In this document: piece after piece, positions 1 to 64,000 of the stretch
How the letters are laid out: every line of letters starts with the position of its first letter
Position numbering within the stretch: position 1 is the first letter of the stretch
Origin: an uncultured Gammaproteobacteria bacterium
GTDB taxonomy: Bacteria > Patescibacteriota > Microgenomatia > Levybacterales > GWA1-39-11
Assembly (NCBI GenBank): GCA_964452165.1
Contig: CAYVKP010000002.1
Location: forward strand, 24,074-88,073
Length of the DNA stretch: 64,000 bases
Direction of reading: 5' to 3'
The notes under the pieces: generated by a model
Told to the model about the DNA's origin: nothing
Database searches by the model: none
The model's input: the letters and a program-made list of their open reading frames with translations, nothing else
Translations under genes and position numbers: made by a program

Positions 1-385
1 CGATTATTGTTCTTTTTGTACTCCTTTCTTTCAAAAAAATGAAAGAGCCAAATATTATGAAAATAGGAGCAGCACAAGAAATTATTGAAGCATTAATGCT
101 TGGCGCGTTCTTAAGACCTACAAAATAGAAAGAAATATTGATGGTTACCGAGAGTAGTGACATTAAAATTAATTTTTGCCAGTCTTGTCGGTCGACCTTT
201 AACTTACTAGCGACAAAAGGAAATAGAATAAGCGCACCAAGGAAGAACCTAAAGAAAGCTAATGTGAAGGGACCAATATCTTCAAGCGCCCATTTGAAAA
301 TTGGAGGACCCGCACCCCAAATAGTATTGGCCAGGATTAAAGCAATAACTGCGGCTCTGAACTTATTAGAACTAAGAAATTGCAT
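1..385 (-). CDS. EamA/DMT-family transporter, N-terminal part (gene runs off the window start)
   Basis: Minus-strand translation from the ATG at 385 gives MQFLSSNKFRAAVIALILANTIWGAGPPIFKWALEDIGPFTLAFFRF..., a typical EamA-domain opening (TM helices plus a GxxP..K motif). It is absent from the ORF track because it is truncated by the window edge. Its start overlaps the hisS stop by 14 nt. Confidence 0.6.
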   Translation of the reverse strand, partial: MQFLSSNKFRAAVIALILANTIWGAGPPIFKWALEDIGPFTLAFFRFFLGALILFPFVASKLKVDRQDWQKLILMSLLSVTINISFYFVGLKNAPSINASIISCAAPIFIIFGSFIFLKERSTKRTII

Positions 386-1577
386 TGGGCAGATCTGAAA
401 GGCTAACTGTTTGTTGTTCGCCGGTTCCCATATTTTTGATTGTCGCGCTGTTGGTCTCAGCCTCTTTAGGACCGATTATTACAACGTAAGGAATGGATTT
501 GGTATTAGCGTATTTCAATTGCTTGTCCATTTTTGCGCCTGTCTCAAAATAGATTTCGGCGCCGACTCCGGCTTTTCTCAAAACCTCAACGGCTTCAAGA
601 GACTTCGTAACAACACTATCGGAAAAAACCGTAACCAAAGCCTTTGAGGTTGATGAGAAGTTTGGCAACAAGCCTTTTTGTTCGAGTACTTCCATGGTTC
701 TATCAAATCCAAGGCCAAACCCAACCGCGGGAAGGCTTTGGCCAGTAAAATTGCCGATTAAATTATCCCATCGGCCGCCACTACACATGGATCCAGTTGA
801 TTCCTGCGTAACCGTTTCAAAAATCATGCCGGTATAATAATCAAGTCCGCGGGCAAGAGTTGGAGTGTAGTTAACTTTTCCCAAAACGTCTTTACCCATT
901 GCCTTAAGCTTGTCGAGAATTTTTTGTAAGTCTTCAGTCAGGAATTTATTCTGGAGCGCAGCCAGTGCCTCCTTTGCGTCTTGGTCAGCCATTCCTTTTT
1001 CAATCATCTCAGCCAAAACCGCGCTTTCGCCAATTTTCTCAAGTTTATCTATTGCGGCAACATATTTTTTATCAAGATCGGCAAAATTTGCCCTGTCGTT
1101 AACTTTTATACTGACCTCAAGACCCAGAGCGTCGTAAATATCTAAAACTAGTGCCAAAATTTCAGCATCTGCTAGAGCAGAGGAGGAGCCGATAATATCC
1201 GCGTCGCATTGAATAAACTCCCTGTAGCGCCCCTTCTGCGTATTTTCACCCCGCCAGACGTTTTGTATTTGGTAGCGTTTAAACGGCTTTGGAAGCGTAG
1301 GGTATTGGGCCATAACGCGGGCCAAAGGGACAGTTTGATCATATCTTAGCGCAACATTGTCTCCGCCTTTTGTCTCAAATTCATAAATCAGTTTTTCCTC
1401 CTCGCCATATTTGCCTTTTAAAATATCAGCATATTCAAGAGTTGGAGTTTCAAGTGGCTCAAAACCATAGGACTCAAACACCTTTCGCAAAGTGTCAATT
1501 ACATACTGCCTTTTTCGCGCCTCCGCCGGCAGGAAGTCGCGAAAACCCTTTAGTGTTCTAGGTTCGATTTTACTCAT
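372..1577 (-). CDS. hisS: histidyl-tRNA synthetase
   Basis: 401-aa ORF. A class II aaRS core plus C-terminal anticodon-binding domain, with typical HisRS N-terminus (LKGFRDFLP) and the HisRS motifs including ...GGRYDNL... Confidence 0.93.
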   Translation of the reverse strand: MSKIEPRTLKGFRDFLPAEARKRQYVIDTLRKVFESYGFEPLETPTLEYADILKGKYGEEEKLIYEFETKGGDNVALRYDQTVPLARVMAQYPTLPKPFKRYQIQNVWRGENTQKGRYREFIQCDADIIGSSSALADAEILALVLDIYDALGLEVSIKVNDRANFADLDKKYVAAIDKLEKIGESAVLAEMIEKGMADQDAKEALAALQNKFLTEDLQKILDKLKAMGKDVLGKVNYTPTLARGLDYYTGMIFETVTQESTGSMCSGGRWDNLIGNFTGQSLPAVGFGLGFDRTMEVLEQKGLLPNFSSTSKALVTVFSDSVVTKSLEAVEVLRKAGVGAEIYFETGAKMDKQLKYANTKSIPYVVIIGPKEAETNSATIKNMGTGEQQTVSLSDLPNAIS

Positions 1578-1597
1578 AGTACTATGATAGCATAAGT

Positions 1598-1924
1598 TTA
1601 TTTATTTTCTGAACTTATGTGTCTGACGAACAACTGAGCTCCAGAACCAAGATGGACCCTAGCCCTTTGATCTTTATCCAAAACTGCTGTAGTATTTGGG
1701 CGGAGAAGTCTCTGGAAGCCGCCGGGAGTGAATTTTTCAATAAAGGGCATTTCCCCAGTTATTGTTATAACTCCACCCGAATCATCATCTTTGCAAAAAA
1801 CATCTACCGTCGTTGTTTGACGCGTAGGTGCGGAGAGAGTTTCTTTTTCTCCTGGTTTGACCGTGAATCTACGGTCCTTGGCAGGTTCATCTTCTGATCT
1901 GAACCCGCATTCTATTGGTGCCAT
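1598..1924 (-). CDS. hypothetical protein (108 aa)
   Basis: A perfect SD, GGAAGGAGGTGA, lies 7 nt upstream of the ATG and is embedded in the 3' end of the upstream racemase gene. No family recognised. Confidence 0.5.
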   Translation of the reverse strand: MAPIECGFRSEDEPAKDRRFTVKPGEKETLSAPTRQTTTVDVFCKDDDSGGVITITGEMPFIEKFTPGGFQRLLRPNTTAVLDKDQRARVHLGSGAQLFVRHISSENK

Positions 1925-1930
1925 ATTTTC

Positions 1931-2632
1931 TCACCTCCTTCCATAATGTTTTCTCAAAAGAGCTCTTGCGAGTATCTCTATTGAGTCAAAGACGGGTAGG
2001 GGAAAGTTTTTCGGAAAAATGAGGGGCAATTCTGTACAACCCAAGACGATTCCCTGAGCTCCTCTTATTTCCAAAGATTGGCTAATTTCTAGCAATCTTT
2101 CCTTATCTGTTTTATTGACTTTTCCGGCCAAAATATTTCTTATAATGCTTTCCAGAATTTCAATTTGTTTTTCGGAAGGAATAACTACTTCGATGCTTTG
2201 CTCGGCAAGAGCTTTTTGAAACAAACCAGAGTTAATTGCGATTGGGCTACCCATAAGTCCTATCCTCTTAAGCTTGGTATCAACGACGCGTTTGGTAACT
2301 TCCTCGATTATGGAGACGAAGGGAACTTCTGTTTGGTTTTGCAAATCCACCAGCATGACGTGAGCCGTATTGCAGGCGATCGCAAAGCAGGTTGGTCCAA
2401 AAGTCTCGAGTTTCTTAACTCGCTCGCTAAGAATTAACAGGGCCCTTTTTACATTCTCTTTGTCTGAAACAAAATTGGGTACAGGAACAGAATCCAGGAT
2501 AAATTCAGGAAAATCGGAATCAATTTTTGCCCCAAAATCACGCGAAGACAGGCTAATTAACACCTCGAGAAGCTTAGTTGAAGCCTGAGGTCCCATTCCG
2601 CCTAATATTGCAATAGTTTTATTGTTTTTCAT
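1931..2632 (-). CDS. aspartate/glutamate racemase family protein
   Basis: 233 aa. N-terminal TIAILGGMGPQAS and a conserved Cys/Thr-containing core, typical of the Asp/Glu/hydantoin racemase superfamily. Confidence 0.85.
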   Translation of the reverse strand: MKNNKTIAILGGMGPQASTKLLEVLISLSSRDFGAKIDSDFPEFILDSVPVPNFVSDKENVKRALLILSERVKKLETFGPTCFAIACNTAHVMLVDLQNQTEVPFVSIIEEVTKRVVDTKLKRIGLMGSPIAINSGLFQKALAEQSIEVVIPSEKQIEILESIIRNILAGKVNKTDKERLLEISQSLEIRGAQGIVLGCTELPLIFPKNFPLPVFDSIEILARALLRKHYGRR

Positions 2633-2644
2633 ATGTTTTTGCCA

Positions 2645-2670
2645 CTAAAAAACCGCCTTTCGGCGGTTGC
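2645..2670 (-). terminator. rho-independent terminator downstream of the DUF421 gene
   Basis: Read on the minus strand: AACCGCC-GAAA-GGCGGTT stem-loop followed by a TTTTTT run. Confidence 0.6.
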
Positions 2671-2803
2671 TATGTAAATTTCAGTTAAACCACGAAATTA
2701 CAACCGCCTAGAGCGAGCTGTAATAATGATAGTTTAGTGCTGAAATCGCTTTCATTAAAAATATTGTCTCATAGTTATATAATTTTGTCAAACTGAGGCT
2801 GAA

Positions 2804-3304
2804 TTATTCAGTTTTGGTGAGGACTTTGTGGGCGCGGCGGCGTTTTGTTCGCTTTCTAAAATTCTCTGACAAAACGCTGATGTTTCCGTCGAGCTCTAAA
2901 ATTGCCAGGTCTACGTCCGCAATATTCTTTACTCCATGCTCGCGAACAACGGCATCCAGCTCGTCGTGCGAGATTTTTGCCTTATTGAGGTTTGCCGTTA
3001 TCTCTTTTCCTTCATAAATTAACATTAAAGCGTGGCCCTGAAAAAAAGCGGAAAAGCGGGCAGATTTATAGAAGAGAGTACCAAAAATGAAGTTTATGAC
3101 AAAAAGAGAAGCTGCGGCAATAAGTCCGCCAAGAAGAGAAGTGTTGTCCCCAACCATTGCGTTTTGAACAGCGTTTGAGATTAAAAGGATAAAGACAAGA
3201 TCGGTAATTGAGAGTTGCGCTATCTCGCGCTTTCCAAAAAGCCGGATAGCAACAACTATAAATACGTAGACCGCAACGGTTCTGATTAAGATCGGCAACA
3301 TCAT
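2804..3304 (-). CDS. DUF421/YetF-like membrane protein
   Basis: 166 aa. N-terminal TM helices with the ...GKREIAQLSITDLVFILLISNAV... motif characteristic of the YetF/DUF421 family. Confidence 0.7.
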   Translation of the reverse strand: MMLPILIRTVAVYVFIVVAIRLFGKREIAQLSITDLVFILLISNAVQNAMVGDNTSLLGGLIAAASLFVINFIFGTLFYKSARFSAFFQGHALMLIYEGKEITANLNKAKISHDELDAVVREHGVKNIADVDLAILELDGNISVLSENFRKRTKRRRAHKVLTKTE

Positions 3305-3319
3305 ATTTTCATTATACTC

Positions 3320-4117
3320 TTATCCTATAGAGCTTTGTGAAGCGCCTGTTTCAGCTTTTGTTTCAGTGCGTTTTTTAATCTCTTTTTTCCTCATTTTAGT
3401 TTTTGGCTGCTTGGGTTGGCCGGTTTTTCTACCCACGGGCTGTTCAAAAGACTCGGCCATTTCTTGTTCTTTGTCTTGTTTTTTCCTTAGTTCTTCTTCT
3501 TCCACCTCTTGCCTCGATGTTTTTATATTCGGATTTTCTCTTTTGACTCCGTACTGATTGACCTCGGCACGTTGATCTTGAGCGGCCATTTGGATTTGTT
3601 CGGCAGAGACGTTAGTCGTAAGTTTTTTATTATTAAAAACATTTACAACCGGGGCTTTTTGTTTTTCGTGCGAACCGAAAATCTGTTCTCCAATCTCGCT
3701 TTTAGACTTGGGAGTAGAATCGGCAGGACGCGCAATATCCTCAATGTTTTTACCGCGAAGCAAATCAGCATTCAAGTTTTGCGCGTTATCTTCTCCCGCG
3801 CCGGCGGGCTTTTGCACGTCTTCGACGTTTGCTCCTGACAAAAGTTTTGAATTAAGGTCGTGCGCTTCGTGAGTTGACTGGTCGGCCTTGCCAAGCCCTG
3901 CAATTTGTCCGAGTTCACGGACAATATCGGACTCTTTTTGAGGGACTGACTTTTCTCCCTCCGCAGCTTTTTTTACGGCATCATCTGTTGGAATGTCTGC
4001 GCCAAAAGCTTGCCTCATAAAATCTTCACCGGTATCGTTGACGGTATCAACAACTGCTTTTTTTGTCTCTCTGAATGGCGCCTCCAGAACATTTATTAAG
4101 GTTTTTTTTACGGACAT
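3320..4117 (-). CDS. hypothetical low-complexity, highly charged protein
   Basis: 265-aa ORF rich in K, E, D and Q with no hydrophobic segments. Likely intrinsically disordered. No family recognised. Confidence 0.5.
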   Translation of the reverse strand: MSVKKTLINVLEAPFRETKKAVVDTVNDTGEDFMRQAFGADIPTDDAVKKAAEGEKSVPQKESDIVRELGQIAGLGKADQSTHEAHDLNSKLLSGANVEDVQKPAGAGEDNAQNLNADLLRGKNIEDIARPADSTPKSKSEIGEQIFGSHEKQKAPVVNVFNNKKLTTNVSAEQIQMAAQDQRAEVNQYGVKRENPNIKTSRQEVEEEELRKKQDKEQEMAESFEQPVGRKTGQPKQPKTKMRKKEIKKRTETKAETGASQSSIG

Positions 4118-4238
4118 AGGAAAAGTTTAGCTTAAATTTACTCATGTTTGCAACAAAAAAGCTCTCTTTAAGCTTCCTTTCAGTTTTCATGCTTATATTT
4201 GTTTGACAGATCAATTGTTAGTGAATAAAATATATCCC

Positions 4239-5381
4239 ATGAAGAGTAGGAATCTAATAATTCTCGTCTTGGTTTTAATCGCAGCCCTTTTGGTGCTTAA
4301 AGGAATAGGAAGATTTCTACCCACGGCAGTTGCTCCAAAAAATGTAGCACCCGTATTAAATAACTTTAAGATTTCAGGACAAGAGTCCGTAGTTGATGTT
4401 GTCAAGGCCGTCGGCCCCTCAGTCGTCACGGTAGGCGCACAAGCTCAACCACAAAGCAGAAATTCTCAAAATGATCCTTTCGGATTTTTCTTTGATACTC
4501 CCCAGGCCCCACCGCCTTCTGATAACAACCAGACGGAGGATTATATAGGTAGTGGATTTGTTGTAGATTCCGCCGGCACAATTGTCACAAACAAGCACGT
4601 CGTTTCAGATTCAAGTCTTAAATATATCATCGTCGATTCTAAGGGCAATAAATACACCGTCTCAAATATTTACCGAGATCCATTGAATGATATAGCAATT
4701 CTTAAGGTTTCAAATCCTCCAAGCGGAGGATTTACGCAAGTTTCTTTTGGAGACTCAGACAAACTTGAAGTAGGGCAGTTTGCAATTGCAATTGGTACGG
4801 CGCTTGGACAATTTCGCAATACTGTAACAACTGGCGTTATCTCGGGTCTGGGCCGCGGAATCTCTGCGGGTTCACCCTTTGAAGGTTTTGTAGAACAGCT
4901 TGACAATGTAATCCAGACTGATGCGGCAATCAATCCCGGAAACTCCGGCGGACCGCTTCTCAACGCCGCAGGACAAGTTATTGGGATAAATACCGCTGTT
5001 GCATCCCAGGGTCAAAATATTGGTTTCGCGATTCCAATAAAAATTGTTAAGCAGTCTTTGGATGAGTTCAACAAGACCGGTCAATTCAACCGGCCATTCC
5101 TTGGTGTTTCTTACGTACTAATCAGCAGAAACGCGGCAATTATGAATGATCTGCCGGAAGGAGCATTGGTTAGAGATATTGTAAGCGGGTCCGCAGCGGA
5201 TCGTGCGGGCGTTAAGATAGATGACATAATCACCAAAATTGATGGACAAAAATTGACAACTGAAAACACACTTGCCACAATTGTCGCGAAGAAAAAAGTA
5301 GGAGACAGTGTCTCTTTGACCGTTTGGCGGGATAGTAAAACTATAGATCTTAAGGCCTCTTTGGGACAAGTCACTCAATAG
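4239..5381 (+). CDS. htrA: HtrA/DegP-family serine protease with a PDZ domain
   Basis: N-terminal signal anchor, a trypsin-like catalytic domain (…GNSGGPL… with the His/Asp/Ser triad context) and a C-terminal PDZ domain. The ORF-track start at 4203 is a TTG; the first ATG (MKSRNLIIL...) is at 4239. Confidence 0.85.
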   Translation: MKSRNLIILVLVLIAALLVLKGIGRFLPTAVAPKNVAPVLNNFKISGQESVVDVVKAVGPSVVTVGAQAQPQSRNSQNDPFGFFFDTPQAPPPSDNNQTEDYIGSGFVVDSAGTIVTNKHVVSDSSLKYIIVDSKGNKYTVSNIYRDPLNDIAILKVSNPPSGGFTQVSFGDSDKLEVGQFAIAIGTALGQFRNTVTTGVISGLGRGISAGSPFEGFVEQLDNVIQTDAAINPGNSGGPLLNAAGQVIGINTAVASQGQNIGFAIPIKIVKQSLDEFNKTGQFNRPFLGVSYVLISRNAAIMNDLPEGALVRDIVSGSAADRAGVKIDDIITKIDGQKLTTENTLATIVAKKKVGDSVSLTVWRDSKTIDLKASLGQVTQ

Positions 5382-5423
5382 TCTGCAGCTCACCCTATAA
5401 TATAGTTGGTCAGCCTCCTGTTA

Positions 5424-5432
5424 TGCTATAAT
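5424..5432 (+). promoter_or_regulatory. putative extended -10 promoter element (TGCTATAAT) upstream of the GC-rich cassette
   Basis: Perfect TGnTATAAT in the 325-bp AT-rich spacer between htrA and the cassette. A second TATAAT lies at 5394-5399. The -35 match is weak. Confidence 0.3.
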
Positions 5433-5568
5433 CAGGCTACATTTGGAGCAATTTTCGGCGTTTGCATGCTGGATTTTTGTTCGAGGTGTTTCTTTAAACT
5501 TCTTTGCACATTAACAAGCTATTCAGTTTAAAAAATCTTCATCATAGGTGGAGCAGTGGACTTCAGTT

Positions 5569-5602
5569 AAATTCCAAAATCCAAATTCCAAATCTCAAAT
5601 TG
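5569..5602. repeat. short tandem repeat, 14-bp unit x ~2.4 (AAATTCCAAAATCC / AAATTCCAAATCTC / AAATTG)
   Basis: Direct tandem copies visible in the intergenic leader of the cassette. Confidence 0.4.
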
Positions 5603-5706
5603 TTCGAAAATTGGTGCTTGGCTATTGAAAATTACAAACTGAAGTTTGTTGTTCCATCTGTGATGGAAAATAAAAATTTGCTCAGTGCGAGCAGAAAGAA
5701 GGGTAC

Positions 5707-5916
5707 ATGAATATGGTTATTGGTTTAACCGCTGTGTTTGCCTTTGGGGTTCTGTTTCTGTGGTTTGGAACCACGGGCGGTGTGCTCAAGCAAACAGGCG
5801 ATGCATCAAGAGCCAAGATCTTTGGAGTCGCGTTTTGCGCGATCTCCCTAGCTCTGGGAGCTCTTAGCCTTATTGTCCCGCAACTCGGATGGTTATCCGA
5901 ACAAGTCTCATCCTGA
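5707..5916 (+). CDS. small membrane protein (69 aa, 2 TM), first gene of the GC-rich cassette
   Basis: Preceded by a short hairpin (TGCTC-AGTGC-GAGCA) and the SD AGAAAGAAGGG. Two hydrophobic helices. GC content well above the genome background. Confidence 0.55.
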   Translation: MNMVIGLTAVFAFGVLFLWFGTTGGVLKQTGDASRAKIFGVAFCAISLALGALSLIVPQLGWLSEQVSS

Positions 5917-5926
5917 GGAGGATGGA

Positions 5927-6211
5927 GTGAAAACATTCGCCAAGCTTGCCTCGGGGCTGCTGCTCATCGCGTATGCGATCAGAGTCGTGGTTCTCGCAGT
6001 AGGGGAGACTTTTCGTCAGGAAGACGAAGAGCCATGGATGCCCCACACAAAACTGCTCACGACATTTCCCGTGCGCATGGTAACGGCTGTGCTTTTGGAT
6101 ATAGTCCAGCTGCGCGACAAGATTCGTGAGCTCAAGAACTCGCCCCCAATGATGATTCTGCTCACCTACAACGACGCCGTAACTCGTGACATTCCCGAAC
6201 GTCGGGACTAG
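5927..6211 (+). CDS. small membrane-anchored protein (~94 aa), cassette gene 2
   Basis: A GTG start 5 nt after the SD GAGGAGG, which overlaps the stop of gene 1. The ORF-track version beginning at 5873 would overlap gene 1. One N-terminal TM helix. Confidence 0.5.
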   Translation: MKTFAKLASGLLLIAYAIRVVVLAVGETFRQEDEEPWMPHTKLLTTFPVRMVTAVLLDIVQLRDKIRELKNSPPMMILLTYNDAVTRDIPERRD

Positions 6212-6240
6212 CCCTCGTCAAAAAAACGAGGAGAGAAAGG
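6209..6240 (+). promoter_or_regulatory. conserved intergenic motif, copy 1: stop codon, hairpin and SD (TAGCCCTCGTCAAAAAAACGAGGAGAGAAAGG)
   Basis: The CCTCGT/ACGAGG stem, with a 7-nt A-rich loop, partly sequesters the AGGAG SD. The motif is near-identical to copy 2. Confidence 0.45.
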
Positions 6241-6249
6241 GAACGCGAA

Positions 6250-6543
6250 ATGAAGCTCATCAAGTTCGTCGTCGGGGCTCTATTGGGATCCTACATCGGT
6301 GCGTCGGCTGTTGAGGCCTATCGAGAAGCCGAAAAGGACAAGAAGGGAGCCCCTTGGGATGGTGACATCCAGAAGGTTCCAACGGCGGGTCTTGCTGTGA
6401 TCGTTCTCGTCTTTAATATTGTCGGCGATATCCTGGACTTCTCCGAAGAAGTGCTTGATACAATAGACAATATTGGTCACGTGGGATCTCGGCCACTCAG
6501 TCCGCCCAAATACCGTCGAACCAGACCGTACAGGGTCAGTTAG
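6250..6543 (+). CDS. small membrane protein (97 aa), cassette gene 3
   Basis: ATG preceded by a conserved stop-hairpin-SD motif. N-terminal and central hydrophobic helices. Confidence 0.55.
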   Translation: MKLIKFVVGALLGSYIGASAVEAYREAEKDKKGAPWDGDIQKVPTAGLAVIVLVFNIVGDILDFSEEVLDTIDNIGHVGSRPLSPPKYRRTRPYRVS

Positions 6544-6571
6544 CCCTCGCCTGAAAACGAGGAGAGAAAGG
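6541..6571 (+). promoter_or_regulatory. conserved intergenic motif, copy 2 (TAGCCCTCGCCTGAAAACGAGGAGAGAAAGG)
   Basis: Same architecture as copy 1 (CCTCG/CGAGG stem, with the SD in the 3' arm). 30 of 32 positions are conserved with copy 1. Confidence 0.45.
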
Positions 6572-6579
6572 TAAAGCTC

Positions 6580-7011
6580 ATGGTCCCCGCCAAGAAGCTA
6601 CTCGCGTTCATCGTTACCGCAGCGGCCTTTACGGTCGTCATGCTTGCGGTGCTTTTGGTGCCAGCAAGACTAGACAGCGCTGCGCCCTCACGGGTTGATA
6701 GCGCGGCTGCGCTCGAGCAAGGTCCGCCACCTACACCGATTCCCGCTCTAGCCAGCGTTGAAGAGGTAGTGAAGTACCTTGAAGAGTATCTGGGCCGTAG
6801 CGTTAAGGTTGAATGGAGTGGTCTTGACGAACGTAAGGACGGAGGAAAGCTAGGAGTTCAGTTCACGCTGGAACCGCGCGATCCCATGTTCTATGCAAGG
6901 TGTACGCACCCGGCTGCGGCTGTGTCAGAACTGCCGTGTAGCTTCGAGGGCCCGTACTATCCCACGCCAAGGTTTCGATTCGCTGACCCCGCACCCGTTG
7001 CAGACAGATAA
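6580..7011 (+). CDS. secreted or membrane-anchored Pro/Ala-rich protein (143 aa), cassette gene 4
   Basis: N-terminal signal peptide or TM segment (LLAFIVTAAAFTVVMLAVLLVPA), an internal repeat ARLDSAAPSRVDSAAAL, and a PPPTPIP linker. Composition resembles high-GC organisms. Confidence 0.55.
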   Translation: MVPAKKLLAFIVTAAAFTVVMLAVLLVPARLDSAAPSRVDSAAALEQGPPPTPIPALASVEEVVKYLEEYLGRSVKVEWSGLDERKDGGKLGVQFTLEPRDPMFYARCTHPAAAVSELPCSFEGPYYPTPRFRFADPAPVADR

Positions 7012-7031
7012 CCAGGAAGGAGAATAACGCT

Positions 7032-7295
7032 ATGTTTCCTCTGATCTTCGTGGTCTTGATAGCCGCCGGAGTGCTTCTTGCCGTTTTCGTGATGGCACGA
7101 CACGTTTACCGACGAAACAAGGCGGATAAAGCCCTCATCAGGTTTCGAGAGTGGAACTCGGGTAATGTACCCCTTCCTTCTCGCAGAACGGTCGATAACA
7201 GGTTCGAGGAGCTTCATCCGGGATACATCAGCGCGGAGCTGCATGATCTAAGGCATGAAATCCTGCATAAGATCAACGCACAGCGCCGTAGCTAG
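7032..7295 (+). CDS. small membrane protein (87 aa, one N-terminal TM), cassette gene 5
   Basis: SD AGGAAGGAG at 8 nt upstream. A hydrophobic N-terminus followed by a basic cytoplasmic tail. Confidence 0.5.
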   Translation: MFPLIFVVLIAAGVLLAVFVMARHVYRRNKADKALIRFREWNSGNVPLPSRRTVDNRFEELHPGYISAELHDLRHEILHKINAQRRS

Positions 7296-7323
7296 CCAGA
7301 TCTTCTGAGTAGAGAGGAGTACG

Positions 7324-7416
7324 ATGGAAAAAGCCATTATCATCGGGATTCTGTTTGTAGGATTCTGGACCGCGATCTCAATCGCCCAGCACTTCACGGA
7401 CAAGAAGCCCGCGTAG
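7324..7416 (+). CDS. micro-ORF, 30-aa single-TM peptide (MEKAIIIGILFVGFWTAISIAQHFTDKKPA), cassette gene 6
   Basis: SD AGAGGAG at 6 nt upstream. Below the ORF-track size cut-off. Fits the tight spacing of the cassette. Confidence 0.35.
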   Translation: MEKAIIIGILFVGFWTAISIAQHFTDKKPA

Positions 7417-7442
7417 TTCTGCCGCAGAGAGGAAGCAAGATC

Positions 7443-7721
7443 GTGCGCTTAGCTCTAGGGCTCATCCTCATCCTGGTCGGCATCGGAATTTTCTTACTCG
7501 GACCTGTTCTGTTTAGGGAGTGGTTCAAGAGAACACCTCAAAACGTCAAGTCAGGTCTGTTATGGTTGAATCCGATGCTAGTCTTGGTAGGTATCTGGGT
7601 GATTTTCGAACCTCCAGACGTTCTTGTGATAGTCGGGATGGTTTCGATGTGCATACTCGGAGTTCGGAACTTACTCAAGAGAGCTGTATTGCCTGAGTAC
7701 CACCAGGTTAAAACTGAATAG
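7443..7721 (+). CDS. small membrane protein (92 aa, ~3 TM), cassette gene 7
   Basis: GTG start with the SD AGAGGAAG. Strongly hydrophobic. The stop is embedded in the 12-bp palindrome TAGCGATCGCTA. Confidence 0.5.
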   Translation: MRLALGLILILVGIGIFLLGPVLFREWFKRTPQNVKSGLLWLNPMLVLVGIWVIFEPPDVLVIVGMVSMCILGVRNLLKRAVLPEYHQVKTE

Positions 7722-7774
7722 CGATCGCTAAATGCGGTGCAAAGAATTACGGGCTCGAGGAAGAGCAAGATCAG

Positions 7775-7909
7775 ATGAACTGTGGGGACATGCGTCTTCA
7801 CTTTACGCTTCATGCGTATTCATTTCTTCTTTCTTTTCTTCGGGCCCTTTTTCTTGACTATTGTTTTTTAGGCCTCAATTTTGTATCATTACGTTTGATC
7901 CTCGCATAA
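7775..7909 (+). CDS. possible micro-ORF (44 aa, hydrophobic) at the distal edge of the GC-rich island
   Basis: ATG preceded by GAGGAAG. Spans the GC to AT transition. Speculative. Confidence 0.2.
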   Translation: MNCGDMRLHFTLHAYSFLLSFLRALFLDYCFLGLNFVSLRLILA

Positions 7910-7924
7910 AGCGGGAAATTTTTT

Positions 7925-8200
7925 ATGAGAAACTATCAATTGGTATTAGTTTTAAAATCAGATTTAAAAAAAGATCAAAAAGAAAAATTATTTAGCGACG
8001 TCAAAGCCTGGGTAGGGGAGACCAAGAATGACAAGATGGAATCCCTGGGTGAGAAAAAGTTTGCCTACCCAATAAAATCAGCCCGTAAAGGCGAATACGT
8101 AGTCATGTCTTTTGATACTGAAAAAGTGGACAACGATCTTAACAAGAAGCTTTTAATAAGAGATGAAATTTTGCGACACCTTCTCGTTAGAACAAATTAA
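7925..8200 (+). CDS. rpsF: 30S ribosomal protein S6
   Basis: 91 aa. MRNYQLVLVLKSDL..., a typical S6 N-terminus. Begins the conserved rpsF-ssb-rpsR arrangement. Confidence 0.9.
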   Translation: MRNYQLVLVLKSDLKKDQKEKLFSDVKAWVGETKNDKMESLGEKKFAYPIKSARKGEYVVMSFDTEKVDNDLNKKLLIRDEILRHLLVRTN

Positions 8201-8270
8201 CGAGAATAACCAATTAACAAAATTAATAGTTAATTTGTAAATTGGTCAATTTGTTAAAAGTTAAAATAAT

Positions 8271-8768
8271 ATGGCAAGAAGTCTTAATAAGGTAGAGTTG
8301 ATTGGAAATCTTACGCGCGATCCGGAATTGCGATACACACCGCAAGGAACGGCAGTTTGTACATTCGGTCTTGCAACAAATAGATCCTGGGTTACTGATT
8401 CAGGTGAAAAGAAAGAAGAAGCGGAATTTCACAGAATTGTTGCATGGAATAAGCTGGCAGAGCTTTGTTCGCAATTGTTAACAAAAGGAAGAAAGATTTA
8501 CGTCGAAGGAAGACTTGCGAATAGAAGTTGGACCGGACAAGATGGAGCGCAAAAAAACGTTACAGAAATTGTCATCAACGATATGATAATTCTTGATAAT
8601 AAGCGCGAAGGAGCAGGGGCAGAAGAAGCTGTACCAATGCCTGAAGAGGCCCAAGACAGCTCTATACCGGCGGAAGCGGCAGCTCCTAAAAAAAGCCCAA
8701 AAGTTGAAAAGGAACCGAAGCAAAGAGCGGAGTCTGAAGATGTAAATCCGGACGATATACCTTTCTAA
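8271..8768 (+). CDS. ssb: single-stranded DNA-binding protein
   Basis: An OB fold (…[19 protein letters not shown]…) and an acidic C-terminal tail ending DDIPF. Confidence 0.92.
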
Positions 8769-8794
8769 CATTTAACAAATTTATAATTAAAAAT

Positions 8795-9043
8795 ATGGCA
8801 AAAGAACAAAAAAGAAGTACAAAGAGAAAACAGGAAGTGAAAATGGATTGTTTTTTCTGCAAAGAAAAAAAAGAGCCAAGCTTTTTGGAGCAGGAAATGC
8901 TGAGCCGTTTTGTAAGCGAAAGAGGCAAAATAATGGCACGTACAAGGACCGGTCTTTGCAGCAAGCATCAGAGAAAATTGACGTCTGAGGTAAAACGCGC
9001 CCGCTATCTTGCTTTTCTCCCCTTTGTGGTCAGACCCGAGTAA
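8795..9043 (+). CDS. rpsR: 30S ribosomal protein S18
   Basis: 82 aa. [58 protein letters not shown] is the classic S18 sequence. Confidence 0.92.
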
Positions 9044-9119
9044 TTCTTGACTCTTGATCCCGTCAATCAAACCTAGTATTATTTAATTCTGTCCTCCTTC
9101 GCTCTTCGGGCTTGGGGGA

Positions 9120-10406
9120 TTGAAAATGAGGAAATTCGTTAATCTTCGTATATTCCATATTCTCATAATAGTAGTAGTCGCAGCTTTCGTTGGATATTTA
9201 ATTGGAGTCAATAAGATAAATATTGAGCTTAAAAACTATAGACCGATTGTCTCAATTTACCCCAAAGCTCCTCCTCCCGGCCAGAGCCTGAATCTTTCTC
9301 TTTTCTATCAAATTCTTGATAAGGTGAATCAAAGTTATTATGACAAGTCCAAGGTTAGTTCGGACAAGATTCTTCAGGGAGCAATCGACGGAATGCTGTC
9401 AACACTAGGCGATCCCTACACATCCTTTTTCCCTCCCGCAAGAAACTCAGATTTCAAAACACAGCTGGCCGGTCAGTTCTCGGGAATCGGCGCAGAACTA
9501 TCGTTATCAAACGATAAGAGAATTATAGTTGTATCCCCACTTGATGGATCTCCCGCGCAAAAAGCAGGGCTTGCTGCAGGAGATTTAGTACTTAAGGTGA
9601 ACGGTGAGGATACCTCCGGTTGGGAAGTCTCCCAAGCAGTCGATAAGATTAGAGGGCCAAAGGGAAGCTCTGTGGATCTTCAAATTCAACACGAGAAGAG
9701 TAAAAACCCTGTAGACGTAAAAATAGTTAGAGATACAATTGTTATCAAAAGTGTAGCATCATGGGTGAAAGATTATTCTTGCAGCAAAGACACATGTCAG
9801 GAAAAGACCGGATCACAAACGGTTGCGTATATTAGACTTTCCCAGTTTGGGGATAACACAAATGATGAATGGATTTCAGCGGTCAATGGCATTAACAATA
9901 AGATTTCCGGCAAAAAACTTAAAGGAGTTATTCTGGACCTTAGAAATAATCCTGGAGGATATCTTAATGACGCAGTCTTTATTGCCTCAGAATTTATAAA
10001 GAGTGGAGTAGTGGTTATCCAGGAAGATGGTGCAGGACAGAAAGATCCCATGTCAGTATCGCGCCATGGAACATTAACGGATTATCCCATAATTGTTCTT
10101 ATCAACAAAGGTTCGGCTTCTGCTTCTGAAATTGTCGCCGGCGCACTCCGTGATAACGGACGAGCAAAATTACTTGGAGATGTCTCGTTTGGGAAAGGGA
10201 CAGTTCAGCAGGCAATTGACCTTGATGGTGGAGGAAGCGTTCATATCTCCGTTGCCAAATGGTTAACGCCCGCCGGAACGTGGGTTAATAAGGTTGGTTT
10301 GAAGCCCGACATTTCTGTTCCGTTTGATGCCTCAAAAAGCTCAAAGCTTATTCCTCAAAAGCTTGATAATCAACTCCAAGCAGCAATCATCGAGCTTTTG
10401 AAGTAA
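9120..10406 (+). CDS. ctpA: C-terminal processing (tail-specific) peptidase, S41 family, with a PDZ domain
   Basis: N-terminal TM anchor, a PDZ domain, and an S41 catalytic region (…LINKGSASASEIVAGAL…). Confidence 0.85.
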   Translation: MKMRKFVNLRIFHILIIVVVAAFVGYLIGVNKINIELKNYRPIVSIYPKAPPPGQSLNLSLFYQILDKVNQSYYDKSKVSSDKILQGAIDGMLSTLGDPYTSFFPPARNSDFKTQLAGQFSGIGAELSLSNDKRIIVVSPLDGSPAQKAGLAAGDLVLKVNGEDTSGWEVSQAVDKIRGPKGSSVDLQIQHEKSKNPVDVKIVRDTIVIKSVASWVKDYSCSKDTCQEKTGSQTVAYIRLSQFGDNTNDEWISAVNGINNKISGKKLKGVILDLRNNPGGYLNDAVFIASEFIKSGVVVIQEDGAGQKDPMSVSRHGTLTDYPIIVLINKGSASASEIVAGALRDNGRAKLLGDVSFGKGTVQQAIDLDGGGSVHISVAKWLTPAGTWVNKVGLKPDISVPFDASKSSKLIPQKLDNQLQAAIIELLK

Positions 10407-10452
10407 ATTAAAGCTTCTTCCATACCAATCTCTATTTTGTTAAAATTACACC

Positions 10453-11043
10453 ATGGTTAAAGCAGAACATTATAGGTTTGCAGAGCAACAAATGCGAGAG
10501 TTCAGGGTTCATACAATTGCAGTACGAATCACTAAAGTTGATCGACTTGCTGATCAGATAGACGAAATAGATAGGAAAAATCCTGTAGTAAGGCTGTTTC
10601 AAAGAAGCGCCTTTGCGAGAGGATTGCTTGTCTCACGTATCGAACAAGAGGCTAGAGTAACAGATGATCAGGCAAAAACAGTAGACCTTATTGATGCGGC
10701 GGTGGGTTTGAAATTTACCGGAAGGGGGCCGGTGTCGCATAAAGACCATTTTAGGAGAATGCAGGGAATTGTTAACGGTGTTGAAGTCGACCTAATAGGT
10801 AGTTTGCCTCTCTCGGCAAATTCATGGAGAGTCTCAGGTATGGTTGGAGGTAAAGATGTAACGCATTATCCTCGCAAGCCAACAAATAAAACAGTACAAG
10901 ACTTTTTTGAGAGTATGTTGCCGGTTTTGGAAGAAAGAGAGCAGATAGCACAAGCTCAGCCCTTGCTGGAAGAAATGATGAGGGTTACGAGAAAAATTGC
11001 AAGAAGAGGAAACATTGGGGGTGTCCACCGAAGAAAACAATGA
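10453..11043 (+). CDS. hypothetical protein (196 aa)
   Basis: A long stop-free ORF in AT-rich DNA. Its 3' end overlaps the cysS start by 4 nt. No SD and no recognisable family. Confidence 0.45.
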   Translation: MVKAEHYRFAEQQMREFRVHTIAVRITKVDRLADQIDEIDRKNPVVRLFQRSAFARGLLVSRIEQEARVTDDQAKTVDLIDAAVGLKFTGRGPVSHKDHFRRMQGIVNGVEVDLIGSLPLSANSWRVSGMVGGKDVTHYPRKPTNKTVQDFFESMLPVLEEREQIAQAQPLLEEMMRVTRKIARRGNIGGVHRRKQ

Positions 11044-12428
11044 AGCTATATAACACACTTAGTCGTTCTCTTGAAGAGTTTGAGCCATTAAATCCACCCA
11101 AAGTTGGAATGTATGCTTGTGGTCCAACGGTTTACGACTATACACACATTGGTCATCTTAGAAAATACATAAACGATGATATTTTGGTTAGAGTCTTGAA
11201 GGCAAATAGCTTTGACGTTCGCCACGTCATGAATATAACTGACGTTGGTCACTTGAGTTCGGATGCGGATCTTGGCGAAGACAAGCTTGAGAAGGGAGCC
11301 AAGAAAATGGGTAAGAGTGTGCTTGAAGTGGCAGGATATTTTGAGGAAGATTTTTGGAGGTCGCTTAAGGCTGTTAATGTGCCAAAGCCGGACATTATAG
11401 CCCGAGCAACAGAGCATATCGAAGACCAAATTGCCCTCATCGAGACATTGATAGACAAAGGATACACTTACCAGACTGATCAAGCGATTTATTTTGATGT
11501 TTCAAAATTTCCCGACTATACAAAGCTTTCAGGGCAATCTCTTGAAGATAAAATTACTGGTGCAAGAGGCGACGTAGTTGTGGACAATAAGAAGAAAAAT
11601 CCCGCCGATTTTGCGGTTTGGTTTTTTACGGTGGGCAGATTCGCAAGCCACGCATTGCATTGGCCGGCGCCATTCGGTGAGGGATTTCCCGGTTGGCATA
11701 TTGAGTGTTCGGCCATGTCAATGAAATATCTAGGCTTGAGTTTTGATATTCATACGGGTGGAATAGATCATGTCTCGGTTCATCATACTAATGAAATTGC
11801 CCAGAGCGAGGCGGCAACCGGTGTGCCGTTCGTAAAATATTGGGTGCATTATGCATTTCTTAATGTTGATGAGGAGAAGATGAGCAAGTCTTTGGGGAAT
11901 TTCTACAGAATTTCAGATCTTAAAAATCAGGGATTTGCCCCCATGGCTTTTCGGTACTTTACATATCAAGCACATTACAGATCCGAATTGAATTTCACTT
12001 TTGAAGCTCTGGAGTCGGCTCAGATTGCGCTTAACAAGCTCTACGAGATTGCAGCAGGATTTACTAACGTAAATAAACATGAGGACATAGAATATGAGCG
12101 GGATTTTCTTGATGCGGTAAGTCAAGATTTGAATATCCCAAAAGCCGTTTCAATCATGTGGGATATGTTAGGTTCAGATCTCAAAGATGACGTCAAGGCG
12201 GCAACACTTTTTAAAATGGACCAAGTTTTGGGTCTTAGAATTGCCGAGAACGCGAAAAGATTAACACAAATCCCTCCAAGTGTTATGAAAATGGTTGTGG
12301 AACGCGAGAAACTGCGAAAGCAAAAGAAATTCACTCAGGCAGACCATTTGAGAAATAGAATTGAGAATTTTGGATACGAAGTTAAAGACGAAGAAGGAAA
12401 AACTAAGGTACTCCGAAAACTGCAGTAG
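11040..12428 (+). CDS. cysS: cysteinyl-tRNA synthetase
   Basis: Class I aaRS with …CGPTVYDYTHIGHLR… (HIGH) and KMSKS motifs and Zn-binding Cys residues. Confidence 0.95.
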   Translation: MKLYNTLSRSLEEFEPLNPPKVGMYACGPTVYDYTHIGHLRKYINDDILVRVLKANSFDVRHVMNITDVGHLSSDADLGEDKLEKGAKKMGKSVLEVAGYFEEDFWRSLKAVNVPKPDIIARATEHIEDQIALIETLIDKGYTYQTDQAIYFDVSKFPDYTKLSGQSLEDKITGARGDVVVDNKKKNPADFAVWFFTVGRFASHALHWPAPFGEGFPGWHIECSAMSMKYLGLSFDIHTGGIDHVSVHHTNEIAQSEAATGVPFVKYWVHYAFLNVDEEKMSKSLGNFYRISDLKNQGFAPMAFRYFTYQAHYRSELNFTFEALESAQIALNKLYEIAAGFTNVNKHEDIEYERDFLDAVSQDLNIPKAVSIMWDMLGSDLKDDVKAATLFKMDQVLGLRIAENAKRLTQIPPSVMKMVVEREKLRKQKKFTQADHLRNRIENFGYEVKDEEGKTKVLRKLQ

Positions 12429-12429
12429 A

Positions 12430-13227
12430 TTATTTTGTAATCGGTTGAATTTTTCCGGCAGATCCGCTTGAGACCGGTGCAACAGACGAGCTAACGCTCT
12501 CAAACTTTTTCATGAGGGATGAGGCAGGTATTGCCGCAAATACAATAACTCGCGAAGCATTTACTTGATCTTTTATTTTAGGATCCGCAAACCCTACAGC
12601 AATTATTCTCTGGTCAACCTGGATTTTTGAGAAGCCTGATTTTGTGCTTTCTCCTTTGTCGTAAGAGCTGGTTTTGGTTGATGTATCTATGTTTATTGTT
12701 TTTTTCTTCCCGTCTTCTGCCACCAGGACTAGCGTGAATTCTTTTGTGTCCTTTGAGGCAACTACTCCCTCAAGATTTAATGGAACGCTTTTTTCTTTTG
12801 ATACAAATCTTGCAAGAAGTCTTCTTGTATCTTTATTGTACAGCCCGATAACCGAAAGAGTGTCTCCATTTTTGATATCTGATATTCCAAAGCTCTGATC
12901 TGAGTCCGACTCAAACTTTGTAAGTTCATCAATATCCACCTGTCTTTCTTTTCCGTTGTCATCATTCAGGGCAATTTGAGTATTTGAAGATGTTTTGACC
13001 GTTCCAAGAATCGCGCGTTTGTCAACGAGCTTGAGTTCTGCCACTTTGCTCGCAACCAGATCCTTTATTTTCTCAATCTCTGTATCTACGGGAGTCGGGT
13101 TTTCTTTGGGTTTTGCGGTAGGAGTTACCTTGAGGGTTGGCGATGGAGTGGGAGACAGCGCGAAAGACGTAGTAGTTATTAAAAACATCATTGCTACTAT
13201 GGTTATTGCTATTGAAATCTTTTTCAT
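12430..13227 (-). CDS. secreted hypothetical protein (265 aa) with signal peptide
   Basis: N-terminal MKKISIAITIVAMMFLITTTSFALSPTP signal, a Pro/Thr linker and a beta-rich body. No family recognised. Confidence 0.6.
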   Translation of the reverse strand: MKKISIAITIVAMMFLITTTSFALSPTPSPTLKVTPTAKPKENPTPVDTEIEKIKDLVASKVAELKLVDKRAILGTVKTSSNTQIALNDDNGKERQVDIDELTKFESDSDQSFGISDIKNGDTLSVIGLYNKDTRRLLARFVSKEKSVPLNLEGVVASKDTKEFTLVLVAEDGKKKTINIDTSTKTSSYDKGESTKSGFSKIQVDQRIIAVGFADPKIKDQVNASRVIVFAAIPASSLMKKFESVSSSVAPVSSGSAGKIQPITK

Positions 13228-13650
13228 TTAAAAATCTTCAGTTGAGAAAGTAACGACTCGTGTATCTTGCGCTTCTTCTCCATTCTCACCAATTGCTCGC
13301 GTAATTATTCTATTTGCGCCGGCATCGATAGTAATAGTCACTGAGAAATTGCCGTCATTTGACGGGTTTGCAACAACATCCTCCTGATTTGTGGAGACGA
13401 CAATTGTAGTCCCGGGGTTGGCTTTTCCCTTAACTTGAATAGAGCGTCTATCAGATATTGACTCGTCTGTCGGCGAATTGACAACCAGATACAGAGAGCT
13501 TTTGGGAGTAGGGGTAACATCGTTTATAGCGGTCACGTGATTTGATTTCTGAGGTATGTTTTTTGTTTGTTGGTAGAGGAAAAAGATGAGTGTTGTAACG
13601 AGCAGCCCAATTGCGATTGCAATAAAAACAATTATGACTTTCTCCCGCAT
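13228..13650 (-). CDS. membrane-anchored or secreted hypothetical protein (start chosen at the internal Met, MREKVIIVFIAIAIGLLV...)
   Basis: The ORF-track version (to 13881) would overlap the opposite-strand ORF at 13769-14260. The internal Met gives a clean signal anchor plus a beta-rich, Ig-like-looking domain. Confidence 0.5.
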   Translation of the reverse strand: MREKVIIVFIAIAIGLLVTTLIFFLYQQTKNIPQKSNHVTAINDVTPTPKSSLYLVVNSPTDESISDRRSIQVKGKANPGTTIVVSTNQEDVVANPSNDGNFSVTITIDAGANRIITRAIGENGEEAQDTRVVTFSTEDF

Positions 13651-13768
13651 ACACTTCGACTTGTTGTGAAGATCTAAGTCTTGGTGCAAGCCGTGCCCAA
13701 TATGATAGTCCAAAAAGGATCTCTTGTCAAGGAAGCTCAAACTGTGATAGGATAGAATTCCTAAAAAT

Positions 13769-14260
13769 ATGGAAGTCTCAAGTGTCGGTCCCAAAAACCT
13801 AAAAATCAAATCAAAAAACGCCAATTTTATCATAAATCCTACAGGAAAAGTTGACACGGAAGTCGTCATCTTCACGGACAAACCGGGTAGTTACACCGGA
13901 ATGTCTCAGAATTTAATTATTGATGGTCCGGGAGAGTATGAAGTGTCGGGAGTAAGCATAAAAGGCGAGAAGACGGGAAGCGGAGTATCTTTTGATTTTC
14001 TTGAAGAAAACCAAAACCTTCTGGTTTTAGCAAACACTGCAGCAGCAAAATCCAAAGACGTGGAAGGATATACTGCGGTTGTTGTTTTGGCCGATGATAA
14101 AGTTGACAACGCTCTCGCGTCTCTAACTTCTGAGGTTATCGCAGTTGCGGGTACTGATGAGGTTTTGCCTTCTGAAAGAGAAAATGTAAGAAAAGTAGAA
14201 AAATTGAATCTTAAGAAAGTAGAAGAATATAAAGGCTTAATAGTTCATCTCTCAAAATAA
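13769..14260 (+). CDS. hypothetical protein (163 aa), immediately upstream of dnaB
   Basis: Long ORF with a weak beta-lactamase-fold-like N-terminus (KIKSKNANFIINPTGKVD). It is not ribosomal protein L9, which usually sits in this position. Confidence 0.45.
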   Translation: MEVSSVGPKNLKIKSKNANFIINPTGKVDTEVVIFTDKPGSYTGMSQNLIIDGPGEYEVSGVSIKGEKTGSGVSFDFLEENQNLLVLANTAAAKSKDVEGYTAVVVLADDKVDNALASLTSEVIAVAGTDEVLPSERENVRKVEKLNLKKVEEYKGLIVHLSK

Positions 14261-14272
14261 CTCAGTAAGTAT

Positions 14273-15607
14273 ATGGCAGGACAAAGAATTCCCCCACATA
14301 GTGAGGAAGCAGAACAGGCGGTACTCGGTGCAATTCTCATTGATCATGAGGCAATAAATTCTGTTGTTCAAATTGTAAAAGCAGGCTTTTTTTATAATGG
14401 TCGCAATAAATTAATTTTTGAGACAATGGTTTCGCTATACGAGGAGAGAAAACCAATTGATCTTCTTACTTTAACCCATGCCCTCAAAAAAAAGAAAATA
14501 TATGAGGATGTTGGAGGATCCGAATATCTGACATCTCTTGCGTCTGCTGTCCCAACGGCTGCCAACATTGAGCATTATGCTCAAATTCTTAAGGAAGCAT
14601 ACATTCGTCGGTCACTCGTGACAATTGCTGCCAACATGACAGATCTTTCTTTTTCTGAGGATAAACCCTCGGGAGAACTTCTTGATACCGTTGAACAGAC
14701 AATATTTTCCATTTCTCAGGAAAATGTAAAGCAGGGGTTTGTTCACGTTAAAGATGCTCTTGCGGAAAGCTTCGATAAGCTAGACGAGCTTCATAAGAGG
14801 CAATCTGCTTACCGCGGGATCGAGACGGGATTTGTAGATTTGGATCTTCTCTTGTCGGGTCTTCAGGATTCAAACCTTATAGTTTTGGCCGCGCGTCCGG
14901 GACAAGGAAAAACCGCCTTTGTTATTAATATTGCCCAGCACATTTCAACAGTTAATAAAATTCCCGTAGGTGTTTTTTCACTTGAAATGAGCAAGGAGGA
15001 GCTTGTTGATCGTTTGCTTATTTCACAAGCAAATATCGACGCCTGGAAACTCAAGACAGGTAAACTGTCAGATGATGATTTTGAAAAACTGTCATCTGCA
15101 ATGGGAGAACTGGCTGAATCCCCTATATTTATAGATGATACTCCGGGAATTTCGATAGCCGAGATAAGAAGCAAGGCAAGACGCCTTCAGATGGAACACG
15201 GAATGAAAATGTTAATAGTCGATTATCTTCAGCTCATAAATCCGGGGAGACGTTTTGAAAATCGCGTGCAGGAGGTTACATATATATCTACCTCGCTTAA
15301 AAATTTAGCTCGTGAACTTAAAATCCCAGTTCTTGCCGTTTCTCAGCTTTCACGTGCAGTAGAGCATAGAGGAGAGCGAAAGCCACAACTTGCGGATCTT
15401 CGTGAATCGGGATCAATCGAACAGGACGCAGACGTTGTTATGTTTCTCTACACAAAAGACGAGGAATTTACCCCGCAAAGAATTGTTAGTATTAACATTG
15501 CAAAACATAGAAATGGCCCAGTTGGCGAACGGGAGCTTCTTTTCCGCGGAGACAGAATTAAATTCTTCAATATTGAACACACGCAGACGGAAGCGACTGC
15601 AAACTAA
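14273..15607 (+). CDS. dnaB: replicative DNA helicase
   Basis: 444 aa. A DnaB N-terminal domain (EAEQAVLGAILID) plus a RecA-like C-terminus with a Walker A (GARPGQGKTAF) motif. Confidence 0.95.
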   Translation: MAGQRIPPHSEEAEQAVLGAILIDHEAINSVVQIVKAGFFYNGRNKLIFETMVSLYEERKPIDLLTLTHALKKKKIYEDVGGSEYLTSLASAVPTAANIEHYAQILKEAYIRRSLVTIAANMTDLSFSEDKPSGELLDTVEQTIFSISQENVKQGFVHVKDALAESFDKLDELHKRQSAYRGIETGFVDLDLLLSGLQDSNLIVLAARPGQGKTAFVINIAQHISTVNKIPVGVFSLEMSKEELVDRLLISQANIDAWKLKTGKLSDDDFEKLSSAMGELAESPIFIDDTPGISIAEIRSKARRLQMEHGMKMLIVDYLQLINPGRRFENRVQEVTYISTSLKNLARELKIPVLAVSQLSRAVEHRGERKPQLADLRESGSIEQDADVVMFLYTKDEEFTPQRIVSINIAKHRNGPVGERELLFRGDRIKFFNIEHTQTEATAN

Positions 15608-15698
15608 CCTCGGGTTTTAGTATAATTGTCGGATGTCGATCTCGTTTTGTGCCAGTTTCAGCTTGTTTGAACCTGGTACTGAGGAGTTTTACGATGAG

Positions 15699-15769
15699 GG
15701 GCCTATGGTTCAGTGGTAGAACAGGGCATTCGCATTGCCCAGACGCCAGTCCGATTCTGGCTAGGTCCA
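15699..15769 (+). tRNA. tRNA-Ala (anticodon CGC)
   Basis: Hand-folded cloverleaf. Acceptor stem GGGCCTA/TAGGTCC with the G3:U70 Ala identity pair, D-arm GTTC-AGTGGTA-GAAC, anticodon stem GGGCA/TGCCC with loop TTCGCAT, and T-arm GCCAG-TCCGATT-CTGGC. CCA is not encoded. Confidence 0.8.
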
Positions 15770-15772
15770 CAA

Positions 15773-16333
15773 TTAATTTAGAGAAGAAACAAATTCCCTG
15801 ACTTTTTCTCGCAGCTCCTCAATGGTACCATTGTTTTCAATGATTATATTCGCAAGCTTTAGACATTCACCAACTTGTTGCGCGTATTCGCCGGTTTGCG
15901 CAAGTTCACGATCGTCAAGCTCTTTAAACTGATCAAATGTTATATCTTCATTCATAAGGCCTCTGTGTTTAAGTCTCTCATAACGTGTTTTTTGATCTGC
16001 ATCAATTCCCATAACCCTGGCGTCGTATTTTGATTTTAAAAATTCGATTTCATGAGGGTTTCGGGCTCCGTCAATTACAACAAGCTCGGGATTTTCCCTA
16101 TCAATTACATCCGCATTTCTTCTAGCCCACACGTCTGGGCCAATATTTTTTCTGAGCTCATTGGAAATTTCATTAAGAGTGAATCTTGTGACTTCCTGTC
16201 CGCGATTTTTAATTTCTTCCTTGATTCTGTCTGAGAAAGAGTAGGGCACATATCCCATTTCTTTGAGAATCTCAACAAGAGTTCCCTTTCCGGCAGCAAT
16301 AGGTCCTACAATGCAAATTACGCTTTTAACCAT
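15773..16333 (-). CDS. P-loop nucleoside/nucleotide kinase (adenylate/cytidylate-kinase-like)
   Basis: 186 aa. Walker A is VGPIAAGKGT, and there are lid-like R-rich segments. Sits between two tRNA genes. Confidence 0.7.
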   Translation of the reverse strand: MVKSVICIVGPIAAGKGTLVEILKEMGYVPYSFSDRIKEEIKNRGQEVTRFTLNEISNELRKNIGPDVWARRNADVIDRENPELVVIDGARNPHEIEFLKSKYDARVMGIDADQKTRYERLKHRGLMNEDITFDQFKELDDRELAQTGEYAQQVGECLKLANIIIENNGTIEELREKVREFVSSLN

Positions 16334-16384
16334 TCCGATATTTTAAAATTTAACTAAATTTAAATCAATGAAGATATAAATATG

Positions 16385-16467
16385 TGGGCGAGGAGGGAGT
16401 CGAACCCACACAGCCTTGCGACTAGTAGTTTTTGAGACTACCGCGTATACCATTCCGCCACTCGCCC
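16385..16467 (-). tRNA. tRNA-Leu (anticodon CAA), type II with a long variable arm
   Basis: The reverse complement gives acceptor GGGCGAG/CTCGCCC, a 3-bp D-stem, anticodon stem GTAGT/ACTAC with loop CTCAAAA, a long variable arm and T-loop TTCGACT. Confidence 0.8.
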
Positions 16468-16520
16468 ATATATCCGTTCAAGATTGAGTTTTGAACCTAC
16501 ATATTATATAATTTCAGGAT

Positions 16521-17486
16521 ATGACAATTCAAGAAATATACGATTTAGCAATTGAAATGGCGACAAAAGCAGATCCAAGAGGCGTTGAAAAAGTTAAGAG
16601 AGTACTCGAGAAGAGGAAAAAAGCATTTAAGGAATTAAAAGAAGACAAAAAGAAATTTTTTGACCCCGAGACCTTAACAAATCCGTACTCCGATTCAAGA
16701 ATCTTGTATGGAGATCCAAAAACAAAAGTTAAAAAACTTATGGCAGGCATTGATGCAGACGCAGCTGAAGTCCTTATTATGGATAGGCTTAATCAACTTG
16801 GAAAAAAGATTGATCTTTTGATATCTCACCATCCGAGTGGACACGCATTGGCCTCGCTTCACGAGGTTATGGATATGCAGATTGATATGGCCGCCGCAAG
16901 TGGGGTTCCTGAAAATGTTGCAGATGCGATTATGAACAACAGAATGAATATTGTTCAGCGAAGGATCAGTCCCATCAATCATGGACAAGCGGTTGATGCC
17001 GCAAGGCTTTTGGGTATTCCACTTTTATCACTCCATACAATTTGGGATAACCTCGGAGACTTCTTTACAAAAAATTATTTAACTAAAAAGAAGCTCGATA
17101 CCGCAGGTGACGTTCTTGAATACATTAAAGAAATTCCGGAGTTCGTAGAATCTACAAGAGGAAAAGCCGGACCGTTTATCGCAGCTGGAAGTGCAAGCAG
17201 ACGTGCAGGAAGAATCGCAGTTACTTTCACAGGTGGAACAAATCCTTCAAAAGAATTTTACGCAGAGTTGGCCAAAGCTGGAGTAGGGACCTTGGTTGAG
17301 ATGCATGTTCCGGAGGATTCGGTTGAAGTCATAAACAAAAGCCATATGAATGTTATCGATGCGGGACACATGGCAGCCGATTCAATTGGTGCAAATATTT
17401 TCTTTGATGAGCTTGAAAGACGCGGAGTAGAAATTGTTCCTTGCTCGGGCCTCATTCGTATCAGGCGAAAGGAAAAGTTTGTATGA
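16521..17486 (+). CDS. NIF3-family dinuclear metal centre protein (YqfO/GTP cyclohydrolase I type 2 homologue)
   Basis: 321 aa. The conserved …LLISHHP… motif and a bipartite NIF3 fold. Confidence 0.8.
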   Translation: MTIQEIYDLAIEMATKADPRGVEKVKRVLEKRKKAFKELKEDKKKFFDPETLTNPYSDSRILYGDPKTKVKKLMAGIDADAAEVLIMDRLNQLGKKIDLLISHHPSGHALASLHEVMDMQIDMAAASGVPENVADAIMNNRMNIVQRRISPINHGQAVDAARLLGIPLLSLHTIWDNLGDFFTKNYLTKKKLDTAGDVLEYIKEIPEFVESTRGKAGPFIAAGSASRRAGRIAVTFTGGTNPSKEFYAELAKAGVGTLVEMHVPEDSVEVINKSHMNVIDAGHMAADSIGANIFFDELERRGVEIVPCSGLIRIRRKEKFV

Positions 17487-18037
17487 TCTCCGTTAATGAG
17501 CTTCGTGCCGGTACCGCATACGAAGAGGACGGCAATCTCTATAAGGTTCTGGCATTTGAACACATAAAAATGGGTAGGGGCTCTGCCAATATAAAAGTTA
17601 AGGTAAAAAATCTCCGCTCGGGATCAACAACTGAAAAAGGGTACACAAATGGCGCTTTTGTTGATGATATAAACTTGGTGAAACGCGAATTTCAATTTCT
17701 ATACAAAGACGGAGATAGTGCATATTTTATGGATCCGAGAACTTTCGAGCAAAAAGTAGTACCTCTCAAAACCTTATCGGGCATAGAATTCTTGAAGGAA
17801 ACCGAGACTGTATATCTTGAGTTCAGCGGAGATGAGGCGCTTGACCTAATTCTACCACCAAAAATTACCCTGAAGGTTGCGGATACCACTCCGGGAGTGA
17901 AAGGGAATTCCGCCTCAAATGTCTATAAAGACGCAACACTTGAAAACGGCATAACAACTCGCGTACCATTATTTATAAACTTAGGTGATAGTATTGTTGT
18001 TGACACAAGAGATGGCAGCTATACAAAACGCGCTTAG
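17483..18037 (+). CDS. efp: elongation factor P
   Basis: Start chosen at MISVNELRAG (an ATGA overlap with the NIF3 stop). The KOW-like domain I with conserved …HIKMGRGSANIKVKVKNLRSG… follows, then domains II and III. Confidence 0.9.
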   Translation: MISVNELRAGTAYEEDGNLYKVLAFEHIKMGRGSANIKVKVKNLRSGSTTEKGYTNGAFVDDINLVKREFQFLYKDGDSAYFMDPRTFEQKVVPLKTLSGIEFLKETETVYLEFSGDEALDLILPPKITLKVADTTPGVKGNSASNVYKDATLENGITTRVPLFINLGDSIVVDTRDGSYTKRA

Positions 18038-18046
18038 TCCCACCCA

Positions 18047-19369
18047 ATGGAAAGCATCGGAAAGAAAATATCCAGTAATAATATACTGCAGCTTTTAGCG
18101 AATCCCGCATACTTATCTTTTTCTCTTTCGGTTTTCTTTTCTCAGGTAGCGTTTAATATGCTTAATGTTGTCCTGATTTTCTTGGTTTTTTATCTGACTT
18201 CCTCAAATTTTGCCGTAGCAATACTTCTTTTTGCAGTTCTGCTCCCACAAATCGTACTAAGCTTCTTTGGTGGGGTAGTAGCAGATACGGCAAATAGAAA
18301 AAACATTTTAGTTATTGGTAATTTAGCTCGTGCCATAGTCCTTCTAATTCTATTTTTCAACTTCAAAACAGTTTATTTAGTTTATTTTGTAACACTCTTG
18401 ATCTCAGGTATCACGCAATTTTATGTTCCGGCAGAAGCCCCTCTTATTCCGCTTCTTGTTCCAAAAGATAAGCTAGTTGCAGCAAATTCGATCTTTGGGA
18501 TAAGTCTGTTTGGATCAATTTTGATAGGGTATGTTGCGGCAGGACCCGCGATTAGTCTTTTTGGACGGGCAAATACATTGATAGGTCTTTCAATTGTTTT
18601 TCTCCTTGCAACTTTTTTTGCGGTTCTCATACCCCAGAAAAAAATTAAATCCATGACCAAAAACATCGAGACAGCGCAAATTAAAAGATCGGTCATTGAA
18701 GAACTTAGGGAGAGTCTGTCACTTCTTAAGCGAACGGGCGGAGTGGGAGATGCATTTTTCTTATTAATTTTTTCTCAGGTTATAATTTTCATATTGGCGA
18801 CTCTTATTCCAGGGTACGCTAAGAGTATTCTTCAGATTCCGGCAGAGGATTTATCAACAATGATTTTTGCTCCGGCAGCAGTAGGTATGGTAGTTGCAGG
18901 TCTTTTCCTAAGCGGCATATTCGGGGCAGCACCCAAAAAAAAGCTTATGAGCATTGGGGTTTTCATGTCGGGGATTGTTCTTTTTTTGCTCCCGTTTACT
19001 TCAAGAATCATATCGGGGGTAATGCTTAAAACTCTCAATAGTATTCTTCCTCAAGCTCTGAACCTCAATGTTTTCAACTTCGTTTTGTTGCTCGCTTTTT
19101 TTGCCGGATTTGCAAACGCTCTGATTTTTATCCCGAGTCAGGCGATGATTCAGGAGACAGTCCCGGAAGATTTTCGCTCAAAGATATATGGTTTACTTTT
19201 CGCGCTTATCGGACTTTTTTCACTCATTCCAATAATGTTGGCCGGAGCGGTTGCCGACGTCGTTGGTGTGGGTGCGGTACTGCTTTTGCTTGGCACAGGC
19301 ATCATTATAATAGGCGCCGTAAGGGAAAAATTTTTTTCACACATCTTTGCAAATTTAATCAAAAAATAA
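18047..19369 (+). CDS. MFS transporter
   Basis: 440 aa, ~12 TM helices, with a conserved …GGVVADTANRK… loop between TM2 and TM3. Confidence 0.8.
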   Translation: MESIGKKISSNNILQLLANPAYLSFSLSVFFSQVAFNMLNVVLIFLVFYLTSSNFAVAILLFAVLLPQIVLSFFGGVVADTANRKNILVIGNLARAIVLLILFFNFKTVYLVYFVTLLISGITQFYVPAEAPLIPLLVPKDKLVAANSIFGISLFGSILIGYVAAGPAISLFGRANTLIGLSIVFLLATFFAVLIPQKKIKSMTKNIETAQIKRSVIEELRESLSLLKRTGGVGDAFFLLIFSQVIIFILATLIPGYAKSILQIPAEDLSTMIFAPAAVGMVVAGLFLSGIFGAAPKKKLMSIGVFMSGIVLFLLPFTSRIISGVMLKTLNSILPQALNLNVFNFVLLLAFFAGFANALIFIPSQAMIQETVPEDFRSKIYGLLFALIGLFSLIPIMLAGAVADVVGVGAVLLLLGTGIIIIGAVREKFFSHIFANLIKK

Positions 19370-20023
19370 ATGTTGATCCTTATTGCAATTCCGGTAATTT
19401 TTATTTGTTTTTTTCTGCTTTTTGTCTTTTCAAAACACGATTTTGTGTTGCTTCGCCAAAACATATCGCTTGGCCAAATTTTTGATGCAGCGGCCTTAGC
19501 ATTTGTCTCCTCGGTCGTATTCGGTAGGCTATTTTCAATCTTCGACGATTTTAATTTTGCTCTTTTTCATTTGCTTAGATTTTTTCATCTACTGCGTTTT
19601 CCCGGTCTTTCTCCTCTAGGATTTTTCTTGGGAGGAGGGATCTTGCTGTACATTTCTTTTAGGAAGAAGAAGGGGTTGGGTAGGATATACGATATTTTTA
19701 CCTTAAGCTTTATACCTCTGTATGGTCTTTTCGTCGCGTCGGAGTTTATAAAGATTAGCACTTTACTAACCGTAACTTTTCTTGTTTTGTTAGTTTTTCT
19801 TTTCGCTTTTTATATTAGATCGCATAATAAATATGTCTTGCGAGACGGTGGTATTGCCATCTCATTTGTTTTCATTCTTTCCTTCATGACAATTGTCTAC
19901 CAAGCATTCAACACGTCTGATCATATTCTCTTGCTCAACTTCTCCTTTTCTCAGGTATTTAGCGTGCCGCTTGCTCTTCTTGCCTCAACGTTCTTCATAT
20001 TGAATCAAGGTAAATCAAGATGA
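19370..20023 (+). CDS. integral membrane protein, hypothetical (weak Lgt-like features)
   Basis: 217 aa with multiple TM helices. The start abuts the MFS stop. Confidence 0.45.
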   Translation: MLILIAIPVIFICFFLLFVFSKHDFVLLRQNISLGQIFDAAALAFVSSVVFGRLFSIFDDFNFALFHLLRFFHLLRFPGLSPLGFFLGGGILLYISFRKKKGLGRIYDIFTLSFIPLYGLFVASEFIKISTLLTVTFLVLLVFLFAFYIRSHNKYVLRDGGIAISFVFILSFMTIVYQAFNTSDHILLLNFSFSQVFSVPLALLASTFFILNQGKSR

Positions 20024-20742
20024 TGGAAATAAAAATTATATTTGAGGATGATAGTCTTGCAGTTATAGATAAGCCGGCCGGCCTTATTGTGAATAGGGCA
20101 GATACTACTCGAGGCGTTTCTACTATCCAAGAATGGGCAGAGGAAAAGTTTGGGATTCCAAATTCAGACAATTCAGAGTTTAATAATAGAGGCGGAATAG
20201 TCCACAGACTTGATAAGGAGACATCGGGGATTTTGATAATTGCAAAAAATGAGGATTCTTTTGTAAATCTCCAAAGCCAATTCAAGCAGAGGAGTGTCAA
20301 GAAGGTTTACGTTGCGCTTTGCCATGGTCGTATAGAATCGGATGGGGAGGTTGACGTTCCCATTGGTAGACTCCCTTGGAACAGAACAAAATTCGGTTTT
20401 TTACCTGAAGGCAGAGAAGCAAAGACCTTATACAAAGTTCTTGAACATAAAAAATATAAGAATGGAAAAAAAGAGGAAGATCTAACATTGATTGAGCTTT
20501 ATCCGCAAACGGGTAGAACACATCAGATAAGGGTACACATGCGTCACATGGGTTATCCAATATTTTCAGACGAGCTTTATGCTGGAAGAAAGGCGGCAAG
20601 AGCCGACCGAAAACTTCTCCCAAGACACTTTCTTCATGCAAGTAAAATTACATTTAGTCATCCAAAAACAAACGAGACGATGACCTTGGAGTCGGTCCTC
20701 CCCGCGGATTTAGCCAACTTTCTTTCGTCGTTGGACCAGTAG
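20020..20742 (+). CDS. RluA-family pseudouridine synthase
   Basis: …VIDKPAGLIV… and the catalytic …HRLDKETSGILIIAKN… motif. Confidence 0.85.
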   Translation: MMEIKIIFEDDSLAVIDKPAGLIVNRADTTRGVSTIQEWAEEKFGIPNSDNSEFNNRGGIVHRLDKETSGILIIAKNEDSFVNLQSQFKQRSVKKVYVALCHGRIESDGEVDVPIGRLPWNRTKFGFLPEGREAKTLYKVLEHKKYKNGKKEEDLTLIELYPQTGRTHQIRVHMRHMGYPIFSDELYAGRKAARADRKLLPRHFLHASKITFSHPKTNETMTLESVLPADLANFLSSLDQ

Positions 20743-20752
20743 TCAAATATTC

Positions 20753-22492
20753 TTGATTTTCACGGCGAACTTACCTAAACTGAATATAGTGCAAAGCAGT
20801 TTTCTATCAGAAATAATTCTTGTTATAGCAGCAGCTTTTATAGGAGGTTTTGCTGCAAGAAGTCTACGCCTTCCACCAGTCCTGGGATACATAGTTAGCG
20901 GAGTGGTATTTGGTATTGTTGGCCACAAATTTTTTGAATCTTACGATACTATTGTTTCTCTTTCTCAGTTTGGTGTGTCATTACTCCTTTTTACCCTTGG
21001 GTTTGAAATTTCGTTTGACGTTCTCAAGAAAATAAACAAAAGAGTTTTTATTGTGGGAATTTTGTCAGTTGCTCTTGTTGCAGCGGCACTTCTCCCTCTT
21101 CTTTTCCTGTTTGGAATCGGTTTTAAACTCGCAATTATTCTGTCAGTCCTGTTTTCCTTCTCCTCAACAGCAGTCATAGTTAAGATCCTTGAAGAGAAGG
21201 GTATGCTTAATGATTTTCCGGGTAATAACGTTTTTATATATCTTCTAATTCAGGATTTTTTCATAGTTCCCGTAATCTTTTTTTTACCATTCCTTTTCAC
21301 AAAAAATAGTTTTGACATAAGTACTGTAACAAGTTTTTTAGTTGCCGCGGGAAAGCCACTTATAATTTTTGCCGCTGTATTTTTTGCAAGCCGCCTGTTT
21401 CTCTCGAGAATAATAAACTTTTTGTTTCGCTACCCCTCGCATGAACTCACAATTCTTGCCTCTATTTTTACCGCGACGCTATCTATACTTCTCCTGACAG
21501 CGGTCGGACTACCTGAGACTATTGCTGCGTTTCTAGCAGGAATTTTGATATCAGAGCAAGGGAAAAATCTTACGCCGCTTTCTGAGATTAGGCCGTTCAG
21601 GGATCTTTTCTTGGTTCTATTCTTCGTCGTTACAGGAATGCTTCTCAACTTTAATTTTTTTATAAGCAATCTGCCATTTATAGTCGGATTAACTGCCTCA
21701 ATATTAATAGTGAAGTTTGCCGTCTTGTACGTAATATTAAGAGTAAGCCATCATTCTCCATCGTCAAGCGTTTTCATTTCATCACATTTATCAAATATCG
21801 GTGAGTTCTCAATAGTTATCGGTCAGATCGCGCTTCTTTCATTCTTCATTTCTCAGAAGGAATACGACATGGTTCTCTCAATTTTTATCCTGAGTCTTAT
21901 GCTTGTCCCGCTCTGGCTTCGTTATTCAATAGTAGTGATGGAGAAAATTGCCAGGTTAGGATTTCTAAAAGCGATTATGCGGGAAGAGAATCAAACTTTA
22001 CCAAAAGCGGTTACCAAGCAGGTTGACCGCCATGTTGTTATTTGTGGACATGGGAGAGTAGGGCGAGAAACTAGAGCAATGCTCGAGCTAGCAGGCATTG
22101 ATTACGTTGTGGTCGATTTCAATAAAAAAGTGATCAATGAGCTTTTGGCCCAAAGCAAATATGCAATTTACGGAGACCCAACCGACACGGATATTCTAAA
22201 GGCTGCGTTTATAGATAGTGCTCGTGTGCTGGTAATTGCAGTGCCGGATACATTTTCTCAGAAAAAAATAATCAATCTTTCGTTAAAACTTAATCCAAAA
22301 CTTACGGTAATTTGCAGGTCTCACATTGAAGAGGATAAGTATGATCTTGTAAACCTGGGTGTTAACAGAATTGTAATGCCTGAGACCGAAGCCGGTTTTA
22401 GAATAGGCGCAGAGGTACTCGAGCTTTTTAATGTAGACGATGAGGAGGCAGAATCGTACATTAAAAGACTACGCCGTCAGCATCTGCTTTAA
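20753..22492 (+). CDS. monovalent cation:proton antiporter (CPA2/KefB-like) with a C-terminal RCK/TrkA-N domain
   Basis: 579 aa. ~12 TM helices followed by the Rossmann motif VVICGHGRVGRE. Confidence 0.85.
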   Translation: MIFTANLPKLNIVQSSFLSEIILVIAAAFIGGFAARSLRLPPVLGYIVSGVVFGIVGHKFFESYDTIVSLSQFGVSLLLFTLGFEISFDVLKKINKRVFIVGILSVALVAAALLPLLFLFGIGFKLAIILSVLFSFSSTAVIVKILEEKGMLNDFPGNNVFIYLLIQDFFIVPVIFFLPFLFTKNSFDISTVTSFLVAAGKPLIIFAAVFFASRLFLSRIINFLFRYPSHELTILASIFTATLSILLLTAVGLPETIAAFLAGILISEQGKNLTPLSEIRPFRDLFLVLFFVVTGMLLNFNFFISNLPFIVGLTASILIVKFAVLYVILRVSHHSPSSSVFISSHLSNIGEFSIVIGQIALLSFFISQKEYDMVLSIFILSLMLVPLWLRYSIVVMEKIARLGFLKAIMREENQTLPKAVTKQVDRHVVICGHGRVGRETRAMLELAGIDYVVVDFNKKVINELLAQSKYAIYGDPTDTDILKAAFIDSARVLVIAVPDTFSQKKIINLSLKLNPKLTVICRSHIEEDKYDLVNLGVNRIVMPETEAGFRIGAEVLELFNVDDEEAESYIKRLRRQHLL

Positions 22493-22494
22493 TT

Positions 22495-23298
22495 ATGCGC
22501 GAAAACTCTCAGAACTTAAGCTATATCAAGGTTTTTTTAATTGTCGTAGCGATTGCTGCAATAGTGTCGCTTTCATATCGCACTTTTTTGATGTTCAAGA
22601 ATAGTTCATTTAAGTACGACACGTTTAACCTACTCGTAATTTCAGATCACGCTTATCTTGCTCACATTGATAGAAGTGAGGAAAAAGTTGTCGTACTCAA
22701 ATTTATGTCGTTGCCCTCCAATTTTCCAAAGCAAAATAAAATTTCTCAGAGTTTAACAATAGGCGCTCCGGTAGATGGAGTTATTTCCGTTGGAAAGAAC
22801 TCAGGCCTGGACTTGGACGCAAACTTCATGAATAGAGCAATGACAACTCGTTTGTTGACGAATATTGCAAGGTATAGGCTTGAAGGCGTGAATGATCTTG
22901 ACATAGTTAAGATTTTCTTGGTGGTAAATCACGCGCAGAGCGGTAGTAGAAAGGCATTAATAGTAGATAAACCCTCAGATACAGCGCTTGAGAGATACGA
23001 CCTCTCAGATAAGCAGATTTTTAACCAAAAAATCAGTATCCAAGTAACTAACTCGACTGAAATTGACGGGTTGGGCTCTAAGGTTTCCACAATGTTGAAA
23101 AATGCCGGATACAATGTGGTATCAACAAACAACGGAACAGATAAAGTATCAATCATAAAGTCTGGTGATCTCAATGGGGAGTCCGTAAGGCGATTGAAAG
23201 AGATTTTTAATACTGCTGTAACGCCGGCAAATAACAATTCAATTGCAGATGTCGTGGTAGTTTTGGGTAAAGATTTTGCAGGTAAGATTGATTACTGA
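22495..23298 (+). CDS. LytR_C-domain membrane protein
   Basis: N-terminal TM and a C-terminal region (ISIQVTNSTEIDGLGSKVSTMLKNAGYNVVSTNNG…) matching the LytR C-terminal domain. Confidence 0.6.
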   Translation: MRENSQNLSYIKVFLIVVAIAAIVSLSYRTFLMFKNSSFKYDTFNLLVISDHAYLAHIDRSEEKVVVLKFMSLPSNFPKQNKISQSLTIGAPVDGVISVGKNSGLDLDANFMNRAMTTRLLTNIARYRLEGVNDLDIVKIFLVVNHAQSGSRKALIVDKPSDTALERYDLSDKQIFNQKISIQVTNSTEIDGLGSKVSTMLKNAGYNVVSTNNGTDKVSIIKSGDLNGESVRRLKEIFNTAVTPANNNSIADVVVVLGKDFAGKIDY

Positions 23299-23322
23299 CA
23301 CGTTTTGATCTATATTTAGAAT

Positions 23323-23466
23323 ATGTTTTGGATTTATGTCGGAGTAATATTTGTTATTTCACTTCTTTGGGCGATAGTATCAACAAGAAAAGAATTATCA
23401 AGACCTAAAGAAGTGAAAAGGGCACAAAAAATTCTCGCAAGAGAGAAAATATTGTTTAAAAGATGA
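23323..23466 (+). CDS. possible small membrane protein (47 aa)
   Basis: MFWIYVGVIFVISLLWAIVSTRKELSRPKEV... A single TM. Below the ORF-track cut-off. Confidence 0.3.
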   Translation: MFWIYVGVIFVISLLWAIVSTRKELSRPKEVKRAQKILAREKILFKR

Positions 23467-23467
23467 T

Positions 23468-24151
23468 CTATTTTTCCCCAAGAGCAACTGTTGCAAAAGA
23501 AGGACTTTGCACAAACGAGGGTTGATTCTTAAATCTCGCAACTTTTTTAGTTTCCTTGACAAAAACCGTAACAGAATTGTCACCGACTGCCTTTACGCAA
23601 GCAGAGTATTCGTTGCCCCCGTTTATGAAAGTTATCATTCTCATTCCTACATTGTCGGGTAGAACGCCAAGATAAGTTTTATCTCCCATCTGAACAAAAA
23701 TCTTAGATCTCTTAACAAGAAGTCCAACCGTGTCACCGGGTTGGATTAGAGATAGGGTTCTCCTGTCGGCCACATTTTTAAGCTCAATCGTTTTGGTTTT
23801 GCCTGCCTCCTCAATAAAAACGCCCTGTAGATTTACTCCGACCTGAGAGTAAGCTGGGACACCTGATTGTTTTGAAATTGTCTCAAGTCTTCTGGCGTTT
23901 TTTAGTGCAATAGGATTCGTTTTATCAATTTTAATTACTTTTTGGTAAAACTCCTTTGCTTTCCTAAATTTACCAAGCTTTATTAGAGAATAGGCAATAC
24001 GATTTAATGTATCTACGTTATCCGGGTCTTCATCTAGCAGTTTTTTGTTTTCTTTGTAGGCTTCTTCCCATTTGTTTTCTAGAGCAAACTTTACAGCGGC
24101 GTCACGTGAGGGAGGGTTATTGGTCATTTTTATGCTCTTAGAATCCAACAA
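23468..24151 (-). CDS. TPR-repeat protein with a beta-rich C-terminal domain
   Basis: 227 aa. The N-terminal half carries TPR-like helices (…LNRIAYSLIKLGKFRKAKEFYQKVIKIDKTNPIALKN…). An alternative start is MTNNPP at 24127. Confidence 0.6.
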   Translation of the reverse strand: MLDSKSIKMTNNPPSRDAAVKFALENKWEEAYKENKKLLDEDPDNVDTLNRIAYSLIKLGKFRKAKEFYQKVIKIDKTNPIALKNARRLETISKQSGVPAYSQVGVNLQGVFIEEAGKTKTIELKNVADRRTLSLIQPGDTVGLLVKRSKIFVQMGDKTYLGVLPDNVGMRMITFINGGNEYSACVKAVGDNSVTVFVKETKKVARFKNQPSFVQSPSFATVALGEK

Positions 24152-24205
24152 TATTATCCGAAATAACTAGAAATGTCAAGGCTTCCTAATGTATAATATG
24201 AGCTT

Positions 24206-24925
24206 ATGAGCGGGCACAGTAAGTGGGCAACAATTAAAAGGCAAAAGGGCGCAGCCGATGCAAAACGAGGCCAACTTTTTACCAAACTCTCTAACGCAAT
24301 AACCCTTGCAGTGAAAGCGGGTGGGGGAGTAGCAGATCCCGATAGCAATTTTAGATTGAGGCTTACAGTTGATAAGGCACGAGCGGCAAACATGCCTAAG
24401 GAAAATATTGAAAGAGCAATAGATCGAGCATCGGGATCAACTGCTGCTCAAGTAGAGGAGCTGCTCTATGAAGGATTTGCGCCGGGAGGCGTTGCTGTGA
24501 TTGTTGAGGCAGTAACAGATAATAAGCAAAGAACATTTTCCACCCTGAAGAACATTTTTGATAAAGGCGGAGGGACTATTGGTAGCTCGGGCTCAGTATC
24601 CTATTTGTTTAAAAGGCGAGGAGAAATAGCTGTAGCTAAAAACGGAGTCACTTCAGATGAGTTACTTGGTAAAGGAATCGATGCGGGAGTAGAGGACATG
24701 GAAGAAGTTGAGGACGGTGTCTTATTTTACTCGGATCCACAACTTCTTCAACAAATAAAAAAAGCCCTTGAGTCTCAAGGAATAATCATTGAGAGCGCTC
24801 AACTAACATACATTCCAACAAGCTTTATTTCTGCTGACGAATCTTCCAAAAGCAAAGTAGAGGAGCTTATAGATAATCTTCAAGAGATAGATGATGTTCA
24901 AGAAGTTTATACAAACCTTGAATAG
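24206..24925 (+). CDS. yebC: YebC/PmpR-family transcriptional regulator
   Basis: MSGHSKWATIKRQKGAADAKRGQLFTKL..., the hallmark N-terminus of the family. Confidence 0.9.
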   Translation: MSGHSKWATIKRQKGAADAKRGQLFTKLSNAITLAVKAGGGVADPDSNFRLRLTVDKARAANMPKENIERAIDRASGSTAAQVEELLYEGFAPGGVAVIVEAVTDNKQRTFSTLKNIFDKGGGTIGSSGSVSYLFKRRGEIAVAKNGVTSDELLGKGIDAGVEDMEEVEDGVLFYSDPQLLQQIKKALESQGIIIESAQLTYIPTSFISADESSKSKVEELIDNLQEIDDVQEVYTNLE

Positions 24926-24931
24926 TAAGCA

Positions 24932-25729
24932 ATGAAGAAACTTCTAAGGTTTTTCTCACTTTCCAAGAGACAAAAGTTTGTTATCTCTGTTTTAATTCTT
25001 TCAGCCGGACTTTTCCTCACGGAATTTTTAGGGGGATTCACTCTAATCATATCCGCGTTCGCATTGAGCTTGTTCACTGTAGCTTTTCTTTATCTGTCGC
25101 TGCGGGATGATATAAAGGGTACATTTTATTATCCGATCCTTATTCTTCCCTTTGTATTTACGTTGTCTTTCGTGTTGTTTTATCCACTTATTCCTGCGCG
25201 TTTCATAACAAGGACAATACTTACATTATTTTATGCTTTCGGCTCTTACTCACTTTTTCTAACTCAAAACATTTTTGCAGTTTCCGCCATTAGGACGATA
25301 AATCTCATGAGGTCGGCGCGGATCGTGTCTTTTGTCTTAACGATACTGACCTTATTTTTGCTGACGAGTGTAATTTTTTCATTGAGATTGCCGATATTCT
25401 TATCGCCATTTTTAGTATTTGTTATAATTTTTCTTCTCAACTTCCAATCTCTATGGACATACAGTTTGAACCGTGACTTTGTTCCTGAGGGTTTGTTCTT
25501 GTCGCTTTTTACCTCGATCTGTTTGACCGAACTATCCATTGTCCTCAATCTGTGGCCGATAAATGGTTCCATCTATTCGATATTCTTAACAGGCGTGTTT
25601 TATGCCTATTCAGGCTTGAGTCACGCATGGGTAGAGAAGAGGCTCTTTAAAGGAGTCCTGTGGGAATACATTTGGGTAGGATTTATGGCAGTCTTGATCC
25701 TCGTATTTTTTTCAAAGTGGGGAATTTAA
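24932..25729 (+). CDS. polytopic membrane protein, hypothetical
   Basis: 265 aa with ~8 hydrophobic helices. No family recognised. Confidence 0.6.
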   Translation: MKKLLRFFSLSKRQKFVISVLILSAGLFLTEFLGGFTLIISAFALSLFTVAFLYLSLRDDIKGTFYYPILILPFVFTLSFVLFYPLIPARFITRTILTLFYAFGSYSLFLTQNIFAVSAIRTINLMRSARIVSFVLTILTLFLLTSVIFSLRLPIFLSPFLVFVIIFLLNFQSLWTYSLNRDFVPEGLFLSLFTSICLTELSIVLNLWPINGSIYSIFLTGVFYAYSGLSHAWVEKRLFKGVLWEYIWVGFMAVLILVFFSKWGI

Positions 25730-25769
25730 AAACCAACAAATTTTAATCATCACCAAAAAGTAGAGGAGT

Positions 25770-26090
25770 GGAGGCTAAAAATTATAGTTTGGGTCGATTT
25801 ATCAAGCTAAATCAATGATAGAGTTTGATATAGTTAATGTCCTATAATAAAATTACAATGTGGATATCTCTGGGATCAAGCCGTAATGTTTACTTTTCAC
25901 CGGCCTTAATTTAGCCTCGATTATACACCATGAGAGCAGTAGAGACTTTTCACGACTCTGCTCGAGTAGAAAATCTCATGCGTAAATCGTGCGTATTTAG
26001 CCTCGAAAATAGGAAAAAAACGAAAAAAATACGAAACTACTTCTCTCATGTGGTCTCCCACTAGGAATAAATACACTAAATTACAAATTT
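25770..26090. repeat. dispersed 9-12-bp motif GAGGCTAAA(AAT) in four copies within the ORF-free spacer
   Basis: Forward copies at 25770-25778 and 26082-26090. Reverse copies (TTTAGCCTC) at 25910-25918 and 25996-26004. The last three are spaced exactly 86 bp apart. An imperfect hairpin lies at 25934-25963. Confidence 0.4.
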
Positions 26091-26388
26091 TGAGGCTAAA
26101 AATAGCAATTTAGATTGATTTAATAAGTTAAACTACATATCCTCCGAGAGTAGGCGCTAAGCGTTCTTACAATTTATTTGCCAATTTGGGTGATGGATAC
26201 TCGCCGGTAGTGGTGACAATTGTTTAGTAAAATTTGTCCTAATAAGGGGTCAATGTACTCTTGCGGAAAGAGAACGTAATTAGCACTTATAGGGATACTT
26301 CTATTCCTTTAGGGCATTAGCATGTTTATAAAGAGTCTAAAAGAGACCCGGAGGACCGGTAGAGAACATATATAGCTTATGTCGTACA

Positions 26389-26416
26389 ATAATACTTTTA
26401 CGACATGGACGAGTGA
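26389..26416. repeat. perfect 8-bp-stem hairpin (ATGTCGTA - 12-nt loop - TACGACAT)
   Basis: Exact complementarity seen in the sequence. No U-tract follows, so it is not a canonical terminator. Confidence 0.35.
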
Positions 26417-26464
26417 CCTGAGAGTGTGCCTGGTTAGCCATCAATCATCATCGATTCTTCATTT

Positions 26465-26484
26465 TAATCAATAATTATTGATTA
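26465..26484. promoter_or_regulatory. perfect 20-bp palindrome TAATCAATAATTATTGATTA (candidate operator or protein-binding site)
   Basis: Exact dyad symmetry within the ORF-free spacer. Confidence 0.35.
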
Positions 26485-26688
26485 CTCTTTCTTGGATAAA
26501 TTAGTAGCAATTCTCTGTCTGTCATGTAAGCTTTATTTCTCCACTACTCTACTATAGGACGTAAATATTTTTTTCGTATTTTATTTTTTTTGATATTTTA
26601 TTTTTGTCTGAAAGTTTGTCGCTTGCTATAGACGATAAGATACTGGTTGTCTGTAGGAACAGGGCCTAGAAATCGATCCTCGCGGGGC

Positions 26689-28083
26689 CTAATGAGGAAT
26701 AGCTAGCTTATATGGTGGTTTTTTGCTTCGATTGCTAGTATGGATCTTTAGGCCTTGTTCAATGGCATCTAAGATAGCTACATACCTTGTAAAAATCGCG
26801 TTTGTCCAACCGAATCCTGATTGGTTTTCATAATGATAATTTTTTGCTAAATCTCCGCGGACGCCGTCAATTTTTTCAAAAAAAGTTTTATATTTGCTAA
26901 AAATTTTACTTTGAGCAGCCAAAGACTTTTTCATTATACGAATGGCATCATTGGTAAATCCATATTTTAGAAGTCCTATAACTGTCAGGTATTCAATTGG
27001 CGGCCAGATATTCGGATAGTCCCATTGTTTGGGTTTTAAAATATCTCTGATAGCGGGTTTGTATTGGGCCGGAATTTTCGACAATTCTACATTTGGAGCC
27101 AGGGACTTTTTGGCGCCTATTAGCAAACCGTAATCTGTCTCAAAATCTTTAAGTTTCTTGACCATAAGTTTTGCTTGAGCAGGTGTTGCAAGACCTGCCC
27201 AAAGAGGAATAAAGGAGGCAAGGGACAGGAAGTCGCTTTGCCGGCCGTTGACATAGTCATAGTCAAAGAAGAGCCCATTTTTGCGGTTCCACATATATTT
27301 ATTAACCAATTTTTGGCGCGCAAGTGCTTTACCTGACCAAAACTTTTGCTCATGAGAATCTCCAAGTATCTTACCGATTTTTGCAAAATCTCGCTCATAT
27401 TTAAATAGATAACAGTTAAGATCTATAGGTAGGAATTCATTACACCTGTTATAAAATCTTGAGGTAAAATCCCAACCTGATTCAAGCTCTGAGGAATGTG
27501 CATAGCCAATATCACGGTCGCCATAGCGATTTAAATTGAGACCTTTAACCTTATGGTAAAAGAGATTTTCATTTTCCCAAACGTGCCAGTATTCGCGTTT
27601 CGCAATTTCGGCCGCTTTGCGTAGCCAATTAAGACGAGTTTCGATTTTCATGGTTTTACTAATTTCCTTTGAAAAAAGATAGTCCTTGTGAGCCCGATTA
27701 TATGTATCAAGGATCATAGATGTCAGGAATGGAGGTTGCGATCGTCCTGTTGATGCTGGTGAGTTGAAGTTGGGGATTATTCCATATTTTTCATAAAGAT
27801 ATATGAAATTGTCCACCATGGGTCTTAGAATTTTTTCTCTTTTTGTTCCAAGCAGTCCTTTGAAAATAAAAAAAGTATCCCAGTAGAAAACGTGAGTAAA
27901 TTTCTTGTCGTTTGGAACAATGAACGCATTTGGTATATGAATAATATTCTCGTGCATTCTTTTGGTAGTTCGACGTAAAATAATATTGAACAAACGGTCG
28001 GTTCTCTTTGGTTTCACCGTGACCTTGTCCCAAAACTTATCTATGTACTCAAGCTCGTTTTTATACTTATTTGCGTAAGTCAT
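26689..28083 (-). CDS. alpha,alpha-trehalase (glycoside hydrolase family 37)
   Basis: 464 aa. Both GH37 signatures are present: …HVFYWDTFF… (signature 1-like) and …KQWDYPNIWPPIEY… (signature 2). Confidence 0.85.
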   Translation of the reverse strand: MTYANKYKNELEYIDKFWDKVTVKPKRTDRLFNIILRRTTKRMHENIIHIPNAFIVPNDKKFTHVFYWDTFFIFKGLLGTKREKILRPMVDNFIYLYEKYGIIPNFNSPASTGRSQPPFLTSMILDTYNRAHKDYLFSKEISKTMKIETRLNWLRKAAEIAKREYWHVWENENLFYHKVKGLNLNRYGDRDIGYAHSSELESGWDFTSRFYNRCNEFLPIDLNCYLFKYERDFAKIGKILGDSHEQKFWSGKALARQKLVNKYMWNRKNGLFFDYDYVNGRQSDFLSLASFIPLWAGLATPAQAKLMVKKLKDFETDYGLLIGAKKSLAPNVELSKIPAQYKPAIRDILKPKQWDYPNIWPPIEYLTVIGLLKYGFTNDAIRIMKKSLAAQSKIFSKYKTFFEKIDGVRGDLAKNYHYENQSGFGWTNAIFTRYVAILDAIEQGLKIHTSNRSKKPPYKLAIPH

Positions 28084-28176
28084 GCCTCAATATTAACCCG
28101 ATTTGACGGGCTATTCAAGCAAATGGTTGACAATCCGCGTTCTATGTCGCAAAATAATTAGGCAACTTGATCGAAT

Positions 28177-29130
28177 ATGGAACAGAAGAAACTTTCTGAA
28201 CTTCAAGAATACATTCAAATGTTTCTTGAATATCTGGAGATTGAGAAAAACTCCTCAAAATTGACGGTTAGAAACTATAGATTATATCTAAAGAGATTTG
28301 CTGAATGGTTTGCAGAAAACCACGGGGATAAAGGGATAAAGGATATCAACGTCGATATCGTACGCAAATACAGACTCTTTTTATCTAATTGGGTAGATGA
28401 AAAAGGAATGACCTTAATGCGCGTTACACAAAGCTATTATATTATTGCGTTACGTTCTTTCCTAAGATTTTTAGTCAGAAATGACTATGAAACGTTATCT
28501 CCAGAAAAAATAGATTTGCCAAAATCTGAAAGTAAGTCCCTTAAATTCCTTGAGAAAGACCATTTAAAAAATCTGTTCGACGCTGTAGATATATCAAAAA
28601 ACGACGAGAAGGCACTGCGAGACAGAGCCATTTTGGAATTGTTGTTCTCAACGGGTCTTCGTGTATCGGAGTTGTCAAGGCTAAACAGGAATCAGATAAA
28701 TTTTGAAACACGAGAGTTTGGCGTAATTGGAAAAGGCGGACGTGCACGCGTCGTTTTCCTTTCAGATTCTGCAGCGCATTGGTTATCTGCATATTTTGAT
28801 AAACGTGAAGACCCTTGGAAGCCTACCTTTGTCAGATACAGTAAAGAAAAAAGCTATGAAAATGGGGGCGAAAAAATGCGCCTCACTCCGCGATCAGTAG
28901 AACGAATCGTTGAGAAATATGTTCGGCAGGCTCGAATTCCAGTCAAGGCAACACCGCATACTCTGCGCCACTCTTTCGCGACAGATCTGCTTTATAACGG
29001 TGCGGACTTAAGGTCTGTTCAGGAAATGTTGGGACACAAAAATATCTCCACAACTCAGATTTATACCCACGTTACAAACCCGCAACTTAAGGAAATTCAC
29101 AAAAAATTCCACCACGGTAACAGAAGGTAA
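28177..29130 (+). CDS. tyrosine recombinase, XerC/XerD family
   Basis: 317 aa. An N-terminal core-binding domain and a catalytic domain with R…HTLRHSFAT…LGH…Y (the RHRY tetrad context). Confidence 0.85.
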   Translation: MEQKKLSELQEYIQMFLEYLEIEKNSSKLTVRNYRLYLKRFAEWFAENHGDKGIKDINVDIVRKYRLFLSNWVDEKGMTLMRVTQSYYIIALRSFLRFLVRNDYETLSPEKIDLPKSESKSLKFLEKDHLKNLFDAVDISKNDEKALRDRAILELLFSTGLRVSELSRLNRNQINFETREFGVIGKGGRARVVFLSDSAAHWLSAYFDKREDPWKPTFVRYSKEKSYENGGEKMRLTPRSVERIVEKYVRQARIPVKATPHTLRHSFATDLLYNGADLRSVQEMLGHKNISTTQIYTHVTNPQLKEIHKKFHHGNRR

Positions 29131-29166
29131 TTTTGCTTTTTCTCCTGCCTGTTATATAATCCACTC

Positions 29167-30114
29167 ATGGCTGAAAGATATCATGCTGCCGCGATCGGCG
29201 CTTCCTACGTTGATACAAATACCCGAATGAGAGCTGAAGATTATCATGCAATGAAGTCTGGTATGGAAATTGCTCATCTCGGAAAACAAAAAGAATGGGG
29301 AGGTTCTGGGCCTATGTTCTCTCAGGCTTTTGCCGCTCTTGGTAGAAAAGTTTTATTTGCAGGAGAAGTTGGACACGATTTTGATGGAGAATTTGTTCTT
29401 CGTCAGGCAGAAAAAGCCGGAGTTGCATGTTTCGTTTCAATGAAGGGTGGATCGATAACTAATACAAACGAAAACATAGTGTTAGATAACGGAGAAAAAT
29501 ATTATTTTACAGACGGGACAGCAAATGCCAACCGGCAGTTAGACGCAGAAGACATTTTAAGCCGTCTAGATCCATATAAATTTTCAATAGAGCGTTATTA
29601 CTTAGCCGGCGGATTAAAGCTACCCGTCTTCACAAGAGATTTAAGCAAGCAACTTTTAACTCGAAAAGCTGACGTTGTTATCGACCATGGAAGAATTATT
29701 CCCGGTGTTACAACAGAAGAAAATAAACAAACAATTAGAGACGTTGTTAAAGAATCAAAGGTTTATTTGCCGGATGAAAGTGAATTAATGGGGTTGTACG
29801 ATGTTGAAGACCTTGAAGAAGCTATGCAAAAAGTCAAGGATTCTACGGATGCTCTAGTTGTGGTAAAAAGAGGGAAAAACGGAGCCTGTTACCTCGATCA
29901 TGGGAGACTTGTTGAAGTTCCGGGATATAGCGTTCCCGTTGTAAACAATGTAGGCGCAGGAGACACATTTAATGCGGGTTTAATAAGTAGTCTAATAAGT
30001 AGAAAGCCTTTGTATGATGCCGTCCGTTTTGCAAACGCTGTAGCTGCAATGAGGGTTGCAACTGGAGAATTTCATTCAACACAGGAAGTTGAGGAATTTA
30101 TGAAAACTGCCTAG
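29167..30114 (+). CDS. PfkB-family carbohydrate kinase (ribokinase-like)
   Basis: 315 aa. The C-terminal …NNVGAGDTFNAGLIS… PfkB signature 2 and a Gly-rich N-terminal region. Confidence 0.8.
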   Translation: MAERYHAAAIGASYVDTNTRMRAEDYHAMKSGMEIAHLGKQKEWGGSGPMFSQAFAALGRKVLFAGEVGHDFDGEFVLRQAEKAGVACFVSMKGGSITNTNENIVLDNGEKYYFTDGTANANRQLDAEDILSRLDPYKFSIERYYLAGGLKLPVFTRDLSKQLLTRKADVVIDHGRIIPGVTTEENKQTIRDVVKESKVYLPDESELMGLYDVEDLEEAMQKVKDSTDALVVVKRGKNGACYLDHGRLVEVPGYSVPVVNNVGAGDTFNAGLISSLISRKPLYDAVRFANAVAAMRVATGEFHSTQEVEEFMKTA

Positions 30115-30185
30115 TCTTATAGGAATTGGTTAGCTGCTCTACTCTAGGATATTTAATGTTCGCCCCGCTTTTATTTTGGAGAGTC

Positions 30186-31112
30186 CTATAATTCTAAAAC
30201 CCAGTTTTTGAATTCTACTTCGCTCTTGTAGTCTCTACTTGGATTGAGTGACTCATCAAGAAAGCCGCCAATGGCGCGAGAAGTAAGGACTGTTTTCAGT
30301 TTACCTTTGTCGTAGCCTCTATTGAGGAGTTCGCCATAAATTTTGATCGCAAGCTTCCTGTCGTCAATAATTGAAAATACTCTTTGAATAAAATAGCAGA
30401 TGTCATAATATTCTACTCCGTGGGAATGGGCGTGCTCGCCGTCAATTAGTCCGAGGCCGTTATTCGATAGCAAAATTAAATGCCATGGTGTAAAGTCTCC
30501 GTGACGAGGTTTCTTTTCTAGGACACTGGCTCCCCGTTCAACAATTTCGAACAATCGTTCTACGCCATATTTTTGAACTATTTCTTTAGGTATTGCATCG
30601 AGCCATGATTTGGTTTTGGCAACAAACCACTTCTGATGGTTACTCTCTTCAATTAGATCGTTGTTCGAAACATTTATAGGAAGACCCTGAATGAGTTCGG
30701 AAAACTCTATGATTTGTTCGACGTGTTGTCCGATGGTGTTATTTGAACCGTCAAGTTTACAAAGAAGTGGGCCGTTAAATTTTTCCACGATTATGTAATA
30801 AAAATCTTTGTACAAACCATCATCAAAATTTTTAGGAACTCTAAACTGTTCACTTTTGGAATATTTATTAAATTCATCATTCCAAAGCTTGTCGATCTGC
30901 GTCCTTGCTGAAATTCCCTCACTTGTGGCAAGCTTTAGAAAATATTCCTGTCCCTCGCGTTCGACAACTCCAATAACATGTCTGCCCTCTTGCCGCAGTT
31001 GGCCAACTTTATATTTTCCTTCCAACTCTTTTCTAATATCCGTGAGGTCCAGATTTCCAGCCAATCTGTAATCGAGAATTTTTCCGTCCTTTTTTAATTT
31101 GAAAGCGTCCAT
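30186..31112 (-). CDS. aminoglycoside-phosphotransferase-like (APH / protein-kinase-like fold) phosphotransferase
   Basis: 308 aa. Brenner motif …HGDFTPWHLI… and …LIDGEHA… (catalytic loop and Mg-binding D). Confidence 0.7.
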   Translation of the reverse strand: MDAFKLKKDGKILDYRLAGNLDLTDIRKELEGKYKVGQLRQEGRHVIGVVEREGQEYFLKLATSEGISARTQIDKLWNDEFNKYSKSEQFRVPKNFDDGLYKDFYYIIVEKFNGPLLCKLDGSNNTIGQHVEQIIEFSELIQGLPINVSNNDLIEESNHQKWFVAKTKSWLDAIPKEIVQKYGVERLFEIVERGASVLEKKPRHGDFTPWHLILLSNNGLGLIDGEHAHSHGVEYYDICYFIQRVFSIIDDRKLAIKIYGELLNRGYDKGKLKTVLTSRAIGGFLDESLNPSRDYKSEVEFKNWVLEL

Positions 31113-31147
31113 AAGAAGATTATATCTGTTTGGTGATTTGAGGTCGA

Positions 31148-32110
31148 CTATTTGCCCAGCACCAAAGCAAGAAGAGCCATGCGGACGTACATTCCATTTT
31201 TGACTTGAGAGCGAAGATACACGGACCTTGGATCGGAATCTATGTCTGTTGAAATTTCGTCGATTCTAGGCAAAGCGTGCATGACTATGCTTTTCTTTTT
31301 CATTGCAGTTAGCGTCAATTTGTCTACAACATATTTTCCTCGGATTTTTTTATATAAAGCCGGCGCCATAAATTCTTTCTTAACGCGTGTTACATATAAT
31401 ATGTCGGTTGAATCTATTACTTCATTGATATTTTCGGTTTCATACATATTGATCTTTCGCGCTTTCAGCCACGATTTGACCTCGGGATTTAGAGCGACTT
31501 GCTTTGGCGAGACGAAATTTATTTTATTGCCTTTGTAATATGAAAATAATTTGGCGAGCGAATTGACAGGTCTGTAATGAGCAAGTTCGCCGAAGAATGT
31601 TAGGGTAAGATTCTCAAGTCTTCCAAGCTCCCCGCGGATTGTATATAGATCATAAAGTGCTTGTGTTGGATGTTCGCCAATTCCATCCCCGGCATTTAGA
31701 ATGGGAATTTTTATAACATCTGCCATTCTTTTGACAGACCCTACTTCGGGGTGTCTTACGACTAGAACATCTGAGTAAGACTCAAAGACTTGCGCAGTGT
31801 CCTCAATAGTCTCCCCTTTTCCGGCCGAAGAGCTTTGCATGTTTTGTATTGGAATTATTCCTCCACCAAGTCTTTGCATCCCGGCGACAAAAGACCCGAA
31901 AGTACGGCTCGAGGGTTCGTAGAAAAGCGCAGACATTATTTTACCTGCAAGGATATTTGTTCCACCACGGGTTTCGATCATCTTCTTGAGTTCATCAGTC
32001 TTTTTAAAAAGTATTTTGACGTCTGCTGGAGTGAATTGATCGATTGAGAGAATATCTTTTCCCTTGAAGCTTCCGTTGATCAATGAATTATCGGCCGATT
32101 TTTTTGCCAT
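31148..32110 (-). CDS. pyrB: aspartate carbamoyltransferase catalytic subunit
   Basis: 320 aa. The STRT motif (…YEPSSRTFGSF…) and an HALP motif with a PyrB-like C-terminus (…NGMYVRMALLALVLG). Confidence 0.8.
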   Translation of the reverse strand: MAKKSADNSLINGSFKGKDILSIDQFTPADVKILFKKTDELKKMIETRGGTNILAGKIMSALFYEPSSRTFGSFVAGMQRLGGGIIPIQNMQSSSAGKGETIEDTAQVFESYSDVLVVRHPEVGSVKRMADVIKIPILNAGDGIGEHPTQALYDLYTIRGELGRLENLTLTFFGELAHYRPVNSLAKLFSYYKGNKINFVSPKQVALNPEVKSWLKARKINMYETENINEVIDSTDILYVTRVKKEFMAPALYKKIRGKYVVDKLTLTAMKKKSIVMHALPRIDEISTDIDSDPRSVYLRSQVKNGMYVRMALLALVLGK

Positions 32111-32199
32111 TGAGAAGGATTGTATTATTACGATGAGGGTTTGTCAACCAGGTTAGAACATCGAAACTAGATTTTTTTTGGAGTTTCAATCAAGGAGAA

Positions 32200-32409
32200 T
32201 TACTTTCCCGTGGCGTTTTGGTAGTTGAGGTTTGCTGCACCAATTTGCTGAGTGAATTTAGCGGTGATTGCATTGTAGGTGAGTATATATGTAACCATGG
32301 CAACAATTGCCATGATTACGATGAAGATGAACAGATCTTTTGTAAAGAAGGAAGGGGTTGTGGACGAGCGCGAAATTTTCCTCGATGAACTTTTCTTGCG
32401 GGCAGGCAT
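32200..32409 (-). CDS. small membrane protein, hypothetical (69 aa)
   Basis: A basic N-terminus (MPARKKSSSRK...) followed by one TM helix. Confidence 0.4.
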   Translation of the reverse strand: MPARKKSSSRKISRSSTTPSFFTKDLFIFIVIMAIVAMVTYILTYNAITAKFTQQIGAANLNYQNATGK

Positions 32410-32490
32410 GAATTTATTGTTTCAAAATTAACAATTCTTGTCAAGTGTTTAGTCGTTGACATAATATCTCTCGAGCTTATAATGTGATTG

Positions 32491-33477
32491 ATGGCTCGAC
32501 CCGAAGTAGTTGACCGCTTCTCCCCTGCTCCATCTCCGCTAATGGGTATCGAGAATGCCGTTTCGGATCTTGAGAGGATGAAGCGAGAAGGAATAATCGT
32601 GGATATTTATAGAGGAAAAGTCCGCGATACAGTAGACTTCGGAAGTCATTTATTAGTTGTTGCAACCGACCGTATTTCGACTTACGACGAGAAACACCCT
32701 AATGGGATTCCAAACAAAGGAGACGTCTTAACCGCTATGACCTTAGGTTGGTTGGGTACTCTTCCATCCGCAAACTTAAATCACTTACTGTCCACAGACA
32801 GAGGTTGGCTTCCCGGTGAATTTCATGTTCCTGCTCTTGATCACCGATCGATGATAGTAAGAAAGCTGGATATGCTTCCCGGTGAGTTTATAGTCAGAGG
32901 CCATCTTACGGGTTCTGGGATGAGAGACTATCAGAAAAATGGAATGGTTTCGGGGATTCGCTTGCCATCGGATATGGTTGAGGCGCAGAAGCTTGATGAA
33001 CCTATATTTACGCCATCAACAAAAGCTAGCGTAGGTCATGATGAGAACATAGACATAAGAACTCTCATAAGATTGACCAGTGAAAAATTTCCACAGCACG
33101 ATGCGCAAGCTTTAATTTATGAAGCAAGAGACAGGACGCTTTCTCTTTATAAAGAAGCGTATGAGTACGCTCTGGCGCGTGGAATAATAATTGCGGATAC
33201 GAAATTTGAATTCGGTATTGATGAATTTGGAAATGTGATTTTGGCAGATGAGGTTTTGACCCCGGACTCTTCAAGGTTTTGGCCCGCCGAAGAGTATGAG
33301 CCGGGGCGCGTGCAGAACAGTTTTGATAAGCAGTACGTTCGAGATTATTGGACATCAGTCGATCCAGGACACACACCCCCAGCACCGATTCTTCCCCCAA
33401 ATGTTGTTGAGGTGACTGCGCAAAAATATCTTGAGGCGCTGAGAAGGTTGTTTGGTCAGGTACCGTTGGCTGCTTGA
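32491..33477 (+). CDS. purC: phosphoribosylaminoimidazole-succinocarboxamide (SAICAR) synthase
   Basis: …YRGKVRDTVDFGSHLLVVATDRISTYD… The first ATG is at 32491 (the ORF-track start at 32488 is a TTG). Confidence 0.85.
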   Translation: MARPEVVDRFSPAPSPLMGIENAVSDLERMKREGIIVDIYRGKVRDTVDFGSHLLVVATDRISTYDEKHPNGIPNKGDVLTAMTLGWLGTLPSANLNHLLSTDRGWLPGEFHVPALDHRSMIVRKLDMLPGEFIVRGHLTGSGMRDYQKNGMVSGIRLPSDMVEAQKLDEPIFTPSTKASVGHDENIDIRTLIRLTSEKFPQHDAQALIYEARDRTLSLYKEAYEYALARGIIIADTKFEFGIDEFGNVILADEVLTPDSSRFWPAEEYEPGRVQNSFDKQYVRDYWTSVDPGHTPPAPILPPNVVEVTAQKYLEALRRLFGQVPLAA

Positions 33478-34277
33478 ACTAAGTTCGAGAATAAGTAGGT
33501 TAGGTTGACCGGCCCTACTCCGCCCGGAGTTGGGGTAAAAGCGGCGGCAATTTGTTCAATCTCGTTCTGATCATAGTCCCCTCTGAGTTTTCCATCTTCT
33601 CCGTGGGTCCCAACACCAATTAAGATTGCTCCCGGTTTTAAGTTCAAGCTATTTACTACTCCACTCTTTCCAACGCAGGAAATTACAATGTCAGAATTAC
33701 GAATAATTTGATCCGGGTCCGCAGTTTTACTATCAACCAGCTTTACGTGCGCGTTTAGGCTCAAAAGAGCCCGTCGTATTGGGCCGCCTGCAGTTTCACC
33801 CTTGCCTAGCACCGTAATGCTGTAGCTGCCAAGGTCAGAATTTTTGTTCAATTCTTTCAAAGCGTACGATAACAACTTCCCAACAGCCAGCCAAACAGGT
33901 ACTTCAAATTTTGAATCTTCGCGAAATCCATCAACGTCTTTATCGTTCGAAATAGAATTTACAATAGTTGTTCGGTCAATCATAGCAGGCATAGGGCGCT
34001 GGACAATAATACCGTGATAAGCCGGATCCAAATTAATTTCTTCAATTACTTTGAGAAGTTTTTCTTGATCGGCATCTTCCAAATTTAAGACCACGGCTTT
34101 TATTCCAAGTTCATCGGCAACTTTTACCTTTTGAGCAACATATGTTTGCCAAGAATCCTCGGCGCCGAGAGTAATGATGGCAATTTTTGGAGTTACTCCG
34201 CGAGTTTTAAGTTCATCTATCTTCTTTTTGAGTTCAGCGCGGAGTTCTTGCGCAATTTCTTTTCCGCTTATCTTCAT
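33456..34277 (-). CDS. folD: bifunctional methylenetetrahydrofolate dehydrogenase/cyclohydrolase
   Basis: 273 aa with a typical FolD N-terminus and NAD(P)-binding domain. Overlaps the 3' end of purC by 22 nt. Confidence 0.9.
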   Translation of the reverse strand: MKISGKEIAQELRAELKKKIDELKTRGVTPKIAIITLGAEDSWQTYVAQKVKVADELGIKAVVLNLEDADQEKLLKVIEEINLDPAYHGIIVQRPMPAMIDRTTIVNSISNDKDVDGFREDSKFEVPVWLAVGKLLSYALKELNKNSDLGSYSITVLGKGETAGGPIRRALLSLNAHVKLVDSKTADPDQIIRNSDIVISCVGKSGVVNSLNLKPGAILIGVGTHGEDGKLRGDYDQNEIEQIAAAFTPTPGGVGPVNLTYLFSNLVQAANGT

Positions 34278-34303
34278 AAGAAGATTATACCTGATGGGGG
34301 CCG

Positions 34304-36853
34304 TTACGGGGAGACGGCAGTTGCCGAGGAGACCTTATCATTCTTATCTGAAAAGCGCATTAAGATTACACCCTGGGCGTTTCTCGACAACAGCGGCGTT
34401 GCGTTAAGCGGAATTTTAACAACCTGACCTTTGAGCGATGTCATAATAACTTCTGTTGCAGCAGGATCCAAGACTCCTGCAAAAACAATTTTTCCGGTCT
34501 TCTCATTTATGTTTTGGATCCTTACTCCTTGACCATTTCTTCTCTGGTTGCGGACCTCCGAGACTTTGCTTCTTTTTCCAAGACCGTTTTCGGCAACTAC
34601 CAAGAGTGTTGCAGTTTTGTCTCCCCCCGAGACTATATCCATACCAATGACAGTATCATCTCCAACTAGCTTAATTCCTCCAACGCCCTGCGAGGATCTT
34701 CCTGTTGATCTTATTTGTTTTTCTCCAAAGCAAATTATCTTCCCGTTTTTGGTAATGAGGACTATGTCGTCCTCGCCGCTTGAGAAATTGACCCATTGAA
34801 GACTATCTCCCGCCTCAAGCTTTATAGAAATAATTCCACCGCGTCTTATATTTGCAAATTCAGAGATGTTTGTTTTCTTAACCACTCCCTTTTCTGTTGC
34901 CATGACAATATGTTTGTTTTTGGCCTTCTCTTTTGGATTGTAAGTCAAAATAGATTGAATTTTCTCGCCCGCGGTTATATCAATCAAATTAACAATCGCA
35001 GTACCTTTTGAAATTCTTGATGCCTCTTCCATTTCAAAGACTCTTGTTTGATAGACCTTCCCAAGATTTGTGAAGAACAGAATATAGTCATGGGTTTGAG
35101 CATAAAGAATCTTGTCTATTGTATCTTCATCTTTGGTCCTCATACCCATAACTCCTTTTCCTCCTCTTGCTTGAGTTTTAAAACTCATCATGCTTTGGCG
35201 CTTAACGTATCCTGTTTGTGTCAAGGTTATAACCGTTGGCTCATTTTGAATTAAATCTTCGTCTGAAAATTCATCAACTTTTGATTTGTAAACTTTTGTA
35301 CGTCGGCTGTCCTCATACTTTTCCTTAATTTTTAGTAGCTCATCAGATACAACTTTCAGCATTTTCGCAGGATCTGTAAGAAGGCTTTCTAGGTAGTCGA
35401 TTGTCTCTTTGACCATATTCCATTCGTCTTGAATTTTTTCTCGTTCAAGGGCCGCAAGTCTGCGAAGTTGCATATCCAAAATTGCAATTGCTTGAAGCTC
35501 GGAAAGTTTGAATTTTGCCATAAGATTTTCTCTTGCGGCATCAGCGCTCGCACTCTTTTTAATTGTGTCGATCACTTCATCAATATTGTTTACGGCAATA
35601 AGGAGTCCGTCTAGGATATGAAGTCTTGCTCGTGCTTGTCGGAGTTCGAATTCGCTTCTCCTGGTTATTACTGTGAACCTGTGGTCAACGTAAGCATCGA
35701 GAATTGCTTTCAGATTGAGAGTTCTTGGAATTCCGTCAACTAGAGCAACGATATTTGCCGGAAACGACGTTTGAAGTGAAGTAAGTTTGAACAAATTGTT
35801 GAGAACTTTTCTAGGAGATGCATCGCGCTTAAGTTCGGCAACAACCCTAATTCCGTGTCTATCCGATTCATCGCGTAGATCTGTAAGTCCTTCAAGCCTC
35901 TTATCTTTTGCAAGTTCTGCAATTTTCGCAACTAACGCGGCCTTGTTTACTTGATACGGAACTTCACGGATTATAATTGCGCTTTTTCCTTGTCCGATAT
36001 CTTCAATTTCAGCAATTCCCCGTATGATAATTTTTCCGCGTCCTGTTCTGTAAACATTTTTAATTTCGTTGATGTCGTAAATTGCTCCTCCGGTTGGAAA
36101 ATCCGGTCCCTTTATAAATTCCAGAAGCTCATCAACTGACACCTCGGACTCAAGTTCAAAAGCGGGCTTCAGAGAATTAATCTGCTCGTCAGTTAGCTCT
36201 CCTTCCGGTCGCTTGTAGCCTTCGCGTGGTTTGTGTTTGATTTTGTCGATGGTGTATGTAACAGCATCAATTACCTCACCAAGATTGTGGGGCGGAATCT
36301 TAGTTGCCATTCCGACTGCAATTCCTTCAGATCCCATCAAGAGAAGGTTCGGCAATTTACTCGGAAGATAGACCGGCTCTTTGAGTGTTCCATCAAAGTT
36401 GGGTAGAAATTCAACGGTGCCCTTATCTATATCAAAGAGCATTTCCATTGCCATATTAGTGAGTTTTGCCTCCGTATAACGCATGGCGGCGGCAGAGTCT
36501 CCGTCCATAGAGCCAAAGTTACCCTGACCGTCCACGAGTGGATAGCGCATTGCAAAATCCTGAGCCAAGCGGACTAAAGTATCATAGATTGCCATATCAC
36601 CATGCGGGTGATATTTACCCATGGTTTCTCCGACAATCTTTGCAGATTTTGCGTACTTTGCCGTGGGGTATAAATTCATCTCATACATCGCATATAAAAT
36701 TCTGCGATGTACAGGTTTCAATCCGTCTTTAACGTCCGGCAATGCACGCGCGACTATGACGCTCATTGCGTAATCCAAATACGCTTTTTTTGCCTCAGTT
36801 GTAATGTCGATTTGTTGTAATCGACCTATTGCGTTTTTAACTTCTGGTTCCAT
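34304..36853 (-). CDS. gyrA: DNA gyrase subunit A
   Basis: 849 aa. …[30 protein letters not shown]… with the active-site Tyr region, plus C-terminal beta-pinwheel repeats. Confidence 0.95.
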
Positions 36854-37368
36854 TATTTATAATTTGCCATGCCTTTCTCAACTTCCGCAATGGCTTCTGC
36901 CGCGCCTTTCCAACCACTGACTTTAACCCATTTCCCGGGTTCGTTCTTTTTGTAATTCTCAAAGAAATATTTTATCTTATCTGTAATTTCGGCTGGGAGT
37001 TCGCTTATATCGTTGTACTTTCCAAACTCCGGGTTAACTTTTTCCGGTGGAACGGCGACCAGCTTTGCGTCTTGCCCGGATTCATCTTCTGTTTCAAGCA
37101 TTCCGATTGGCTTTGCTACCATCACTACTCCCGGTGTGACGGGTAAGGGTGATAAGACTAGAACATCAACCGGATCTCCATCTCCACTTAAAGTATTTGG
37201 AATAAATCCGTAATTTGCCGGATATCCTTTGTCAAAAAACAAAAAACGATCAACAAAAATCGCTTCGGTATCGTGATCGACTTCGTACTTTACTCTTGAA
37301 TCGAGTGGAACTTCAATTACTACGTTTACAATTTGAGGGGCTTTGTCCCCCGCTGTTAAATTCTTCAT
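36853..37368 (-). CDS. ppa: inorganic pyrophosphatase (family I)
   Basis: 171 aa. …DGDPVDVLV… signature. Confidence 0.9.
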
Positions 37369-37385
37369 AAAAATAAAGTCACCTC

Positions 37386-39353
<1,968 letters not shown>

Positions 39354-39442
39354 TTAGATTATCTATACTACCATAATGCAAAGCCTGAATTCAACCACCA
39401 CCTCGCACAGATAAATCACAACTGATCCGAATCCATCTTGGC

Positions 39443-39985
39443 TCACAGATTTTTCTTTAATGCAGCAAGTAGCTCGGGGAAAGTCTCTTTGTGATAGTCT
39501 CCGCCAAAATGCCCTTTATCCGCGAATTCATAATACTCTGTGTTTAGATTTTTGTGGATAAACCGAGCTTCTTCTATGGGGATCCATGGATCATCGGTAG
39601 AATTAAATTGGATAATAAATTTCTGGTTCTCTTTTATTGATTGCCAATCCCAAGGCTTATCAAAATATTCACTCTCTTTTTCTTTTTCATCATTAAGGTC
39701 TGTATAATATCCTCCCACCAATACTGAGCCGAGGATTTTATTATCCTCAGCAAATCTCATGGCAGCTATTGCTCCCGTGGAATGACCAATCAGTATCGTT
39801 TGCTCGTCGGCTCCCAAGCTTTTAATAAATGGTAACCAATACTTTGATCTCGCAATGTCGTTATCAGGAAAGTTCTTATCGATGACCCGTAAGCCGAGCT
39901 TGCCGAGCTCTTCTTTTAAATAAGGGAACCAATTATCATGGGGTGTCCCTCCTCCATTACCAGGAAGAAAAATTACTTTTGTCAT
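39443..39985 (-). CDS. alpha/beta-fold serine hydrolase (YdeN/RBBP9-like)
   Basis: 180 aa. A GHSTG nucleophile elbow. Confidence 0.75.
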   Translation of the reverse strand: MTKVIFLPGNGGGTPHDNWFPYLKEELGKLGLRVIDKNFPDNDIARSKYWLPFIKSLGADEQTILIGHSTGAIAAMRFAEDNKILGSVLVGGYYTDLNDEKEKESEYFDKPWDWQSIKENQKFIIQFNSTDDPWIPIEEARFIHKNLNTEYYEFADKGHFGGDYHKETFPELLAALKKNL

Positions 39986-40026
39986 TCCGAGATTATATCA
40001 CCGATTCTAATTTCAGTCGTAGTTAA

Positions 40027-41220
40027 TTACTGGATTTGGGAGATGAGGGAGTAGATTGGTGTGATAACGGATAATATAAGGAAGGCGACAGAGACTCCGA
40101 GCACTATAATAAGAATTGGTTCGATTGCAGTCGTGAGGGTTTGAACTCGCACGGACAGGTCTCGTTCAAAATATTCGGAAATCTTAAGAAGGCTCTCGTC
40201 TATTCTTCCCGTCGACTCCCCTACTCTTGTCATCTGGACAACCATTGGCGGGAAAATCTTTTGATTATTAAGCGCATCTGAAAGCGAGATTCCCTTTTCA
40301 ACCAAGGCGGCGCAAGAAAGAATCGCCTGCTTGTACCAATAGTTACCGGCAACGTTTGCCGTTATATTAAGACTTTCAATAACTCCAGTGCCGGAGGAGA
40401 TCATAAGAGACAAGGTCCTTGTGACTTCATCAAGGCTTGAAAGCGTTAAAATTCCGCCGAGGACCGGGATTTTAAGTTTAATTTTATCTATCAACTTTAT
40501 TCCAACTTCAGTCTTTTTAAACCTCTTATATCCTATGAAACCCCCAATTCCTCCAATTATGAAGAGCGGGTAGAAAGTTGTGAAGAGCTTTGAGAATCCT
40601 AAAACGATCCTGGTCATTAATGGTAATTCCAGATTAAGATTTGCGTAAAGACTCCCAAGTTGAGGAATAACAAAAATGTTCATAACTCCAATAACGATTA
40701 CTACACCCCCAATAACAATTGTTGGATAAAACATTGCCGATTTTACTCTTTTCTTGAGATCATCGGACTTTTCCATATTGTCTGCAAGACGCGTCAGCAC
40801 CTTGTCTAGTAGTCCACCCTTCTCTGCGGCCCTGATAAGCGCTATGTAAATGTCCGAGAACGATTCTTTGTGGGCGGCCAGAGCTTCAGAGAATGAGCTA
40901 CCCTCCGAGATTTGCGAGATAAGATCTGTAACTATCGCTTTCATTCCCGCGCTCCCAACCTGCCCCTGAAGAATCTTTAGCGATTCAATGAGCGTAAGAC
41001 CCGTGAGGGCCATTGAGGATAGTTGCCGCGTAAAAATTATGATGTCTGAATTCTTTACTTTTTTTGAGGAGAATAAAGCCTGATTGGTGGCTTTTCTGAC
41101 CGATAACGGAGTTATGCTTCCGGCTCGCAAAAAATCGATAACCTCTTTTTGACTGTTAGCCTCAATCTTGCCCTTTTGCTTGACCGAGTTCTTATCAATT
41201 CCTGTGTAAACAAATTCCAT
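40027..41220 (-). CDS. pilC: type IV pilus assembly platform protein PilC (GspF family)
   Basis: 397 aa. Two T2SSF repeats and 3 TM helices. Confidence 0.9.
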   Translation of the reverse strand: MEFVYTGIDKNSVKQKGKIEANSQKEVIDFLRAGSITPLSVRKATNQALFSSKKVKNSDIIIFTRQLSSMALTGLTLIESLKILQGQVGSAGMKAIVTDLISQISEGSSFSEALAAHKESFSDIYIALIRAAEKGGLLDKVLTRLADNMEKSDDLKKRVKSAMFYPTIVIGGVVIVIGVMNIFVIPQLGSLYANLNLELPLMTRIVLGFSKLFTTFYPLFIIGGIGGFIGYKRFKKTEVGIKLIDKIKLKIPVLGGILTLSSLDEVTRTLSLMISSGTGVIESLNITANVAGNYWYKQAILSCAALVEKGISLSDALNNQKIFPPMVVQMTRVGESTGRIDESLLKISEYFERDLSVRVQTLTTAIEPILIIVLGVSVAFLILSVITPIYSLISQIQ

Positions 41221-41223
41221 ATT

Positions 41224-42306
41224 TTATCCAAGTAACTGGGCAAAAGCCTCCTGTTTCAAAACATAAGCTCTTGCTACATCAAGCGCTACGGTTCCGGCCC
41301 GGACGAGCGCGGCAAGCGATGCTTCAAGGGTTACCATTCCTTCAGATTGGGAAGTCTCAATAATAGAATCTATCAGGTGGGATTTTCCCTCGCGGATATT
41401 TGCTTTTACCGCGTTGTTGGCAATCATTACTTCACATGCTACGGCCCTACCACCGTCAATTCTTGAAATAAGTCTCTGGGAGATTATGCCGGCAAGAGAG
41501 GCTGAAAGTTGCGCCCTGATTTGGTTTTGTTGCTTCTCGGGAAATGAATCTATGATTCTATCTATAGTTTGTGATGCGGAATTGGTATGCAGGGTTGAGA
41601 AGACCAGGTGACCGGTCTCAGCCATTGTAATTGCCGAAGAGATACTTTCAGGATCACGCATTTCACCAATCATTGCAACATCAGGATCTTCTCGCAAAAT
41701 ACTTTTCAAGCTTTCGGCCCAAGAAAGACTATCGATACCAATTTCTCTTTGGGAAATCATGCTGGCCCCCTTTGGATATGTATATTCAATTGGATCTTCA
41801 ACAGTGATAATGTTGGCTGCTTGGCTCATGTTAATTTCATTGATAATTGATGCTATGGTTGTGGATTTTCCATGTCCAGTAGGTCCGGCAACCAAGACAA
41901 AGCCCTGCTTGAGCTTTGCAAATTGGTGACAGATTTGAGGGAGCGCAAGCTCTTCGATAGTTTTTACTTTGGCAGGCAGTAGTCTAAATGCCCCGGCAAT
42001 AGTGGCTCTTTGAAAATATAAATTTATTCTAAAGCGGCCTCTGTTGCCGTAATCTCCTTCTCCATATCCATAGGAAAAATCAAGACTTCTATTTGTCAGA
42101 AAAAGTTCTCGTTGGGGGGCAGTTAAAAGCGGGAAAACTAAATCCTCAATGTCTTTGTTCGTGAGCGGCTGGTAGGCAGTTAATGCGCTCAGCTTACCGT
42201 CTACTCTTAATGTGGGAGCGATACCTGCAACAAGGTGCAGATCTGAGGCGTTACTATCAATAGTTTTATCAAATAATTCCTGAATTGTCATTTTATTCTT
42301 GAGCAA
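41224..42306 (-). CDS. pilT: twitching-motility / pilus retraction ATPase PilT
   Basis: 360 aa. Walker A GPTGHGKSTT, plus Asp box and His box. Confidence 0.9.
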   Translation of the reverse strand: MLKNKMTIQELFDKTIDSNASDLHLVAGIAPTLRVDGKLSALTAYQPLTNKDIEDLVFPLLTAPQRELFLTNRSLDFSYGYGEGDYGNRGRFRINLYFQRATIAGAFRLLPAKVKTIEELALPQICHQFAKLKQGFVLVAGPTGHGKSTTIASIINEINMSQAANIITVEDPIEYTYPKGASMISQREIGIDSLSWAESLKSILREDPDVAMIGEMRDPESISSAITMAETGHLVFSTLHTNSASQTIDRIIDSFPEKQQNQIRAQLSASLAGIISQRLISRIDGGRAVACEVMIANNAVKANIREGKSHLIDSIIETSQSEGMVTLEASLAALVRAGTVALDVARAYVLKQEAFAQLLG

Positions 42307-44050
42307 CCCTTAAGATTTCATCAATCGTTGAAACTCCCTCAAGAACCTTGAGATATCCATCTTGTTTCATTGTTATCATGCCTTCCGCGACTGCCTGCTT
42401 CTCAATTCCGGCAGAATCGGTTTTTGCCAGAATTAGCTTGGCAATGCTTGGCGAGATGGGGAGAACTTCAAAAATTCCGACTCTTCCCAAATATCCCGAG
42501 TGGCCGCAATAATCGCAGCCCTCTCCTTTGTAGAGAACAACTTCCTCGTCTTTTTTTGTCAACAACGGTCCCAAAGTCTTACGAAGTTCTACGAGTAATT
42601 CCTGTGGAGGCTTAAATTCTTTTCTACAGTGACTACATATTTTTCTTGCAATTCTTTGTCCCAAAATCGCATTCATTGTTGAGGCGAGCAAAAATGTTTC
42701 GGCTCCCATGTCAATCAAACGCGGAAGAGTCCCTGATGCATTTGAGGTGTGTAGCGTTGAGAAGACCAAGTGACCGGTAAGCGACGCCTGAATAGCAAGG
42801 TCTGTTGTTTCTTTGTCACGGATTTCACCGACAAGAATAATGTTGGGGTCTTGTCGAAGAAATGCTCGCAATCCCGTTGCAAAAGTAAGTCCCACGTCAG
42901 GATTAATCTGTACTTGGTTAGATCCTTGGATTTGGTATTCGACCGGGTCCTCGAGCGTCAAAATATTTACGCGCGTTGTGTTGAGCTTGGATAGGACCGA
43001 ATATAGAGTTGTAGTTTTTCCAGAACCTGTAGGACCGCAAACAATAATAATCCCGTGAGGCCTAAGAATTGATGCTTCAAGATTTTTAAGAGCTGTACCT
43101 CCAAGCCCCAATTCGTTAAGAGTTGGCACTCCACCCGATTTTTTAAGAAGACGCATAACAATCTTTTCTCCAAAAGATACAGGCAAGACGCTTACACGAA
43201 GATCTACCTCCTCATCTCCGAATTTAAAGTTAAACCTTCCATCTTGAGGAGTTCTGTGTTCGTCAATTTTCATGTCCGACAGAATCTTGATTCTTGAGAT
43301 AACCGCTTCTTTTACAGCCATAGGAAGCGAGAGTCTTTCGTACAAAATTCCGTCAATTCTGTAACGAACTCGAACGCGATCCTCTTGCGGCTCAAGGTGT
43401 ACGTCGGAAGCTTTGCTTTTTATCGCGTATTCAAGAATTGTCGAGACAATTTTGGCAATTGGCGCTTCTTTAATAACCTGCGAAAGACTATCTTTATCGA
43501 AGGTCTTAACGCCCGTTATCTGCTCGGTTTCCTTAACTGCGGCTTTTACTTCACCAATCAGTCCAAAAGTATATTGATTTTGAATTGCTACCGTTATCTC
43601 GTCGGGTATTGCTTGAAAAGAAAGAATCGTAGCATTTGTTTTTTGGCGCAAGAAGTTTATGGTTTCGATATCGAGGGGATTAGACATGGCAATGGACAGC
43701 TTGTTTGCTTCTTTGTCAAATGCAAACGGAATAATATTGAGCCTCTCGGCAAGAGCTTTTGGAACAAAACTCAGCGCCTCGGGTGAAAAAGGAAGATTGG
43801 CTATCGAGACGAATGGAATTCCAATAAGTTTTGAACGGGTTTCATAGTAGGTCTCATCCTTTACGATTTTTGCAGCCAAAAGCAATTTATCTATTGATTC
43901 TCCCTTGTTGAGTGACTCAGACTTAAGCTGATCGTATTGCTGTTGGGTGATGAGCTTTTCTATAAGAAGGATATCGGCGACAGTCTTGTCTTGTCCACCT
44001 GATTGTGTTTGAGGTGCTTGACTTGTATTGGTTTGGGCAGTCGGATCCAT
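42293..44050 (-). CDS. pilB: type IV pilus assembly ATPase PilB (GspE family)
   Basis: 585 aa. An N-terminal T2SSE_N domain, Walker A GPTGSGKTTT and a tetracysteine motif. Confidence 0.9.
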   Translation of the reverse strand: MDPTAQTNTSQAPQTQSGGQDKTVADILLIEKLITQQQYDQLKSESLNKGESIDKLLLAAKIVKDETYYETRSKLIGIPFVSIANLPFSPEALSFVPKALAERLNIIPFAFDKEANKLSIAMSNPLDIETINFLRQKTNATILSFQAIPDEITVAIQNQYTFGLIGEVKAAVKETEQITGVKTFDKDSLSQVIKEAPIAKIVSTILEYAIKSKASDVHLEPQEDRVRVRYRIDGILYERLSLPMAVKEAVISRIKILSDMKIDEHRTPQDGRFNFKFGDEEVDLRVSVLPVSFGEKIVMRLLKKSGGVPTLNELGLGGTALKNLEASILRPHGIIIVCGPTGSGKTTTLYSVLSKLNTTRVNILTLEDPVEYQIQGSNQVQINPDVGLTFATGLRAFLRQDPNIILVGEIRDKETTDLAIQASLTGHLVFSTLHTSNASGTLPRLIDMGAETFLLASTMNAILGQRIARKICSHCRKEFKPPQELLVELRKTLGPLLTKKDEEVVLYKGEGCDYCGHSGYLGRVGIFEVLPISPSIAKLILAKTDSAGIEKQAVAEGMITMKQDGYLKVLEGVSTIDEILRVAQE

Positions 44051-44093
44051 TTATTTTTCTTGGTGGCAAAGACGTAGTAAGGGGTTTGCTTCC

Positions 44094-44126
44094 AAACCAC
44101 AAACCACGTGCAATAAACCACGTGCT
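44094..44126. promoter_or_regulatory. direct repeats AAACCAC / AAACCACGTGC x2 with two CACGTG palindromes in the divergent pilB/holB control region
   Basis: Seen 45-80 bp upstream of the pilB start on the minus strand. Candidate operator sites. Confidence 0.3.
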
Positions 44127-44163
44127 TATACAATCGTATTAAATCACTTGATATAATGTCAAT

Positions 44164-44826
44164 ATGCGCACGTTCATTTTGAAAGGAAATACAATCGAAA
44201 AAGAACAATTCATCAAAGCTTTCATTAATGATAATAATATTGCCGCATTTAACATCCATAGATTCACCGAGCCTATAAAACTTGCCGATGCAAAAGAAAT
44301 TAAGAAAACGGTCAGCCGTGCATCAATAAGCGGAGGAGCAAGACTTTTCGTTATAGACTCAGAAGTTAATGTAGAAGCGCAAAATGCACTCCTTAAGACA
44401 ATTGAAGAGTTCCCACAGGACTCAACCATAATGTTTTTGTCGGAAAATTTGCTCCCGACGATTTATTCAAGATGTTCGGTGATAAATTTAGGCCAAAAGA
44501 CGCAAGGCGCGGCGGCAAGTTTTTCGGTTTTAGATTTTATAGACTCTGAGAATATGGATCATTCTGCTGCCTCTGCCCTGCTTTTTGCCGATCTGGTCCT
44601 TGCTAACAAAAGTGACAATATAGTTGCCGATCTGGTTCTTTCTTTAAGAGCGGATTTGCTGGTTGCTATCAAGAATCACGAAGTCAAAAAGATCGCGTTA
44701 CTATTTCAGCTAGTAAAAGAGGCGTCCCAAATCTATCCTTTAATTCAGGCAAACAATCTGAATTCAAGACTTGCGGTGGAAAAACTTTTCATCAAAACCG
44801 CAAAGGAGCTCCGTTTGCCCTCTTGA
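44164..44826 (+). CDS. holB: short DNA polymerase III delta-prime-like protein
   Basis: 220 aa. Matches the central clamp-loader region …AQNALLKTIEEFPQDSTIMFLSENLLPTIYSRC… (the SRC motif). It lacks an N-terminal P-loop. Confidence 0.6.
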   Translation: MRTFILKGNTIEKEQFIKAFINDNNIAAFNIHRFTEPIKLADAKEIKKTVSRASISGGARLFVIDSEVNVEAQNALLKTIEEFPQDSTIMFLSENLLPTIYSRCSVINLGQKTQGAAASFSVLDFIDSENMDHSAASALLFADLVLANKSDNIVADLVLSLRADLLVAIKNHEVKKIALLFQLVKEASQIYPLIQANNLNSRLAVEKLFIKTAKELRLPS

Positions 44827-44852
44827 CAAGAGTTTTGCTTTGTGGTTAAGAT
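44823..44852 (+). promoter_or_regulatory. putative sigma70-like promoter of the major pilin gene (TTGACA - 18 nt - TAAGAT)
   Basis: A perfect -35 hexamer. The -10 is moderate. It would give a very short leader. Confidence 0.3.
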
Positions 44853-44865
44853 TTATATTGTATAC

Positions 44866-45414
44866 ATGAGATTATTTTCTGCCCGAAATAGTATTCGTAA
44901 AGGTTTTACCCTCATTGAACTTCTCGTAGTTATTGGAATCTTAGGAATCCTTGCCGCCGCGCTTGTTGCCACCATCGATCCTTTTGAGCAGCTTAAGAAA
45001 GCAAATGATGCCAATACTCAAAATGCTTTAGTCGAGTACATTAATGCTGTTACTAGATACTACACAACGCACAACGCTTTCCCATGGGACGCTGCCGGAG
45101 CCAGCTGCAACAGCGCTGCCGCTCCTAGTGGCTTGACCTTATCAAGCGCCGGAATGGTAACTTGTACGACTGCTCTTACAGGTGACAACGAGCTTAAGGC
45201 CGCCTTCACTTCATCTGCAGCATTGCCGCTGATTTATATATCGTTCGATTCTACTCTTAATCAGACGACTGGTTGCTACAATCCAAAATCAAAGTCTGTC
45301 CTACACAATGCCAACACGAAATGGAGCAACACAGGCTCAGATCTTTCAGCAACAACCTGCAGCAACGCAAACAAGGACGCAAACGCCACTTCATGTTACT
45401 GGTGCACTAAGTAG
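44866..45414 (+). CDS. type IV pilin (major pilin candidate), with a prepilin leader and KGFTLIELLVVIGILG
   Basis: Class III signal: the leader ends in G, then FTLIEL with Glu at position 5. Cys residues near the C-terminus suggest a disulfide loop. First ATG at 44866; the ORF-track start at 44842 is a GTG. Confidence 0.8.
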   Translation: MRLFSARNSIRKGFTLIELLVVIGILGILAAALVATIDPFEQLKKANDANTQNALVEYINAVTRYYTTHNAFPWDAAGASCNSAAAPSGLTLSSAGMVTCTTALTGDNELKAAFTSSAALPLIYISFDSTLNQTTGCYNPKSKSVLHNANTKWSNTGSDLSATTCSNANKDANATSCYWCTK

Positions 45415-45474
45415 TCTTCCCCCGCTCTACAATTCTCTAGTGAATCAAATCTTTTTTTCTGGTTTAATTGGTAT

Positions 45475-46251
45475 ATGTACGATGTCTTTATTCTTTTTGT
45501 AATCTTTGCGTTTGGTGCGGCGTTCGGTAGCTTTCTAAATGTTGTAATAGATAGGACTGCAAGAAGCGAAAGCCTTGTAGGTGGAAGATCATACTGCGAG
45601 AAATGTGGTAAAAAACTCCTTCCACAAGATCTTATTCCTCTGGTTTCATTCTTGCTCCTTGGAGCCAAATGCCGTTTTTGTCATAAAAAAATACCCGGTA
45701 GGCTATTTTTGGTTGAGTTAATAGTAGCGCTTCTGGCCGTTTTTGTTTTTGGGTCGTTTCTAACAAGTGGCTTACTATTCGAATCGTTGTATGTGTTTGT
45801 CACGTCACTGTCTTTGATTGGAATTTTCTTTGCAGACATTGAGTATGGAATAATTCCCGACGAACTTCTCGTTCTATTATCAATTTCTGCCACGGCGCAT
45901 CTCTTTTTTGCTACACCTCATAATATTCCAAATTACCTCTTGTCAGCAGTGGGGTCAGGATTAGTATTCTTAGCAATTTACCTTGTTACAAGGGGCCGAG
46001 GTATGGGATTTGGTGATGTCAAATTAGCCTTTGTGCTCGGTCTGTTTTTGGGTTTTCCTAAAATTATTGCATCTTTGTACTTGGCTTTCTTGACAGGCGC
46101 AATTGTTGGCATCATACTTGTATTATGGAGAAAAAAGAAGCTTGCCGGCGGAACAATTCCCTTTGGCCCCTTTCTCGTTTTGGCAGCTTTCGTAGTGTAT
46201 TTTTGGGGAGATCAAATAATCACACAAACTCTCCGATTTCTAGGACTTTAA
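45475..46251 (+). CDS. pilD: prepilin peptidase (A24 family)
   Basis: 258 aa. The N-terminal Cys tetrad (C..C…C..C) and polytopic membrane domains with catalytic Asp residues. Confidence 0.9.
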   Translation: MYDVFILFVIFAFGAAFGSFLNVVIDRTARSESLVGGRSYCEKCGKKLLPQDLIPLVSFLLLGAKCRFCHKKIPGRLFLVELIVALLAVFVFGSFLTSGLLFESLYVFVTSLSLIGIFFADIEYGIIPDELLVLLSISATAHLFFATPHNIPNYLLSAVGSGLVFLAIYLVTRGRGMGFGDVKLAFVLGLFLGFPKIIASLYLAFLTGAIVGIILVLWRKKKLAGGTIPFGPFLVLAAFVVYFWGDQIITQTLRFLGL

Positions 46252-46727
46252 AAGGATTCACTCTCATTGAGCTGGTTATTTCGATTGGAATAATTGCCGT
46301 TATGGCAACCTTTCTTTTGGTTGTAGTGAATCCATTTGAGCAATTTAAGAAAGCCTCTGATACGCAAAGAAAAAGTGATCTTGCTCAAATTCAGAGAGCC
46401 CTTGAAGCTTACTATCAGGACCATGGACAATATCCCACGAGCTCGAGCTTTAAGATTGTCAACAACTCCACGCCTGTCTCTTGGGGATCAACATGGAGTC
46501 CCTATATTAATGCATTGCCCAAAGACCCCTCCCCAACCAAAAATTACGCTTATGTTTCGCTTGCTTCAGGTCAAAGTTATGAACTGTACGCATCGCTAGA
46601 CAGGGCAAACAAAGACCCACAGGCTTGTAAGTCTGATGGTAGCGCATGTGATGGTGCGGTAAGCGCTTCAGCAACATGCGGGGGTATTTGCAACTACGGA
46701 GTTTCAAGCCCCAATATCTCGCCTTAG
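46203..46727 (+). CDS. type IV pilin or pseudopilin with an unusually long leader (…SRTLKGFTLIELVISIGIIAV…)
   Basis: The prepilin cleavage motif is unambiguous. However, no in-frame ATG or GTG exists upstream of it. The nearest in-frame start is a TTG at 46203. The gene overlaps the 3' end of pilD. Confidence 0.65.
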   Translation: MGRSNNHTNSPISRTLKGFTLIELVISIGIIAVMATFLLVVVNPFEQFKKASDTQRKSDLAQIQRALEAYYQDHGQYPTSSSFKIVNNSTPVSWGSTWSPYINALPKDPSPTKNYAYVSLASGQSYELYASLDRANKDPQACKSDGSACDGAVSASATCGGICNYGVSSPNISP

Positions 46728-46764
46728 TTTGTATTACCTATCCATTTTTATGTATCATGTATAT

Positions 46765-47280
46765 ATGAAGAGAATTTGGGATAGAAGTAAAGGTTTTACT
46801 CTCATTGAGCTTCTTGTTGTTATAACCATAATCTCTGTTCTTTCAGGATTACTGCTCGTAAACTTTGTTGGGATCAGGCAGCGCGGTAGAGATGCCCAAA
46901 GAAAGTCGGATCTAGAGCAGATAAGGTCAGCTCTTGAATTATACCGCTCAGATAACGGGTCATATCCTGTTGCAGCGGGATGGGTCCTTAGCAACGGAGG
47001 AACAAGTTGGATACCGGGTCTTGCAACAACCTATATCCAAAAAGTTCCGGTTGATCCTCTTAATTCTGGGCCTACCTGGCCATGGGGAGGAACCGGTAAT
47101 AACTACTATGCGTATTGGAGCGGTGATTGGTGTGTGCCAGCCGGAAGATCGTACATTCTTGTTACACGACTTGAAAATACAGCTGATTCAGCAGCCGGGA
47201 AAAATGTCGAAGCAGGCGGGGCGGCATGTCTATGGCCTAACAATGGAGATGTCGGACTTTACACGGTGACCAATCCATGA
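46765..47280 (+). CDS. type IV pilin or pseudopilin (MKRIWDRSKG|FTLIELLVVITIISV…)
   Basis: A class III signal peptide with a beta-rich C-terminal domain. The ORF-track start is at 46729. Confidence 0.75.
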   Translation: MKRIWDRSKGFTLIELLVVITIISVLSGLLLVNFVGIRQRGRDAQRKSDLEQIRSALELYRSDNGSYPVAAGWVLSNGGTSWIPGLATTYIQKVPVDPLNSGPTWPWGGTGNNYYAYWSGDWCVPAGRSYILVTRLENTADSAAGKNVEAGGAACLWPNNGDVGLYTVTNP

Positions 47281-47287
47281 AATATGT

Positions 47288-47818
47288 ATGATTACAAGTC
47301 CAATTCGTCGTTATACTCTGAACTGCAATGATCGCTTGAGATTTTCAGGCTTCACTCTCATTGAGCTTCTTGTGACCTTCACTCTAATGAGTATTATCTC
47401 GGGGATTGGATTCGCTGCTTTTGCAAATTACAGTAGAAAGCAGACTGTTGTTCAGGCGGCACAAGATCTGCGGCAATCGGTAAATTTATCCCGTTTTAAT
47501 TCTCTCGCCTCGGTCAAGCCGTCTCAATGCTCAAATTACGACTTATCATCTTACAAATTCAACTTCTGTATAAATTCGGGTTGCGGGGTAGCATACGAGG
47601 CAGTAGCAGATTGTGGGTCTGTCACAAAGACGATCATATCAAAGACCCTTCCTCCAAATGTGACACTTGCAAATATTCCGGGTGAGAATATTTGTCAAAG
47701 TCTTAAATTTCATACTCTAAGTTCTATTGTAGAAGGCGTGCCGTGTAAAATAAAAATGAGCGGTTATGGAAACGACGTAATTATGTCTATTGATTCAAGC
47801 GGTTATGTCTCACTTTAG
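47288..47818 (+). CDS. type IV pilin or pseudopilin (…LRFSG|FTLIELLVTFTLMSIISG…)
   Basis: A class III signal. A probable alternative TTG start at 47336 would give a canonical 5-aa leader (M)RFSG. Confidence 0.7.
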   Translation: MITSPIRRYTLNCNDRLRFSGFTLIELLVTFTLMSIISGIGFAAFANYSRKQTVVQAAQDLRQSVNLSRFNSLASVKPSQCSNYDLSSYKFNFCINSGCGVAYEAVADCGSVTKTIISKTLPPNVTLANIPGENICQSLKFHTLSSIVEGVPCKIKMSGYGNDVIMSIDSSGYVSL

Positions 47819-48344
47819 AAAAAACGGAGGACAAACAATTATTGAAGCAGTCGTTGCGCTGTCATGTATACTTCTGGCGCTTGCCGCAATTTCTGTGGCG
47901 ATAGTGACTAGCATAAACAATTCCGAGTTTTCAAAGAATCAGACGCTTGCGGCAAAATATGCCCAGCAGGGCATGGAAAGTATGACTTATCTTCGCAGTA
48001 CTGATCCAGTCGCTTTTGAATCAAGAAGCGGCGTTTATTGCATGTACCCGGATTCAACGACTATGTGCGGAGATGGTACATTCAATCAGTTGTGCGCCGG
48101 TACTTGTACAAACGTCAACATCGCAAGTACTTTTAAAAGAGAGGCGGAATTTGTTCAAAATTCAACCGACTGCGGAGTGCTTCCCACCACTGCCCCAACA
48201 AGCTCTTTAATCTACGGAACGAAAGTTACTGTTTCCGTTTATTGGGCAAGCGGTAAGTGTAATGTATTAACCAATAGTTTTTGTCATAAATCTCAGCTGG
48301 TATCCTGTTTTTCAAGAACTTCATCTTACGGTACGCAACTATGA
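47805..48344 (+). CDS. minor pseudopilin (PilV/FimT-like; …NGG|QTIIEAVVALSCILLAL…)
   Basis: A prepilin-type N-terminal methylation motif with Q at +1 and E at +5. Confidence 0.6.
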   Translation: MSHFRKNGGQTIIEAVVALSCILLALAAISVAIVTSINNSEFSKNQTLAAKYAQQGMESMTYLRSTDPVAFESRSGVYCMYPDSTTMCGDGTFNQLCAGTCTNVNIASTFKREAEFVQNSTDCGVLPTTAPTSSLIYGTKVTVSVYWASGKCNVLTNSFCHKSQLVSCFSRTSSYGTQL

Positions 48345-48901
48345 TTTTTAATTCCAAAGCAAGATTCGGATATACAATGATTGAGCTTCTAGCAGTAGTC
48401 TCTATTCTTGTCGCCCTCACAGGTATAATAACGGGAATTTTGTATTCGACGTTAAGAGGTTCAAATAAGGTAAAAATAACCACAGAAGTAAGCGACAATG
48501 GCGCTTACGTTATCTCGGTTATCACAAATGCCATTAATGACACGAGAAACATAACACAAGTAGGGGGAGTAGACATAAATGATTGTACCGGTTCTCCCGT
48601 TGGCAAATCTATCACGCTTAAAAGGCTCAATGGAAGCACGACAGTTTTTGCCTGTAGTGGTAATACAATTGCTTCAAGTAGCGCGTCCCTGGGCAATAGC
48701 ACATCCTTGATAAACACAAATCAGGTTCAGTCCGACTATAGTTCTTGCTCGTTCACGTGCATGCAAAAAGCAGATGACCTGTATGCCGTGCCAATTATAA
48801 CTATGAATTTTAAAATAGGCGATTTGGGGGTAAACGCTCAAGAACTCAAGGGTTCTGCCACTTTTAACACCTCAGTTGCAGTCCGTAACTACTTGCCTTA
48901 A
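48341..48901 (+). CDS. minor pilin or pseudopilin (MIFNSKARFG|YTMIELLAVVSILVAL…)
   Basis: A class III signal with Tyr at +1 and Glu at +5. Confidence 0.7.
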   Translation: MIFNSKARFGYTMIELLAVVSILVALTGIITGILYSTLRGSNKVKITTEVSDNGAYVISVITNAINDTRNITQVGGVDINDCTGSPVGKSITLKRLNGSTTVFACSGNTIASSSASLGNSTSLINTNQVQSDYSSCSFTCMQKADDLYAVPIITMNFKIGDLGVNAQELKGSATFNTSVAVRNYLP

Positions 48902-48944
48902 CACGCGCTTGACACGTCCTACAATTTTCTTCTATCATGAGTAT

Positions 48945-49730
48945 ATGTACAAGAAAAGCCAGCGCGGGCAAATGCTACTCGTTGTTGTACTCACAATGAT
49001 TGTTGCGTTAACCGTGGGTCTTTCAGTTGTTTCAAGAACCGTAACCAACCTTAGGATTTCACGACAAAATGAGGAGTCCCAAAGGGCCTTCCAGGCGGCC
49101 GAGGCCGGAATTGAGCAGGCCTTGCAGTCAAGTACAGATAAGGTAAAGTTCAACTTCTCAAATAGCTCAACATATACAACCACAACGACTCCCCTGTCAG
49201 GACAAACTTTCTTACTGAATGGTGGAGACGTTGTAGACCAGGACGCGGGCATTGACCTATGGCTTTCAGACTACCCAACTTACGCAAATCCCAAATCGCC
49301 CACGCTAACTTTCTATTGGGTAACAAATAATCAGGCCTGCTCAACAAGAAGCGGGGACGGTGTTGCGCCTGCGATCGAGATAGCAGTTCTTTACGGGAAC
49401 TATCTTTCCCCCAATTTTAAGAAATACGTTTACGATCCTTGCGGTAGAATTCCAAACCCCCCAAGTGTAATATCGGCAGGCACACAGATTGAAAACATAG
49501 ACCTTACGTACAAAGCTACTATAAGTATCACTAATGGACTTCTTGCTAAGATAATCCCTCTCTATAACTCAACCAAAATAGGAATCTCATCAAGTATCGC
49601 ATTACCAAGTCAAGGAACTGTTATTGAGTCAGTAGGAGAGTCAGGGGATACAGTGAGAAGGGTAAAATACTTCTCTTCTCACCCGCAGGTTCCACTTGAA
49701 ATTTTCCCCTACTCTATCATCTCGCAATGA
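48945..49730 (+). CDS. PilX-like pilus assembly / minor pilin protein
   Basis: The N-terminus MYKKSQRGQMLLVVVLTMIVALTVGLSV resembles the PilX N-terminal domain. The ORF-track start is at 48876. Confidence 0.55.
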   Translation: MYKKSQRGQMLLVVVLTMIVALTVGLSVVSRTVTNLRISRQNEESQRAFQAAEAGIEQALQSSTDKVKFNFSNSSTYTTTTTPLSGQTFLLNGGDVVDQDAGIDLWLSDYPTYANPKSPTLTFYWVTNNQACSTRSGDGVAPAIEIAVLYGNYLSPNFKKYVYDPCGRIPNPPSVISAGTQIENIDLTYKATISITNGLLAKIIPLYNSTKIGISSSIALPSQGTVIESVGESGDTVRRVKYFSSHPQVPLEIFPYSIISQ

Positions 49731-50758
49731 AGGGGAAAATCGTAGGTCTTGATATTGGCGGAACAACGATTCGCGTGGCGTGTCTGCGGCGTGAGGGAAA
49801 ATCTTTTTTTCTCGAATCGGTTGCAGTCGCGCCAACTCCTCCAAAGGGGATCAACTCGGAGTCATTGATTGATCAACAGCAACTTGCCGATACAATCAAA
49901 AAACTACTCTCGTCAGCCGGTGTTAAAACTCACGATGTTGCTCTTTCAATCCCGGAGAGCCAAGTTTACACGAAAGTTATTGCAATGCCTCAGTTGTCAG
50001 AACAGGAGCTTACTGCAGCCCTAAAATTTGAGATGGAACAGTATGTTCCTCTGCCCTTAGATCAAGCAAGGACTGATTGGGAGGTTTTGGGCCAGGATAG
50101 TGTGGGCGATAAGAAGATGATAGACGTTATGATAGTTGCGGCTCCCCTTGGAATTTTGGGAAAGTACGATAAATTAATGCAGATGGTCGGACTCGAAACT
50201 CAGGTTATTGAAACTGAAATAGTCTCAGTTCACAGGGCTCTTTTACCCTTAGTTAACAATCAAGACGCTAGTATCCTTGTGAATGTAGGTTCGACTACCA
50301 CGAGCGCCGCGATAGTTAAGAACGGGATTATCAGAATGGTTTTCTCAACTGCTCTTGGGGGTGCGGCAATCACCCGAGCAATCTCAGTCGACCTTGGAAT
50401 TGATGCGACTCAAGCTGAGAATTACAAGAAAGCCTATGGGCTTAATAAAGATGCCTTTGAAGGCAAAATCGGGCGGGCTCTTTCTCCGATTCTTGAATCA
50501 ATAGTTGGGGATATTAAAAAAGCCCTGCTCGCCTTTAGAGAGAAAAACAATAATGAAGCAGTAAAGCAGGTAATATTATCCGGTGGAACCTCGCTTCTTC
50601 CCGGAATTGACGTCTATTTCACCAATGCTCTTTCCTCGCAAGTTGTCATAGGGAATTCCTGGAATGCATATGGAATATTAAATGTGCCAAACGAATTGCA
50701 AATTGAGGCCCCATCTTTTAACGTTGTTATAGGCCTTGCTTTGCGCAATCTAATATGA
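49727..50758 (+). CDS. pilM: type IV pilus assembly protein PilM (actin-like ATPase fold)
   Basis: 343 aa. …IVGLDIGGTTIRVA… (the actin/HSP70 phosphate-1 motif). Confidence 0.85.
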   Translation: MKGKIVGLDIGGTTIRVACLRREGKSFFLESVAVAPTPPKGINSESLIDQQQLADTIKKLLSSAGVKTHDVALSIPESQVYTKVIAMPQLSEQELTAALKFEMEQYVPLPLDQARTDWEVLGQDSVGDKKMIDVMIVAAPLGILGKYDKLMQMVGLETQVIETEIVSVHRALLPLVNNQDASILVNVGSTTTSAAIVKNGIIRMVFSTALGGAAITRAISVDLGIDATQAENYKKAYGLNKDAFEGKIGRALSPILESIVGDIKKALLAFREKNNNEAVKQVILSGGTSLLPGIDVYFTNALSSQVVIGNSWNAYGILNVPNELQIEAPSFNVVIGLALRNLI

Positions 50759-51315
50759 AAGACGATATTAATTTAGTTGCGGTAGGACGCAAGAAGTCAA
50801 AAGATAGAGTTTTTGCTATATCTTTGGGTGTCTTTTTGGTGGCATTTATTGCTGCGGTTGCGGTTTTGCTTTATTCGCTCGTCGTGTCGGGTAAAGCATC
50901 GACTCTAGGAGCGCAGGCAGAAGATTTAAGGGGAAGGATTTCGGCACTGTCAACACAAAAACAAAAGATTCTTACCGTAAATGAACGCTTGGCAACATCA
51001 AGAAAAATTCTTTTGACGCGTAAAAAAATCGATCAAAGAGTATCTTCAATATTGGATACAATTCCGGACCAAATTTCGATTGATAGAGTCGTTGCTGATG
51101 ACAAGGGAATCACTGTTGGTCTTCTTTCGGCAAATTTAGCCGATCTGGATTCGCTTTTAGACAATAACATCCCAACGCTTGGTAAAGACAAAACGCTGGG
51201 GCTTACAAAAATTAATCTTGCATCTTTCGTGCGACAAGACAATGGGTATCTTTTGTCAATTGAATTTATTTTCAAAGGTACGCCCGCATCAATTAATCCA
51301 TCAGCAACACCATGA
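50755..51315 (+). CDS. pilN: PilN-like inner-membrane pilus assembly protein
   Basis: 186 aa. A short cytoplasmic N-terminus, one TM helix and a periplasmic coiled-coil domain. Translationally coupled to pilM and pilO. Confidence 0.7.
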   Translation: MKDDINLVAVGRKKSKDRVFAISLGVFLVAFIAAVAVLLYSLVVSGKASTLGAQAEDLRGRISALSTQKQKILTVNERLATSRKILLTRKKIDQRVSSILDTIPDQISIDRVVADDKGITVGLLSANLADLDSLLDNNIPTLGKDKTLGLTKINLASFVRQDNGYLLSIEFIFKGTPASINPSATP

Positions 51316-51959
51316 AAGACTTTAAAAATTTTTACATAAAATACAAAAATTTCCTTGTCCCGTCAGTATTTGCGTTTCTTACGTTTTTTATAATTTTTAA
51401 GGTAATTATGCCGCAATTATCTTCAATTTCTGCTACCAAACAAGAAATTGCAACAAAAACCGAAGACATAGATTCTTTGCAGCAGACTCTTTCGACGATT
51501 TCAAATCAAAATCAAAGTGAGTTGACTGATAATCTGGACGTGGCAACACGTGCCTTGCCTACAAATAAAAATGTGGCGGTCATATTTGATGCCCTTTCCT
51601 CCGCGTCTGAGGCGTCTGGAGCCGAACTTAAGGAATTCTCCTTGAAGGTTGGGGGTGTATACGGTCGCGCCGAAAAAGTAGAGCAAACAGGAGTCAAGGG
51701 CGTTCCCTCGCTCCAAGTTGTTGTAAGAGTGAGTTCACCCGATCCCAGAAACGCTGTTAAATTTACGCAAGAAGTCCAATCACGTCTTCCTCTGGTTGAG
51801 GTCAAGAGCTTGGATACCACAGGAGACATTGCTACCGTCGTTCTCACTTTCTTTTACAAACCACTTGATTTGACTCAGATTGTTAAGCAGGAGAAAGTTG
51901 CGCCATTATCCGCTTCCGACACTAAGCTCCTGGATCAATTAAAAAGCTGGAATAAGTAG
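51312..51959 (+). CDS. pilO: PilO-like inner-membrane pilus assembly protein
   Basis: 215 aa. An N-terminal TM helix, a coiled coil and a periplasmic domain. Its position after pilM and pilN supports the call. Confidence 0.65.
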   Translation: MKDFKNFYIKYKNFLVPSVFAFLTFFIIFKVIMPQLSSISATKQEIATKTEDIDSLQQTLSTISNQNQSELTDNLDVATRALPTNKNVAVIFDALSSASEASGAELKEFSLKVGGVYGRAEKVEQTGVKGVPSLQVVVRVSSPDPRNAVKFTQEVQSRLPLVEVKSLDTTGDIATVVLTFFYKPLDLTQIVKQEKVAPLSASDTKLLDQLKSWNK

Positions 51960-52640
51960 TTAGGACAAGTCTGGTCTTCGCTTTTTGGTGAGTTTTTTTG
52001 CTTCCTCGGTTCTGTGCTGGTCAATTTTTTGAAAATTGCCTGAAAGAAGAACTGCTGGTACTTGCTCCTCCTTGTATTTCGGGGGTCTTGTATATTGGGC
52101 GTGTTCAAGTAATCTTTTCCCTTCGACAATAGAGAAAGATTCATTTTTGGGTGCATCTTCTTTTTTTAAAACTCCGGGTACCAGTCTTGCTACGGCTTCG
52201 GCAACGACTGCCGCGGCCAGCTCTCCACCCGATAAAACGTAATCTCCTATGGATACTTCAAAATCGACAAGGTCTCTTATGCGCTCGTCAAACCCCTCGT
52301 AGTGTCCGCAAATAAGAATCAAGTGTTCGTATTTTGATAAGTCCTCTGCGATTTCCTGCTTAAAGACCTTACCCTTAGGATCAAGTAAAATTACCGCTTC
52401 TCTCATGTCTTTTTTCCTTGTTGCCCGTATTGCCTCGTCCATCACATCAACTCTCAATACCATTCCTGCTCCTCCCCCATAAGGCCTATCGTCGACAAGT
52501 TTATGCTTGCCTATTCCAAAATTTCGAAGATCTATGGTTTCTATTTTTATTTTTTTTGCTTTTTGTGCGCGGCCTATTATAGATTGGGCGAAAAGGACGT
52601 CAAAAAGTTGGGGAAAAAGAGTTACTATGCTGATATGCAT
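51960..52640 (-). CDS. trmD: tRNA (guanine37-N1)-methyltransferase
   Basis: 226 aa. The SPOUT fold with MHISIVTLFPQLF... and a Gly-rich SAM loop. Confidence 0.9.
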   Translation of the reverse strand: MHISIVTLFPQLFDVLFAQSIIGRAQKAKKIKIETIDLRNFGIGKHKLVDDRPYGGGAGMVLRVDVMDEAIRATRKKDMREAVILLDPKGKVFKQEIAEDLSKYEHLILICGHYEGFDERIRDLVDFEVSIGDYVLSGGELAAAVVAEAVARLVPGVLKKEDAPKNESFSIVEGKRLLEHAQYTRPPKYKEEQVPAVLLSGNFQKIDQHRTEEAKKLTKKRRPDLS

Positions 52641-52645
52641 AGGGA

Positions 52646-52876
52646 TTAAGCCTCGCTTATTTGGATATCGACCCGTGCGTTCTCGCGGATAGCACGGACT
52701 TTTAATACATTTTTGAGGGCGTTAATTGTCTTACCGCCCTTTCCAATAACTATTCCTACCTTCTCTTTTGGAATTTTTGCAAAAAAAGTGATGAAGCCGT
52801 CTTCTCCGGTTTCTTCAGTAACGTCAATCTCTTCACCGGTAATACCATTTAGCATGTGCTCGAGAAGTTCTTTCAT
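52646..52876 (-). CDS. KH-domain RNA-binding protein (YlqC/UPF0109 family)
   Basis: 76 aa. …VGIVIGKGGKTINALKNVL… (a GXXG KH motif). Its position between rpsP and trmD is conserved. Confidence 0.8.
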   Translation of the reverse strand: MKELLEHMLNGITGEEIDVTEETGEDGFITFFAKIPKEKVGIVIGKGGKTINALKNVLKVRAIRENARVDIQISEA

Positions 52877-52877
52877 A

Positions 52878-53108
52878 TTATGCTGCTAAAGCCTTTTCTA
52901 CGGCTGGGGTCATTTGTGCTCCGCGCGATGTCCACAGTTTGAGTTTGGCTTCATCAATTCTCTTTACAACCTTATCTTTTGAGACTTTTTCGTATGAACC
53001 TATTGTATCCACAGAAGCTCCATCCCGCTTGCTGCGCTTTTCTTTGACTACAATTCTGTATTTTGCTTCGCCTTTTCTACCAATTCGTGAGAGTCTAATC
53101 ATTAACAT
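52878..53108 (-). CDS. rpsP: 30S ribosomal protein S16
   Basis: MLMIRLSRIGRKGEAKYRIVV..., the classic S16 N-terminus. Confidence 0.9.
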   Translation of the reverse strand: MLMIRLSRIGRKGEAKYRIVVKEKRSKRDGASVDTIGSYEKVSKDKVVKRIDEAKLKLWTSRGAQMTPAVEKALAA

Positions 53109-53141
53109 AGGAGATCATTTTATCATTTTCGCTGAGTGAGG

Positions 53142-53798
53142 TCAAACGAGAGCTTCAAGAGCGGCGCGCGCGGCTGCTTTCTCGGCGTCTTGTTTGCTCG
53201 ATCCTCTGCCCTGAGCCAAAAGTTTCTCTTCAACGTACACACCCACGACATAGGACTTGCTGTGATCCGGCCCGGACTCTTCAATTATTTTGTAAGAAGG
53301 AGAGGCCTTCCGAGTCTCCTGAATTGTTTCTTGAAGGCGGCTTTTTGGATCCTTTAGTCCTTGCGCTTCAATTATATTCTCGGCTCGGCTTATGATGTTC
53401 TCCTCGATAAATTTTTTTACAGCATCTATTCCCTGATCAACAAATAGTCCACCAATGAGGGCCTCAAGAGTATTTGCAAGAATTGTCTTATTTTCTCTTC
53501 CTCCCCCTGTCTCCTCTCCTCGCGACAGTTTTAAAAGCTTCCCGAGTCCCAAATCTTTTGAAATTTCGTAAAGAGTTTCGGTATTCGTCAAGACAGACCT
53601 GATACTTGTCAGTTGTCCTTCCTTAAGATCTCTGTGTTGATTGAAGATATGGGAAGATACAACAAATGACAAGATGCTATCTCCCAAAAATTCAAGTCTT
53701 TCATTGGACTCAAGATTCTCACCGGTCTCATTGAGGTAGGACCTGTGAATAAAAACTTGAGTTAATATGTCTTTGTTTTTAAATTCTGGTAAATTCAT
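53142..53798 (-). CDS. rnc: ribonuclease III
   Basis: The RNase III signature ERLEFLGDSIL plus a C-terminal dsRBD. Confidence 0.9.
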   Translation of the reverse strand: MNLPEFKNKDILTQVFIHRSYLNETGENLESNERLEFLGDSILSFVVSSHIFNQHRDLKEGQLTSIRSVLTNTETLYEISKDLGLGKLLKLSRGEETGGGRENKTILANTLEALIGGLFVDQGIDAVKKFIEENIISRAENIIEAQGLKDPKSRLQETIQETRKASPSYKIIEESGPDHSKSYVVGVYVEEKLLAQGRGSSKQDAEKAAARAALEALV

Positions 53799-54157
53799 TT
53801 TTTCTCGCTATCTTTTACTAATTTTCCTAGCGCTCCATTTATAAAGCTTGCCGAATTTTCTCCCCCAAACTCTTTTGCTAGTTCTATTGCTTCATCTATT
53901 ACAACTTTCTGGGGCGCTTCAGGCGCGATAGAAAGTTCATAAACTCCAAGTCTCAATATTGCAAGATCAACCTTATTTATCTTATCGATGGGAAATTCGG
54001 GTGCAATAGTCTCTATTTTATCATCGATTGATTCTTTGTTCTCGAGGATTTTTTTAATTAGTTCGGTGTGACCCTTTTGGGCTATAAAGCTTTCAGCAAA
54101 AAGCATCTTAACCGTTTCCTGGCGCTTTTGGTGTCGGGGATCAAGAGGTGTCTTCAT
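53795..54157 (-). CDS. nusB: transcription antitermination factor NusB
   Basis: 120-aa all-helical protein with a NusB-like N-terminus (…RHQKRQETVKMLFA…). Confidence 0.85.
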   Translation of the reverse strand: MKTPLDPRHQKRQETVKMLFAESFIAQKGHTELIKKILENKESIDDKIETIAPEFPIDKINKVDLAILRLGVYELSIAPEAPQKVVIDEAIELAKEFGGENSASFINGALGKLVKDSEKK

Positions 54158-54180
54158 AATTGCTTTTCAGCAATATTATA

Positions 54181-54351
54181 CTACAACGCTTTAACGCCCT
54201 TGTAGTATCCGCATGCCGGGCAAATAGTATGGGGAGCAACTGCTGATCCACAATTTCTGCAAACAGTTACAGTAGGCGCGATCATAGATATTGCCGCTCT
54301 CCTCTTTCCCTGTCTTGCTCTTGAATGTCTTTTCTTCGGTTCGTGTGGCAT
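54181..54351 (-). CDS. rpmF: 50S ribosomal protein L32
   Basis: Minus-strand frame not shown in the ORF track: MPHEPKKRHSRARQGKRRAAISMIAPTVTVCRNCGSAVAPHTICPACGYYKGVKAL, a KRRxSxxR N-terminus and a CxxC…CxxC zinc ribbon. It replaces the spurious 54191-54388 ORF. Confidence 0.75.
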   Translation of the reverse strand: MPHEPKKRHSRARQGKRRAAISMIAPTVTVCRNCGSAVAPHTICPACGYYKGVKAL

Positions 54352-54384
54352 AAGAGTATATTATAGGAGATTTTGCCTCAAAAT

Positions 54385-56406
54385 TCAATCTTTTGAGATC
54401 TTTGGTGTGTCGGTCTGTTCGATTCTATGTTTTAGCTCGGGATATTTGTTGAGCTCGGGCAGTATTTTTTCTGCTTCATCAGCCGCCTTTTTCATAAGTG
54501 GAAAATCTGATAATGTGGCAATTTTTAAATCTGGAATTCCATGCTGCATAGTGCCGAACATCTCGCCGGGACCCCTAAGTTTTAAGTCAACCTCGGCAAG
54601 TTCTGCCCCATTATCAATTGTTTGCAGATAGGATAGTCTTTCCCGGGTCTGATCGCTTTTTGAATTGGTGAATAACAGACAGAAACTTTCCTTCTCTCCT
54701 CGCCCCACCCGCCCCCTAAGTTGATGCAACTGAGCAAGACCAAACCGTTCAGAAGCTTCAATCAAGATAATATCAGCGCTTGGTATATCAATTCCTACTT
54801 CAATAACGGGTGTTGCAACCAGAATGTCGAGTGTCCCCTCGCGGAATCTCTTTATAACCTCGTCTTTCTCAGCCATCTTCATCTTTCCGTGCAAAAGTCC
54901 CAGTTTGAAGTTTGGGAAAATATCCCTTTTGAGTCTTTCAAACTCTTCTTTTACGGCTTTTACCGTGCTTAGCGTTTCTGAAGGTTCTATAAACGGGCAA
55001 ACGACGAATACTTGGCTTTGTTCGCCCTGAATTTTTTTTGATATCCAATCATATGCTCCTTTCCTTTTTTCTTCAGCGATGAGCCAGGTCTTAATTTTCT
55101 TTCTGCCTTTCGGAAGTTCATCGAGAAGTGATAGTGCTAGATCTGCATAAATTGTGAGAAAGATGGTTCGGGGAATTGGAGTTGCTGTCATTGTAAGAAG
55201 ATGCGGATTGTTGCCCTTCTCGGCAAGTATTGCACGCTGTTCTACCCCAAATCTCTGTTGCTCATCAATTACCACGAGTCCAAGCCGTTCGAACTCAACT
55301 TTTTTTTGAACCAATGCATGCGTGCCGATTGCTACATCGAACTGTTCCTTATTTTTTTTGCTCGAACCGGTAAAGAGTTCGACTTTAATTCCGAAGGGTT
55401 CAAGGACCGTTCGGATAGTTTTGAAGTGCTGGTTTGCTAAAATTTCTGTCGGGGCCATGAGAGCCGACTGAAACCCGTTGAGATGAGCAACATAGATTGT
55501 AATTGCCGCAACAACTGTTTTTCCGGATCCGACATCTCCCTCAAGTAGTCTATTCATGGGAGTAGCTTGCTTGAGATCTTCAAAAATATCCTCGACTGAT
55601 TTTTTCTGCGCGTCCGTCAGTTCAAATGGTAAGCTTTTGACTAAGTCATCTATTTTCGTTTTGTATTTTTTAATATCAAAAGGAATTGCTTTTTGACTGC
55701 TCTCCCACTCGCGCTTTCTAAGTTTTGAGGCCGCGTGTTTTAAAAATAATTCATTGAAAGATAGTCTTTGACGAGCAGTTTCTGCCTCGGTTTGGTTCTT
55801 TGGAAAATGTATATTTCGAATCGCTCTTTCAAGATCCAAAAAGTCATTCCCCTTAATGATTTGTTCGGGGATAAAATCTTCTACCATGAGTTTTTGATCC
55901 AAAATGGTTTTGATTCTTCCCCTTATCCATTTTGAACTTAAGTTAGCAGTTTGGGGGTAAACAGGTACAAGTCCAGTTGTGTGAATTGCCTGAGCGTCTT
56001 TGCTTTTTAAGACCTCGTAATTTCTGGTGGCAAGAGTTTTTTTATTACCGAATTTATCAACGCGTCCCGCAGCGCTTAGGAGATCCCCCTCGTGAATATT
56101 TTTCAGAATAAATCTTTGGTTGAAAAAAACGCAATCTATTTTTCCTGTCCCATCATCAACTGTGATTCTTTGAATCGTAAGCTTTCTTCTTGTAAAAACG
56201 TTGGAAGTTGCTACTACGTTGCCTTGGATCGTTACAGTCTCTCCGGGTTGAGTATCAATAATTTTTGATAGTATTAAATTGCTATCGTATCTAAATGGAG
56301 CATAAAGAAGAAAATCCTCAACAGTCTCAATGCCTATTTTTGCCAAAGCTTTGGCCTTCATTCTGAAGACCGGCCCCAGAGACCTAAGCGGAGTTTTTAA
56401 ATCCAT
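54385..56406 (-). CDS. recG: ATP-dependent DNA helicase RecG
   Basis: 673 aa. A wedge domain and an SF2 helicase with Walker A GDVGSGKT and a DEQQ box. Confidence 0.93.
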   Translation of the reverse strand: MDLKTPLRSLGPVFRMKAKALAKIGIETVEDFLLYAPFRYDSNLILSKIIDTQPGETVTIQGNVVATSNVFTRRKLTIQRITVDDGTGKIDCVFFNQRFILKNIHEGDLLSAAGRVDKFGNKKTLATRNYEVLKSKDAQAIHTTGLVPVYPQTANLSSKWIRGRIKTILDQKLMVEDFIPEQIIKGNDFLDLERAIRNIHFPKNQTEAETARQRLSFNELFLKHAASKLRKREWESSQKAIPFDIKKYKTKIDDLVKSLPFELTDAQKKSVEDIFEDLKQATPMNRLLEGDVGSGKTVVAAITIYVAHLNGFQSALMAPTEILANQHFKTIRTVLEPFGIKVELFTGSSKKNKEQFDVAIGTHALVQKKVEFERLGLVVIDEQQRFGVEQRAILAEKGNNPHLLTMTATPIPRTIFLTIYADLALSLLDELPKGRKKIKTWLIAEEKRKGAYDWISKKIQGEQSQVFVVCPFIEPSETLSTVKAVKEEFERLKRDIFPNFKLGLLHGKMKMAEKDEVIKRFREGTLDILVATPVIEVGIDIPSADIILIEASERFGLAQLHQLRGRVGRGEKESFCLLFTNSKSDQTRERLSYLQTIDNGAELAEVDLKLRGPGEMFGTMQHGIPDLKIATLSDFPLMKKAADEAEKILPELNKYPELKHRIEQTDTPKISKD

Positions 56407-56529
56407 AAAGCCTACAACGCTGACAAGAAGGGAATAAGAGCACTGACAAGAATCGCAATAGTTGCAACGGCGAGTATTACTTTAAAAATCCATTTGTGTC
56501 GGCGTAACGTTTCCATCAGAAAGATTATA

Positions 56530-57855
56530 CTATCTTTGCTGCTGTCTTGCCATATCCCGCCAGCCAATATCGGTCCTGTAATGCAAGCTATTTCCTTCTA
56601 CAAAAAGACCGGATATCGCTTCATACGCTTTGGCTCTTGCCTCAATTACCGTTTTGCCACTTCCAACTACATGAAATAGTCTGCCCGAGGAGACAAAATA
56701 GTTATTCTTAACTTTGATTACTCGTGCCGGATAGAAAATCACACCTTCATTCTTTAAGATTCTAGCAAGACCGGATAGTTTTCTCACGCCGGTGTTAGTA
56801 TCGGGGTTGAGAAGTCCTGTAACCGCAACTCGCGCAAGCCCATCGGTTGAAAGTTTTACTTCACTTAGCTTCCCTTGGGCGACTTGAGAGCAAAGCTTAT
56901 AGAAATCATTTTTTATTCCGGGTATTAAAACTTCTGCCTCAGGATCTCCCCATCGGGCGTTAAATTCGATCACAAAAACTTTATTTTTTACAACTATTGC
57001 ACCAAGATAAATAATTCCGGAGTATTTTCTATTTTCCTTTCTGAGGCCGTCAATTGTTTGCTTGATAATTTTTTCGGCCTGAGAATATATCTTTTTATCA
57101 ACTACGAGAGGCGGAGTACTGCAGCCTACTCCTCCGGTGTTGGGGCCAAAATCTCCGTTGTAAAGACGTTTGTGGTCTTGCGCACCCCCAATTATTTGGT
57201 AGGTCTCTCCATCACTGATTGCAAAAAATGAAAACTCCTCGCCATCAAGCCACTCTTCTATCAAGAAAGTCTCTCCGGCTTTTCCAAACCTCACCATCTG
57301 CTTTATGGCATTAATTGCTTCTTCCTTATCTTCTGCAGGAATTGCGCCTTTTCCTTCAGCAAGTCCCGATGCTTTTATAAACCACTGTCCCGCTTTTCGA
57401 TTTTTAATAAAATCCAGACCTTCTTTCTGCGATGTGCAGACTTTATAGGCCGGCGATGGGATGTTATATTTTTTCATAAAATTTCTTGCCCACGCTTTAT
57501 CCCACTCTATTTGACCCGCCGCTTGAGTTGGCCCGATAACTTTAAACCCTTCCTCTAAGAGTCGGTCCACAAGACCGGCCTCAACCGCATTGTCCTGAGC
57601 AACGTCAACTAGATCCACGTTAAATTTCTTGCACAATTTGATAATCTCCTCAACGTTTGTGGTTTTTAAATCTTGGAAGGTCCTTGTGGGTACTCGGGAA
57701 TTGACTTGCATCAAATCATTTCCTGGGATTGCGATTATTTGCCCAACAGAAGGACTCTGGGAATATTTGTGGATTAGGGCAGCTCCTCTTCCTCCTGCAT
57801 CAATTACTGCTACTACTGCCTTTTTATTTGCCATCAGAAACCTTGATCCTAACAA
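56530..57855 (-). CDS. purD: phosphoribosylamine--glycine ligase
   Basis: 441 aa. The ATP-grasp fold and conserved GAR synthetase domains. Confidence 0.9.
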   Translation of the reverse strand: MLGSRFLMANKKAVVAVIDAGGRGAALIHKYSQSPSVGQIIAIPGNDLMQVNSRVPTRTFQDLKTTNVEEIIKLCKKFNVDLVDVAQDNAVEAGLVDRLLEEGFKVIGPTQAAGQIEWDKAWARNFMKKYNIPSPAYKVCTSQKEGLDFIKNRKAGQWFIKASGLAEGKGAIPAEDKEEAINAIKQMVRFGKAGETFLIEEWLDGEEFSFFAISDGETYQIIGGAQDHKRLYNGDFGPNTGGVGCSTPPLVVDKKIYSQAEKIIKQTIDGLRKENRKYSGIIYLGAIVVKNKVFVIEFNARWGDPEAEVLIPGIKNDFYKLCSQVAQGKLSEVKLSTDGLARVAVTGLLNPDTNTGVRKLSGLARILKNEGVIFYPARVIKVKNNYFVSSGRLFHVVGSGKTVIEARAKAYEAISGLFVEGNSLHYRTDIGWRDMARQQQR

Positions 57856-59224
57856 AGTTACGTTTACCAGCTTTGATAATCATATTGTCTTCAGGAATTA
57901 TTTCCTGATTTGGTACTTCAACCAATTCATCGTTTACAAGAACAGATTTTTGCTCAACCAGTCTTTTTGCTTCTGAGCGGCTCCCAGCAAGACCAAGCTC
58001 AACTAAAAGTTCACTTATTTCAAGATGCATGTCGGGATTCACATTAACCGTAGGCATATCTTCCGGCAATTCATGTTTTTGAACAGTTTTTTCAAAGTGT
58101 TCTTGTGCCGTTTTTGCCTGAGCCTCATCATTCAATTGTGAAACTATTTCATATGCAAGTTTTTTCTTGAGTTCGATTGGAATGAGCTGTCCAGCAAGCT
58201 TACTTATCTGCTCCATTGAAATATCTGTTAAGTATTCAAATCCTTTGGTAACAACGTCATCGGAGAGTCCCATAATTTTGCCGAACAAATCCTCAGGCTT
58301 GTCCGTCAATCCAATAACATTGCCTTCGCTTTTCCCAATCTTGTTTCCTTGAGGGTCGGCTAAAATTGGTGTAGTCATAACAAACTTATCTCGTGATTGC
58401 ATGGTTTTAACAAGTGTTCTTCCGGCTAGCATATTAAACATTTGATCGGTTCCGCCAATCTCTAAATCTACACTCATCGCAACCGAATCATAAGCTTGAA
58501 GCACTGGGTATAGGAATTCACGAAGACTAACCGTTTCCCCCTTCTTAATTCTTTCCTGGAAAAGGTCACGTTCCGATAATTGCTGAAGAGAAAAATGGCC
58601 TGTAATATCCAATATTTCCGTAAAGCTTAACTTGCTGAGCCAGTCCCCGTTGTAGCGTATTTCAACAGCGTTTTCACCTTTAAGGTTAATAATTTTACCT
58701 GCTTGATCTGCGTAATTTTTAGCGTATTCTCTAAACTCATCACTGATAAAAAATCCTTGAGCCGTCAATGATTTGATAAGTTTATCTTTTTTTTCTTTTG
58801 GTGCGACCCTGGTGGTAATCTTAAATTTCACTCCCTCATCACTCTTAAAAGAATCTATAGAGTCCATATTAATTCCTTCAATCTCAAAAATCTCAGCTAT
58901 CTTTCTCAGGATTCCAGGCTTATCTTCGTGAGAACCAACTATAAGAGAGTGAGATCTTTCTCTAGCTGTTTTTTTACCCGACGGGTCTCCTGCTTGTACG
59001 GTTGCACTTCCAATAAGGAATATGACATGATGTCCCAACTCTTGAAACTGTTTCAGTTTGCGAAGTCCTATCATGTGTCCAACATGTAATTGTGCTCCTG
59101 TGGGGTCGAACCCTTGGTAAAGTGTAATTTTCTTTCCCGAACGTAGGATTTTTTCGAATTCCTCACGAGAAGGCAATATTTGGTCCACTCCTCTGGTTAG
59201 TAGCTCATCAATCTTATCATTCAT
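57824..59224 (-). CDS. tyrS: tyrosyl-tRNA synthetase
   Basis: HIGH motif (…GFDPTGAQLHVGHMIG…), a KMSKS-like motif (KIGKSEG) and a C-terminal S4 domain. Confidence 0.93.
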   Translation of the reverse strand: MNDKIDELLTRGVDQILPSREEFEKILRSGKKITLYQGFDPTGAQLHVGHMIGLRKLKQFQELGHHVIFLIGSATVQAGDPSGKKTARERSHSLIVGSHEDKPGILRKIAEIFEIEGINMDSIDSFKSDEGVKFKITTRVAPKEKKDKLIKSLTAQGFFISDEFREYAKNYADQAGKIINLKGENAVEIRYNGDWLSKLSFTEILDITGHFSLQQLSERDLFQERIKKGETVSLREFLYPVLQAYDSVAMSVDLEIGGTDQMFNMLAGRTLVKTMQSRDKFVMTTPILADPQGNKIGKSEGNVIGLTDKPEDLFGKIMGLSDDVVTKGFEYLTDISMEQISKLAGQLIPIELKKKLAYEIVSQLNDEAQAKTAQEHFEKTVQKHELPEDMPTVNVNPDMHLEISELLVELGLAGSRSEAKRLVEQKSVLVNDELVEVPNQEIIPEDNMIIKAGKRNFVRIKVSDGK

Positions 59225-59303
59225 GCTAAAGCTATTATACGTTTAACCCGCTCCGCAATCAACAGGTTTTGAACTAAAAAAATAAAGCTGTTATAATATT
59301 TTC

Positions 59304-61703
59304 ATGCTCAAATACGGATCTTACTCCTCAAGGCGTGAAAGATTCTCTCGCGGCAGGTCTTTTAAATTCAATAATGTAGTTTTGCTCAGCAAGCTTTCAA
59401 AATACGCTTTGTTTGCAGTTATAGGTTTTGTTGTCCTCTTCTTTTTGTATTTTTTGTGGGCGTCGCGTGATCTTCCAACTCCGGGAAAACTTGCAAACTC
59501 GGAAATAAAAGATTCAACCAAGATCCTTGATAAGAATGGCATAGTCCTCTACTCCATTTTCAAAGACTATAATAGGCTCTATATTCCTCTCAAGCAAATT
59601 CCCACTAACTTGCAAAAAGCAACAATCGCAACCGAAGATAAGGATTTTTATACAAACCAAGGGTTTTCTATAACAGGTTTGTTCCGCGGTATATTTTTGG
59701 ATCCGTTGCTTAAGAGTCGAGCCACCGGAGGTTCAACCATCACGCAGCAGTTAGTAAAAAACACTTTGTTGACTCCCGAAAGAAGCCTAACTAGAAAACT
59801 TAAAGAACTGATTTTGGCAATAGAAGTTGATAAGAGATTTTCAAAGAATCAAATTCTTGAAATGTATCTCAATAATGTTCCTTATGGCGGTACGGCCGTT
59901 GGGGTTGAGGCGGCTGCAAATTTATACTTTGGAAAGCACGCCAGCGAACTTGATTTGGCACAGGCCGCTTTCATGGCAGGGCTTCCACAGTTACCATCGG
60001 TCTACTCTCCATATGCAAATCCCGGCAGCAAAGCATATGTTGGAAGAACAGCGCAAGTCCTTAACCGCATGAGATCTGAAGGAATCATTTCAAAAAAGCA
60101 AGTTGATGATTCTATGAAAGAAGTAAGCACATTTAAATTCACGCAAAAACAAGGAAATCTTAAGGCTCCACACTTTGTCCAGTATGTTAAGGAGCAACTA
60201 GTTAAATTGTATGGTGAGGCTGTGGTTGAGGGTGGAAACTTAACGGTTCAAACAACTCTTGATTACAATATTCAAAAAAATGCTGAGGATATAGTAAATA
60301 GCGAGGTGGCAAAACTTAAGGACTATAGTGTTGGAAATGGTGCCGCAATTGTTATGGATCCCAAGACCGGAGCGGTTCTGGCCATGGTTGGAAGCCACGA
60401 TTATTTTGATACAGACCACGAGGGAAATTTCAATGCGGCAACAGCAAGGCGCCAACCGGGATCTTCTCTTAAGCCAATAATGTACGCGACCGCTTTTGAG
60501 AAGGGATACACGCCGGCTACTTTAATTATGGACCTAAAGACTGAATTTCCAACCAATGTTCCGGGTCAGGATTCTTATAGACCTGTTAACTATGATGGTA
60601 AATATCGCGGTCCTGTCCAAATAAGATTTGCTCTTGGTAGCTCTCTCAACGTTCCGGCGGTAAAGATGCTTGCAAGAGTTGGAATAAAGCCCGTTATGCA
60701 AAAAGCATATGATATGGGAATTGAAAACTGGAAGCCGACAGATGAAAATCTGAGAAGTGTAGGACTCTCGCTTGTCCTGGGAGGCCGGGAGACGAGCCTT
60801 CTTGAAGAAGCAACGGCGTATTCTGTTTTTGCGGATCAGGGAATAAAGCACGATCCCTTCTCAATCGTTGAAGTGAAAGATTCAAACGGAAAAACAATTT
60901 ATAAATATCACGAGTCAAATGGCGTCCGCGTTTTGTCTCAGGAAGTGTCTTTCTTGATCTCCCATATCTTGCTTGATGACAACGCCAGGTCTGACGCATT
61001 CGGTAGATACTCTCTTCTTAATATTCCCGGAAAAACCGTTTCGGTCAAAACAGGAACAACAGACAACAAGCGCGATAACTGGGCTGTGGGATACACCTCG
61101 TCCTACGTTGTTGGAGTTTGGGTAGGGAATAACAATAATGCGGCAATGAATCCGAGGATTGCGTCTGGTATCACGGGCGCAACTCCGATTTGGAACAAGA
61201 TAATGCAGTCGGTTCTTAAGGGTAAGCCCGACGAGCAACCGCATAAGCCCGATAATGTGAACGCCGTGCAGATTGATTCTTTCTCGGGTGGTCTGCCTCG
61301 TGATGGTCAGCCTACCAGGACTGAATATTTTGTGAAAGGTACCGAGCCAACAACAAATTCTGTAATTTACAAAAAAGTTAAATTGTCAAAGCACCAGGGA
61401 GGAAAACTGGCCAACTCAGATGAAATTTCCCACGGAGATTATGACGTGAAGGAGTATGTTGTTTTTGAGGAATCAGATCCTGTTTCCCAAGATGGAAAAA
61501 ACCGCTGGCAGGACGCGATAAACGCATGGCTTAATGAAGCTCACAAAGACGATTCAACCTACCGTCCGCCGACTGACACGTCAGACTACAAATACGATTC
61601 AAATAATAATTCCAGCAATCCTACGGCAACTCCAACGCCGTCAGGTTCACCCACACCAACACTTACCCCTACGCCAACGGGTATTTTACCGACCCTACCC
61701 TAA
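59304..61703 (+). CDS. class A penicillin-binding protein (bifunctional transglycosylase/transpeptidase)
   Basis: 799 aa. An N-terminal TM helix, GT51 motifs (…EDKDFY…, …RKLKELILAIEVDKRFSK…), a transpeptidase domain with SxxK/SxN/KTG, and a C-terminal Pro/Thr-rich tail. Confidence 0.9.
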   Translation: MLKYGSYSSRRERFSRGRSFKFNNVVLLSKLSKYALFAVIGFVVLFFLYFLWASRDLPTPGKLANSEIKDSTKILDKNGIVLYSIFKDYNRLYIPLKQIPTNLQKATIATEDKDFYTNQGFSITGLFRGIFLDPLLKSRATGGSTITQQLVKNTLLTPERSLTRKLKELILAIEVDKRFSKNQILEMYLNNVPYGGTAVGVEAAANLYFGKHASELDLAQAAFMAGLPQLPSVYSPYANPGSKAYVGRTAQVLNRMRSEGIISKKQVDDSMKEVSTFKFTQKQGNLKAPHFVQYVKEQLVKLYGEAVVEGGNLTVQTTLDYNIQKNAEDIVNSEVAKLKDYSVGNGAAIVMDPKTGAVLAMVGSHDYFDTDHEGNFNAATARRQPGSSLKPIMYATAFEKGYTPATLIMDLKTEFPTNVPGQDSYRPVNYDGKYRGPVQIRFALGSSLNVPAVKMLARVGIKPVMQKAYDMGIENWKPTDENLRSVGLSLVLGGRETSLLEEATAYSVFADQGIKHDPFSIVEVKDSNGKTIYKYHESNGVRVLSQEVSFLISHILLDDNARSDAFGRYSLLNIPGKTVSVKTGTTDNKRDNWAVGYTSSYVVGVWVGNNNNAAMNPRIASGITGATPIWNKIMQSVLKGKPDEQPHKPDNVNAVQIDSFSGGLPRDGQPTRTEYFVKGTEPTTNSVIYKKVKLSKHQGGKLANSDEISHGDYDVKEYVVFEESDPVSQDGKNRWQDAINAWLNEAHKDDSTYRPPTDTSDYKYDSNNNSSNPTATPTPSGSPTPTLTPTPTGILPTLP

Positions 61704-61725
61704 TACGCAGTGATATAATAACTGC

Positions 61726-62592
61726 ATGTTAATTCCTACCAAAAAGTTAAAAAACGGATTTGAATTACCGGTTTATGGCATCGGGACTTGGCAAATGGGT
61801 GGTCGCGAAACTTATAATCCCGAAAATGACGATAGAGCTGATATTAATGCAATCAAAGCGGCAATTGATGAAGGTGTGACTCATATTGATACGGCGGAGA
61901 TATATGCGGAGGGTCATGCTGAGAAAATAGTCGGCGAGGCAATAAAGGGACATGATAGACAAAAGCTTTTTATTGTTTCCAAGGTTCAGTTTATTCATCT
62001 ATCAAAATACGAGGACGTCATACAAGCAGCAAAAGATAGTTTGAAAAGAATTGGGACAGATTATCTCGATTTATATCTACTGCATAGACCAAGTCCCAAT
62101 ATTAGAGAAACCATGAGAGCAATGGACGATCTCATAAAGCAAGGACTCATAAGGAATATGGGGGTTTGTAATTTAAACATCGAAGAGTTTGATGAAGCCC
62201 AAGCATGCACGAAAAACAAGATCGTAATTAATCAACTTCACTACAACGTAAAATATCGCGAAATGGAAAAAAGAGGTCTGCTCTCTTATTGTCAGAAGAA
62301 TGATGTTATGCTCGTGGCATGGCGACCACTTCAGAAAGGAATCATTCTAGATGAAGAGACGAATATTCTTACAGAAATGGCTGAAAAATATCACAAAACT
62401 CCCGCGCAAATAGCTATTAACTGGCTCATATCCCAAGATAACGTGGTAACTTTATCCAAAACAACTAGCATAGGTCACTTGAAAGAAAATCTAGGAGCTG
62501 TTGGTTGGGAAATGGATCTTGAGGATGTGGAGCGATTGCGAAAAGAATATCCGGATCAAGTGTTTGTTTCCGATGCTGTCCCTTTACACTAA
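61726..62592 (+). CDS. aldo/keto reductase
   Basis: 288 aa. AKR motifs (…GIGTWQMGG…, …IDTAEIYAEGHAEKIVG…). Confidence 0.85.
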   Translation: MLIPTKKLKNGFELPVYGIGTWQMGGRETYNPENDDRADINAIKAAIDEGVTHIDTAEIYAEGHAEKIVGEAIKGHDRQKLFIVSKVQFIHLSKYEDVIQAAKDSLKRIGTDYLDLYLLHRPSPNIRETMRAMDDLIKQGLIRNMGVCNLNIEEFDEAQACTKNKIVINQLHYNVKYREMEKRGLLSYCQKNDVMLVAWRPLQKGIILDEETNILTEMAEKYHKTPAQIAINWLISQDNVVTLSKTTSIGHLKENLGAVGWEMDLEDVERLRKEYPDQVFVSDAVPLH

Positions 62593-64000
62593 TTCTGCTT
62601 TGAAGCGTGTTTTGAGGGCTGAAATTATTTTCTCCCTGACTTCCTTTATGTCTTCATTCGTGAGATTTTTCTCCTCAGACTGATACGTTATGGTAAATGT
62701 CTTTTTGTTTTTGTAAACGTCAAGAAGCGAGACGTCAACAATTAAATTACTCTGCTCTCTTATTGTTTTGACAATTTTCTCGTAAGTTAAGTTAGGATCT
62801 ATTTCAAAGCGTAAATCTTCATAAGCCTTTGGAAAATGAGATGAAGGCTTATAAATCTTTGCTAGCGTTGCGTGTTTCATTAATATTTCAAAGTCGATTT
62901 CAAAGTCAACAATGTTTTCCTCAAGGTGCTCTATTTGTCCCAGAAAATCTTTCTCAATATAGACATCGGCGCCCGTGCTTGCGCTTTTGGTTTTATGCAT
63001 TTCATAATTTTTAACCCCAAAGTCAGCAAGAATTTGCTCAACCATTCCTTTCGCTTCAAAAAAGCTTACATTATCTTTTTTTATGATTGTTGCAAACATT
63101 AACTTTTCATCCGGGAGAGAATTTGTTTTCTTATGATAAACATTCGCAATTTCAAAGAGCATTAAGTCTTTCCTGTTTTTATTCTCACGGATAGCCGAAA
63201 GCAGGCTTGGAACAAGCGTAGTCCTCATATATATATGGTCGTCAGTCAGAGGGTTTTTAATGGTTACAGATTGGGTCATTGGTCCTTCCAGTAAATCTTC
63301 TGAGACCATTGGGTAAGTGTAGACTTCTGTTGCGCCCCAGTATTTCATTGCAGATCTAGCTCTTTTTTCAAAATAAAAAAGATCCTGCGCTTGGTTATAT
63401 ATTTGAGTGCTGGTGTTGGCGGGTAAGATGCTTGGAAGCTTAAAGTATCCATAAATTCTGGCAACTTCCTCAACTAAGTCCTCAGGAATTTGGACATCTG
63501 CGCTTCTTGAAGATGGAACAACGGCCTTAATTTCCTGACCGGCAACAGTTATGTCGAAGCCTAAGTCTTCCAAAATCTTCGCTGAAGCTTTAATTCCAAT
63601 ATCAACGCCCAGTACGGAATTAATTTTTTCCTGGGAGATAGTTACGGTCTTTCTAGAGGGCTTATTTGGATATTTATCAAAAACTTTAGAAATAACTTTT
63701 CCATCTGCAATATCAGCAAGAAGCTGTACTCCTCGTTCGATTGCTTTGAGAGCCAGTTCCGCGTCTACTCCCTTTTCATTCAAAACCGCCGCATCAGTCC
63801 TGACAGCAAGACTCATGGAGGTTTTTCTTATTTTTGACGGTTCATTATTATCTACAAAAAGTAATACTCTTTTTGTGTCATCATCAACCGAGGAATTTTT
63901 AGTCCCGATTACTCCGAGCAAATCTATTATTGTGCCTGTCCCATCATCAGCAACAATATCTCCTCCCGCCAGTGTATGCTCGGTGTTGTGTAAGTCGACA
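62584..64000 (-). CDS. pheT: phenylalanyl-tRNA synthetase beta subunit, C-terminal portion (the 5' end lies beyond the window)
   Basis: B3/B4 and B5 domains (…EDLVEEVARIYGY…), the class II-like catalytic-like domain and a C-terminal FDX-ACB domain. The ORF continues past position 64000. Confidence 0.85.
   Translation of the reverse strand, partial: VDLHNTEHTLAGGDIVADDGTGTIIDLLGVIGTKNSSVDDDTKRVLLFVDNNEPSKIRKTSMSLAVRTDAAVLNEKGVDAELALKAIERGVQLLADIADGKVISKVFDKYPNKPSRKTVTISQEKINSVLGVDIGIKASAKILEDLGFDITVAGQEIKAVVPSSRSADVQIPEDLVEEVARIYGYFKLPSILPANTSTQIYNQAQDLFYFEKRARSAMKYWGATEVYTYPMVSEDLLEGPMTQSVTIKNPLTDDHIYMRTTLVPSLLSAIRENKNRKDLMLFEIANVYHKKTNSLPDEKLMFATIIKKDNVSFFEAKGMVEQILADFGVKNYEMHKTKSASTGADVYIEKDFLGQIEHLEENIVDFEIDFEILMKHATLAKIYKPSSHFPKAYEDLRFEIDPNLTYEKIVKTIREQSNLIVDVSLLDVYKNKKTFTITYQSEEKNLTNEDIKEVREKIISALKTRFKAELV

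Follow-up and report, generated by a model that had tools for sequence, protein, structure and literature searches.

A GC-rich insert with seven candidate small membrane-protein genes in a non-coding frame between htrA and rpsF of a Levybacteria genome

Replacement flexible islands occupy one chromosomal locus, at which related genomes carry different sets of horizontally acquired genes, many of them for envelope or surface functions. In integron arrays, each cassette is followed by an attC site, an imperfect inverted repeat of roughly 55–140 nt. Phage accessory regions typically contain tight clusters of co-directional, Shine-Dalgarno (SD)-led genes for small membrane proteins, with atypical composition. 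The genomes of CPR/Patescibacteria are tiny, these bacteria rely on other cells, and the ways in which they acquire new surface functions are poorly understood.

We analysed a 64,000-nt stretch of a Levybacteria contig (the window), in which about 2.5 kb separate htrA (Trypsin and PDZ domains) from rpsF. These 2.5 kb contain a GC-rich island of seven small ORFs, P1 to P7. Our preferred reading, to which we give a probability of about 0.58, is that they form an accessory insertion, made of a native-like non-coding frame and a horizontally acquired, GC-rich and replaceable cargo.

Composition and site of the insert

The island (5707–7721) has a GC content of 0.528, compared with 0.412 in the rest of the window, and 500-nt windows inside it peak at 0.578. 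Nowhere else in the 64 kb does GC exceed 0.49, and the island is also the strongest tetranucleotide outlier (z ~5). The original prediction had reported such an island (~53–58% GC against ~40%) and had proposed a scan of GC and tetranucleotide composition and a search of relatives for synteny; the scan found flanks that are not uniform with the island. The GC excess is mainly synonymous, as GC3 is 0.58 in the island and 0.37 in native genes, and GC2 is nearly equal (0.40 and 0.38). The RSCU of the island did not correlate with that of native genes (r = 0.03); the correlation was 0.43 with the GC-rich islet that a relative from the same samples (locus L003) carries at the same htrA/rpsF junction, and 0.35 with a donor locus of 56% GC. 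Similarly, composition-corrected di- and trinucleotide signatures of the island correlated with those of the L003 island and of Dehalococcoidia-labelled loci at r up to 0.83 and 0.72, and with those of native DNA at only 0.66 and 0.50.

The synteny search found the site empty in ten related loci (L004–L009 and L012–L015). Because rpsF directly follows htrA in these loci, after a gap of ~60–80 nt, the island is an insertion. In the ~220 kb of Levybacteria loci compared, GC islets were confined to this junction. The right edge of the insert is marked by the native rpsF promoter region (Table 1).

A sudden step in GC along a metagenome-assembled contig classically raises the suspicion of an assembly or binning chimera, in which high-GC DNA of another organism would have been joined into the Levybacteria contig. 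This explanation has a negligible probability here. The region was reproduced in the per-run assemblies SRR9179560 and SRR9179562 (100% and 99.97% identity), and the L003 islet in three assemblies from the same runs. Furthermore, the non-coding ends of the insert are native-like in composition, and the rpsF promoter comes next, at its conserved position. Among independent assemblies, L001 covers both junctions and L002 the right-hand one only, and the junctions are identical. Since identical junctions were assembled in two other runs, the island is not an assembly artefact. No population variation for dN/dS was present among the window-region assemblies compared.

Seven candidate genes and their non-coding frame

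Table 1. Positions in the window of the candidate genes and non-coding elements of the insert and of the adjoining promoter.
Feature	Position	Strand	SD (dG, kcal/mol)	Description
5' leader	5382..5706	+		325 nt, AT-rich, non-coding; missing from relatives' empty sites
P1	5707-5916	+	AGAAAGAAGGG (-5.5)	69 aa (67 aa if the second ATG, 5713, is the start); two hydrophobic helices, TM 3-21 and 38-56
P2	5927-6211	+	GAGGAGG (-11.5)	94 aa, GTG start; N-terminal TM anchor 7-25, then charged soluble tail
Junction module 1	6209..6249	+	AGAGAAAGG	Stop TAG, CCCTCG-loop-CGAGG hairpin, SD
P3	6250-6543	+		97 aa; two hydrophobic segments; basic C-terminus
Junction module 2	6541..6579	+	AGAGAAAGG	Second copy: TAG, CCCTCG hairpin, SD
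P4	6580-7011	+		143 aa; N-terminal signal-anchor-like helix, Pro/Ala-rich linker, ~90-aa domain with two Cys
P5	7032-7295	+	GGAAGGAG (-9.4)	87 aa; strongly hydrophobic N-terminal helix TM 4-22 (KD 3.13), basic tail
P6	7324-7416	+	AGAGGAG (-8.6)	30-aa single-helix peptide, TM 4-22
P7	7443-7721	+		92 aa, GTG start; three hydrophobic segments; also called in independent assembly
3' tail	7710..7855	+		Conserved; putative terminator or insulator before rpsF promoter
Native rpsF promoter	7856..7924	+		TTGTTT ... TGTATCAT, -10 at 7884-7889; conserved in all relatives including empty sites

The island contains seven co-directional + strand ORFs of 30–143 aa, separated by gaps of 10, 38, 36, 20, 28 and 26 nt. 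Seven or eight micro-genes of this size had been predicted, packed 10–40 nt apart, each with a strong SD that many native genes lack, and all with TM-anchored or secreted products. Except for the eighth gene, this description held. All seven genes pair with the anti-SD at dG <= -5.5 kcal/mol, whereas 8.6% of 58 native proxy genes reach dG -6, native operon genes overlapping instead. According to Kyte-Doolittle profiles, each of the seven products has at least one TM segment, and the N-terminal one is present in 7/7. The start of P2 is identical in the gene call of an independent assembly. The Pro/Ala-rich product with the ARLDSAAPS/RVDSAAAL repeat is P4, whose linker carries this repeat and which also has a PPPTPIP stretch. 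The eighth ORF (7732–7857 or 7775–7909) lies inside the conserved terminator hairpin and was not counted as a gene, because its frame is not kept in the L003 locus (by eye, two sequences).

No homologue of P1–P7 was found among ~15 billion proteins, and no relative in Pfam, PHROGs, PADLOC, NCBIfam, PDB or phage and plasmid collections, in line with the original statement that no known family could be recognised. An exhaustive HMMER scan against 1.84e9 representatives matched P1–P5 and P7 to themselves only, and P6 had no match, its own sequence included. The proteins looked up as clusters (P3, P4 and P7) are singletons, P4 among 5.8e9 clusters. P4 had no PDB match, and its AF2 model was unusable (pLDDT 54.7). 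At E <= 0.1, PADLOC gave no family for P1–P7 or for the L003 products Q1, Q2 and Q4. Judged from their sequences, P1–P7 are predicted to represent seven orphan membrane-protein families.

Captured foreign DNA might also not, or no longer, encode P1–P7, the ORFs being by-products of stop-poor GC-rich sequence, very young de novo genes, or parts of a decaying or RNA-only element. The lack of any homologue and the poor folding of P4 would fit, as would the long antisense ORFs that GC-rich DNA also contains (69% tiling on the - strand) and a weak alignment between the window and L003 cores, parts of which seemingly run in different frames in the two islands (by eye). Nevertheless, this explanation is improbable. 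First, + strand ORFs tile 90% of the island, which is above all of 1000 first-order Markov sequences (mean 61%, maximum 88.8%). Second, all seven ORFs combine a correctly spaced SD with an N-terminal hydrophobic helix. Third, codon positions show a coding signature (G1 0.36, T2 0.37) with the periodicity of native genes, no Rfam family was found, and independent gene callers predicted 6/7 of the ORFs.

The original prediction had also proposed a phage origin, with a holin- or lysis-like function, superinfection exclusion or a host-interaction membrane peptide system as possible roles. The island would then be a remnant of a prophage or another mobile element, such as a lysis/holin, superinfection-exclusion or moron cassette. 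The architecture of the island resembles phage accessory regions, but such a remnant is highly improbable. No PHROG family was found at E < 1e-3 (the best, at 0.0017, was a function-unknown family aligned over 34 residues only), tblastn against 50,697 phage records (INPHARED) gave no match, and IMG/VR scans with P2, P3, P4 and L003 Q4 gave no relatives. The 30 larger ORFs scanned (1–41 kb) include no endolysin, other phage lysis gene, integrase, terminase or further phage gene; the only recombinase among them is a Phage_integrase-family XerC/D-type gene (28177–29130), ~20 kb from the island. There is no tRNA at the island borders (the nearest are at 15.7 and 16.4 kb), no mobility gene near the island, and no att direct repeats, target duplication or significant flanking repeats were found at the insert borders. 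Finally, the one traceable gene of the L003 islet has a bacterial chromosome context. A phage origin was thus not borne out.

The 5' leader contains a conserved TGnTATAAT box (TGCTATAAT, 5424–5432), a putative promoter. It also has a 49-nt hairpin (5440–5488), a long hairpin (arms 5540–5568 and 5637–5665) whose loop holds a tandem repeat (AAATTCC)n at 5569–5601, and a short hairpin (5677–5692) immediately 5' of the P1 SD. Its predicted fold has an energy of -81.5 kcal/mol (z = -5.0). The leader is colinear and homologous with the L003 leader (local score 53, the highest of 614 real-sequence controls scoring 47; z = 5.5 against shuffles). An ORF within it has no Pfam match. Rfam gave nothing at gathering thresholds, and the sole leader match at E <= 1 was a chance miRNA-precursor hairpin (21.6 bits, for a gathering score of 230). 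A consensus scan found no promoters inside the gene array. The two junction modules form a direct repeat and their hairpins fold; the same design recurs at the L003 Q3-to-Q4 junction.

At the 3' end, a 14-mer (AAAACTGAATAGCG, 7710–7723) overlaps the P7 stop and is followed by a long imperfect hairpin (7742–7855, core 7751–7846) ending in a U-run. The tail folds at -63.8 kcal/mol (z = -6.9; z = -5.4 for the L003 counterpart), and the window/L003 consensus fold has 26 pairs, 4 of them with compensatory changes. The two tails align with a score of 40, whereas the best of 1002 real-sequence controls scored 38 (semi-global z = 6.6). The rpsF promoter regions of the window and L003 align with a score of 55 (control maximum 38), and a short 5'UTR hairpin in them is common only to these two loci.

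The structured leader and the terminator hairpin had gone unnoticed in the original prediction; they belong to the insert, and are shared with the different cargo of the co-occurring relative.

A different islet at the same junction in a relative

The window and L003 represent species ~73% identical in core proteins. The L003 islet contains four genes, compared with seven in the window; its GC content is up to 0.58 compared with ~0.40, its genes are SD-led, and 3/4 of its products are hydrophobic. No significant similarity was detected between the two cores: a weak DNA alignment over one junction has a score of 53, and unrelated GC-rich DNA reaches 52–54. As far as sequence can tell, the cores may share some ancestry.

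L003 Q3 is an AsnC_trans_reg domain (PF01037), present in full (5.9e-14, 52 bits for a cut-off of 25), and is 75–84% identical to many 79-aa proteins. These relatives are native to a conserved POR-CBS-RAM-TPR-CtpB-SmpB neighbourhood in ~3-Mb genomes of 56–66% GC; one genome of the donor lineage is labelled Dehalococcoidia by NCBI, i.e. Chloroflexota. DNA similarity between Q3 and the donors stops at the limits of the coding sequence.

Between the window and L003, identity in htrA and rpsF–ctpB is ~0.6–0.7, no higher than with empty-site taxa. The divergence of the leader and the tail is close to that of the adjoining genes, which implies an old slot; yet GC3 has not been ameliorated. The frame is known from these two loci only, and a five-protein tree does not settle whether the window and L003 are sisters; consequently, the insert may go back to a single ancestral acquisition that was later lost in some lineages, or to capture on more than one occasion.

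An alternative is that the insert is an old, vertically inherited, lineage-specific operon, whose cargo diverged past recognition between the window and L003, and in which selection maintains the high GC and the SDs, for example for internal translation starts or for mRNA structure on a long, leadered and polycistronic transcript in a bacterium whose other transcripts are leaderless. The homology of leader and tail, and their divergence similar to that of neighbouring genes, are in favour of it, as are the lack of mobility genes and of a donor for P1–P7, the TAG, hairpin and AGAGAAAGRG junction present in both islands, and the weak colinear alignment over one junction. However, we consider it unlikely. 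Most of the excess GC lies at synonymous sites, and codon choice in the island shows no correlation with that in native genes. Q3 clearly falls within a family that belongs to high-GC genomes, the two islands have different genes in different numbers, the insert is missing from ten related loci, and the core alignment score is equalled by unrelated GC-rich DNA.

In conclusion, the lateral acquisition that had been predicted is supported by the foreign GC3, codon usage, oligonucleotide composition and SD style of the island and by the ten empty sites; the predicted sources, phage or actinobacterial, are not. The only traceable donor, that of Q3, is the 56–66% GC lineage with one Dehalococcoidia-labelled member. 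No donor was found for P1–P7, though the collections searched should include any donor living in the same community.

Proposed functioning and likeness to known systems

In the accessory-insertion reading, the frame would provide an AT-rich region with a TGnTATAAT promoter-like box and a highly structured leader of ~270–320 nt, and at its 3' end a ~100-nt hairpin with a U-run, acting as terminator or insulator directly ahead of the rpsF promoter. The core would be horizontally acquired DNA, transcribed into one polycistronic mRNA for seven small membrane-inserted proteins, with a strong SD for the translation of each cistron, in several cases preceded by a small hairpin. The host's own genes differ, being mostly SD-less, often leaderless-looking, or coupled by stop/start overlap. 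We infer that transcription would start at the leader promoter and terminate at the hairpin, and that the products would insert into the membrane. The cargo would be exchangeable, as suggested by the unrelated GC-rich, SD-led set of the co-occurring relative, which includes a gene apparently from a high-GC non-CPR bacterium. Tentatively, the products might work jointly in the cytoplasmic membrane or envelope and form an accessory module of the cell surface that turns over fast, not a housekeeping complex; host-cell contact, or resistance to phage or foreign DNA, are possible roles.

A further step, which we regard as quite unlikely, would make the frame a dedicated capture-and-expression slot, integron-like but devoid of integrase and attC, in which gene-sized pieces from high-GC neighbours are repeatedly inserted and replaced. 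The donor would perhaps be the Chloroflexota host of these putative episymbionts, and each piece would gain a hairpin and SD junction module for translation in an SD-poor, leaderless-type organism. If the slot does capture DNA recurrently, it would give reduced genomes a simple means of sampling foreign genes that needs no recombinase, and the traceable donor could hint at the host of Levybacteria. If it is not, the locus would be an ordinary small genomic islet with seven new orphan membrane-protein families. In the accessory-insertion reading, the locus pair would indicate that DNA of a high-GC lineage outside the CPR was imported into one fixed site, beside genes for an envelope protease and a ribosomal protein; this DNA would bring a translation-initiation style foreign to the recipient, with a cargo that varies between two co-occurring species.

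Several known systems share part of these features. In type I toxin-antitoxin pairs, an overlapping antisense RNA controls a short hydrophobic toxin peptide; P6 resembles such a toxin in size (30 aa, one helix), and no antisense promoter was predicted over it. Stand-alone Lrp/AsnC RAM-domain proteins (PF01037) are a likeness for L003 Q3 alone, the window island having no counterpart; in the donors they lie in a conserved chromosomal neighbourhood, whereas Q3, in the htrA/rpsF slot, has small membrane ORFs around it. With phage moron, lysis and superinfection-exclusion cassettes the island shares a dense cluster of small membrane-protein genes, strong ribosome-binding sites of their own and atypical composition, but it has no phage gene, phage-database match, integrase or att site.

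The island resembles integron arrays in its short, co-directional and mostly orphan ORFs of foreign composition, which would depend on the putative promoter upstream and have none of their own; the captured Q3 is gene-sized, and a structured element stands at the 3' end. In contrast with integrons, no intI adjoins the island, whose neighbours are housekeeping genes, and the sole tyrosine recombinase is the distant XerC/D-type gene; no attI was recognised, and the 10–38-nt gaps between island ORFs contain no attC, their hairpins being of 5–6 bp at most. The one long hairpin follows the last island gene only.

The island has the composition and the absence from syntenic loci of a horizontally acquired islet, but neither a donor for its own proteins nor mobility signatures were found. 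As in replacement flexible islands, GC and codon usage are atypical, relatives lack the island, the slot is fixed between core genes, the homologous flanks enclose unrelated cargo in a relative, and the products have a predicted envelope location. It differs from them in being only 2 kb long, in containing only orphan mini-proteins, and in that the comparison is between species and not strains; flank identity is not locally raised in a manner pointing to homologous recombination. What is conserved here is a structured leader together with a terminator hairpin, both of which lie inside the insert itself.

Junctions of the island and empty sites in relatives

The island lies between htrA, whose product carries Trypsin and PDZ domains, and rpsF, in the genome of a Levybacteria-type member of the Patescibacteria. 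The original prediction had allowed for a chimeric assembly. Per-run assemblies from two other sequencing runs reproduced the region, with an 11.8-kb contig spanning both island junctions at 100% identity and a 3.0-kb contig spanning the right-hand junction; the independent assemblies of the island were 99.97-100% identical, and population variation was absent. As these assemblies agree, an artefactual joining of unrelated DNA is extremely improbable. Two neighbouring genes, 3320-4117 (-) and 10453-11043 (+), had no Pfam match at E <= 1e-5; they encode products of 265 aa, very rich in charged residues, and 196 aa, respectively.

In ten related loci (L004-L009, from genomes, and L012-L015, from metagenomes), the htrA stop codon is separated from the rpsF start codon by about 60-80 nt, and this spacer is essentially the rpsF promoter. 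Because the same promoter (TTGT.., TGTATCAT) is intact in the window at 7856-7900, the insert can be delimited to about 5382-7855. It was also observed that the spacing from the -10 box to the rpsF start is much shorter in the empty-site relatives, and that an extra short hairpin in the rpsF 5'UTR (CCTCGCATAAAGCGGG, 7895-7915) is common only to the window and to L003 (there CCTCCGGCTTTGGAGG, about 12950-12975), a co-occurring relative that carries its own islet at this junction.

The suggested phage origin was not upheld, and the island is no recognisable prophage remnant: no phage genes were found among the 30 larger ORFs scanned (1-41 kb), att sites were absent from its borders, and no tRNA lies within 8 kb. 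Searches of 50,697 phage records by tblastn and scans of IMG/VR were negative, as was a blastn search of 72,556 plasmids. With no evidence in its support, derivation of the cassette from a phage is very unlikely.

Composition, genes and translation signals of the island

The GC content of 5707-7721 was 0.528, compared with 0.412 in the rest of the window; 500-nt windows reached 0.578, and 0.49 was exceeded nowhere else in the 64 kb, in agreement with the GC-rich island originally described. The island is also the strongest tetranucleotide outlier of the window (z about 5). The second strongest, 25730-26688, is a stretch of about 960 nt without any ORF of at least 52 aa, flanked by a gene for a DUF5656 membrane protein and a trehalase gene. 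This stretch contains GAGGCTAAAAA (25771, 26094) and its complement TTTAGCCTCG (25912, 25998), and had no Rfam match even at E <= 1. The GC excess of the island is largely synonymous (GC3 0.58 vs 0.37 in native genes; GC2 0.40 vs 0.38). Its codon usage was uncorrelated with that of native genes (r = 0.03) and closer to that of the L003 islet (r = 0.43) and of a donor-type locus of 56% GC (r = 0.35), and composition-corrected di- and trinucleotide signatures followed the same trend.

Seven or eight micro-genes had been announced. Seven co-directional ORFs stood (P1 to P7, 30-143 aa, gaps of 10-38 nt; see the table), six of which were independently predicted by the gene callers of public collections. 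A possible eighth (7732-7857 or 7775-7909) was discarded, as it lies inside a conserved hairpin and its frame is not kept in L003. A conserved small ORF on either strand of the 3' tail was likewise rejected, since the window and L003 frames differ (sequences compared by eye in both cases).

Coordinates of the island ORFs and of example native genes with putative leaderless starts (end and strand left out where only the start is given)
Feature	Position	Strand	Type
P1	5707-5916	+	island ORF
P2	5927-6211	+	island ORF
P3	6250-6543	+	island ORF
P4	6580-7011	+	island ORF
P5	7032-7295	+	island ORF
P6	7324-7416	+	island ORF
P7	7443-7721	+	island ORF
Native gene	2804-3304	-	putative leaderless start
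Native gene	24206		putative leaderless start
Native gene	29167		putative leaderless start
Native gene	30186-31112	-	putative leaderless start
Native gene	39443-39985	-	putative leaderless start
Native gene	44164		putative leaderless start
Native gene	59304		putative leaderless start
Native gene	61726		putative leaderless start

ORFs tile 90% of the plus strand and 69% of the minus strand of the island, whereas tiling in 1000 composition-matched first-order Markov sequences averaged 61% and never exceeded 88.8%. The codon-position signature is coding-like (G1 0.36, T2 0.37), as in native genes. The strong Shine-Dalgarno (SD) sequences claimed for the island were found at all seven starts, purine-rich and with anti-SD pairing energies of -5.5 to -11.5 kcal/mol. 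Similarly, all seven products have a predicted N-terminal hydrophobic helix, consistent with the transmembrane (TM) or secreted character assigned to them; two hydrophobic segments are predicted in each of P1 and P3 and three in P7, and P4, which has two Cys residues, is predicted to be membrane-anchored or secreted. Antisense ORFs of the island matched no Pfam family. Judged by these signals, the seven ORFs most likely represent genuine genes whose small products are membrane proteins or membrane-anchored. In view of the SD, TM and tiling statistics, it is decidedly improbable that they are instead ORFs without function, or arisen de novo, in GC-rich DNA that was captured. Paralogy within the island, considered because P2 and P3 share a repeated junction, was not significant (best z of 2.3-2.5 among 55 pairs).

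Native genes mostly lack an SD, in line with the many SD-less genes originally noted: of 58 native proxy genes, 8.6% have one. In about 14 of the 58, a TATAAT box (often TGnTATAAT) lies at most 17 nt upstream of the start codon, and these genes look leaderless by this arrangement. Genes within native operons (46.7-52 kb) overlap stop to start, with no SDs used. One native gene, encoding inorganic pyrophosphatase (36853-37368, -), has a near-perfect SD (TAGGAGGTGA, dG -14.5); the ribosome of this organism can therefore presumably use SDs, though it does so rarely.

No known family was recovered for the products, as had been proposed. In an exhaustive HMMER search of 1.84 billion cluster representatives, the concatenated P1-P7 query gave six matches, all of them to the island proteins themselves. 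Used singly, P4 had no match but itself in 5.8 billion clusters, and the clusters inspected for P3, P4 and P7 were all singletons. Nothing above noise was obtained for the island proteins in Pfam, PHROGs, PADLOC, NCBIfam or PDB, and a known defence system was rejected as there was no PADLOC match. No Rfam family was detected at the locus, the AF2 model of P4 was unusable (pLDDT 54.7), and the literature searched yielded nothing about islets of this kind or about the sequencing runs used.

A sister islet within a common non-coding frame

L003 carries a 1.9-kb insert at the same htrA/rpsF junction, reproduced in three per-run assemblies (SRR9179560, SRR9179562 and SRR9179563). Its GC content reaches 0.58 against about 0.40 (GC3 0.51-0.66 vs 0.28-0.30), and it holds four SD-led ORFs (Q1 to Q4), three of them hydrophobic. 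The core proteins of L003 are about 73% identical to those of the window organism. Both runs with the window island also yield the L003 islet, so the two organisms co-occur; in these runs, each has its own cargo at htrA/rpsF (contigs L001 and L002 for the window region, L031-L033 for the L003 islet). In about 220 kb of Levybacteria loci, GC-rich islets were found at no other place. A five-protein tree was star-like and uninformative as to whether the window and L003 are sisters. The MAG contigs L003, L006, L009 and L010 are titled 'uncultured Gammaproteobacteria bacterium'; these labels are probably wrong, since their htrA-rpsF-ssb-rpsR-ctpB products are 56-73% identical to those of the window, a level similar to that of contigs carrying a Levybacteria or Patescibacteria label.

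The coding cores of the two inserts showed no significant similarity, either as proteins or as DNA. One colinear alignment that crosses a gene junction (window 6110-6403, L003 12127-12387) scored 53 and beat all 400 shuffles, but unrelated GC-rich coding DNA scored 52-54 in 2 of 42 chunks, and the alignment was therefore not accepted as evidence of core homology. Outside the cores, the 325-nt leader (5382-5706) scored 53, when none of 614 real-sequence controls exceeded 47, and the 3' tail scored 40, when none of 1002 such controls exceeded 38; on these alignments the non-coding ends of the two inserts are homologous. Both tails are predicted to form a long hairpin followed by a U-run (z = -6.9 in the window, -5.4 in L003), in which the conserved blocks AGGAAGA/TCTTCTT and ATGAA/TTCAT pair. 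Compensatory changes were seen in 4 of 26 pairs of the tail consensus, which with two sequences carries little statistical power. The window leader is also highly structured (folding z = -5.0), a tandem heptamer AAATTCC (4.7 copies, 5569-5601) forming the apical part of its long hairpin, and the TGnTATAAT box at 5424-5432, a putative promoter, is conserved in L003.

The cores have a junction design in common, present in two copies in the window and one in L003: a stop codon, in most cases TAG, is followed by CC, a short GC hairpin and an AGAGAAAGRG SD. The pattern AGAAAGRRG was not enriched in window or L003, but it is an ill-suited pattern that fails to match the AGAGAAAGG copies present. An invertible segment with terminal inverted repeats, considered because the 15-mers GCTATTCAGTTTAAA (5518-5532) and TTAAAACTGAATAGC (7708-7722) bracket the gene cluster, was rejected: such a pair, with up to 2 mismatches, is within chance expectation (two matches in 26% of shuffles), and L003 does not conserve the left 15-mer (alignment inspected by eye). 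The tail motif had a single match in IMG/VR, about the number expected by chance on a rough estimate; it lies in coding sequence of a high-GC phage that does not otherwise resemble the locus.

The origin of one cargo gene could be traced. Q3 is a stand-alone Lrp/AsnC RAM domain (PF01037, 5.9e-14) with 364 relatives at E of 1e-5 or better, the best 120 of which are 71-84% identical. In every case examined, these occupy a conserved chromosomal neighbourhood: upstream lies a CBS-domain gene, in most cases together with POR genes, and downstream follow genes for TPR, methyltransferase, CtpB and SmpB proteins. The loci have 56-66% GC, and their genes carry AGGAG-type SDs; those contigs that are complete measure about 3-3.4 Mb, and one of the relatives is labelled Dehalococcoidia. 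DNA similarity (71-77%) is confined to the coding sequence, and therefore a gene-sized piece was captured. On this sequence evidence, Q3 directly proves import into the sister islet.

Interpretation and relation to known systems

The proposal of a laterally acquired module is upheld by the foreign composition, the SD style and the empty sites in ten relatives. An ancient native operon, diverged beyond recognition, would account for a frame that looks old and for the lack of any donor found; a GC shift that is largely synonymous, the import of Q3 and the empty site in ten relatives speak against it, and we consider it rather unlikely. We favour an accessory operon, set inside the conserved non-coding frame, whose cargo would have been acquired horizontally from high-GC, SD-using organisms, and either exchanged or acquired independently in the two co-occurring species. 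That homologous recombination recently moved the slot from one of these Levybacteria to the other was rejected, as the flanking genes show no local rise in window-L003 identity. Transcription would start from the putative promoter and proceed through the long structured leader into seven SD-dependent cistrons on one mRNA, and the long 3' hairpin may act as a terminator insulating the rpsF promoter. The products would be small bitopic or polytopic membrane proteins, together with a membrane-anchored or secreted P4; with low confidence, they might have a rapidly turning-over accessory role at the surface or in the envelope, for example in contact with a host or in the exclusion of phages.

That the frame is an integron-like capture slot, a reading drawn from two instances only, is speculative and improbable. 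An integron as such was rejected, as no intI adjoins the island and no attC sites lie between its ORFs. A XerC/D-type tyrosine recombinase gene (28177-29130, +; Phage_integrase and SAM_1 domains), the only recombinase in the annotated 1-41 kb, lies 20 kb from the island. Fixed hotspots that hold small islets of foreign composition are already known from genomes, as is the import of genes by CPR bacteria. The seven orphan families are new here; less ordinary are a conserved structured leader and terminator around unrelated cargoes, the lack of any mobility gene, the changed style of translation initiation, and, for the sister islet, a donor of Chloroflexota type that can be traced.

Follow-up and report, generated by a model that had tools for sequence, protein, structure and literature searches.

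A duplicated linker of stop codon, predicted hairpin and Shine-Dalgarno tract between unrelated mini-genes in an htrA-rpsF island of an uncultivated Patescibacteria bacterium

Two intergenic spacers in a small gene island, J2 and J3, are, judged by their sequence, real copies of a reusable linker which joins unrelated tiny membrane-protein genes and consists of a stop codon, a hairpin and a Shine-Dalgarno (SD) tract. The island is foreign-looking and strain-variable and lies in the genome of a Levybacteria-like member of the Patescibacteria that has not been cultivated. Islands at this locus in related genomes share the linker architecture, and one of them has a partly homologous module. We tentatively favour the reading that the linker is a portable intercistronic translation module, in which the ribosome terminating on the upstream gene opens the hairpin and so couples the downstream gene to the upstream one. 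Coordinates (Table 1) refer to the window, i.e. the whole 64-kb stretch of DNA that was analysed.

Table 1. Features of the htrA-rpsF island and its linkers (coordinates are positions in the 64-kb window)
Feature	Position	Strand	Description
Whole island	5382..7856	+	htrA stop to conserved rpsF promoter region; 2.4 kb
Extended -10-like box	5424..5432	+	TGCTATAAT; putative promoter; equivalent box at left of all five islands
IR-L	5500..5529	+	TTCTTTGCAC 5500-5509, 8 nt, GCTATTCAGTTT 5518-5529
Long leader hairpin	5538..5668	+	about 30 bp, several G.U pairs
J0	5677..5703	+	7-bp hairpin (5677-5683 with 5689-5695), then directly AAAGAAGGG, ahead of gene 1
Gene 1	5707..5916	+	69 aa, 2 predicted membrane helices, orphan
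J1	5909..5924	+	hairpin CAUCCU-GAGG-AGGAUG across TGA stop of gene 1 (5914-5916) and SD of gene 2
Gene 2	5927..6211	+	94 aa, GTG start after GAGGAGGA, orphan
Linker copy 1 (J2)	6209..6249	+	TAG stop of gene 2, hairpin, purine-rich SD tract, tail; up to ATG 6250 of gene 3
J2 hairpin	6213..6231	+	5' arm CCTCGT 6213-6218, loop 6219-6225, 3' arm ACGAGG 6226-6231; -8.1 kcal/mol
J2 SD tract	6228..6240	+	GAGGAGAGAAAGG; distal GAGGAG 16 nt from ATG, proximal AGAAAGG 9 nt from ATG
Gene 3	6250..6543	+	97 aa, orphan, between the two linker copies
Linker copy 2 (J3)	6541..6579	+	TAG stop of gene 3, hairpin, SD tract, tail; up to ATG 6580 of gene 4
J3 hairpin	6545..6562	+	5' arm CCTCG 6545-6549, loop 6550-6557, 3' arm CGAGG 6558-6562
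J3 SD tract	6559..6571	+	GAGGAGAGAAAGG; distal GAGGAG 15 nt from ATG, proximal AGAAAGG 8 nt from ATG
Gene 4	6580..7011	+	143 aa, orphan
Gene 5	7032..7295	+	87 aa, orphan
Gene 6	7324..7416	+	30 aa, single hydrophobic helix
J6	7414..7442	+	degenerate relative of linker, TAGTTCTGCCGCAGAGAGGAAG; no stable hairpin (-2.1 kcal/mol)
Gene 7	7443..7721	+	92 aa, membrane protein, orphan
IR-R	7711..7746	+	AAACTGAATAGC 7711-7722, 14 nt, GTGCAAAGAA 7737-7746; inverted partner of IR-L
Second copy of gene 7 RBS region (7427-7445)	7755..7777	+	GAGGAAGAGCAAGATCAGATG; precedes doubtful 44-aa ORF 7775-7909

The island contains seven SD-led orphan mini-genes; in the host's own genes an SD site is almost never present. 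Its GC content is 0.53-0.57 vs 0.41, its open reading frames (ORFs) show the coding-type order GC1 > GC2 < GC3, and the encoded proteins all look like small membrane proteins. Searches of the cassette genes against Pfam and PHROGs gave nothing significant. Genes 3 and 4 retrieved only the query itself from 5.8 billion proteins in a word-indexed search, and an exhaustive comparison of gene 4 with 1.84 billion cluster representatives by phmmer found only gene 4. The cassette genes are singletons in a cluster look-up, and therefore no homologous cassette was usable for comparison. A blastn search of the phage collection with the whole island as query gave no match. Concerning the neighbourhood, hisS, DUF421, htrA, rpsF, ssb, rpsR, ctpB and cysS are found in the window and at all related loci. 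Directly downstream of the island are rpsF and rpsR, whose products bS6 and bS18 help to hide the anti-SD in Bacteroidota ribosomes.

The sequence-only reading had described the spacers before genes 3 and 4 as almost identical, and this holds in detail. Copy 1 reads TAGCCCTCG-TCAAAAAAA-CGAGGAGAGAAAGG (6209-6240) and copy 2 TAGCCCTCG-CCTGAAAA-CGAGGAGAGAAAGG (6541-6571), with TAGCCCTCG identical at 9/9 and ACGAGGAGAGAAAGG at 15/15 positions; both blocks were recovered by repeat search. Exactly two copies of the 15-mer ACGAGGAGAGAAAGG are present in 64 kb. When up to 2 mismatches are allowed, 0.12 matches are expected, and the observed count was reached in 0/100 shuffles. The likeness begins exactly at the stop codon and is lost 3-4 nt ahead of the start, and the flanking coding sequences cannot be aligned (z ~0). 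By our own count the copies differ at 0/23 positions of stop, arms and SD and at 9/18 positions of loop and tail, a split with a chance of C(18,9)/C(41,9) = 1.4e-4 if differences were spread uniformly. Conservation reaches past the stem and takes in TAGCC and a 13-nt purine tract; a simple ribosome-binding site (RBS) needs about 5 nt, and the identical blocks measure 9 and 15 nt. Stop and start are spaced by +38 nt in J2 and +36 nt in J3.

A 20-base version of the motif returned 20 single matches from metagenomes and 15 from representative genomes. These were judged to be chance, since they come from unrelated taxa, none has the TAG or tail context and none occurs in two copies. Neither TAGCCCTCG-N6-10-CGAGGAGAGAAAGG nor the type-A linker pattern had any match in viral contigs. 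A match at 14439 of the window lies within a coding region and is irrelevant.

Folding predicts the stems that had been read from the letters, CCUCGU/ACGAGG in J2 and CCUCG/CGAGG in J3. They are 5-6 bp long, begin 1 nt past TAG and consist of Watson-Crick pairs throughout. An alternative fold of J3 (-8.6 kcal/mol) adds pairing of GCC 6543-6545 with GGU 6570-6572. The fold z-scores are modest for the bare elements (-2.1 and -2.0) and no better than shuffles in a context of about 60 nt (+0.3 and +0.1). The 3' end of the host 16S rRNA lies outside the window; a 16S rRNA tail with CCUCCUUUCU would make AGAAAGG a strong SD. Partial occlusion of the SD had been suggested, and the distal box GAGGAG is predicted to be paired: its pairing probability is 0.74 in J2, against 0.32 with the upstream part shuffled (reached by 2/200), and 0.67 against 0.49 in J3 (reached by 36/200). 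It does not extend in the same way to the start-proximal AGAAAGG, which falls outside the simple hairpin and is mostly open in J2 and largely paired in J3, where the GG of AAAGG is about 90% paired in an 89-nt context. Any SD occlusion in J2 is therefore partial, as the properly spaced AGAAAGG is mostly unpaired. Across 19 junctions SD pairing was not above shuffled controls (z 0.19), which rules out SD occlusion as a design common to all junctions.

Known RNA elements do not account for the spacers. Rfam gave no match at gathering score in the window, and at E<=1 the sole match in 5300-8000 was a spurious miRNA outside the spacers; a tRNA or any known RNA family was rejected. A terminator scan of both strands was empty at 6209-6249 and 6541-6579. 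Both stems run into purines without a U-run, which speaks against an intrinsic terminator or attenuator, and for lack of a U-tract the linker hairpins are not regarded as terminators.

Other parts of the island are structured as well. The related hairpin noticed before gene 1 was recovered at 5677-5695 (-8.0 kcal/mol, z -2.3), with the hairpin abutting the SD tract as in the linkers. For the leader (5438-5712) a fold of -83 kcal/mol is predicted (z -5.4), and 5' and 3' complementary blocks of the island transcript are predicted to pair at -28.8 kcal/mol (z -6.4). IR-L and IR-R are unlikely to be transposon ends, because island-specific sequence, namely the promoter box and GCGTTTGCATG, extends beyond IR-L and is missing from empty sites. 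Homology of the window's J7 with the type-A linkers, and of its J0 with J0 of the related island L049, was not significant.

The htrA-rpsF site is empty in five related genomes and holds other mini-gene islands in four (L041, L043, L044 and L049), so that five islands including that of the window were compared. Duplicated stop-hairpin-SD linkers are present inside each of four islands. L043 J1 and L044 J1 are identical at 35/40 positions (z 13.8), and both neighbouring genes are unrelated (z ~0). L041 J2 and J3 agree at 24/28 positions, and a C-to-U change in the stem retains a G.U pair. The window's J2 and L049 J0 have AGAGAAAGG(G)AACG in common (z 5.3). Conserved start-associated repeats with unrelated flanks are seen in the window (J2 and J3), in L041 (J2 and J3) and between L043 (J1/J3) and L044 (J1/J2), and the linker modules were found inside these islands only and on the coding strand only. 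The hairpins across linkers are weak, with 4-6 bp stems and -5 to -8.6 kcal/mol. A gap of 1 nt between stop and stem is common to J2 and J3 of the window and the copies L044 6262, L049 3183 and L043 4144. In a hand-made alignment of such copies 90% of cells pair, a value reached by 2/500 shuffles, with slid controls at 28-50%. Two inner stem pairs are swapped on both sides, CG/GC in the window vs GC/CG elsewhere; this covariation comes from 6 sequences, probably reflects one event and depends on an alignment built around the structure, MAFFT favouring another register. In the nearest relatives, L044 6262 and L049 3183, the SD is outside the hairpin.

The favoured reading, coupling through a portable module, would work as follows. 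The module would comprise a stop codon, a short G+C hairpin 1 nt on, a purine-rich SD tract (GAGGAG plus AGAAAGG) and the next start, and such linkers would string unrelated tiny membrane-protein genes into one operon within a horizontally acquired island. The pyrimidine arm CCCUCG may be an anti-SD mimic which pairs the distal GGAG or, in an alternative register, the GG of the proximal AAAGG; pairing of the distal GGAG makes some translational role plausible. In both copies the 5' arm stands at +5 to +10 counted from the T of TAG. By the textbook ribosome footprint, a ribosome that terminates on TAG would have these positions, and with them the arm, within its mRNA channel. We infer that the hairpin forms in vivo, limits initiation and is relieved by termination. 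Termination of the upstream gene would prevent the hairpin from closing and expose the SD tract, and translation of genes 3 and 4 would keep pace with that of genes 2 and 3, as in coupling of the RNA-unfolding type. The 5' arm lies within reach of the ribosome terminating upstream in three related copies, too. Coupling cannot be the only role of the hairpin, since L049 J0 and the window's J0 have the layout of hairpin and SD without an upstream ORF.

RNA-unfolding coupling is an established model, examples being E. coli rpmI-rplT, phage MS2 coat-lysis, f1 genes VII-IX and atpH-atpA, and the +52 nt between stop and start in rpmI-rplT is comparable to the 36-38 nt of the linkers (PMC12548453). 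As in the linkers, the structure involves the downstream RBS, and its upstream strand lies where the ribosome finishing the upstream gene must sit. The linkers depart from those systems in that their upstream strand is just past the stop instead of within the upstream gene, and in that firm pairing is limited to the distal box of the two-box SD. One and the same sequence moreover serves several junctions and recurs in other genomes. Against coupling counts a library screen, in which structure just past the stop codon correlated negatively with coupling (reviewed in PMC12548453).

A phage element offers another parallel. Cluster K mycobacteriophages carry the start-associated SAS and extended SAS (ESAS) repeats, of which the SAS is a 13-bp GGGATAGGAGCCC of unknown function that is thought to be translational; half of its copies have an inverted repeat just upstream, with ESAS arms of 17 bp that lack RNA-type compensation (PMC3203893). 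Both SAS and linkers are asymmetric repeats with an SD core, placed a few nt before the starts of unrelated genes and always gene-oriented, and the upstream stop codon is sometimes inside the SAS, as it is in the linkers. The linkers differ in their 4-6 bp stems starting at the stop codon and in their location in a chromosomal Patescibacteria island, not a phage genome. They are not SAS, as their sequence differs from GGGATAGGAGCCC and has no match in viral contigs or in the phage collection.

A role in mRNA punctuation or stability is possible, although we hold it to be somewhat unlikely. The hairpin would shield processed cistron ends from exonucleases and yield discrete or differentially stable mRNAs, whether as a 3' barrier for the upstream cistron, as a stabiliser with SD at the 5' end of the downstream cistron or as the mark of a cleavage site. 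All module types have just one feature in common, a hairpin that abuts the SD tract, and this is also present ahead of the first genes (J0 of the window, L041, L044 and L049), where coupling is impossible. Two linker copies have GAAA tetraloops, the hairpins without U-tract are not terminators, and the approximately 30-bp leader hairpin and the complementary 5' and 3' blocks would suit RNase III-type processing. Similar positions are taken by REP/BIME-type intercistronic palindromes, which stand just after stop codons inside operons and influence mRNA stability, and by Gram-positive 5' stabilisers such as cryIIIA STAB-SD, whose hairpin or SD-like box is close to the 5' end left by processing. 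However, REPs have hundreds of genome-wide copies and stronger stems, whereas the linkers were found nowhere else than in the island and are joined to an SD that looks functional. As exonuclease barriers, stems of 4-6 bp (-5 to -8 kcal/mol) are small, and stability alone leaves the conservation of TAGCC and of the purine tract past the stem to be explained. Alternatively, and in our view unlikely, the linkers are joints at the DNA level, short sites of homology or secondary structure for swap, duplication and deletion of mini-genes; the two copies would then reflect insertion or duplication of gene 3, and the SD would be what any gene joint must carry. This agrees with linkers conserved between unrelated neighbours in L043 and L044, with their duplication within each of four islands, with island content varying among close relatives at a fixed locus that is empty in five genomes, and with the extra copy of the gene 7 RBS region and its doubtful ORF. 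The layout moreover recalls chromosomal integron arrays (attC/VCR), where co-oriented small, mostly unknown and strain-variable ORFs with similar hairpin-forming repeats between them occupy a fixed chromosomal site with a promoter at one end. Unlike attC sites of 55-141 nt, the linkers measure 28-45 nt (36-38 nt for the spacers J2 and J3), have no R''/R' cores (GTTRRRY/RYYYAAC; neither a GTT nor an AAC core was found), have no integrase nearby and carry the RBS of the next gene, so that an attC site is rejected. By Pfam annotations no recombinase or integrase lies within about 5 kb at the window locus or any related locus, the identical blocks of 9 and 15 nt are short for homologous recombination, every copy is co-oriented with the genes and ends at a start codon, and the G.U pair in L041 J2 fits RNA, not DNA. 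The wider notion that the htrA-rpsF islands are a cassette system, assembling and swapping unrelated micro-genes via standard stop-hairpin-SD linkers in a heavily structured transcript bracketed by inverted repeats, we consider quite improbable; if true, the system would be previously undescribed. On the same reading, the richness of the linkers in SD sequences, in a host that initiates almost without them, could confine translation of the island to particular conditions or to ribosomes with exposed anti-SD.

The repeat might also be what is left of a tandem duplication of gene and spacer, with genes 2 and 3 as diverged paralogues and the spacer as a strong RBS under ordinary selection, which seems distinctly improbable. 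Genes 2 and 3 do resemble each other in length and layout, with a BLASTP E of 0.052 across 82 aa and the top rank among 21 pairs within the window (z 2.7), and gene 2 resembles gene b of L043 (z 4.3, best of 171 pairs), but the paralogy of genes 2 and 3 is not significant after multiple testing and only suggestive. The coding DNA is saturated, whereas all 23/23 positions of arms, stop and SD are identical, more than the 5 nt or so of an RBS call for, and the same pattern recurs in other islands with unrelated genes. Finally, the translational controls first proposed from the letters, an RNA thermometer or the operator of a titrating RNA-binding protein, have become very improbable. In their favour, the distal GGAG is paired, as SD bases are in ROSE and fourU thermometers, and sequence as well as structure is conserved between J2 and J3. 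Folding at 25, 37 and 42 °C, however, keeps CGAGG paired with a probability >0.9 in both copies, and a thermometer is not supported since the stem is predicted to stay closed over this range. Unlike ROSE and fourU, the stems of J2 and J3 are fully Watson-Crick and free of melting-type mismatches or G.U pairs, and the element is intercistronic instead of in a 5' UTR and has no match in Rfam. A protein-titrated hairpin is disfavoured by the same absence from Rfam, by the loops, which are usually contacted by protein and here are the least conserved part, and by the lack of any candidate RNA-binding protein among the island's small-membrane-protein-like products.

If the hairpins are neutral, the linkers are merely a curiosity of one island family. 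The linkers offer a sequence tag by which further such islands may be found. If they work as proposed, they would be a natural "standard part" which supplies stop, insulation or coupling and RBS to any small gene, and this in a candidate phyla radiation lineage whose genes are largely without Shine-Dalgarno sites. The linkers would then give a handle on the expression of foreign SD-dependent genes in SD-poor or leaderless hosts and on the building of hypervariable micro-protein islands in uncultivated episymbiotic bacteria.

The spacers preceding genes 3 and 4 of the island (seven orphan mini-genes between htrA and rpsF) are near-identical, as the sequence-only reading had it. Both are linkers, composed of a stop codon, a short hairpin and a Shine-Dalgarno (SD) tract ahead of the next start codon. 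A repeat search of the window recovered two repeat blocks common to both copies, and the 64 kb contain exactly two instances of the 15-mer ACGAGGAGAGAAAGG, where 0.12 would be expected by chance at ≤2 mismatches. The likeness sets in at the stop codon and is lost just short of the start codon; the coding DNA flanking the copies could not be aligned on either side. Counted by hand, the copies differ at 0 of 23 positions in the stop codon, both arms and the purine tract versus 9 of 18 in loop and tail (probability 1.4e-4 under a uniform spread of differences). This split points to constraint on, or recent homogenisation of, exactly the stem-making parts and the ribosome-binding tract.

Coordinates of the spacers, the islands and their further elements (L-numbers denote loci of related genomes with the htrA-rpsF site; energies are predicted, in kcal/mol)
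Feature	Locus	Position	Sequence or remark
Spacer copy 1 (gene 2/gene 3, junction J2)	window	6209-6249	TAG(6209)CCCTCG-TCAAAAAAA-CGAGGAGAGAAAGG-GAACGCGAA-ATG(6250)
Spacer copy 2 (gene 3/gene 4, junction J3)	window	6541-6579	TAG(6541)CCCTCG-CCTGAAAA-CGAGGAGAGAAAGG-TAAAGCTC-ATG(6580)
htrA-rpsF interval with island	window	5382-7924	
htrA-rpsF interval with island	L041	6132-7237	
htrA-rpsF interval with island	L043	2741-4188	
htrA-rpsF interval with island	L044	5159-7003	
htrA-rpsF interval with island	L049	3007-4072	
Two-block inverted repeat	window	5500-5529, 7711-7746	TTCTTTGCAC ... GCTATTCAGTTT; RNA duplex -28.8, z -6.4
Inverted repeat	L049	3141-3169, 3782-3809	GTTTCGCAC ... TCTATTCGGTT; RNA duplex -30.5, z -7.7
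Inverted repeat	L044	~5368-5400, 6715-6825	right copy split by ~70 nt
Leader	window	5438-5712	fold -83, z -5.4
Leader hairpin stem	window	5538-5568 with 5637-5667	~30 bp
Leader hairpin	L043	2888-2940	-36, z -4.6
Leader hairpin	L044	5406-5465	
Tandem 14-nt AT-rich repeat	window	5569-5596	AAATTCCAAAATCC / AAATTCCAAATCTC; in leader-hairpin loop
Gene 7 RBS region	window	7427-7445	GAGGAAGCAAGATCGTG
Recurrence after gene 7	window	7755-7777	GAGGAAGAGCAAGATCAGATG
44-aa ORF	window	7775-7909	host-like GC3; runs into rpsF promoter
Palindrome	window	7721-7728	GCGATCGC; immediately 3' of gene 7 stop codon
Gene 5 start	window	7014-7046	TTTCCTCTGA
Gene d start	L043	3938-3975	TTTCCTCTGA
Lrp/AsnC ligand-binding (RAM) domain	L044	6028-6264	stand-alone, 78 aa; PF01037, E 6e-14

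The 5-6-bp stem proposed for each spacer is predicted when the copies are folded alone, as CCUCGU/ACGAGG in copy 1 (-8.1 kcal/mol, z -2.1) and as CCUCG/CGAGG or a two-tier alternative in copy 2 (-8.6 kcal/mol, z -2.0). Within about 60 nt of context the folding z is +0.3 and +0.1, respectively, which suggests hairpins that are real but weak. In partition-function folding over 15-50 C, the CGAGG bases pair with a probability >0.9 at 25, 37 and 42 C; these predictions speak against the suggested RNA thermometer, since nothing melts in the physiological range. Occlusion of the SD by the stem would apply to GAGGAG, which lies 15-16 nt from the ATG and is predicted to be paired in both copies, but not to the start-proximal AGAAAGG (8-9 nt from the ATG) of copy 1, predicted to be largely open; in copy 2 the GG of this second box is predicted to pair with the GCC after the stop codon. 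AGAAAGG is complementary to a CCUUUCU tail of 16S rRNA, as found e.g. in Bacillus; the host rRNA lies outside the window.

SD masking was assessed at 19 junctions: for the hexamer that best matches the anti-SD, the probability of being paired was compared with that obtained after shuffling the upstream sequence. Hexamer pairing is 0.74 versus 0.32 shuffled at J2 (2 of 200 shuffles reach 0.74), with a weak excess at J3 (0.67 versus 0.49; 36 of 200 reach 0.67). Summed over the 19 junctions, masking equals the shuffled expectation (z 0.19), which rules it out as a general design and, together with the excess at J2 and J3, suggests that it is specific to some junctions. The general feature of the junctions, in their predicted folds, is a short hairpin immediately adjoining the SD tract, found before first genes too. 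Six TAG-proximal hairpins were aligned by hand for a covariation test; 90% of the alignment cells pair (reached by 2 of 500 shuffles; slid controls 28-50%), and two inner stem pairs are CG/GC in the window versus GC/CG elsewhere. This is suggestive only of selection on the stem, because it involves six sequences, probably a single change event and an alignment fitted to the structure; MAFFT on longer segments favours a register with the window GGAG opposite GCAG.

Both spacers lie within the sole compositional island of the window (~5700-7750; GC 0.52-0.57 versus ~0.41 elsewhere). Its seven small ORFs (30-143 aa) share one orientation, mostly encode hydrophobic helices and follow the coding pattern GC1 > GC2 < GC3, their GC3 being 0.49-0.73 (genes 2-7: 0.55-0.73) versus 0.33-0.38 in host genes; protein-family and protein-database searches found no families or homologues for them. 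TAG ends five of the seven (6209, 6541, 7293, 7414, 7719), often as TAGCC, and related linkers keep TAG also in cases without a called upstream ORF (L049 3183). A purine-rich strong SD stands 4-9 nt ahead of all seven island ORFs versus 1 of 58 long host ORFs of the window, the exception encoding inorganic pyrophosphatase (36856-37368, minus strand). At least 12 host genes carry TATAAT 5-9 nt before the ATG (e.g. 16521, 24206, 29167, 31112, 34277, 39985, 44164, 59304, 61726), suggesting that leaderless mRNAs are widespread among host genes. HtrA homologues are named as Patescibacteria or Levybacteria. A chimeric assembly is ruled out, because the island junctions with htrA and rpsF recur in independent assemblies of two further sequencing runs.

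The inverted repeat flanking the cassette has a counterpart in L049 with substitutions mirrored in both arms; it may mediate 5'/3' pairing of the operon mRNA, be bound by a protein or serve as a set of recombination sites. The leader hairpin contains several G.U pairs and so would work only as plus-strand RNA; it matched no Rfam family, and that of L043 is unrelated and equally strong. The repeated gene 7 RBS region, with the 44-aa ORF that it precedes, is more likely the relic of a joint than a gene. The same in-frame start (F-P-L), directly 3' of AAGGAG, is found in gene 5 and in gene d of L043; this pyrimidine run is predicted to be able to pair back onto the SD and may serve as an anti-SD mimic on the downstream side, or be no more than a common N-terminus.

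Concerning function, we tentatively favour a role in translation, with coupling of the RNA-unfolding type. The CCCUCG arm would act as an anti-SD mimic that can pair with one or the other SD box. Because it begins only 1 nt past the stop, a terminating ribosome would have to hold it in its channel, which would leave the SD tract free for initiation 36-38 nt further downstream. The RNA-unfolding coupling model has been reviewed, including rpmI-rplT at +52 nt (PMC12548453), but in a library screen structure just after the stop codon correlated negatively with coupling (PMC12548453), which counts against the proposed role. Classical coupling junctions would be closest to the linkers in way of working, the start-associated sequences that Cluster K mycobacteriophages carry, likewise of no known function (PMC3203893), are closest in pattern, and integron cassette arrays resemble the island in layout.

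Hairpins before first genes and a heavily structured transcript would also suit an element of mRNA stability or processing, a possible though rather doubtful explanation. Linkers are conserved independently of both neighbour genes, as would be expected of a DNA-level cassette joint, which we regard as unlikely. The linkers lack the defining traits of attC sites, intrinsic terminators and thermometers. A functionless remnant of duplication is quite improbable, and a thermometer or protein operator highly so.

The gene order hisS-DUF421-x-htrA-rpsF-ssb-rpsR-ctpB-cysS is kept across related genomes. The htrA-rpsF gap is an empty site of 55-236 nt in L039, L040, L045 (partly masked), L046/L047 and L051; other islands, of 1.1 to 1.8 kb or more and with different tiny SD-led ORFs, occupy it in L041, L043, L044 and L048-L050. 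The htrA-rpsF spacer is a hot spot: in half of the sampled related genomes it houses differing islands, made up of tiny orphan genes for mostly membrane proteins. Just one protein of the related islands contains a Pfam domain (AsnC-type ligand-binding, L044), and across all island ORFs the proteins resemble one another only marginally, if at all (top of 171 pairs, z 4.3). The left parts of the islands have in common GCGTTTGCATG, CTTTGCACATT and a TGnTATAAT box (5/5: window, L041, L043, L044, L049); the right-end string AAAACTGAATAGCG is common to the window and L044.

The linker motifs of the window and the related loci are confined to islands and to the coding strand. The L041 linkers TAAtcttGTCGCaactGCGGCGGAAAGG and TAGtcttGCCGCaataGCGGCGGAAAGG are identical at 24 of 28 positions (z 11), and a C-to-U stem change between them retains a G.U pair. 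Two junctions each in L043 and L044 read CCGC-loop-GCGG-ATTAGCTCTC-n-AAGGAG, with 35/40 identity between the loci (z 13.8) and unrelated genes on both sides (z ~0). TAG-n-CTGC-loop-GCAG-AGAAAG... occurs in L044 (6262), L049 (3183) and L043 (4144), with a stop-stem gap of 1 nt, equal to that of the window copies, and AGAGAAAGG(G)AACG is common to the L049 copy and window copy 1 (z 5.3). This recurrence argues that the duplicated stop-hairpin-SD spacers are a property of the htrA-rpsF island family and not the accident of one duplication.

Follow-up and report, generated by a model that had tools for sequence, protein, structure and literature searches.

The largest gene-free gap in the DNA that we analyzed, a stretch of 64 kb subsequently called the window, is not junk but most likely the conserved 'dif region' of a Levybacteria-like (CPR/Patescibacteria) chromosome. 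It contains a 28-bp sequence that, judged from sequence comparison, most likely represents the chromosomal dif site of an Xer system whose recombinase gene is linked to it. We consider the complete model, comprising a core site, a linked Xer recombinase, exploitation by phages, autoregulation and accessory motifs, to be probable.

The gap (25730-26688) has a length of 959 nt, whereas the next largest intergenic interval in the window measures 501 nt, and its GC content is 35.6% compared to 41.6% for the window. The longest ORF within it codes for 51 aa. It is bordered by two convergent genes, a DUF5656 gene on the + strand ending at 25729 and a trehalase gene on the − strand ending at 26689. 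A preceding sequence-only reading had described an AT-rich spacer of about 1 kb between convergent genes and without any ORF of at least 60 aa, which was correct in all three respects. It had also argued that such genes need no promoter space and that the gap is therefore anomalous; the premise is reasonable, but the gap turned out to be a conserved feature of the lineage and not a quirk of this genome. The synteny check proposed there was carried out, and the equivalent region between DUF5656 and xer, likewise free of ORFs, was found in 21 related genomes and in 93 metagenome contigs. Among the explanations offered earlier, a decayed mobile element or an integration scar fails to explain a single-copy region at the same place throughout the lineage. 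The option favored by the evidence is a protein-binding hub tied to the adjacent Xer recombinase, with an Xer-type core site and position-conserved motifs to which proteins may bind.

The core site is composed of two 11-bp arms and a 6-bp centre (Table 1). The arms are symmetric at 10 of 11 positions in the window and at 9 of 11 in the commonest variant. It had been noticed before as a perfect hairpin with an 8-bp stem; this hairpin is present, but at the coordinates of the core site and not at 26389-26416. With up to two mismatches and in a single orientation the site was recovered in 21 of the 21 relatives whose contig reaches it, and these relatives had been found independently via the neighboring protein. 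Only positions 7 and 22, which form a mirror pair, vary among them. Of its 28 positions, 25 reach an information content of 2 bits, which falls to ∼0 at the edges and mostly stays under 0.5 bits in the flanks, while the identity of the flanking proteins drops to ∼30% for DUF5656 and to ∼53% for Xer. A single full copy was found in the 64-kb window, and likewise one per locus in 115 loci and one per contig in the 93 metagenome contigs, where the site resides in the same gene context. In the 1.41-Mb contig Ga0196971_1000001 it is located at ∼962.5 kb. Because these 93 contigs were retrieved by exact match to the 28-mer, the invariance of the site among them is circular.

The recombinase presumed to act on the core site is encoded downstream of it. 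The protein contains a Phage_integrase and a SAM-like N-terminal domain (Pfam) and, as seen by eye in alignments to 4a8e and 1a0p, the motifs GLRVSEL, HTLRHSFAT, LGH and IYTHV. With the NCBIfam models we obtained 254 bits for XerC, 244 bits for XerD and 218 bits for XerA (217.6 versus a cut-off of 220), all below the equivalog cut-offs, and 131 bits for XerS with a cut-off of 267 bits. The closest relatives of solved structure are XerA of P. abyssi (4a8e, 7.5e-38) and XerD of E. coli (1a0p), whereas XerH was matched in the PDB with only 1e-11 compared to 1e-38 for XerA. In the window xer starts 1.8 kb downstream of the core site and across all loci this distance ranges from 0.23 to 3.4 kb. Every relative with a sufficiently long contig has an ortholog with 70-85% identity downstream of the site, and xer was found there in 24 of the 27 metagenome contigs with at least 4.5 kb of right flank. 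A second Xer paralog was detected neither in the 64-kb window nor in any of the loci examined, which stem from partial genomes. The symmetry of the arms, the constant linkage of site and gene, and XerA being the closest solved relative suggest that a single recombinase is used. Just upstream of xer there is an arm-type half-site, followed by a spacer-like hexamer and lacking a right arm (Table 1). In 54 of 62 distinct loci, the 260 nt preceding xer contain one to three such arm-like half-sites, nearly all on the + strand. They may represent an Xer operator serving autoregulation or auxiliary binding sites.

The arms of the core site are also found in phages. A search of viral contigs with the arms and any 6-nt spacer yielded 17 contigs with 12 different spacers, and reversed arms of the same composition, used as a control, gave 0 matches. 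When the spacer length was freed to 2-14 nt the same 17 contigs were obtained, all of them with 6 nt. The exact 28-mer did not match any viral contig; matches appear only if the spacer is freed. The 17 contigs are real phages, which carry either genes for terminase, major head and connector proteins or a Rep of the rolling-circle type together with a Zot-like ATPase, and no Xer-like gene was found in the parts of the viral contigs that were examined. A spacer free in sequence and fixed in length fits recognition by a protein and not an RNA loop. In one locus (L138) a 5.9-kb block of filamentous-phage genes (Rep and Zot-like) lies between a half site and a full site. The half site at 2620 consists of the left arm and the spacer and reads AGGTCGCACAA-TATATC-TTGTTTGTTGT; the full site at 8487 has the same TATATC spacer. 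Cellular genes are located outside the junctions, DUF3048 on one side and a MurG C-terminal domain on the other, and the host lacks the DUF5656-xer context. Integrative elements of the IMEX type are defined by the lack of an own integrase, a dif-like site, a position at the host dif and flanks formed by a full and a degenerate site. The junctions in L138 display the pattern of elements that integrate by Xer, and from its sequence the filamentous-type prophage appears to have integrated via such a site. Architecture, conservation, phage copies and half-sites are the signature of a tyrosine-recombinase core site.

Table 1. Positions of the core site, the conserved elements around it and the adjacent genes in the window
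Feature	Position	Strand	Remarks
GAGGCTAAA copy 1	25771..25779	+	Within conserved block AGTAGAGGAGTGGAGGCTAAAAAT; opens repeat D1
Repeat D1, 41 nt	25771-25811 and 26092-26132		First copy holds palindrome-like GATTTATCAA
GTTTGATATAG ... TCCTATAAT block	25823..25848	+	Resembles −10 promoter elements; kept in close and distant relatives
DnaA-box-like TGTGGATAT	25859..25867	+	8/9 match to TGTGGATAA
GAGGCTAAA copy 2	25910..25918	−	
Conserved GACTTTTCACG	25944..25954	+	Loop of imperfect hairpin 25934-25963
GAGGCTAAA copy 3	25996..26004	−	Matches relatives' copy at about −383 from site
A-rich 17-mer ACGAAAAAAATACGAAA	26020..26036	+	In 62 loci, mostly 170 to 440 nt upstream of site
GAGGCTAAA copy 4	26092..26100	+	Opens second D1 copy; matches relatives' copy at about −277 from site
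Candidate dif core site	26379..26406	.	ATGTCGTACAA-TAATAC-TTTTACGACAT, 11-6-11
Core-site parts	26379-26389; 26390-26395; 26396-26406		Left arm ATGTCGTACAA; centre TAATAC; right arm TTTTACGACAT
20-bp perfect palindrome TAATCAATAATTATTGATTA	26465..26484	.	Outside conserved system
Conserved CCACTACTCTACTATAGGAC	26541..26560	+	Reverse complement GTCCTATAGTAGAGTAGTGG
Conserved block GGGCCTAGAAATCGATCCTCGCGGGGCC	26662..26689	+	Consensus GGGGCCTTAAATCGCATCCTGGAAGGGCT; adjoins trehalase stop codon
Trehalase gene	26689..28083	−	Pfam Trehalase; variable cargo between conserved region and xer
Arm-type half-site	28144..28160	+	ATGTCGCAAAA, then spacer-like TAATTA; no right arm; 33 nt upstream of xer start codon
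xer	28177..29130	+	Tyrosine recombinase, XerC/XerD/XerA type, 317 aa; presumed enzyme for core site

At the chromosomal locus the core site is surrounded by further conserved elements. The motif GAGGCTAAA occurs four times in 64 kb, exclusively within the gap, compared to 0.7 expected occurrences, and 0 of 100 shuffles reached four copies; its frequency thus differs from the k-mer chance level that had been considered beforehand. The sequence-only reading had stated the correct number and the correct positions of the two reverse copies (25910 and 25996), but the forward copies start at 25771 and 26092 and not at 25770 and 26082. It had further reported a spacing of exactly 86 bp for the last three copies, which in fact are separated by 86 and 96 nt, and an 86-bp periodic unit is not conserved in relatives. 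In all loci examined, TGAGGCTA with up to one mismatch is found 5.2 times per kb in the region versus 0.66 times per kb outside. By its distribution, the GAGGCTAAA motif is a real and locus-specific candidate binding site. For some relatives, though not for the window, the helical phasing of the copies looks suggestive. An invertible promoter between the inverted GAGGCTAAA copies was considered and rejected, because order and orientation of the motifs are constant in all relatives.

Other elements are repeated as well. The motif at 26549-26560 recurs in inverted form on the left side as TCCTATAAT, which forms an inverted repeat with 26550-26565; GTCCTATAGTAGAGTAGTGG is an inverted copy of both TCCTATAAT and AGTAGAGGAGTGG, the latter likewise on the left side. 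The sequence CTACTATAGG, ∼170 nt past the core site, is nearly invariant. A DnaA-box-like sequence had been noted earlier and is present, one nucleotide further on than 25858, the position then given. TGTGGATAA/T is kept at this position in close relatives, and the perfect TGTGGATAA occurs in several more distant ones. The imperfect hairpin at 25934-25963 was likewise confirmed in the window; in relatives its 10-mer is kept and the flanking stem is lost. A second copy of GACTTTTCACG is found as CTTTTCAC at 25893-25900. The 20-bp palindrome exists where it had been reported, but it is not conserved, as this stretch varies even in the closest relatives. The phage copies of the core site lack this array of motifs. 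We infer that the accessory motifs, namely GAGGCTAAA, TCCTATART with its inverted copy, the DnaA box, GACTTTTCACG and the A-rich 17-mer, are elements acting at the DNA level, either as sites for accessory or architectural proteins or as promoters. A large conserved motif array including a DnaA box is no known feature of dif sites and counts against the dif reading.

In our model, two Xer monomers would bind the arms of the core site, synapse two sites and exchange strands across the 6-bp centre. Via this site, chromosome dimers resulting from homologous recombination would be converted into monomers, which most likely is its role and corresponds to dif function. One recombinase would suffice for this reaction, as in XerS/difSL, XerH/difH and Sulfolobus XerA. 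Phages with the same arms and their own spacers could use the system to integrate, as in L138, or to resolve their own multimers. Binding of Xer to the half-sites upstream of its gene would probably control its own synthesis, and proteins or promoters at the accessory motifs would play a part at the chromosomal locus only. A more far-reaching version of the model is in our view rather unlikely: the whole region of 1 to 1.5 kb would constitute a novel CPR 'terminus control centre', in which a single Xer acts on a dif site surrounded by accessory sites in a fixed arrangement (GAGGCTAAA arrays, inverted TCCTATART, DnaA box and half-sites). This scaffold would replace or supplement FtsK-type control and couple dimer resolution both to the state of replication and to the autoregulation of Xer, while filamentous and tailed phages would hijack the bare core. 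If true, no Xer/dif system would have been described before for the candidate phyla radiation, and this one would include tailed phages that use the Xer site of the host; a full-text search of the literature found no paper tying dif or Xer to CPR/Patescibacteria.

The stretch between the site and xer differs among the loci. Only some of the relatives (L005, L044 and L104) have the trehalase gene here, elsewhere other genes or none are found, and depending on the lineage the cargo on the − strand consists of trehalase, ORFans, a MazG-like protein or a C39-like peptidase. This stretch is a hotspot for inserted cargo genes. The site could belong to an integrative module instead of serving dimer resolution, with an Xer-like integrase capturing or moving cargo between the site and the half-sites. 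Variable − strand cargo in different lineages agrees with this reading, as do prophages sitting at such sites and the trehalase gene of the window, which lies between the full site and the half-site at 28144, both having the same orientation. There are also more contig ends than expected within 50 nt of the site (8 versus 2.1), and Logan contigs break inside it. We did not take this enrichment as evidence for recombination, because a sequence of 28 to 30 nt common to co-occurring genomes could itself break assemblies. However, site, xer and half-sites are kept in loci devoid of cargo as well, in some of which xer is only 230 to 700 nt away, the module is single-copy and vertically conserved beside housekeeping genes, and a second full site flanking the cargo was not found in the loci examined. 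Moreover, cargo capture is compatible with true dif sites and known for them (dif modules, IMEX). We regard the integrative module as improbable.

A structured ncRNA locus had been among the earlier proposals. The gap would then encode one or several structured RNAs, with the 28-mer as a conserved hairpin and the GAGGCTAAA copies as recurring RNA motifs. The region is indeed long, free of ORFs and conserved, with short invariant blocks parted by variable stretches of roughly kept length; promoter-like −10 elements point inward from both sides, and inverted repeats occur both in relatives (e.g. AGCCTCA-TTT-TGAGGCT) and in the window (25929-25942 with 26037-26050). However, searches against Rfam 15 gave no relevant match, neither for the window at the gathering threshold nor for the gap at E up to 10 nor for 11 relatives; the only matches, at the edge of the gap, were to two snoRNA models and at chance level (E 0.75 and 7.6). 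Folding z-scores were weak, with means of −0.3 to −1.4, alike on both strands and ∼0 past the site. For the block at 26662-26689, RNAalifold gave no common fold on either strand. A covarying stem around the A-rich 17-mer, which we had seen by eye, was rejected by a duplex test, in which matched flanks did not pair better than mismatched ones (P = 0.25 to 0.68). The commonest variant of the 28-mer pairs C with A at its variable positions and disrupts the stem, which argues against the core site being an RNA stem, and the 'loop' is as invariant as the 'stem'. The phage copies, which hold the arms and vary the spacer at fixed length, do not agree with an RNA either. We consider this proposal quite improbable.

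Ordinary transcriptional control would treat the 28-mer as the operator of another DNA-binding protein and the motifs as promoter or terminator elements of xer or its neighbors. Elements resembling −10 boxes, a hairpin with a T-run on the − strand in relatives, and arm-like sequences overlapping the region just upstream of xer could be read in this way. This is very unlikely, given that the genes in the window converge and that up to 3.4 kb, including other genes, separate xer from the site; nor would unrelated phages be expected to keep an operator whose spacer is free in sequence but always 6 nt long, or an operator to mark prophage junctions.

Equally, an AT-rich region with many short repeats in both orientations, a conserved TGTGGATAA/T and, in some relatives, GAGTAGTAGTAG-like runs brings to mind a replication origin or another DnaA-controlled element with iteron-like repeats and TAG-rich runs. 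The genes, however, converge on the locus (362 on the + and 67 on the − strand in the left flank, 134 and 204 in the right flank), and the replication-associated GC skew of the + strand is positive in the left flank, the opposite of what is expected for an origin. Convergent genes and positive left-flank skew together led us to exclude an origin, and the convergence would fit a terminus context. A dif site is expected at the GC-skew switch of the terminus region; here the orientation-corrected skew falls at the site from +0.074 to +0.031 without reversal; in the window the cumulative skew peaks at ∼33 kb and the third-position skew is positive until ∼44 kb. There is just one good DnaA box and no cluster, a DnaA Walker-A regex, admittedly a weak test, had no match in the window or in any locus, and the linkage to xer and the phage copies would be left unexplained. 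We rate any such DnaA-controlled element as highly unlikely. A protein-coding gene pseudogenised in this genome is hardly conceivable: it would account for the gap size alone, whereas in ∼20 relatives no ORF of conserved position or length is found (stray ORFs of 70-95 aa differ among them) and the conservation takes the form of short, sharp-edged motifs that are not codon-like.

Completion of replication and chromosome separation are essentially unstudied in CPR/Patescibacteria, which have very small genomes and are mostly uncultured. If the 28-bp sequence is the dif site of these bacteria, it would mark the probable terminus in fragmented metagenome-assembled genomes, help to estimate replication rates (peak-to-trough) and provide a substrate on which a small, single recombinase can be tested. 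Since its arms recur in phages, it could also reveal prophages and phage-host links in these lineages. The conserved motif array goes beyond known dif biology and is a lead to new DNA-binding partners.

Among the known systems, XerCD/dif of E. coli and B. subtilis resembles the one described here by its 28-bp site with 11-bp arms and a 6-bp centre and by a recombinase of the same family and size class. The core site has 14/28 positions in common with E. coli dif (chance P ∼0.02) and 15/28 with that of B. subtilis (P ∼0.006). A filamentous-type prophage leaving a full and a degenerate site is also known from the CTX and VGJ phages in Vibrio (PMC5357621). In contrast, only one xer is seen here and it is always linked to the site, whereas in the classical systems neither xerC nor xerD is linked to dif. 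The symmetry of the arms extends to 9-10/11 positions versus 6/11 in E. coli, and the site is embedded in 1 to 1.5 kb of conserved noncoding DNA that is rich in other motifs. The plasmid Xer sites cer and psi possess accessory sequences bound by ArgR/PepA and ArcA/PepA, respectively. By analogy, the locus described here would share with them conserved candidate protein-binding DNA next to an Xer core, dispensable for catalysis itself. The sequences are not similar to those of cer or psi, and the array extends on both sides of the core over more than 600 bp.

A site and a recombinase gene forming one genetic module are the hallmark of single-recombinase systems (PMC5357621). This arrangement is shared with XerS/difSL of streptococci and lactococci and with XerH/difH of Helicobacter and Campylobacter, as are the A/T-rich inner bases of the arms (..AAAA / TTTT..). 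However, the protein is of neither type and has 317 aa instead of ∼355 aa, the spacer comprises 6 bp in contrast to 11 bp in difSL, and gene and site are 0.23 to 3.4 kb apart, in many cases separated by cargo. The archaeal XerA/dif systems of Thermococcales and Sulfolobales offer further parallels. XerA is the best solved relative of the recombinase, whose XerA score lies just under the cut-off, the arms are near-symmetric, and about half of the positions are shared with bacterial dif; archaeal dif has a comparable level of positions in common with the bacterial site (PMC2958812). In Sulfolobales dif is located near xerA, and archaeal dif sites are flanked by conserved sequences and inverted repeats that have been proposed as binding sites of partner proteins (PMC2958812). 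The system described here differs from them by its bacterial host, by half-sites upstream of the gene, of which none are described for XerA in the literature compared, and by a much larger flanking array.

The gap at 25730–26688 comprises 959 nt, with a GC content of 35.6% versus 41.6% for the window, and contains no ORF longer than 51 aa. Flanked by a Pfam DUF5656 gene (+ strand, end 25729) and a trehalase gene (− strand, end 26689), it is the largest intergenic gap of the window, followed by one of 501 nt. A conserved gene at this position in relatives had been considered, but the 1–1.5 kb after DUF5656 holds no ORF of constant position or length, and sporadic ORFs of 70–95 aa differ between relatives. 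The motif GAGGCTAAA occurs four times in 64 kb, every copy being in the gap (chance expectation 0.7; 0 of 100 shuffles gave four). The sequence-only reading had noticed all four but misplaced the two plus-strand copies, and the regular 86-nt spacing it described does not hold, the actual spacings being 86 and 96 nt. The 20-bp palindrome it reported is present, within a variable AT-rich stretch, as are the DnaA-box-like TGTGGATAT (true position in the table) and an imperfect hairpin, of which the loop sequence is conserved but not the stem. Its perfect hairpin also exists, but ten bases to the left of where it had been placed.

This perfect hairpin is very probably an Xer-type recombination site. 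The 28-mer ATGTCG[C/T]ACAA-TAATAC-TTTT[A/G]CGACAT is found as a single copy, with at most two mismatches, in 21 of the 21 relatives reaching it, always facing the same way with respect to its neighbouring genes; the sequence just outside is unrelated among them. An exact-pattern scan added 93 metagenome contigs, each with a single copy. Across 90 distinct sequences, 25 of the 28 core positions reach the maximal information content and most flanking positions stay under 0.5 bits, the invariance in the metagenome set being partly circular owing to the exact-pattern scan and that of the 21 genome loci not circular. Positions 7 and 22, which mirror each other across the arms, are the only appreciably variable ones. 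Since their commonest pair, C with A, is unable to pair, selection acts on the sequence of each arm and not on a stem. The same layout of 11-bp arm, 6-bp centre and 11-bp arm is known from dif sites (PMC5357621; PMC2958812). We counted 14 of 28 positions shared with E. coli dif (chance P ∼0.02), and B. subtilis dif agrees at 15 of the 28 (P ∼0.006); archaeal dif sites are reported to match bacterial dif to this degree, at about half of their positions (PMC2958812).

Contig breaks were also observed at the site. Three independent Logan assemblies from one project (L001, L002 and L003, from SRR9179560, SRR9179562 and SRR9179563) break within the 28 bp, at window 26388–26405 with an overlap of 18 nt, and ends of the 93 metagenome contigs lie within 50 nt of it about four times as often as chance predicts (8 observed vs 2.1 expected). 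This could reflect population heterogeneity, or merely a short sequence common to co-occurring genomes.

Relatives of the DUF5656 protein (56–66% identity) were found at 26 genome loci, the informatively titled ones being Candidatus Levybacteria or Levyibacteriota metagenome-assembled genomes. In all relatives with a long enough contig the next conserved gene is an ortholog of xer (70–85% identity); only the window and a few relatives have a trehalase gene in between. Despite the divergence, the gap is alignable to relatives by nucleotide search, with window 26377–26409 as the standout block. Given enough flanking sequence, the re-oriented metagenome contigs carry YebC and DUF5656 genes upstream and xer downstream (xer in 24 of 27 contigs with ≥4.5 kb of right flank), at protein identities to the window down to ∼30% for DUF5656 and ∼53% for Xer. 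The stretch between site and xer (window 26689–28083; L044, L046, L056, L073, L082, L088, L098, L108) looks like an insertion hotspot: its cargo, mostly on the minus strand, differs by lineage and includes trehalase, proteins without Pfam match, a MazG-like protein and a C39-like peptidase. Two short contigs of MAG CAZMSF01, 67 (L023) and 69 (L024), each carry a DUF5656 gene copy and stop ∼280 nt past it within the conserved noncoding region, which suggests a strain mixture or assembly trouble at the locus. Elsewhere in the window, the 1-kb bin 6001–7000 is a composition outlier (55% GC vs ∼41%) with a run of short plus-strand ORFs (97–143 aa).

A structured RNA in the gap would offer another explanation for the conserved blocks. 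The Rfam scan proposed by the sequence-only reading gave no family match in the window or 11 relatives. Folding z-scores average −0.3 to −1.4 (20 loci), alike on both strands, with the strongest values at inverted repeats made up of motif copies and values of ∼0 downstream of the site. The conserved block at 26662–26689 yielded no consensus fold, and the flanks of the A-rich 17-mer pair within a locus no better than between loci. A structured RNA is thus unsupported, and we read the blocks as DNA-level elements, namely putative protein-binding sites and perhaps promoters; transcription across them is possible. An origin at the site is rejected, as it predicts a left-flank skew opposite to the positive value observed (plus-strand GC skew +0.074 with gene-orientation effects separated; 115 loci with the site). 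On the right flank this skew drops to +0.031 without reversal. Over these 115 loci, genes point toward the site in 84% of left-flank and 60% of right-flank cases. In the window alone, the cumulative skew has its maximum near 33 kb, and third-position skew is positive to ∼44 kb. The locus is compatible with a position near the replication terminus.

The Xer protein has 317 aa, with a Phage_integrase catalytic domain and a SAM-like N-terminal domain. It matches the XerC, XerD and XerA models, each under the equivalog cut-off (XerA 217.6 vs 220), and among solved structures it comes closest to P. abyssi XerA (4a8e) and E. coli XerD (1a0p). Motifs that are usually conserved (GLRVSEL, HTLRHSFAT, LGH and IYTHV) can be recognised by eye in the aligned protein. 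No second Xer paralog was found in the window or in the comparison loci searched. The linked xer gene would encode the enzyme acting on the core site, where Xer probably acts alone. In the 260 nt preceding xer, 54 of 62 distinct loci have one to three arm-like half-sites, nearly all on the plus strand, with or without cargo genes between xer and the full site. We infer that Xer probably binds there and autoregulates xer; the half-sites may also assist recombination. At some loci (see table) a second copy of the last 18–30 codons of xer (82–100% amino-acid identity) directly follows its stop, and may be the footprint of something inserting into, or duplicating, the 3′ end.

The viral collection contains no exact copy of the 28-mer. 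Both arms with any 6-nt spacer, in contrast, were found in 17 viral contigs with 12 different spacers, and a control pattern of reversed arms, equal in composition and symmetry, had 0 matches. Allowing spacers of 2–14 nt returned the identical 17 contigs, always with 6 nt. Conserved arms, a fixed spacer length and a free spacer sequence are as predicted for a tyrosine-recombinase core site, in which the arms would be bound by protein and the spacer would need only to match that of the partner site. The arm-bearing contigs are genuine phages. In several, terminase large subunits of different families, a major head protein or a connector adjoin the site, and three of the four contigs with a TATATC spacer (L126, L133, L138) carry hallmark genes of filamentous phages, one for a rolling-circle replication initiator and one for a Zot-like ATPase. 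The tailed-phage contigs (IMG/VR, within L123–L139) have one intergenic arm pair with its own 6-nt spacer, usually within a few hundred bases of genes for packaging or head proteins (several PHROG families of terminase large subunits, major head protein, connector). No Xer-like gene was found in the portions of the viral contigs searched, and no integrase in those of L123–L139; the GAGGCTA motif occurs at background density only. The tailed-phage sites may serve either integration or multimer resolution.

In viral contig L138, a 5.9-kb filamentous-phage gene block (2620–8514; rolling-circle Rep, Zot-like ATPase) is bounded by a half site and a full site, with cellular genes outside (DUF3048 on one side, MurG C-terminal domain on the other). 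Such junctions are the pattern of elements integrating via host Xer recombination (PMC5357621), and the block looks like a prophage integrated in this way. The L138 host is low-GC (31%). As it is outside the DUF5656–xer lineage, the arms are seemingly used more widely.

Copies of TGAGGCTA (≤1 mismatch) are eight times denser in the region than outside (5.2 vs 0.66 per kb), and in one large relative group they stand at fixed distances from the site: −383, −277, −212, −201, −180, −106, +40 and ∼+340. When the window is aligned with its closest relatives, conserved blocks follow one another in a set order (see table). A DnaA box (TGTGGATAA or TGTGGATAT) is kept just downstream of a TATAAT-like element; in L010, L012, L013, L021 and L026 it stands ∼300 nt upstream of the core site. 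Its conservation beside a probable dif site is unexpected. Some ∼330 nt upstream of the site, L008 (7250–7290), L009, L011, L012, L014, L016, L021 and L028 carry the palindrome-like TTGATTTATCAA followed by AAATTGCGACAT. The latter is similar to the right arm, and the element could represent an additional Xer half-site or else an old copy of the site; in the window, both relatives of TTGATTTATCAA lack the arm-like part.

Positions of features in the window, unless a locus is named
Feature	Position	Remark
GAGGCTAAA copies	25771(+), 25910(−), 25996(−), 26092(+)	
Conserved block AGTAGAGGAGTGGAGGCTAAAAAT	25759–25782	
GATTTATCAA	25795–25804	relative of TTGATTTATCAA
Conserved block GTTTGATATAG ... 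TCCTATAAT	25823–25848	
DnaA-box-like TGTGGATAT	25859–25867	
Conserved CTTTTCAC	25893–25900	
Imperfect hairpin	25934–25963	
Conserved GACTTTTCACG	25944–25954	
Conserved A-rich 17-mer ACGAAAAAAATACGAAA	26020–26036	
GATTTAATAA	26116–26125	relative of TTGATTTATCAA
Core site (perfect hairpin)	26379–26406	
Conserved GGACGAGTGAC..GAGAGTGTG		after core site
20-bp palindrome	26465–26484	
CCACTACTCTACTATAGGAC	26541–26560	inverted copy of left-side TCCTATAAT and AGTAGAG..AGTGG elements
Conserved block GGGCCTAGAAATCGATCC...	26662–26689	
Half-site ATGTCGCAAAA-TAATTA	28144–28160	33 nt upstream of xer start codon
xer	28177–29130(+)	
xer 3′-end duplicate	L011:9410–9496; L012:10595–10648; L020:9679–9762; L026:9420–9509	
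L138 half site AGGTCGCACAA-TATATC-TTGTTTGTTGT	L138:2620–2647	left arm and spacer, then unrelated right arm
L138 full site	L138:8487–8514	spacer TATATC as in half site

Taken as a whole, the account in which the gap is the conserved dif region of the Levybacteria chromosome, the hairpin its Xer core site and dimer resolution its function is likely. Neither dif nor Xer turned up for these lineages in full-text searches of the literature. For the motif array our preferred guess, a tentative one made by analogy, is that its copies might be accessory or architectural sites restricting or organising recombination on the chromosome, a role of the kind proposed for the repeats flanking dif in Thermococcales (PMC2958812).
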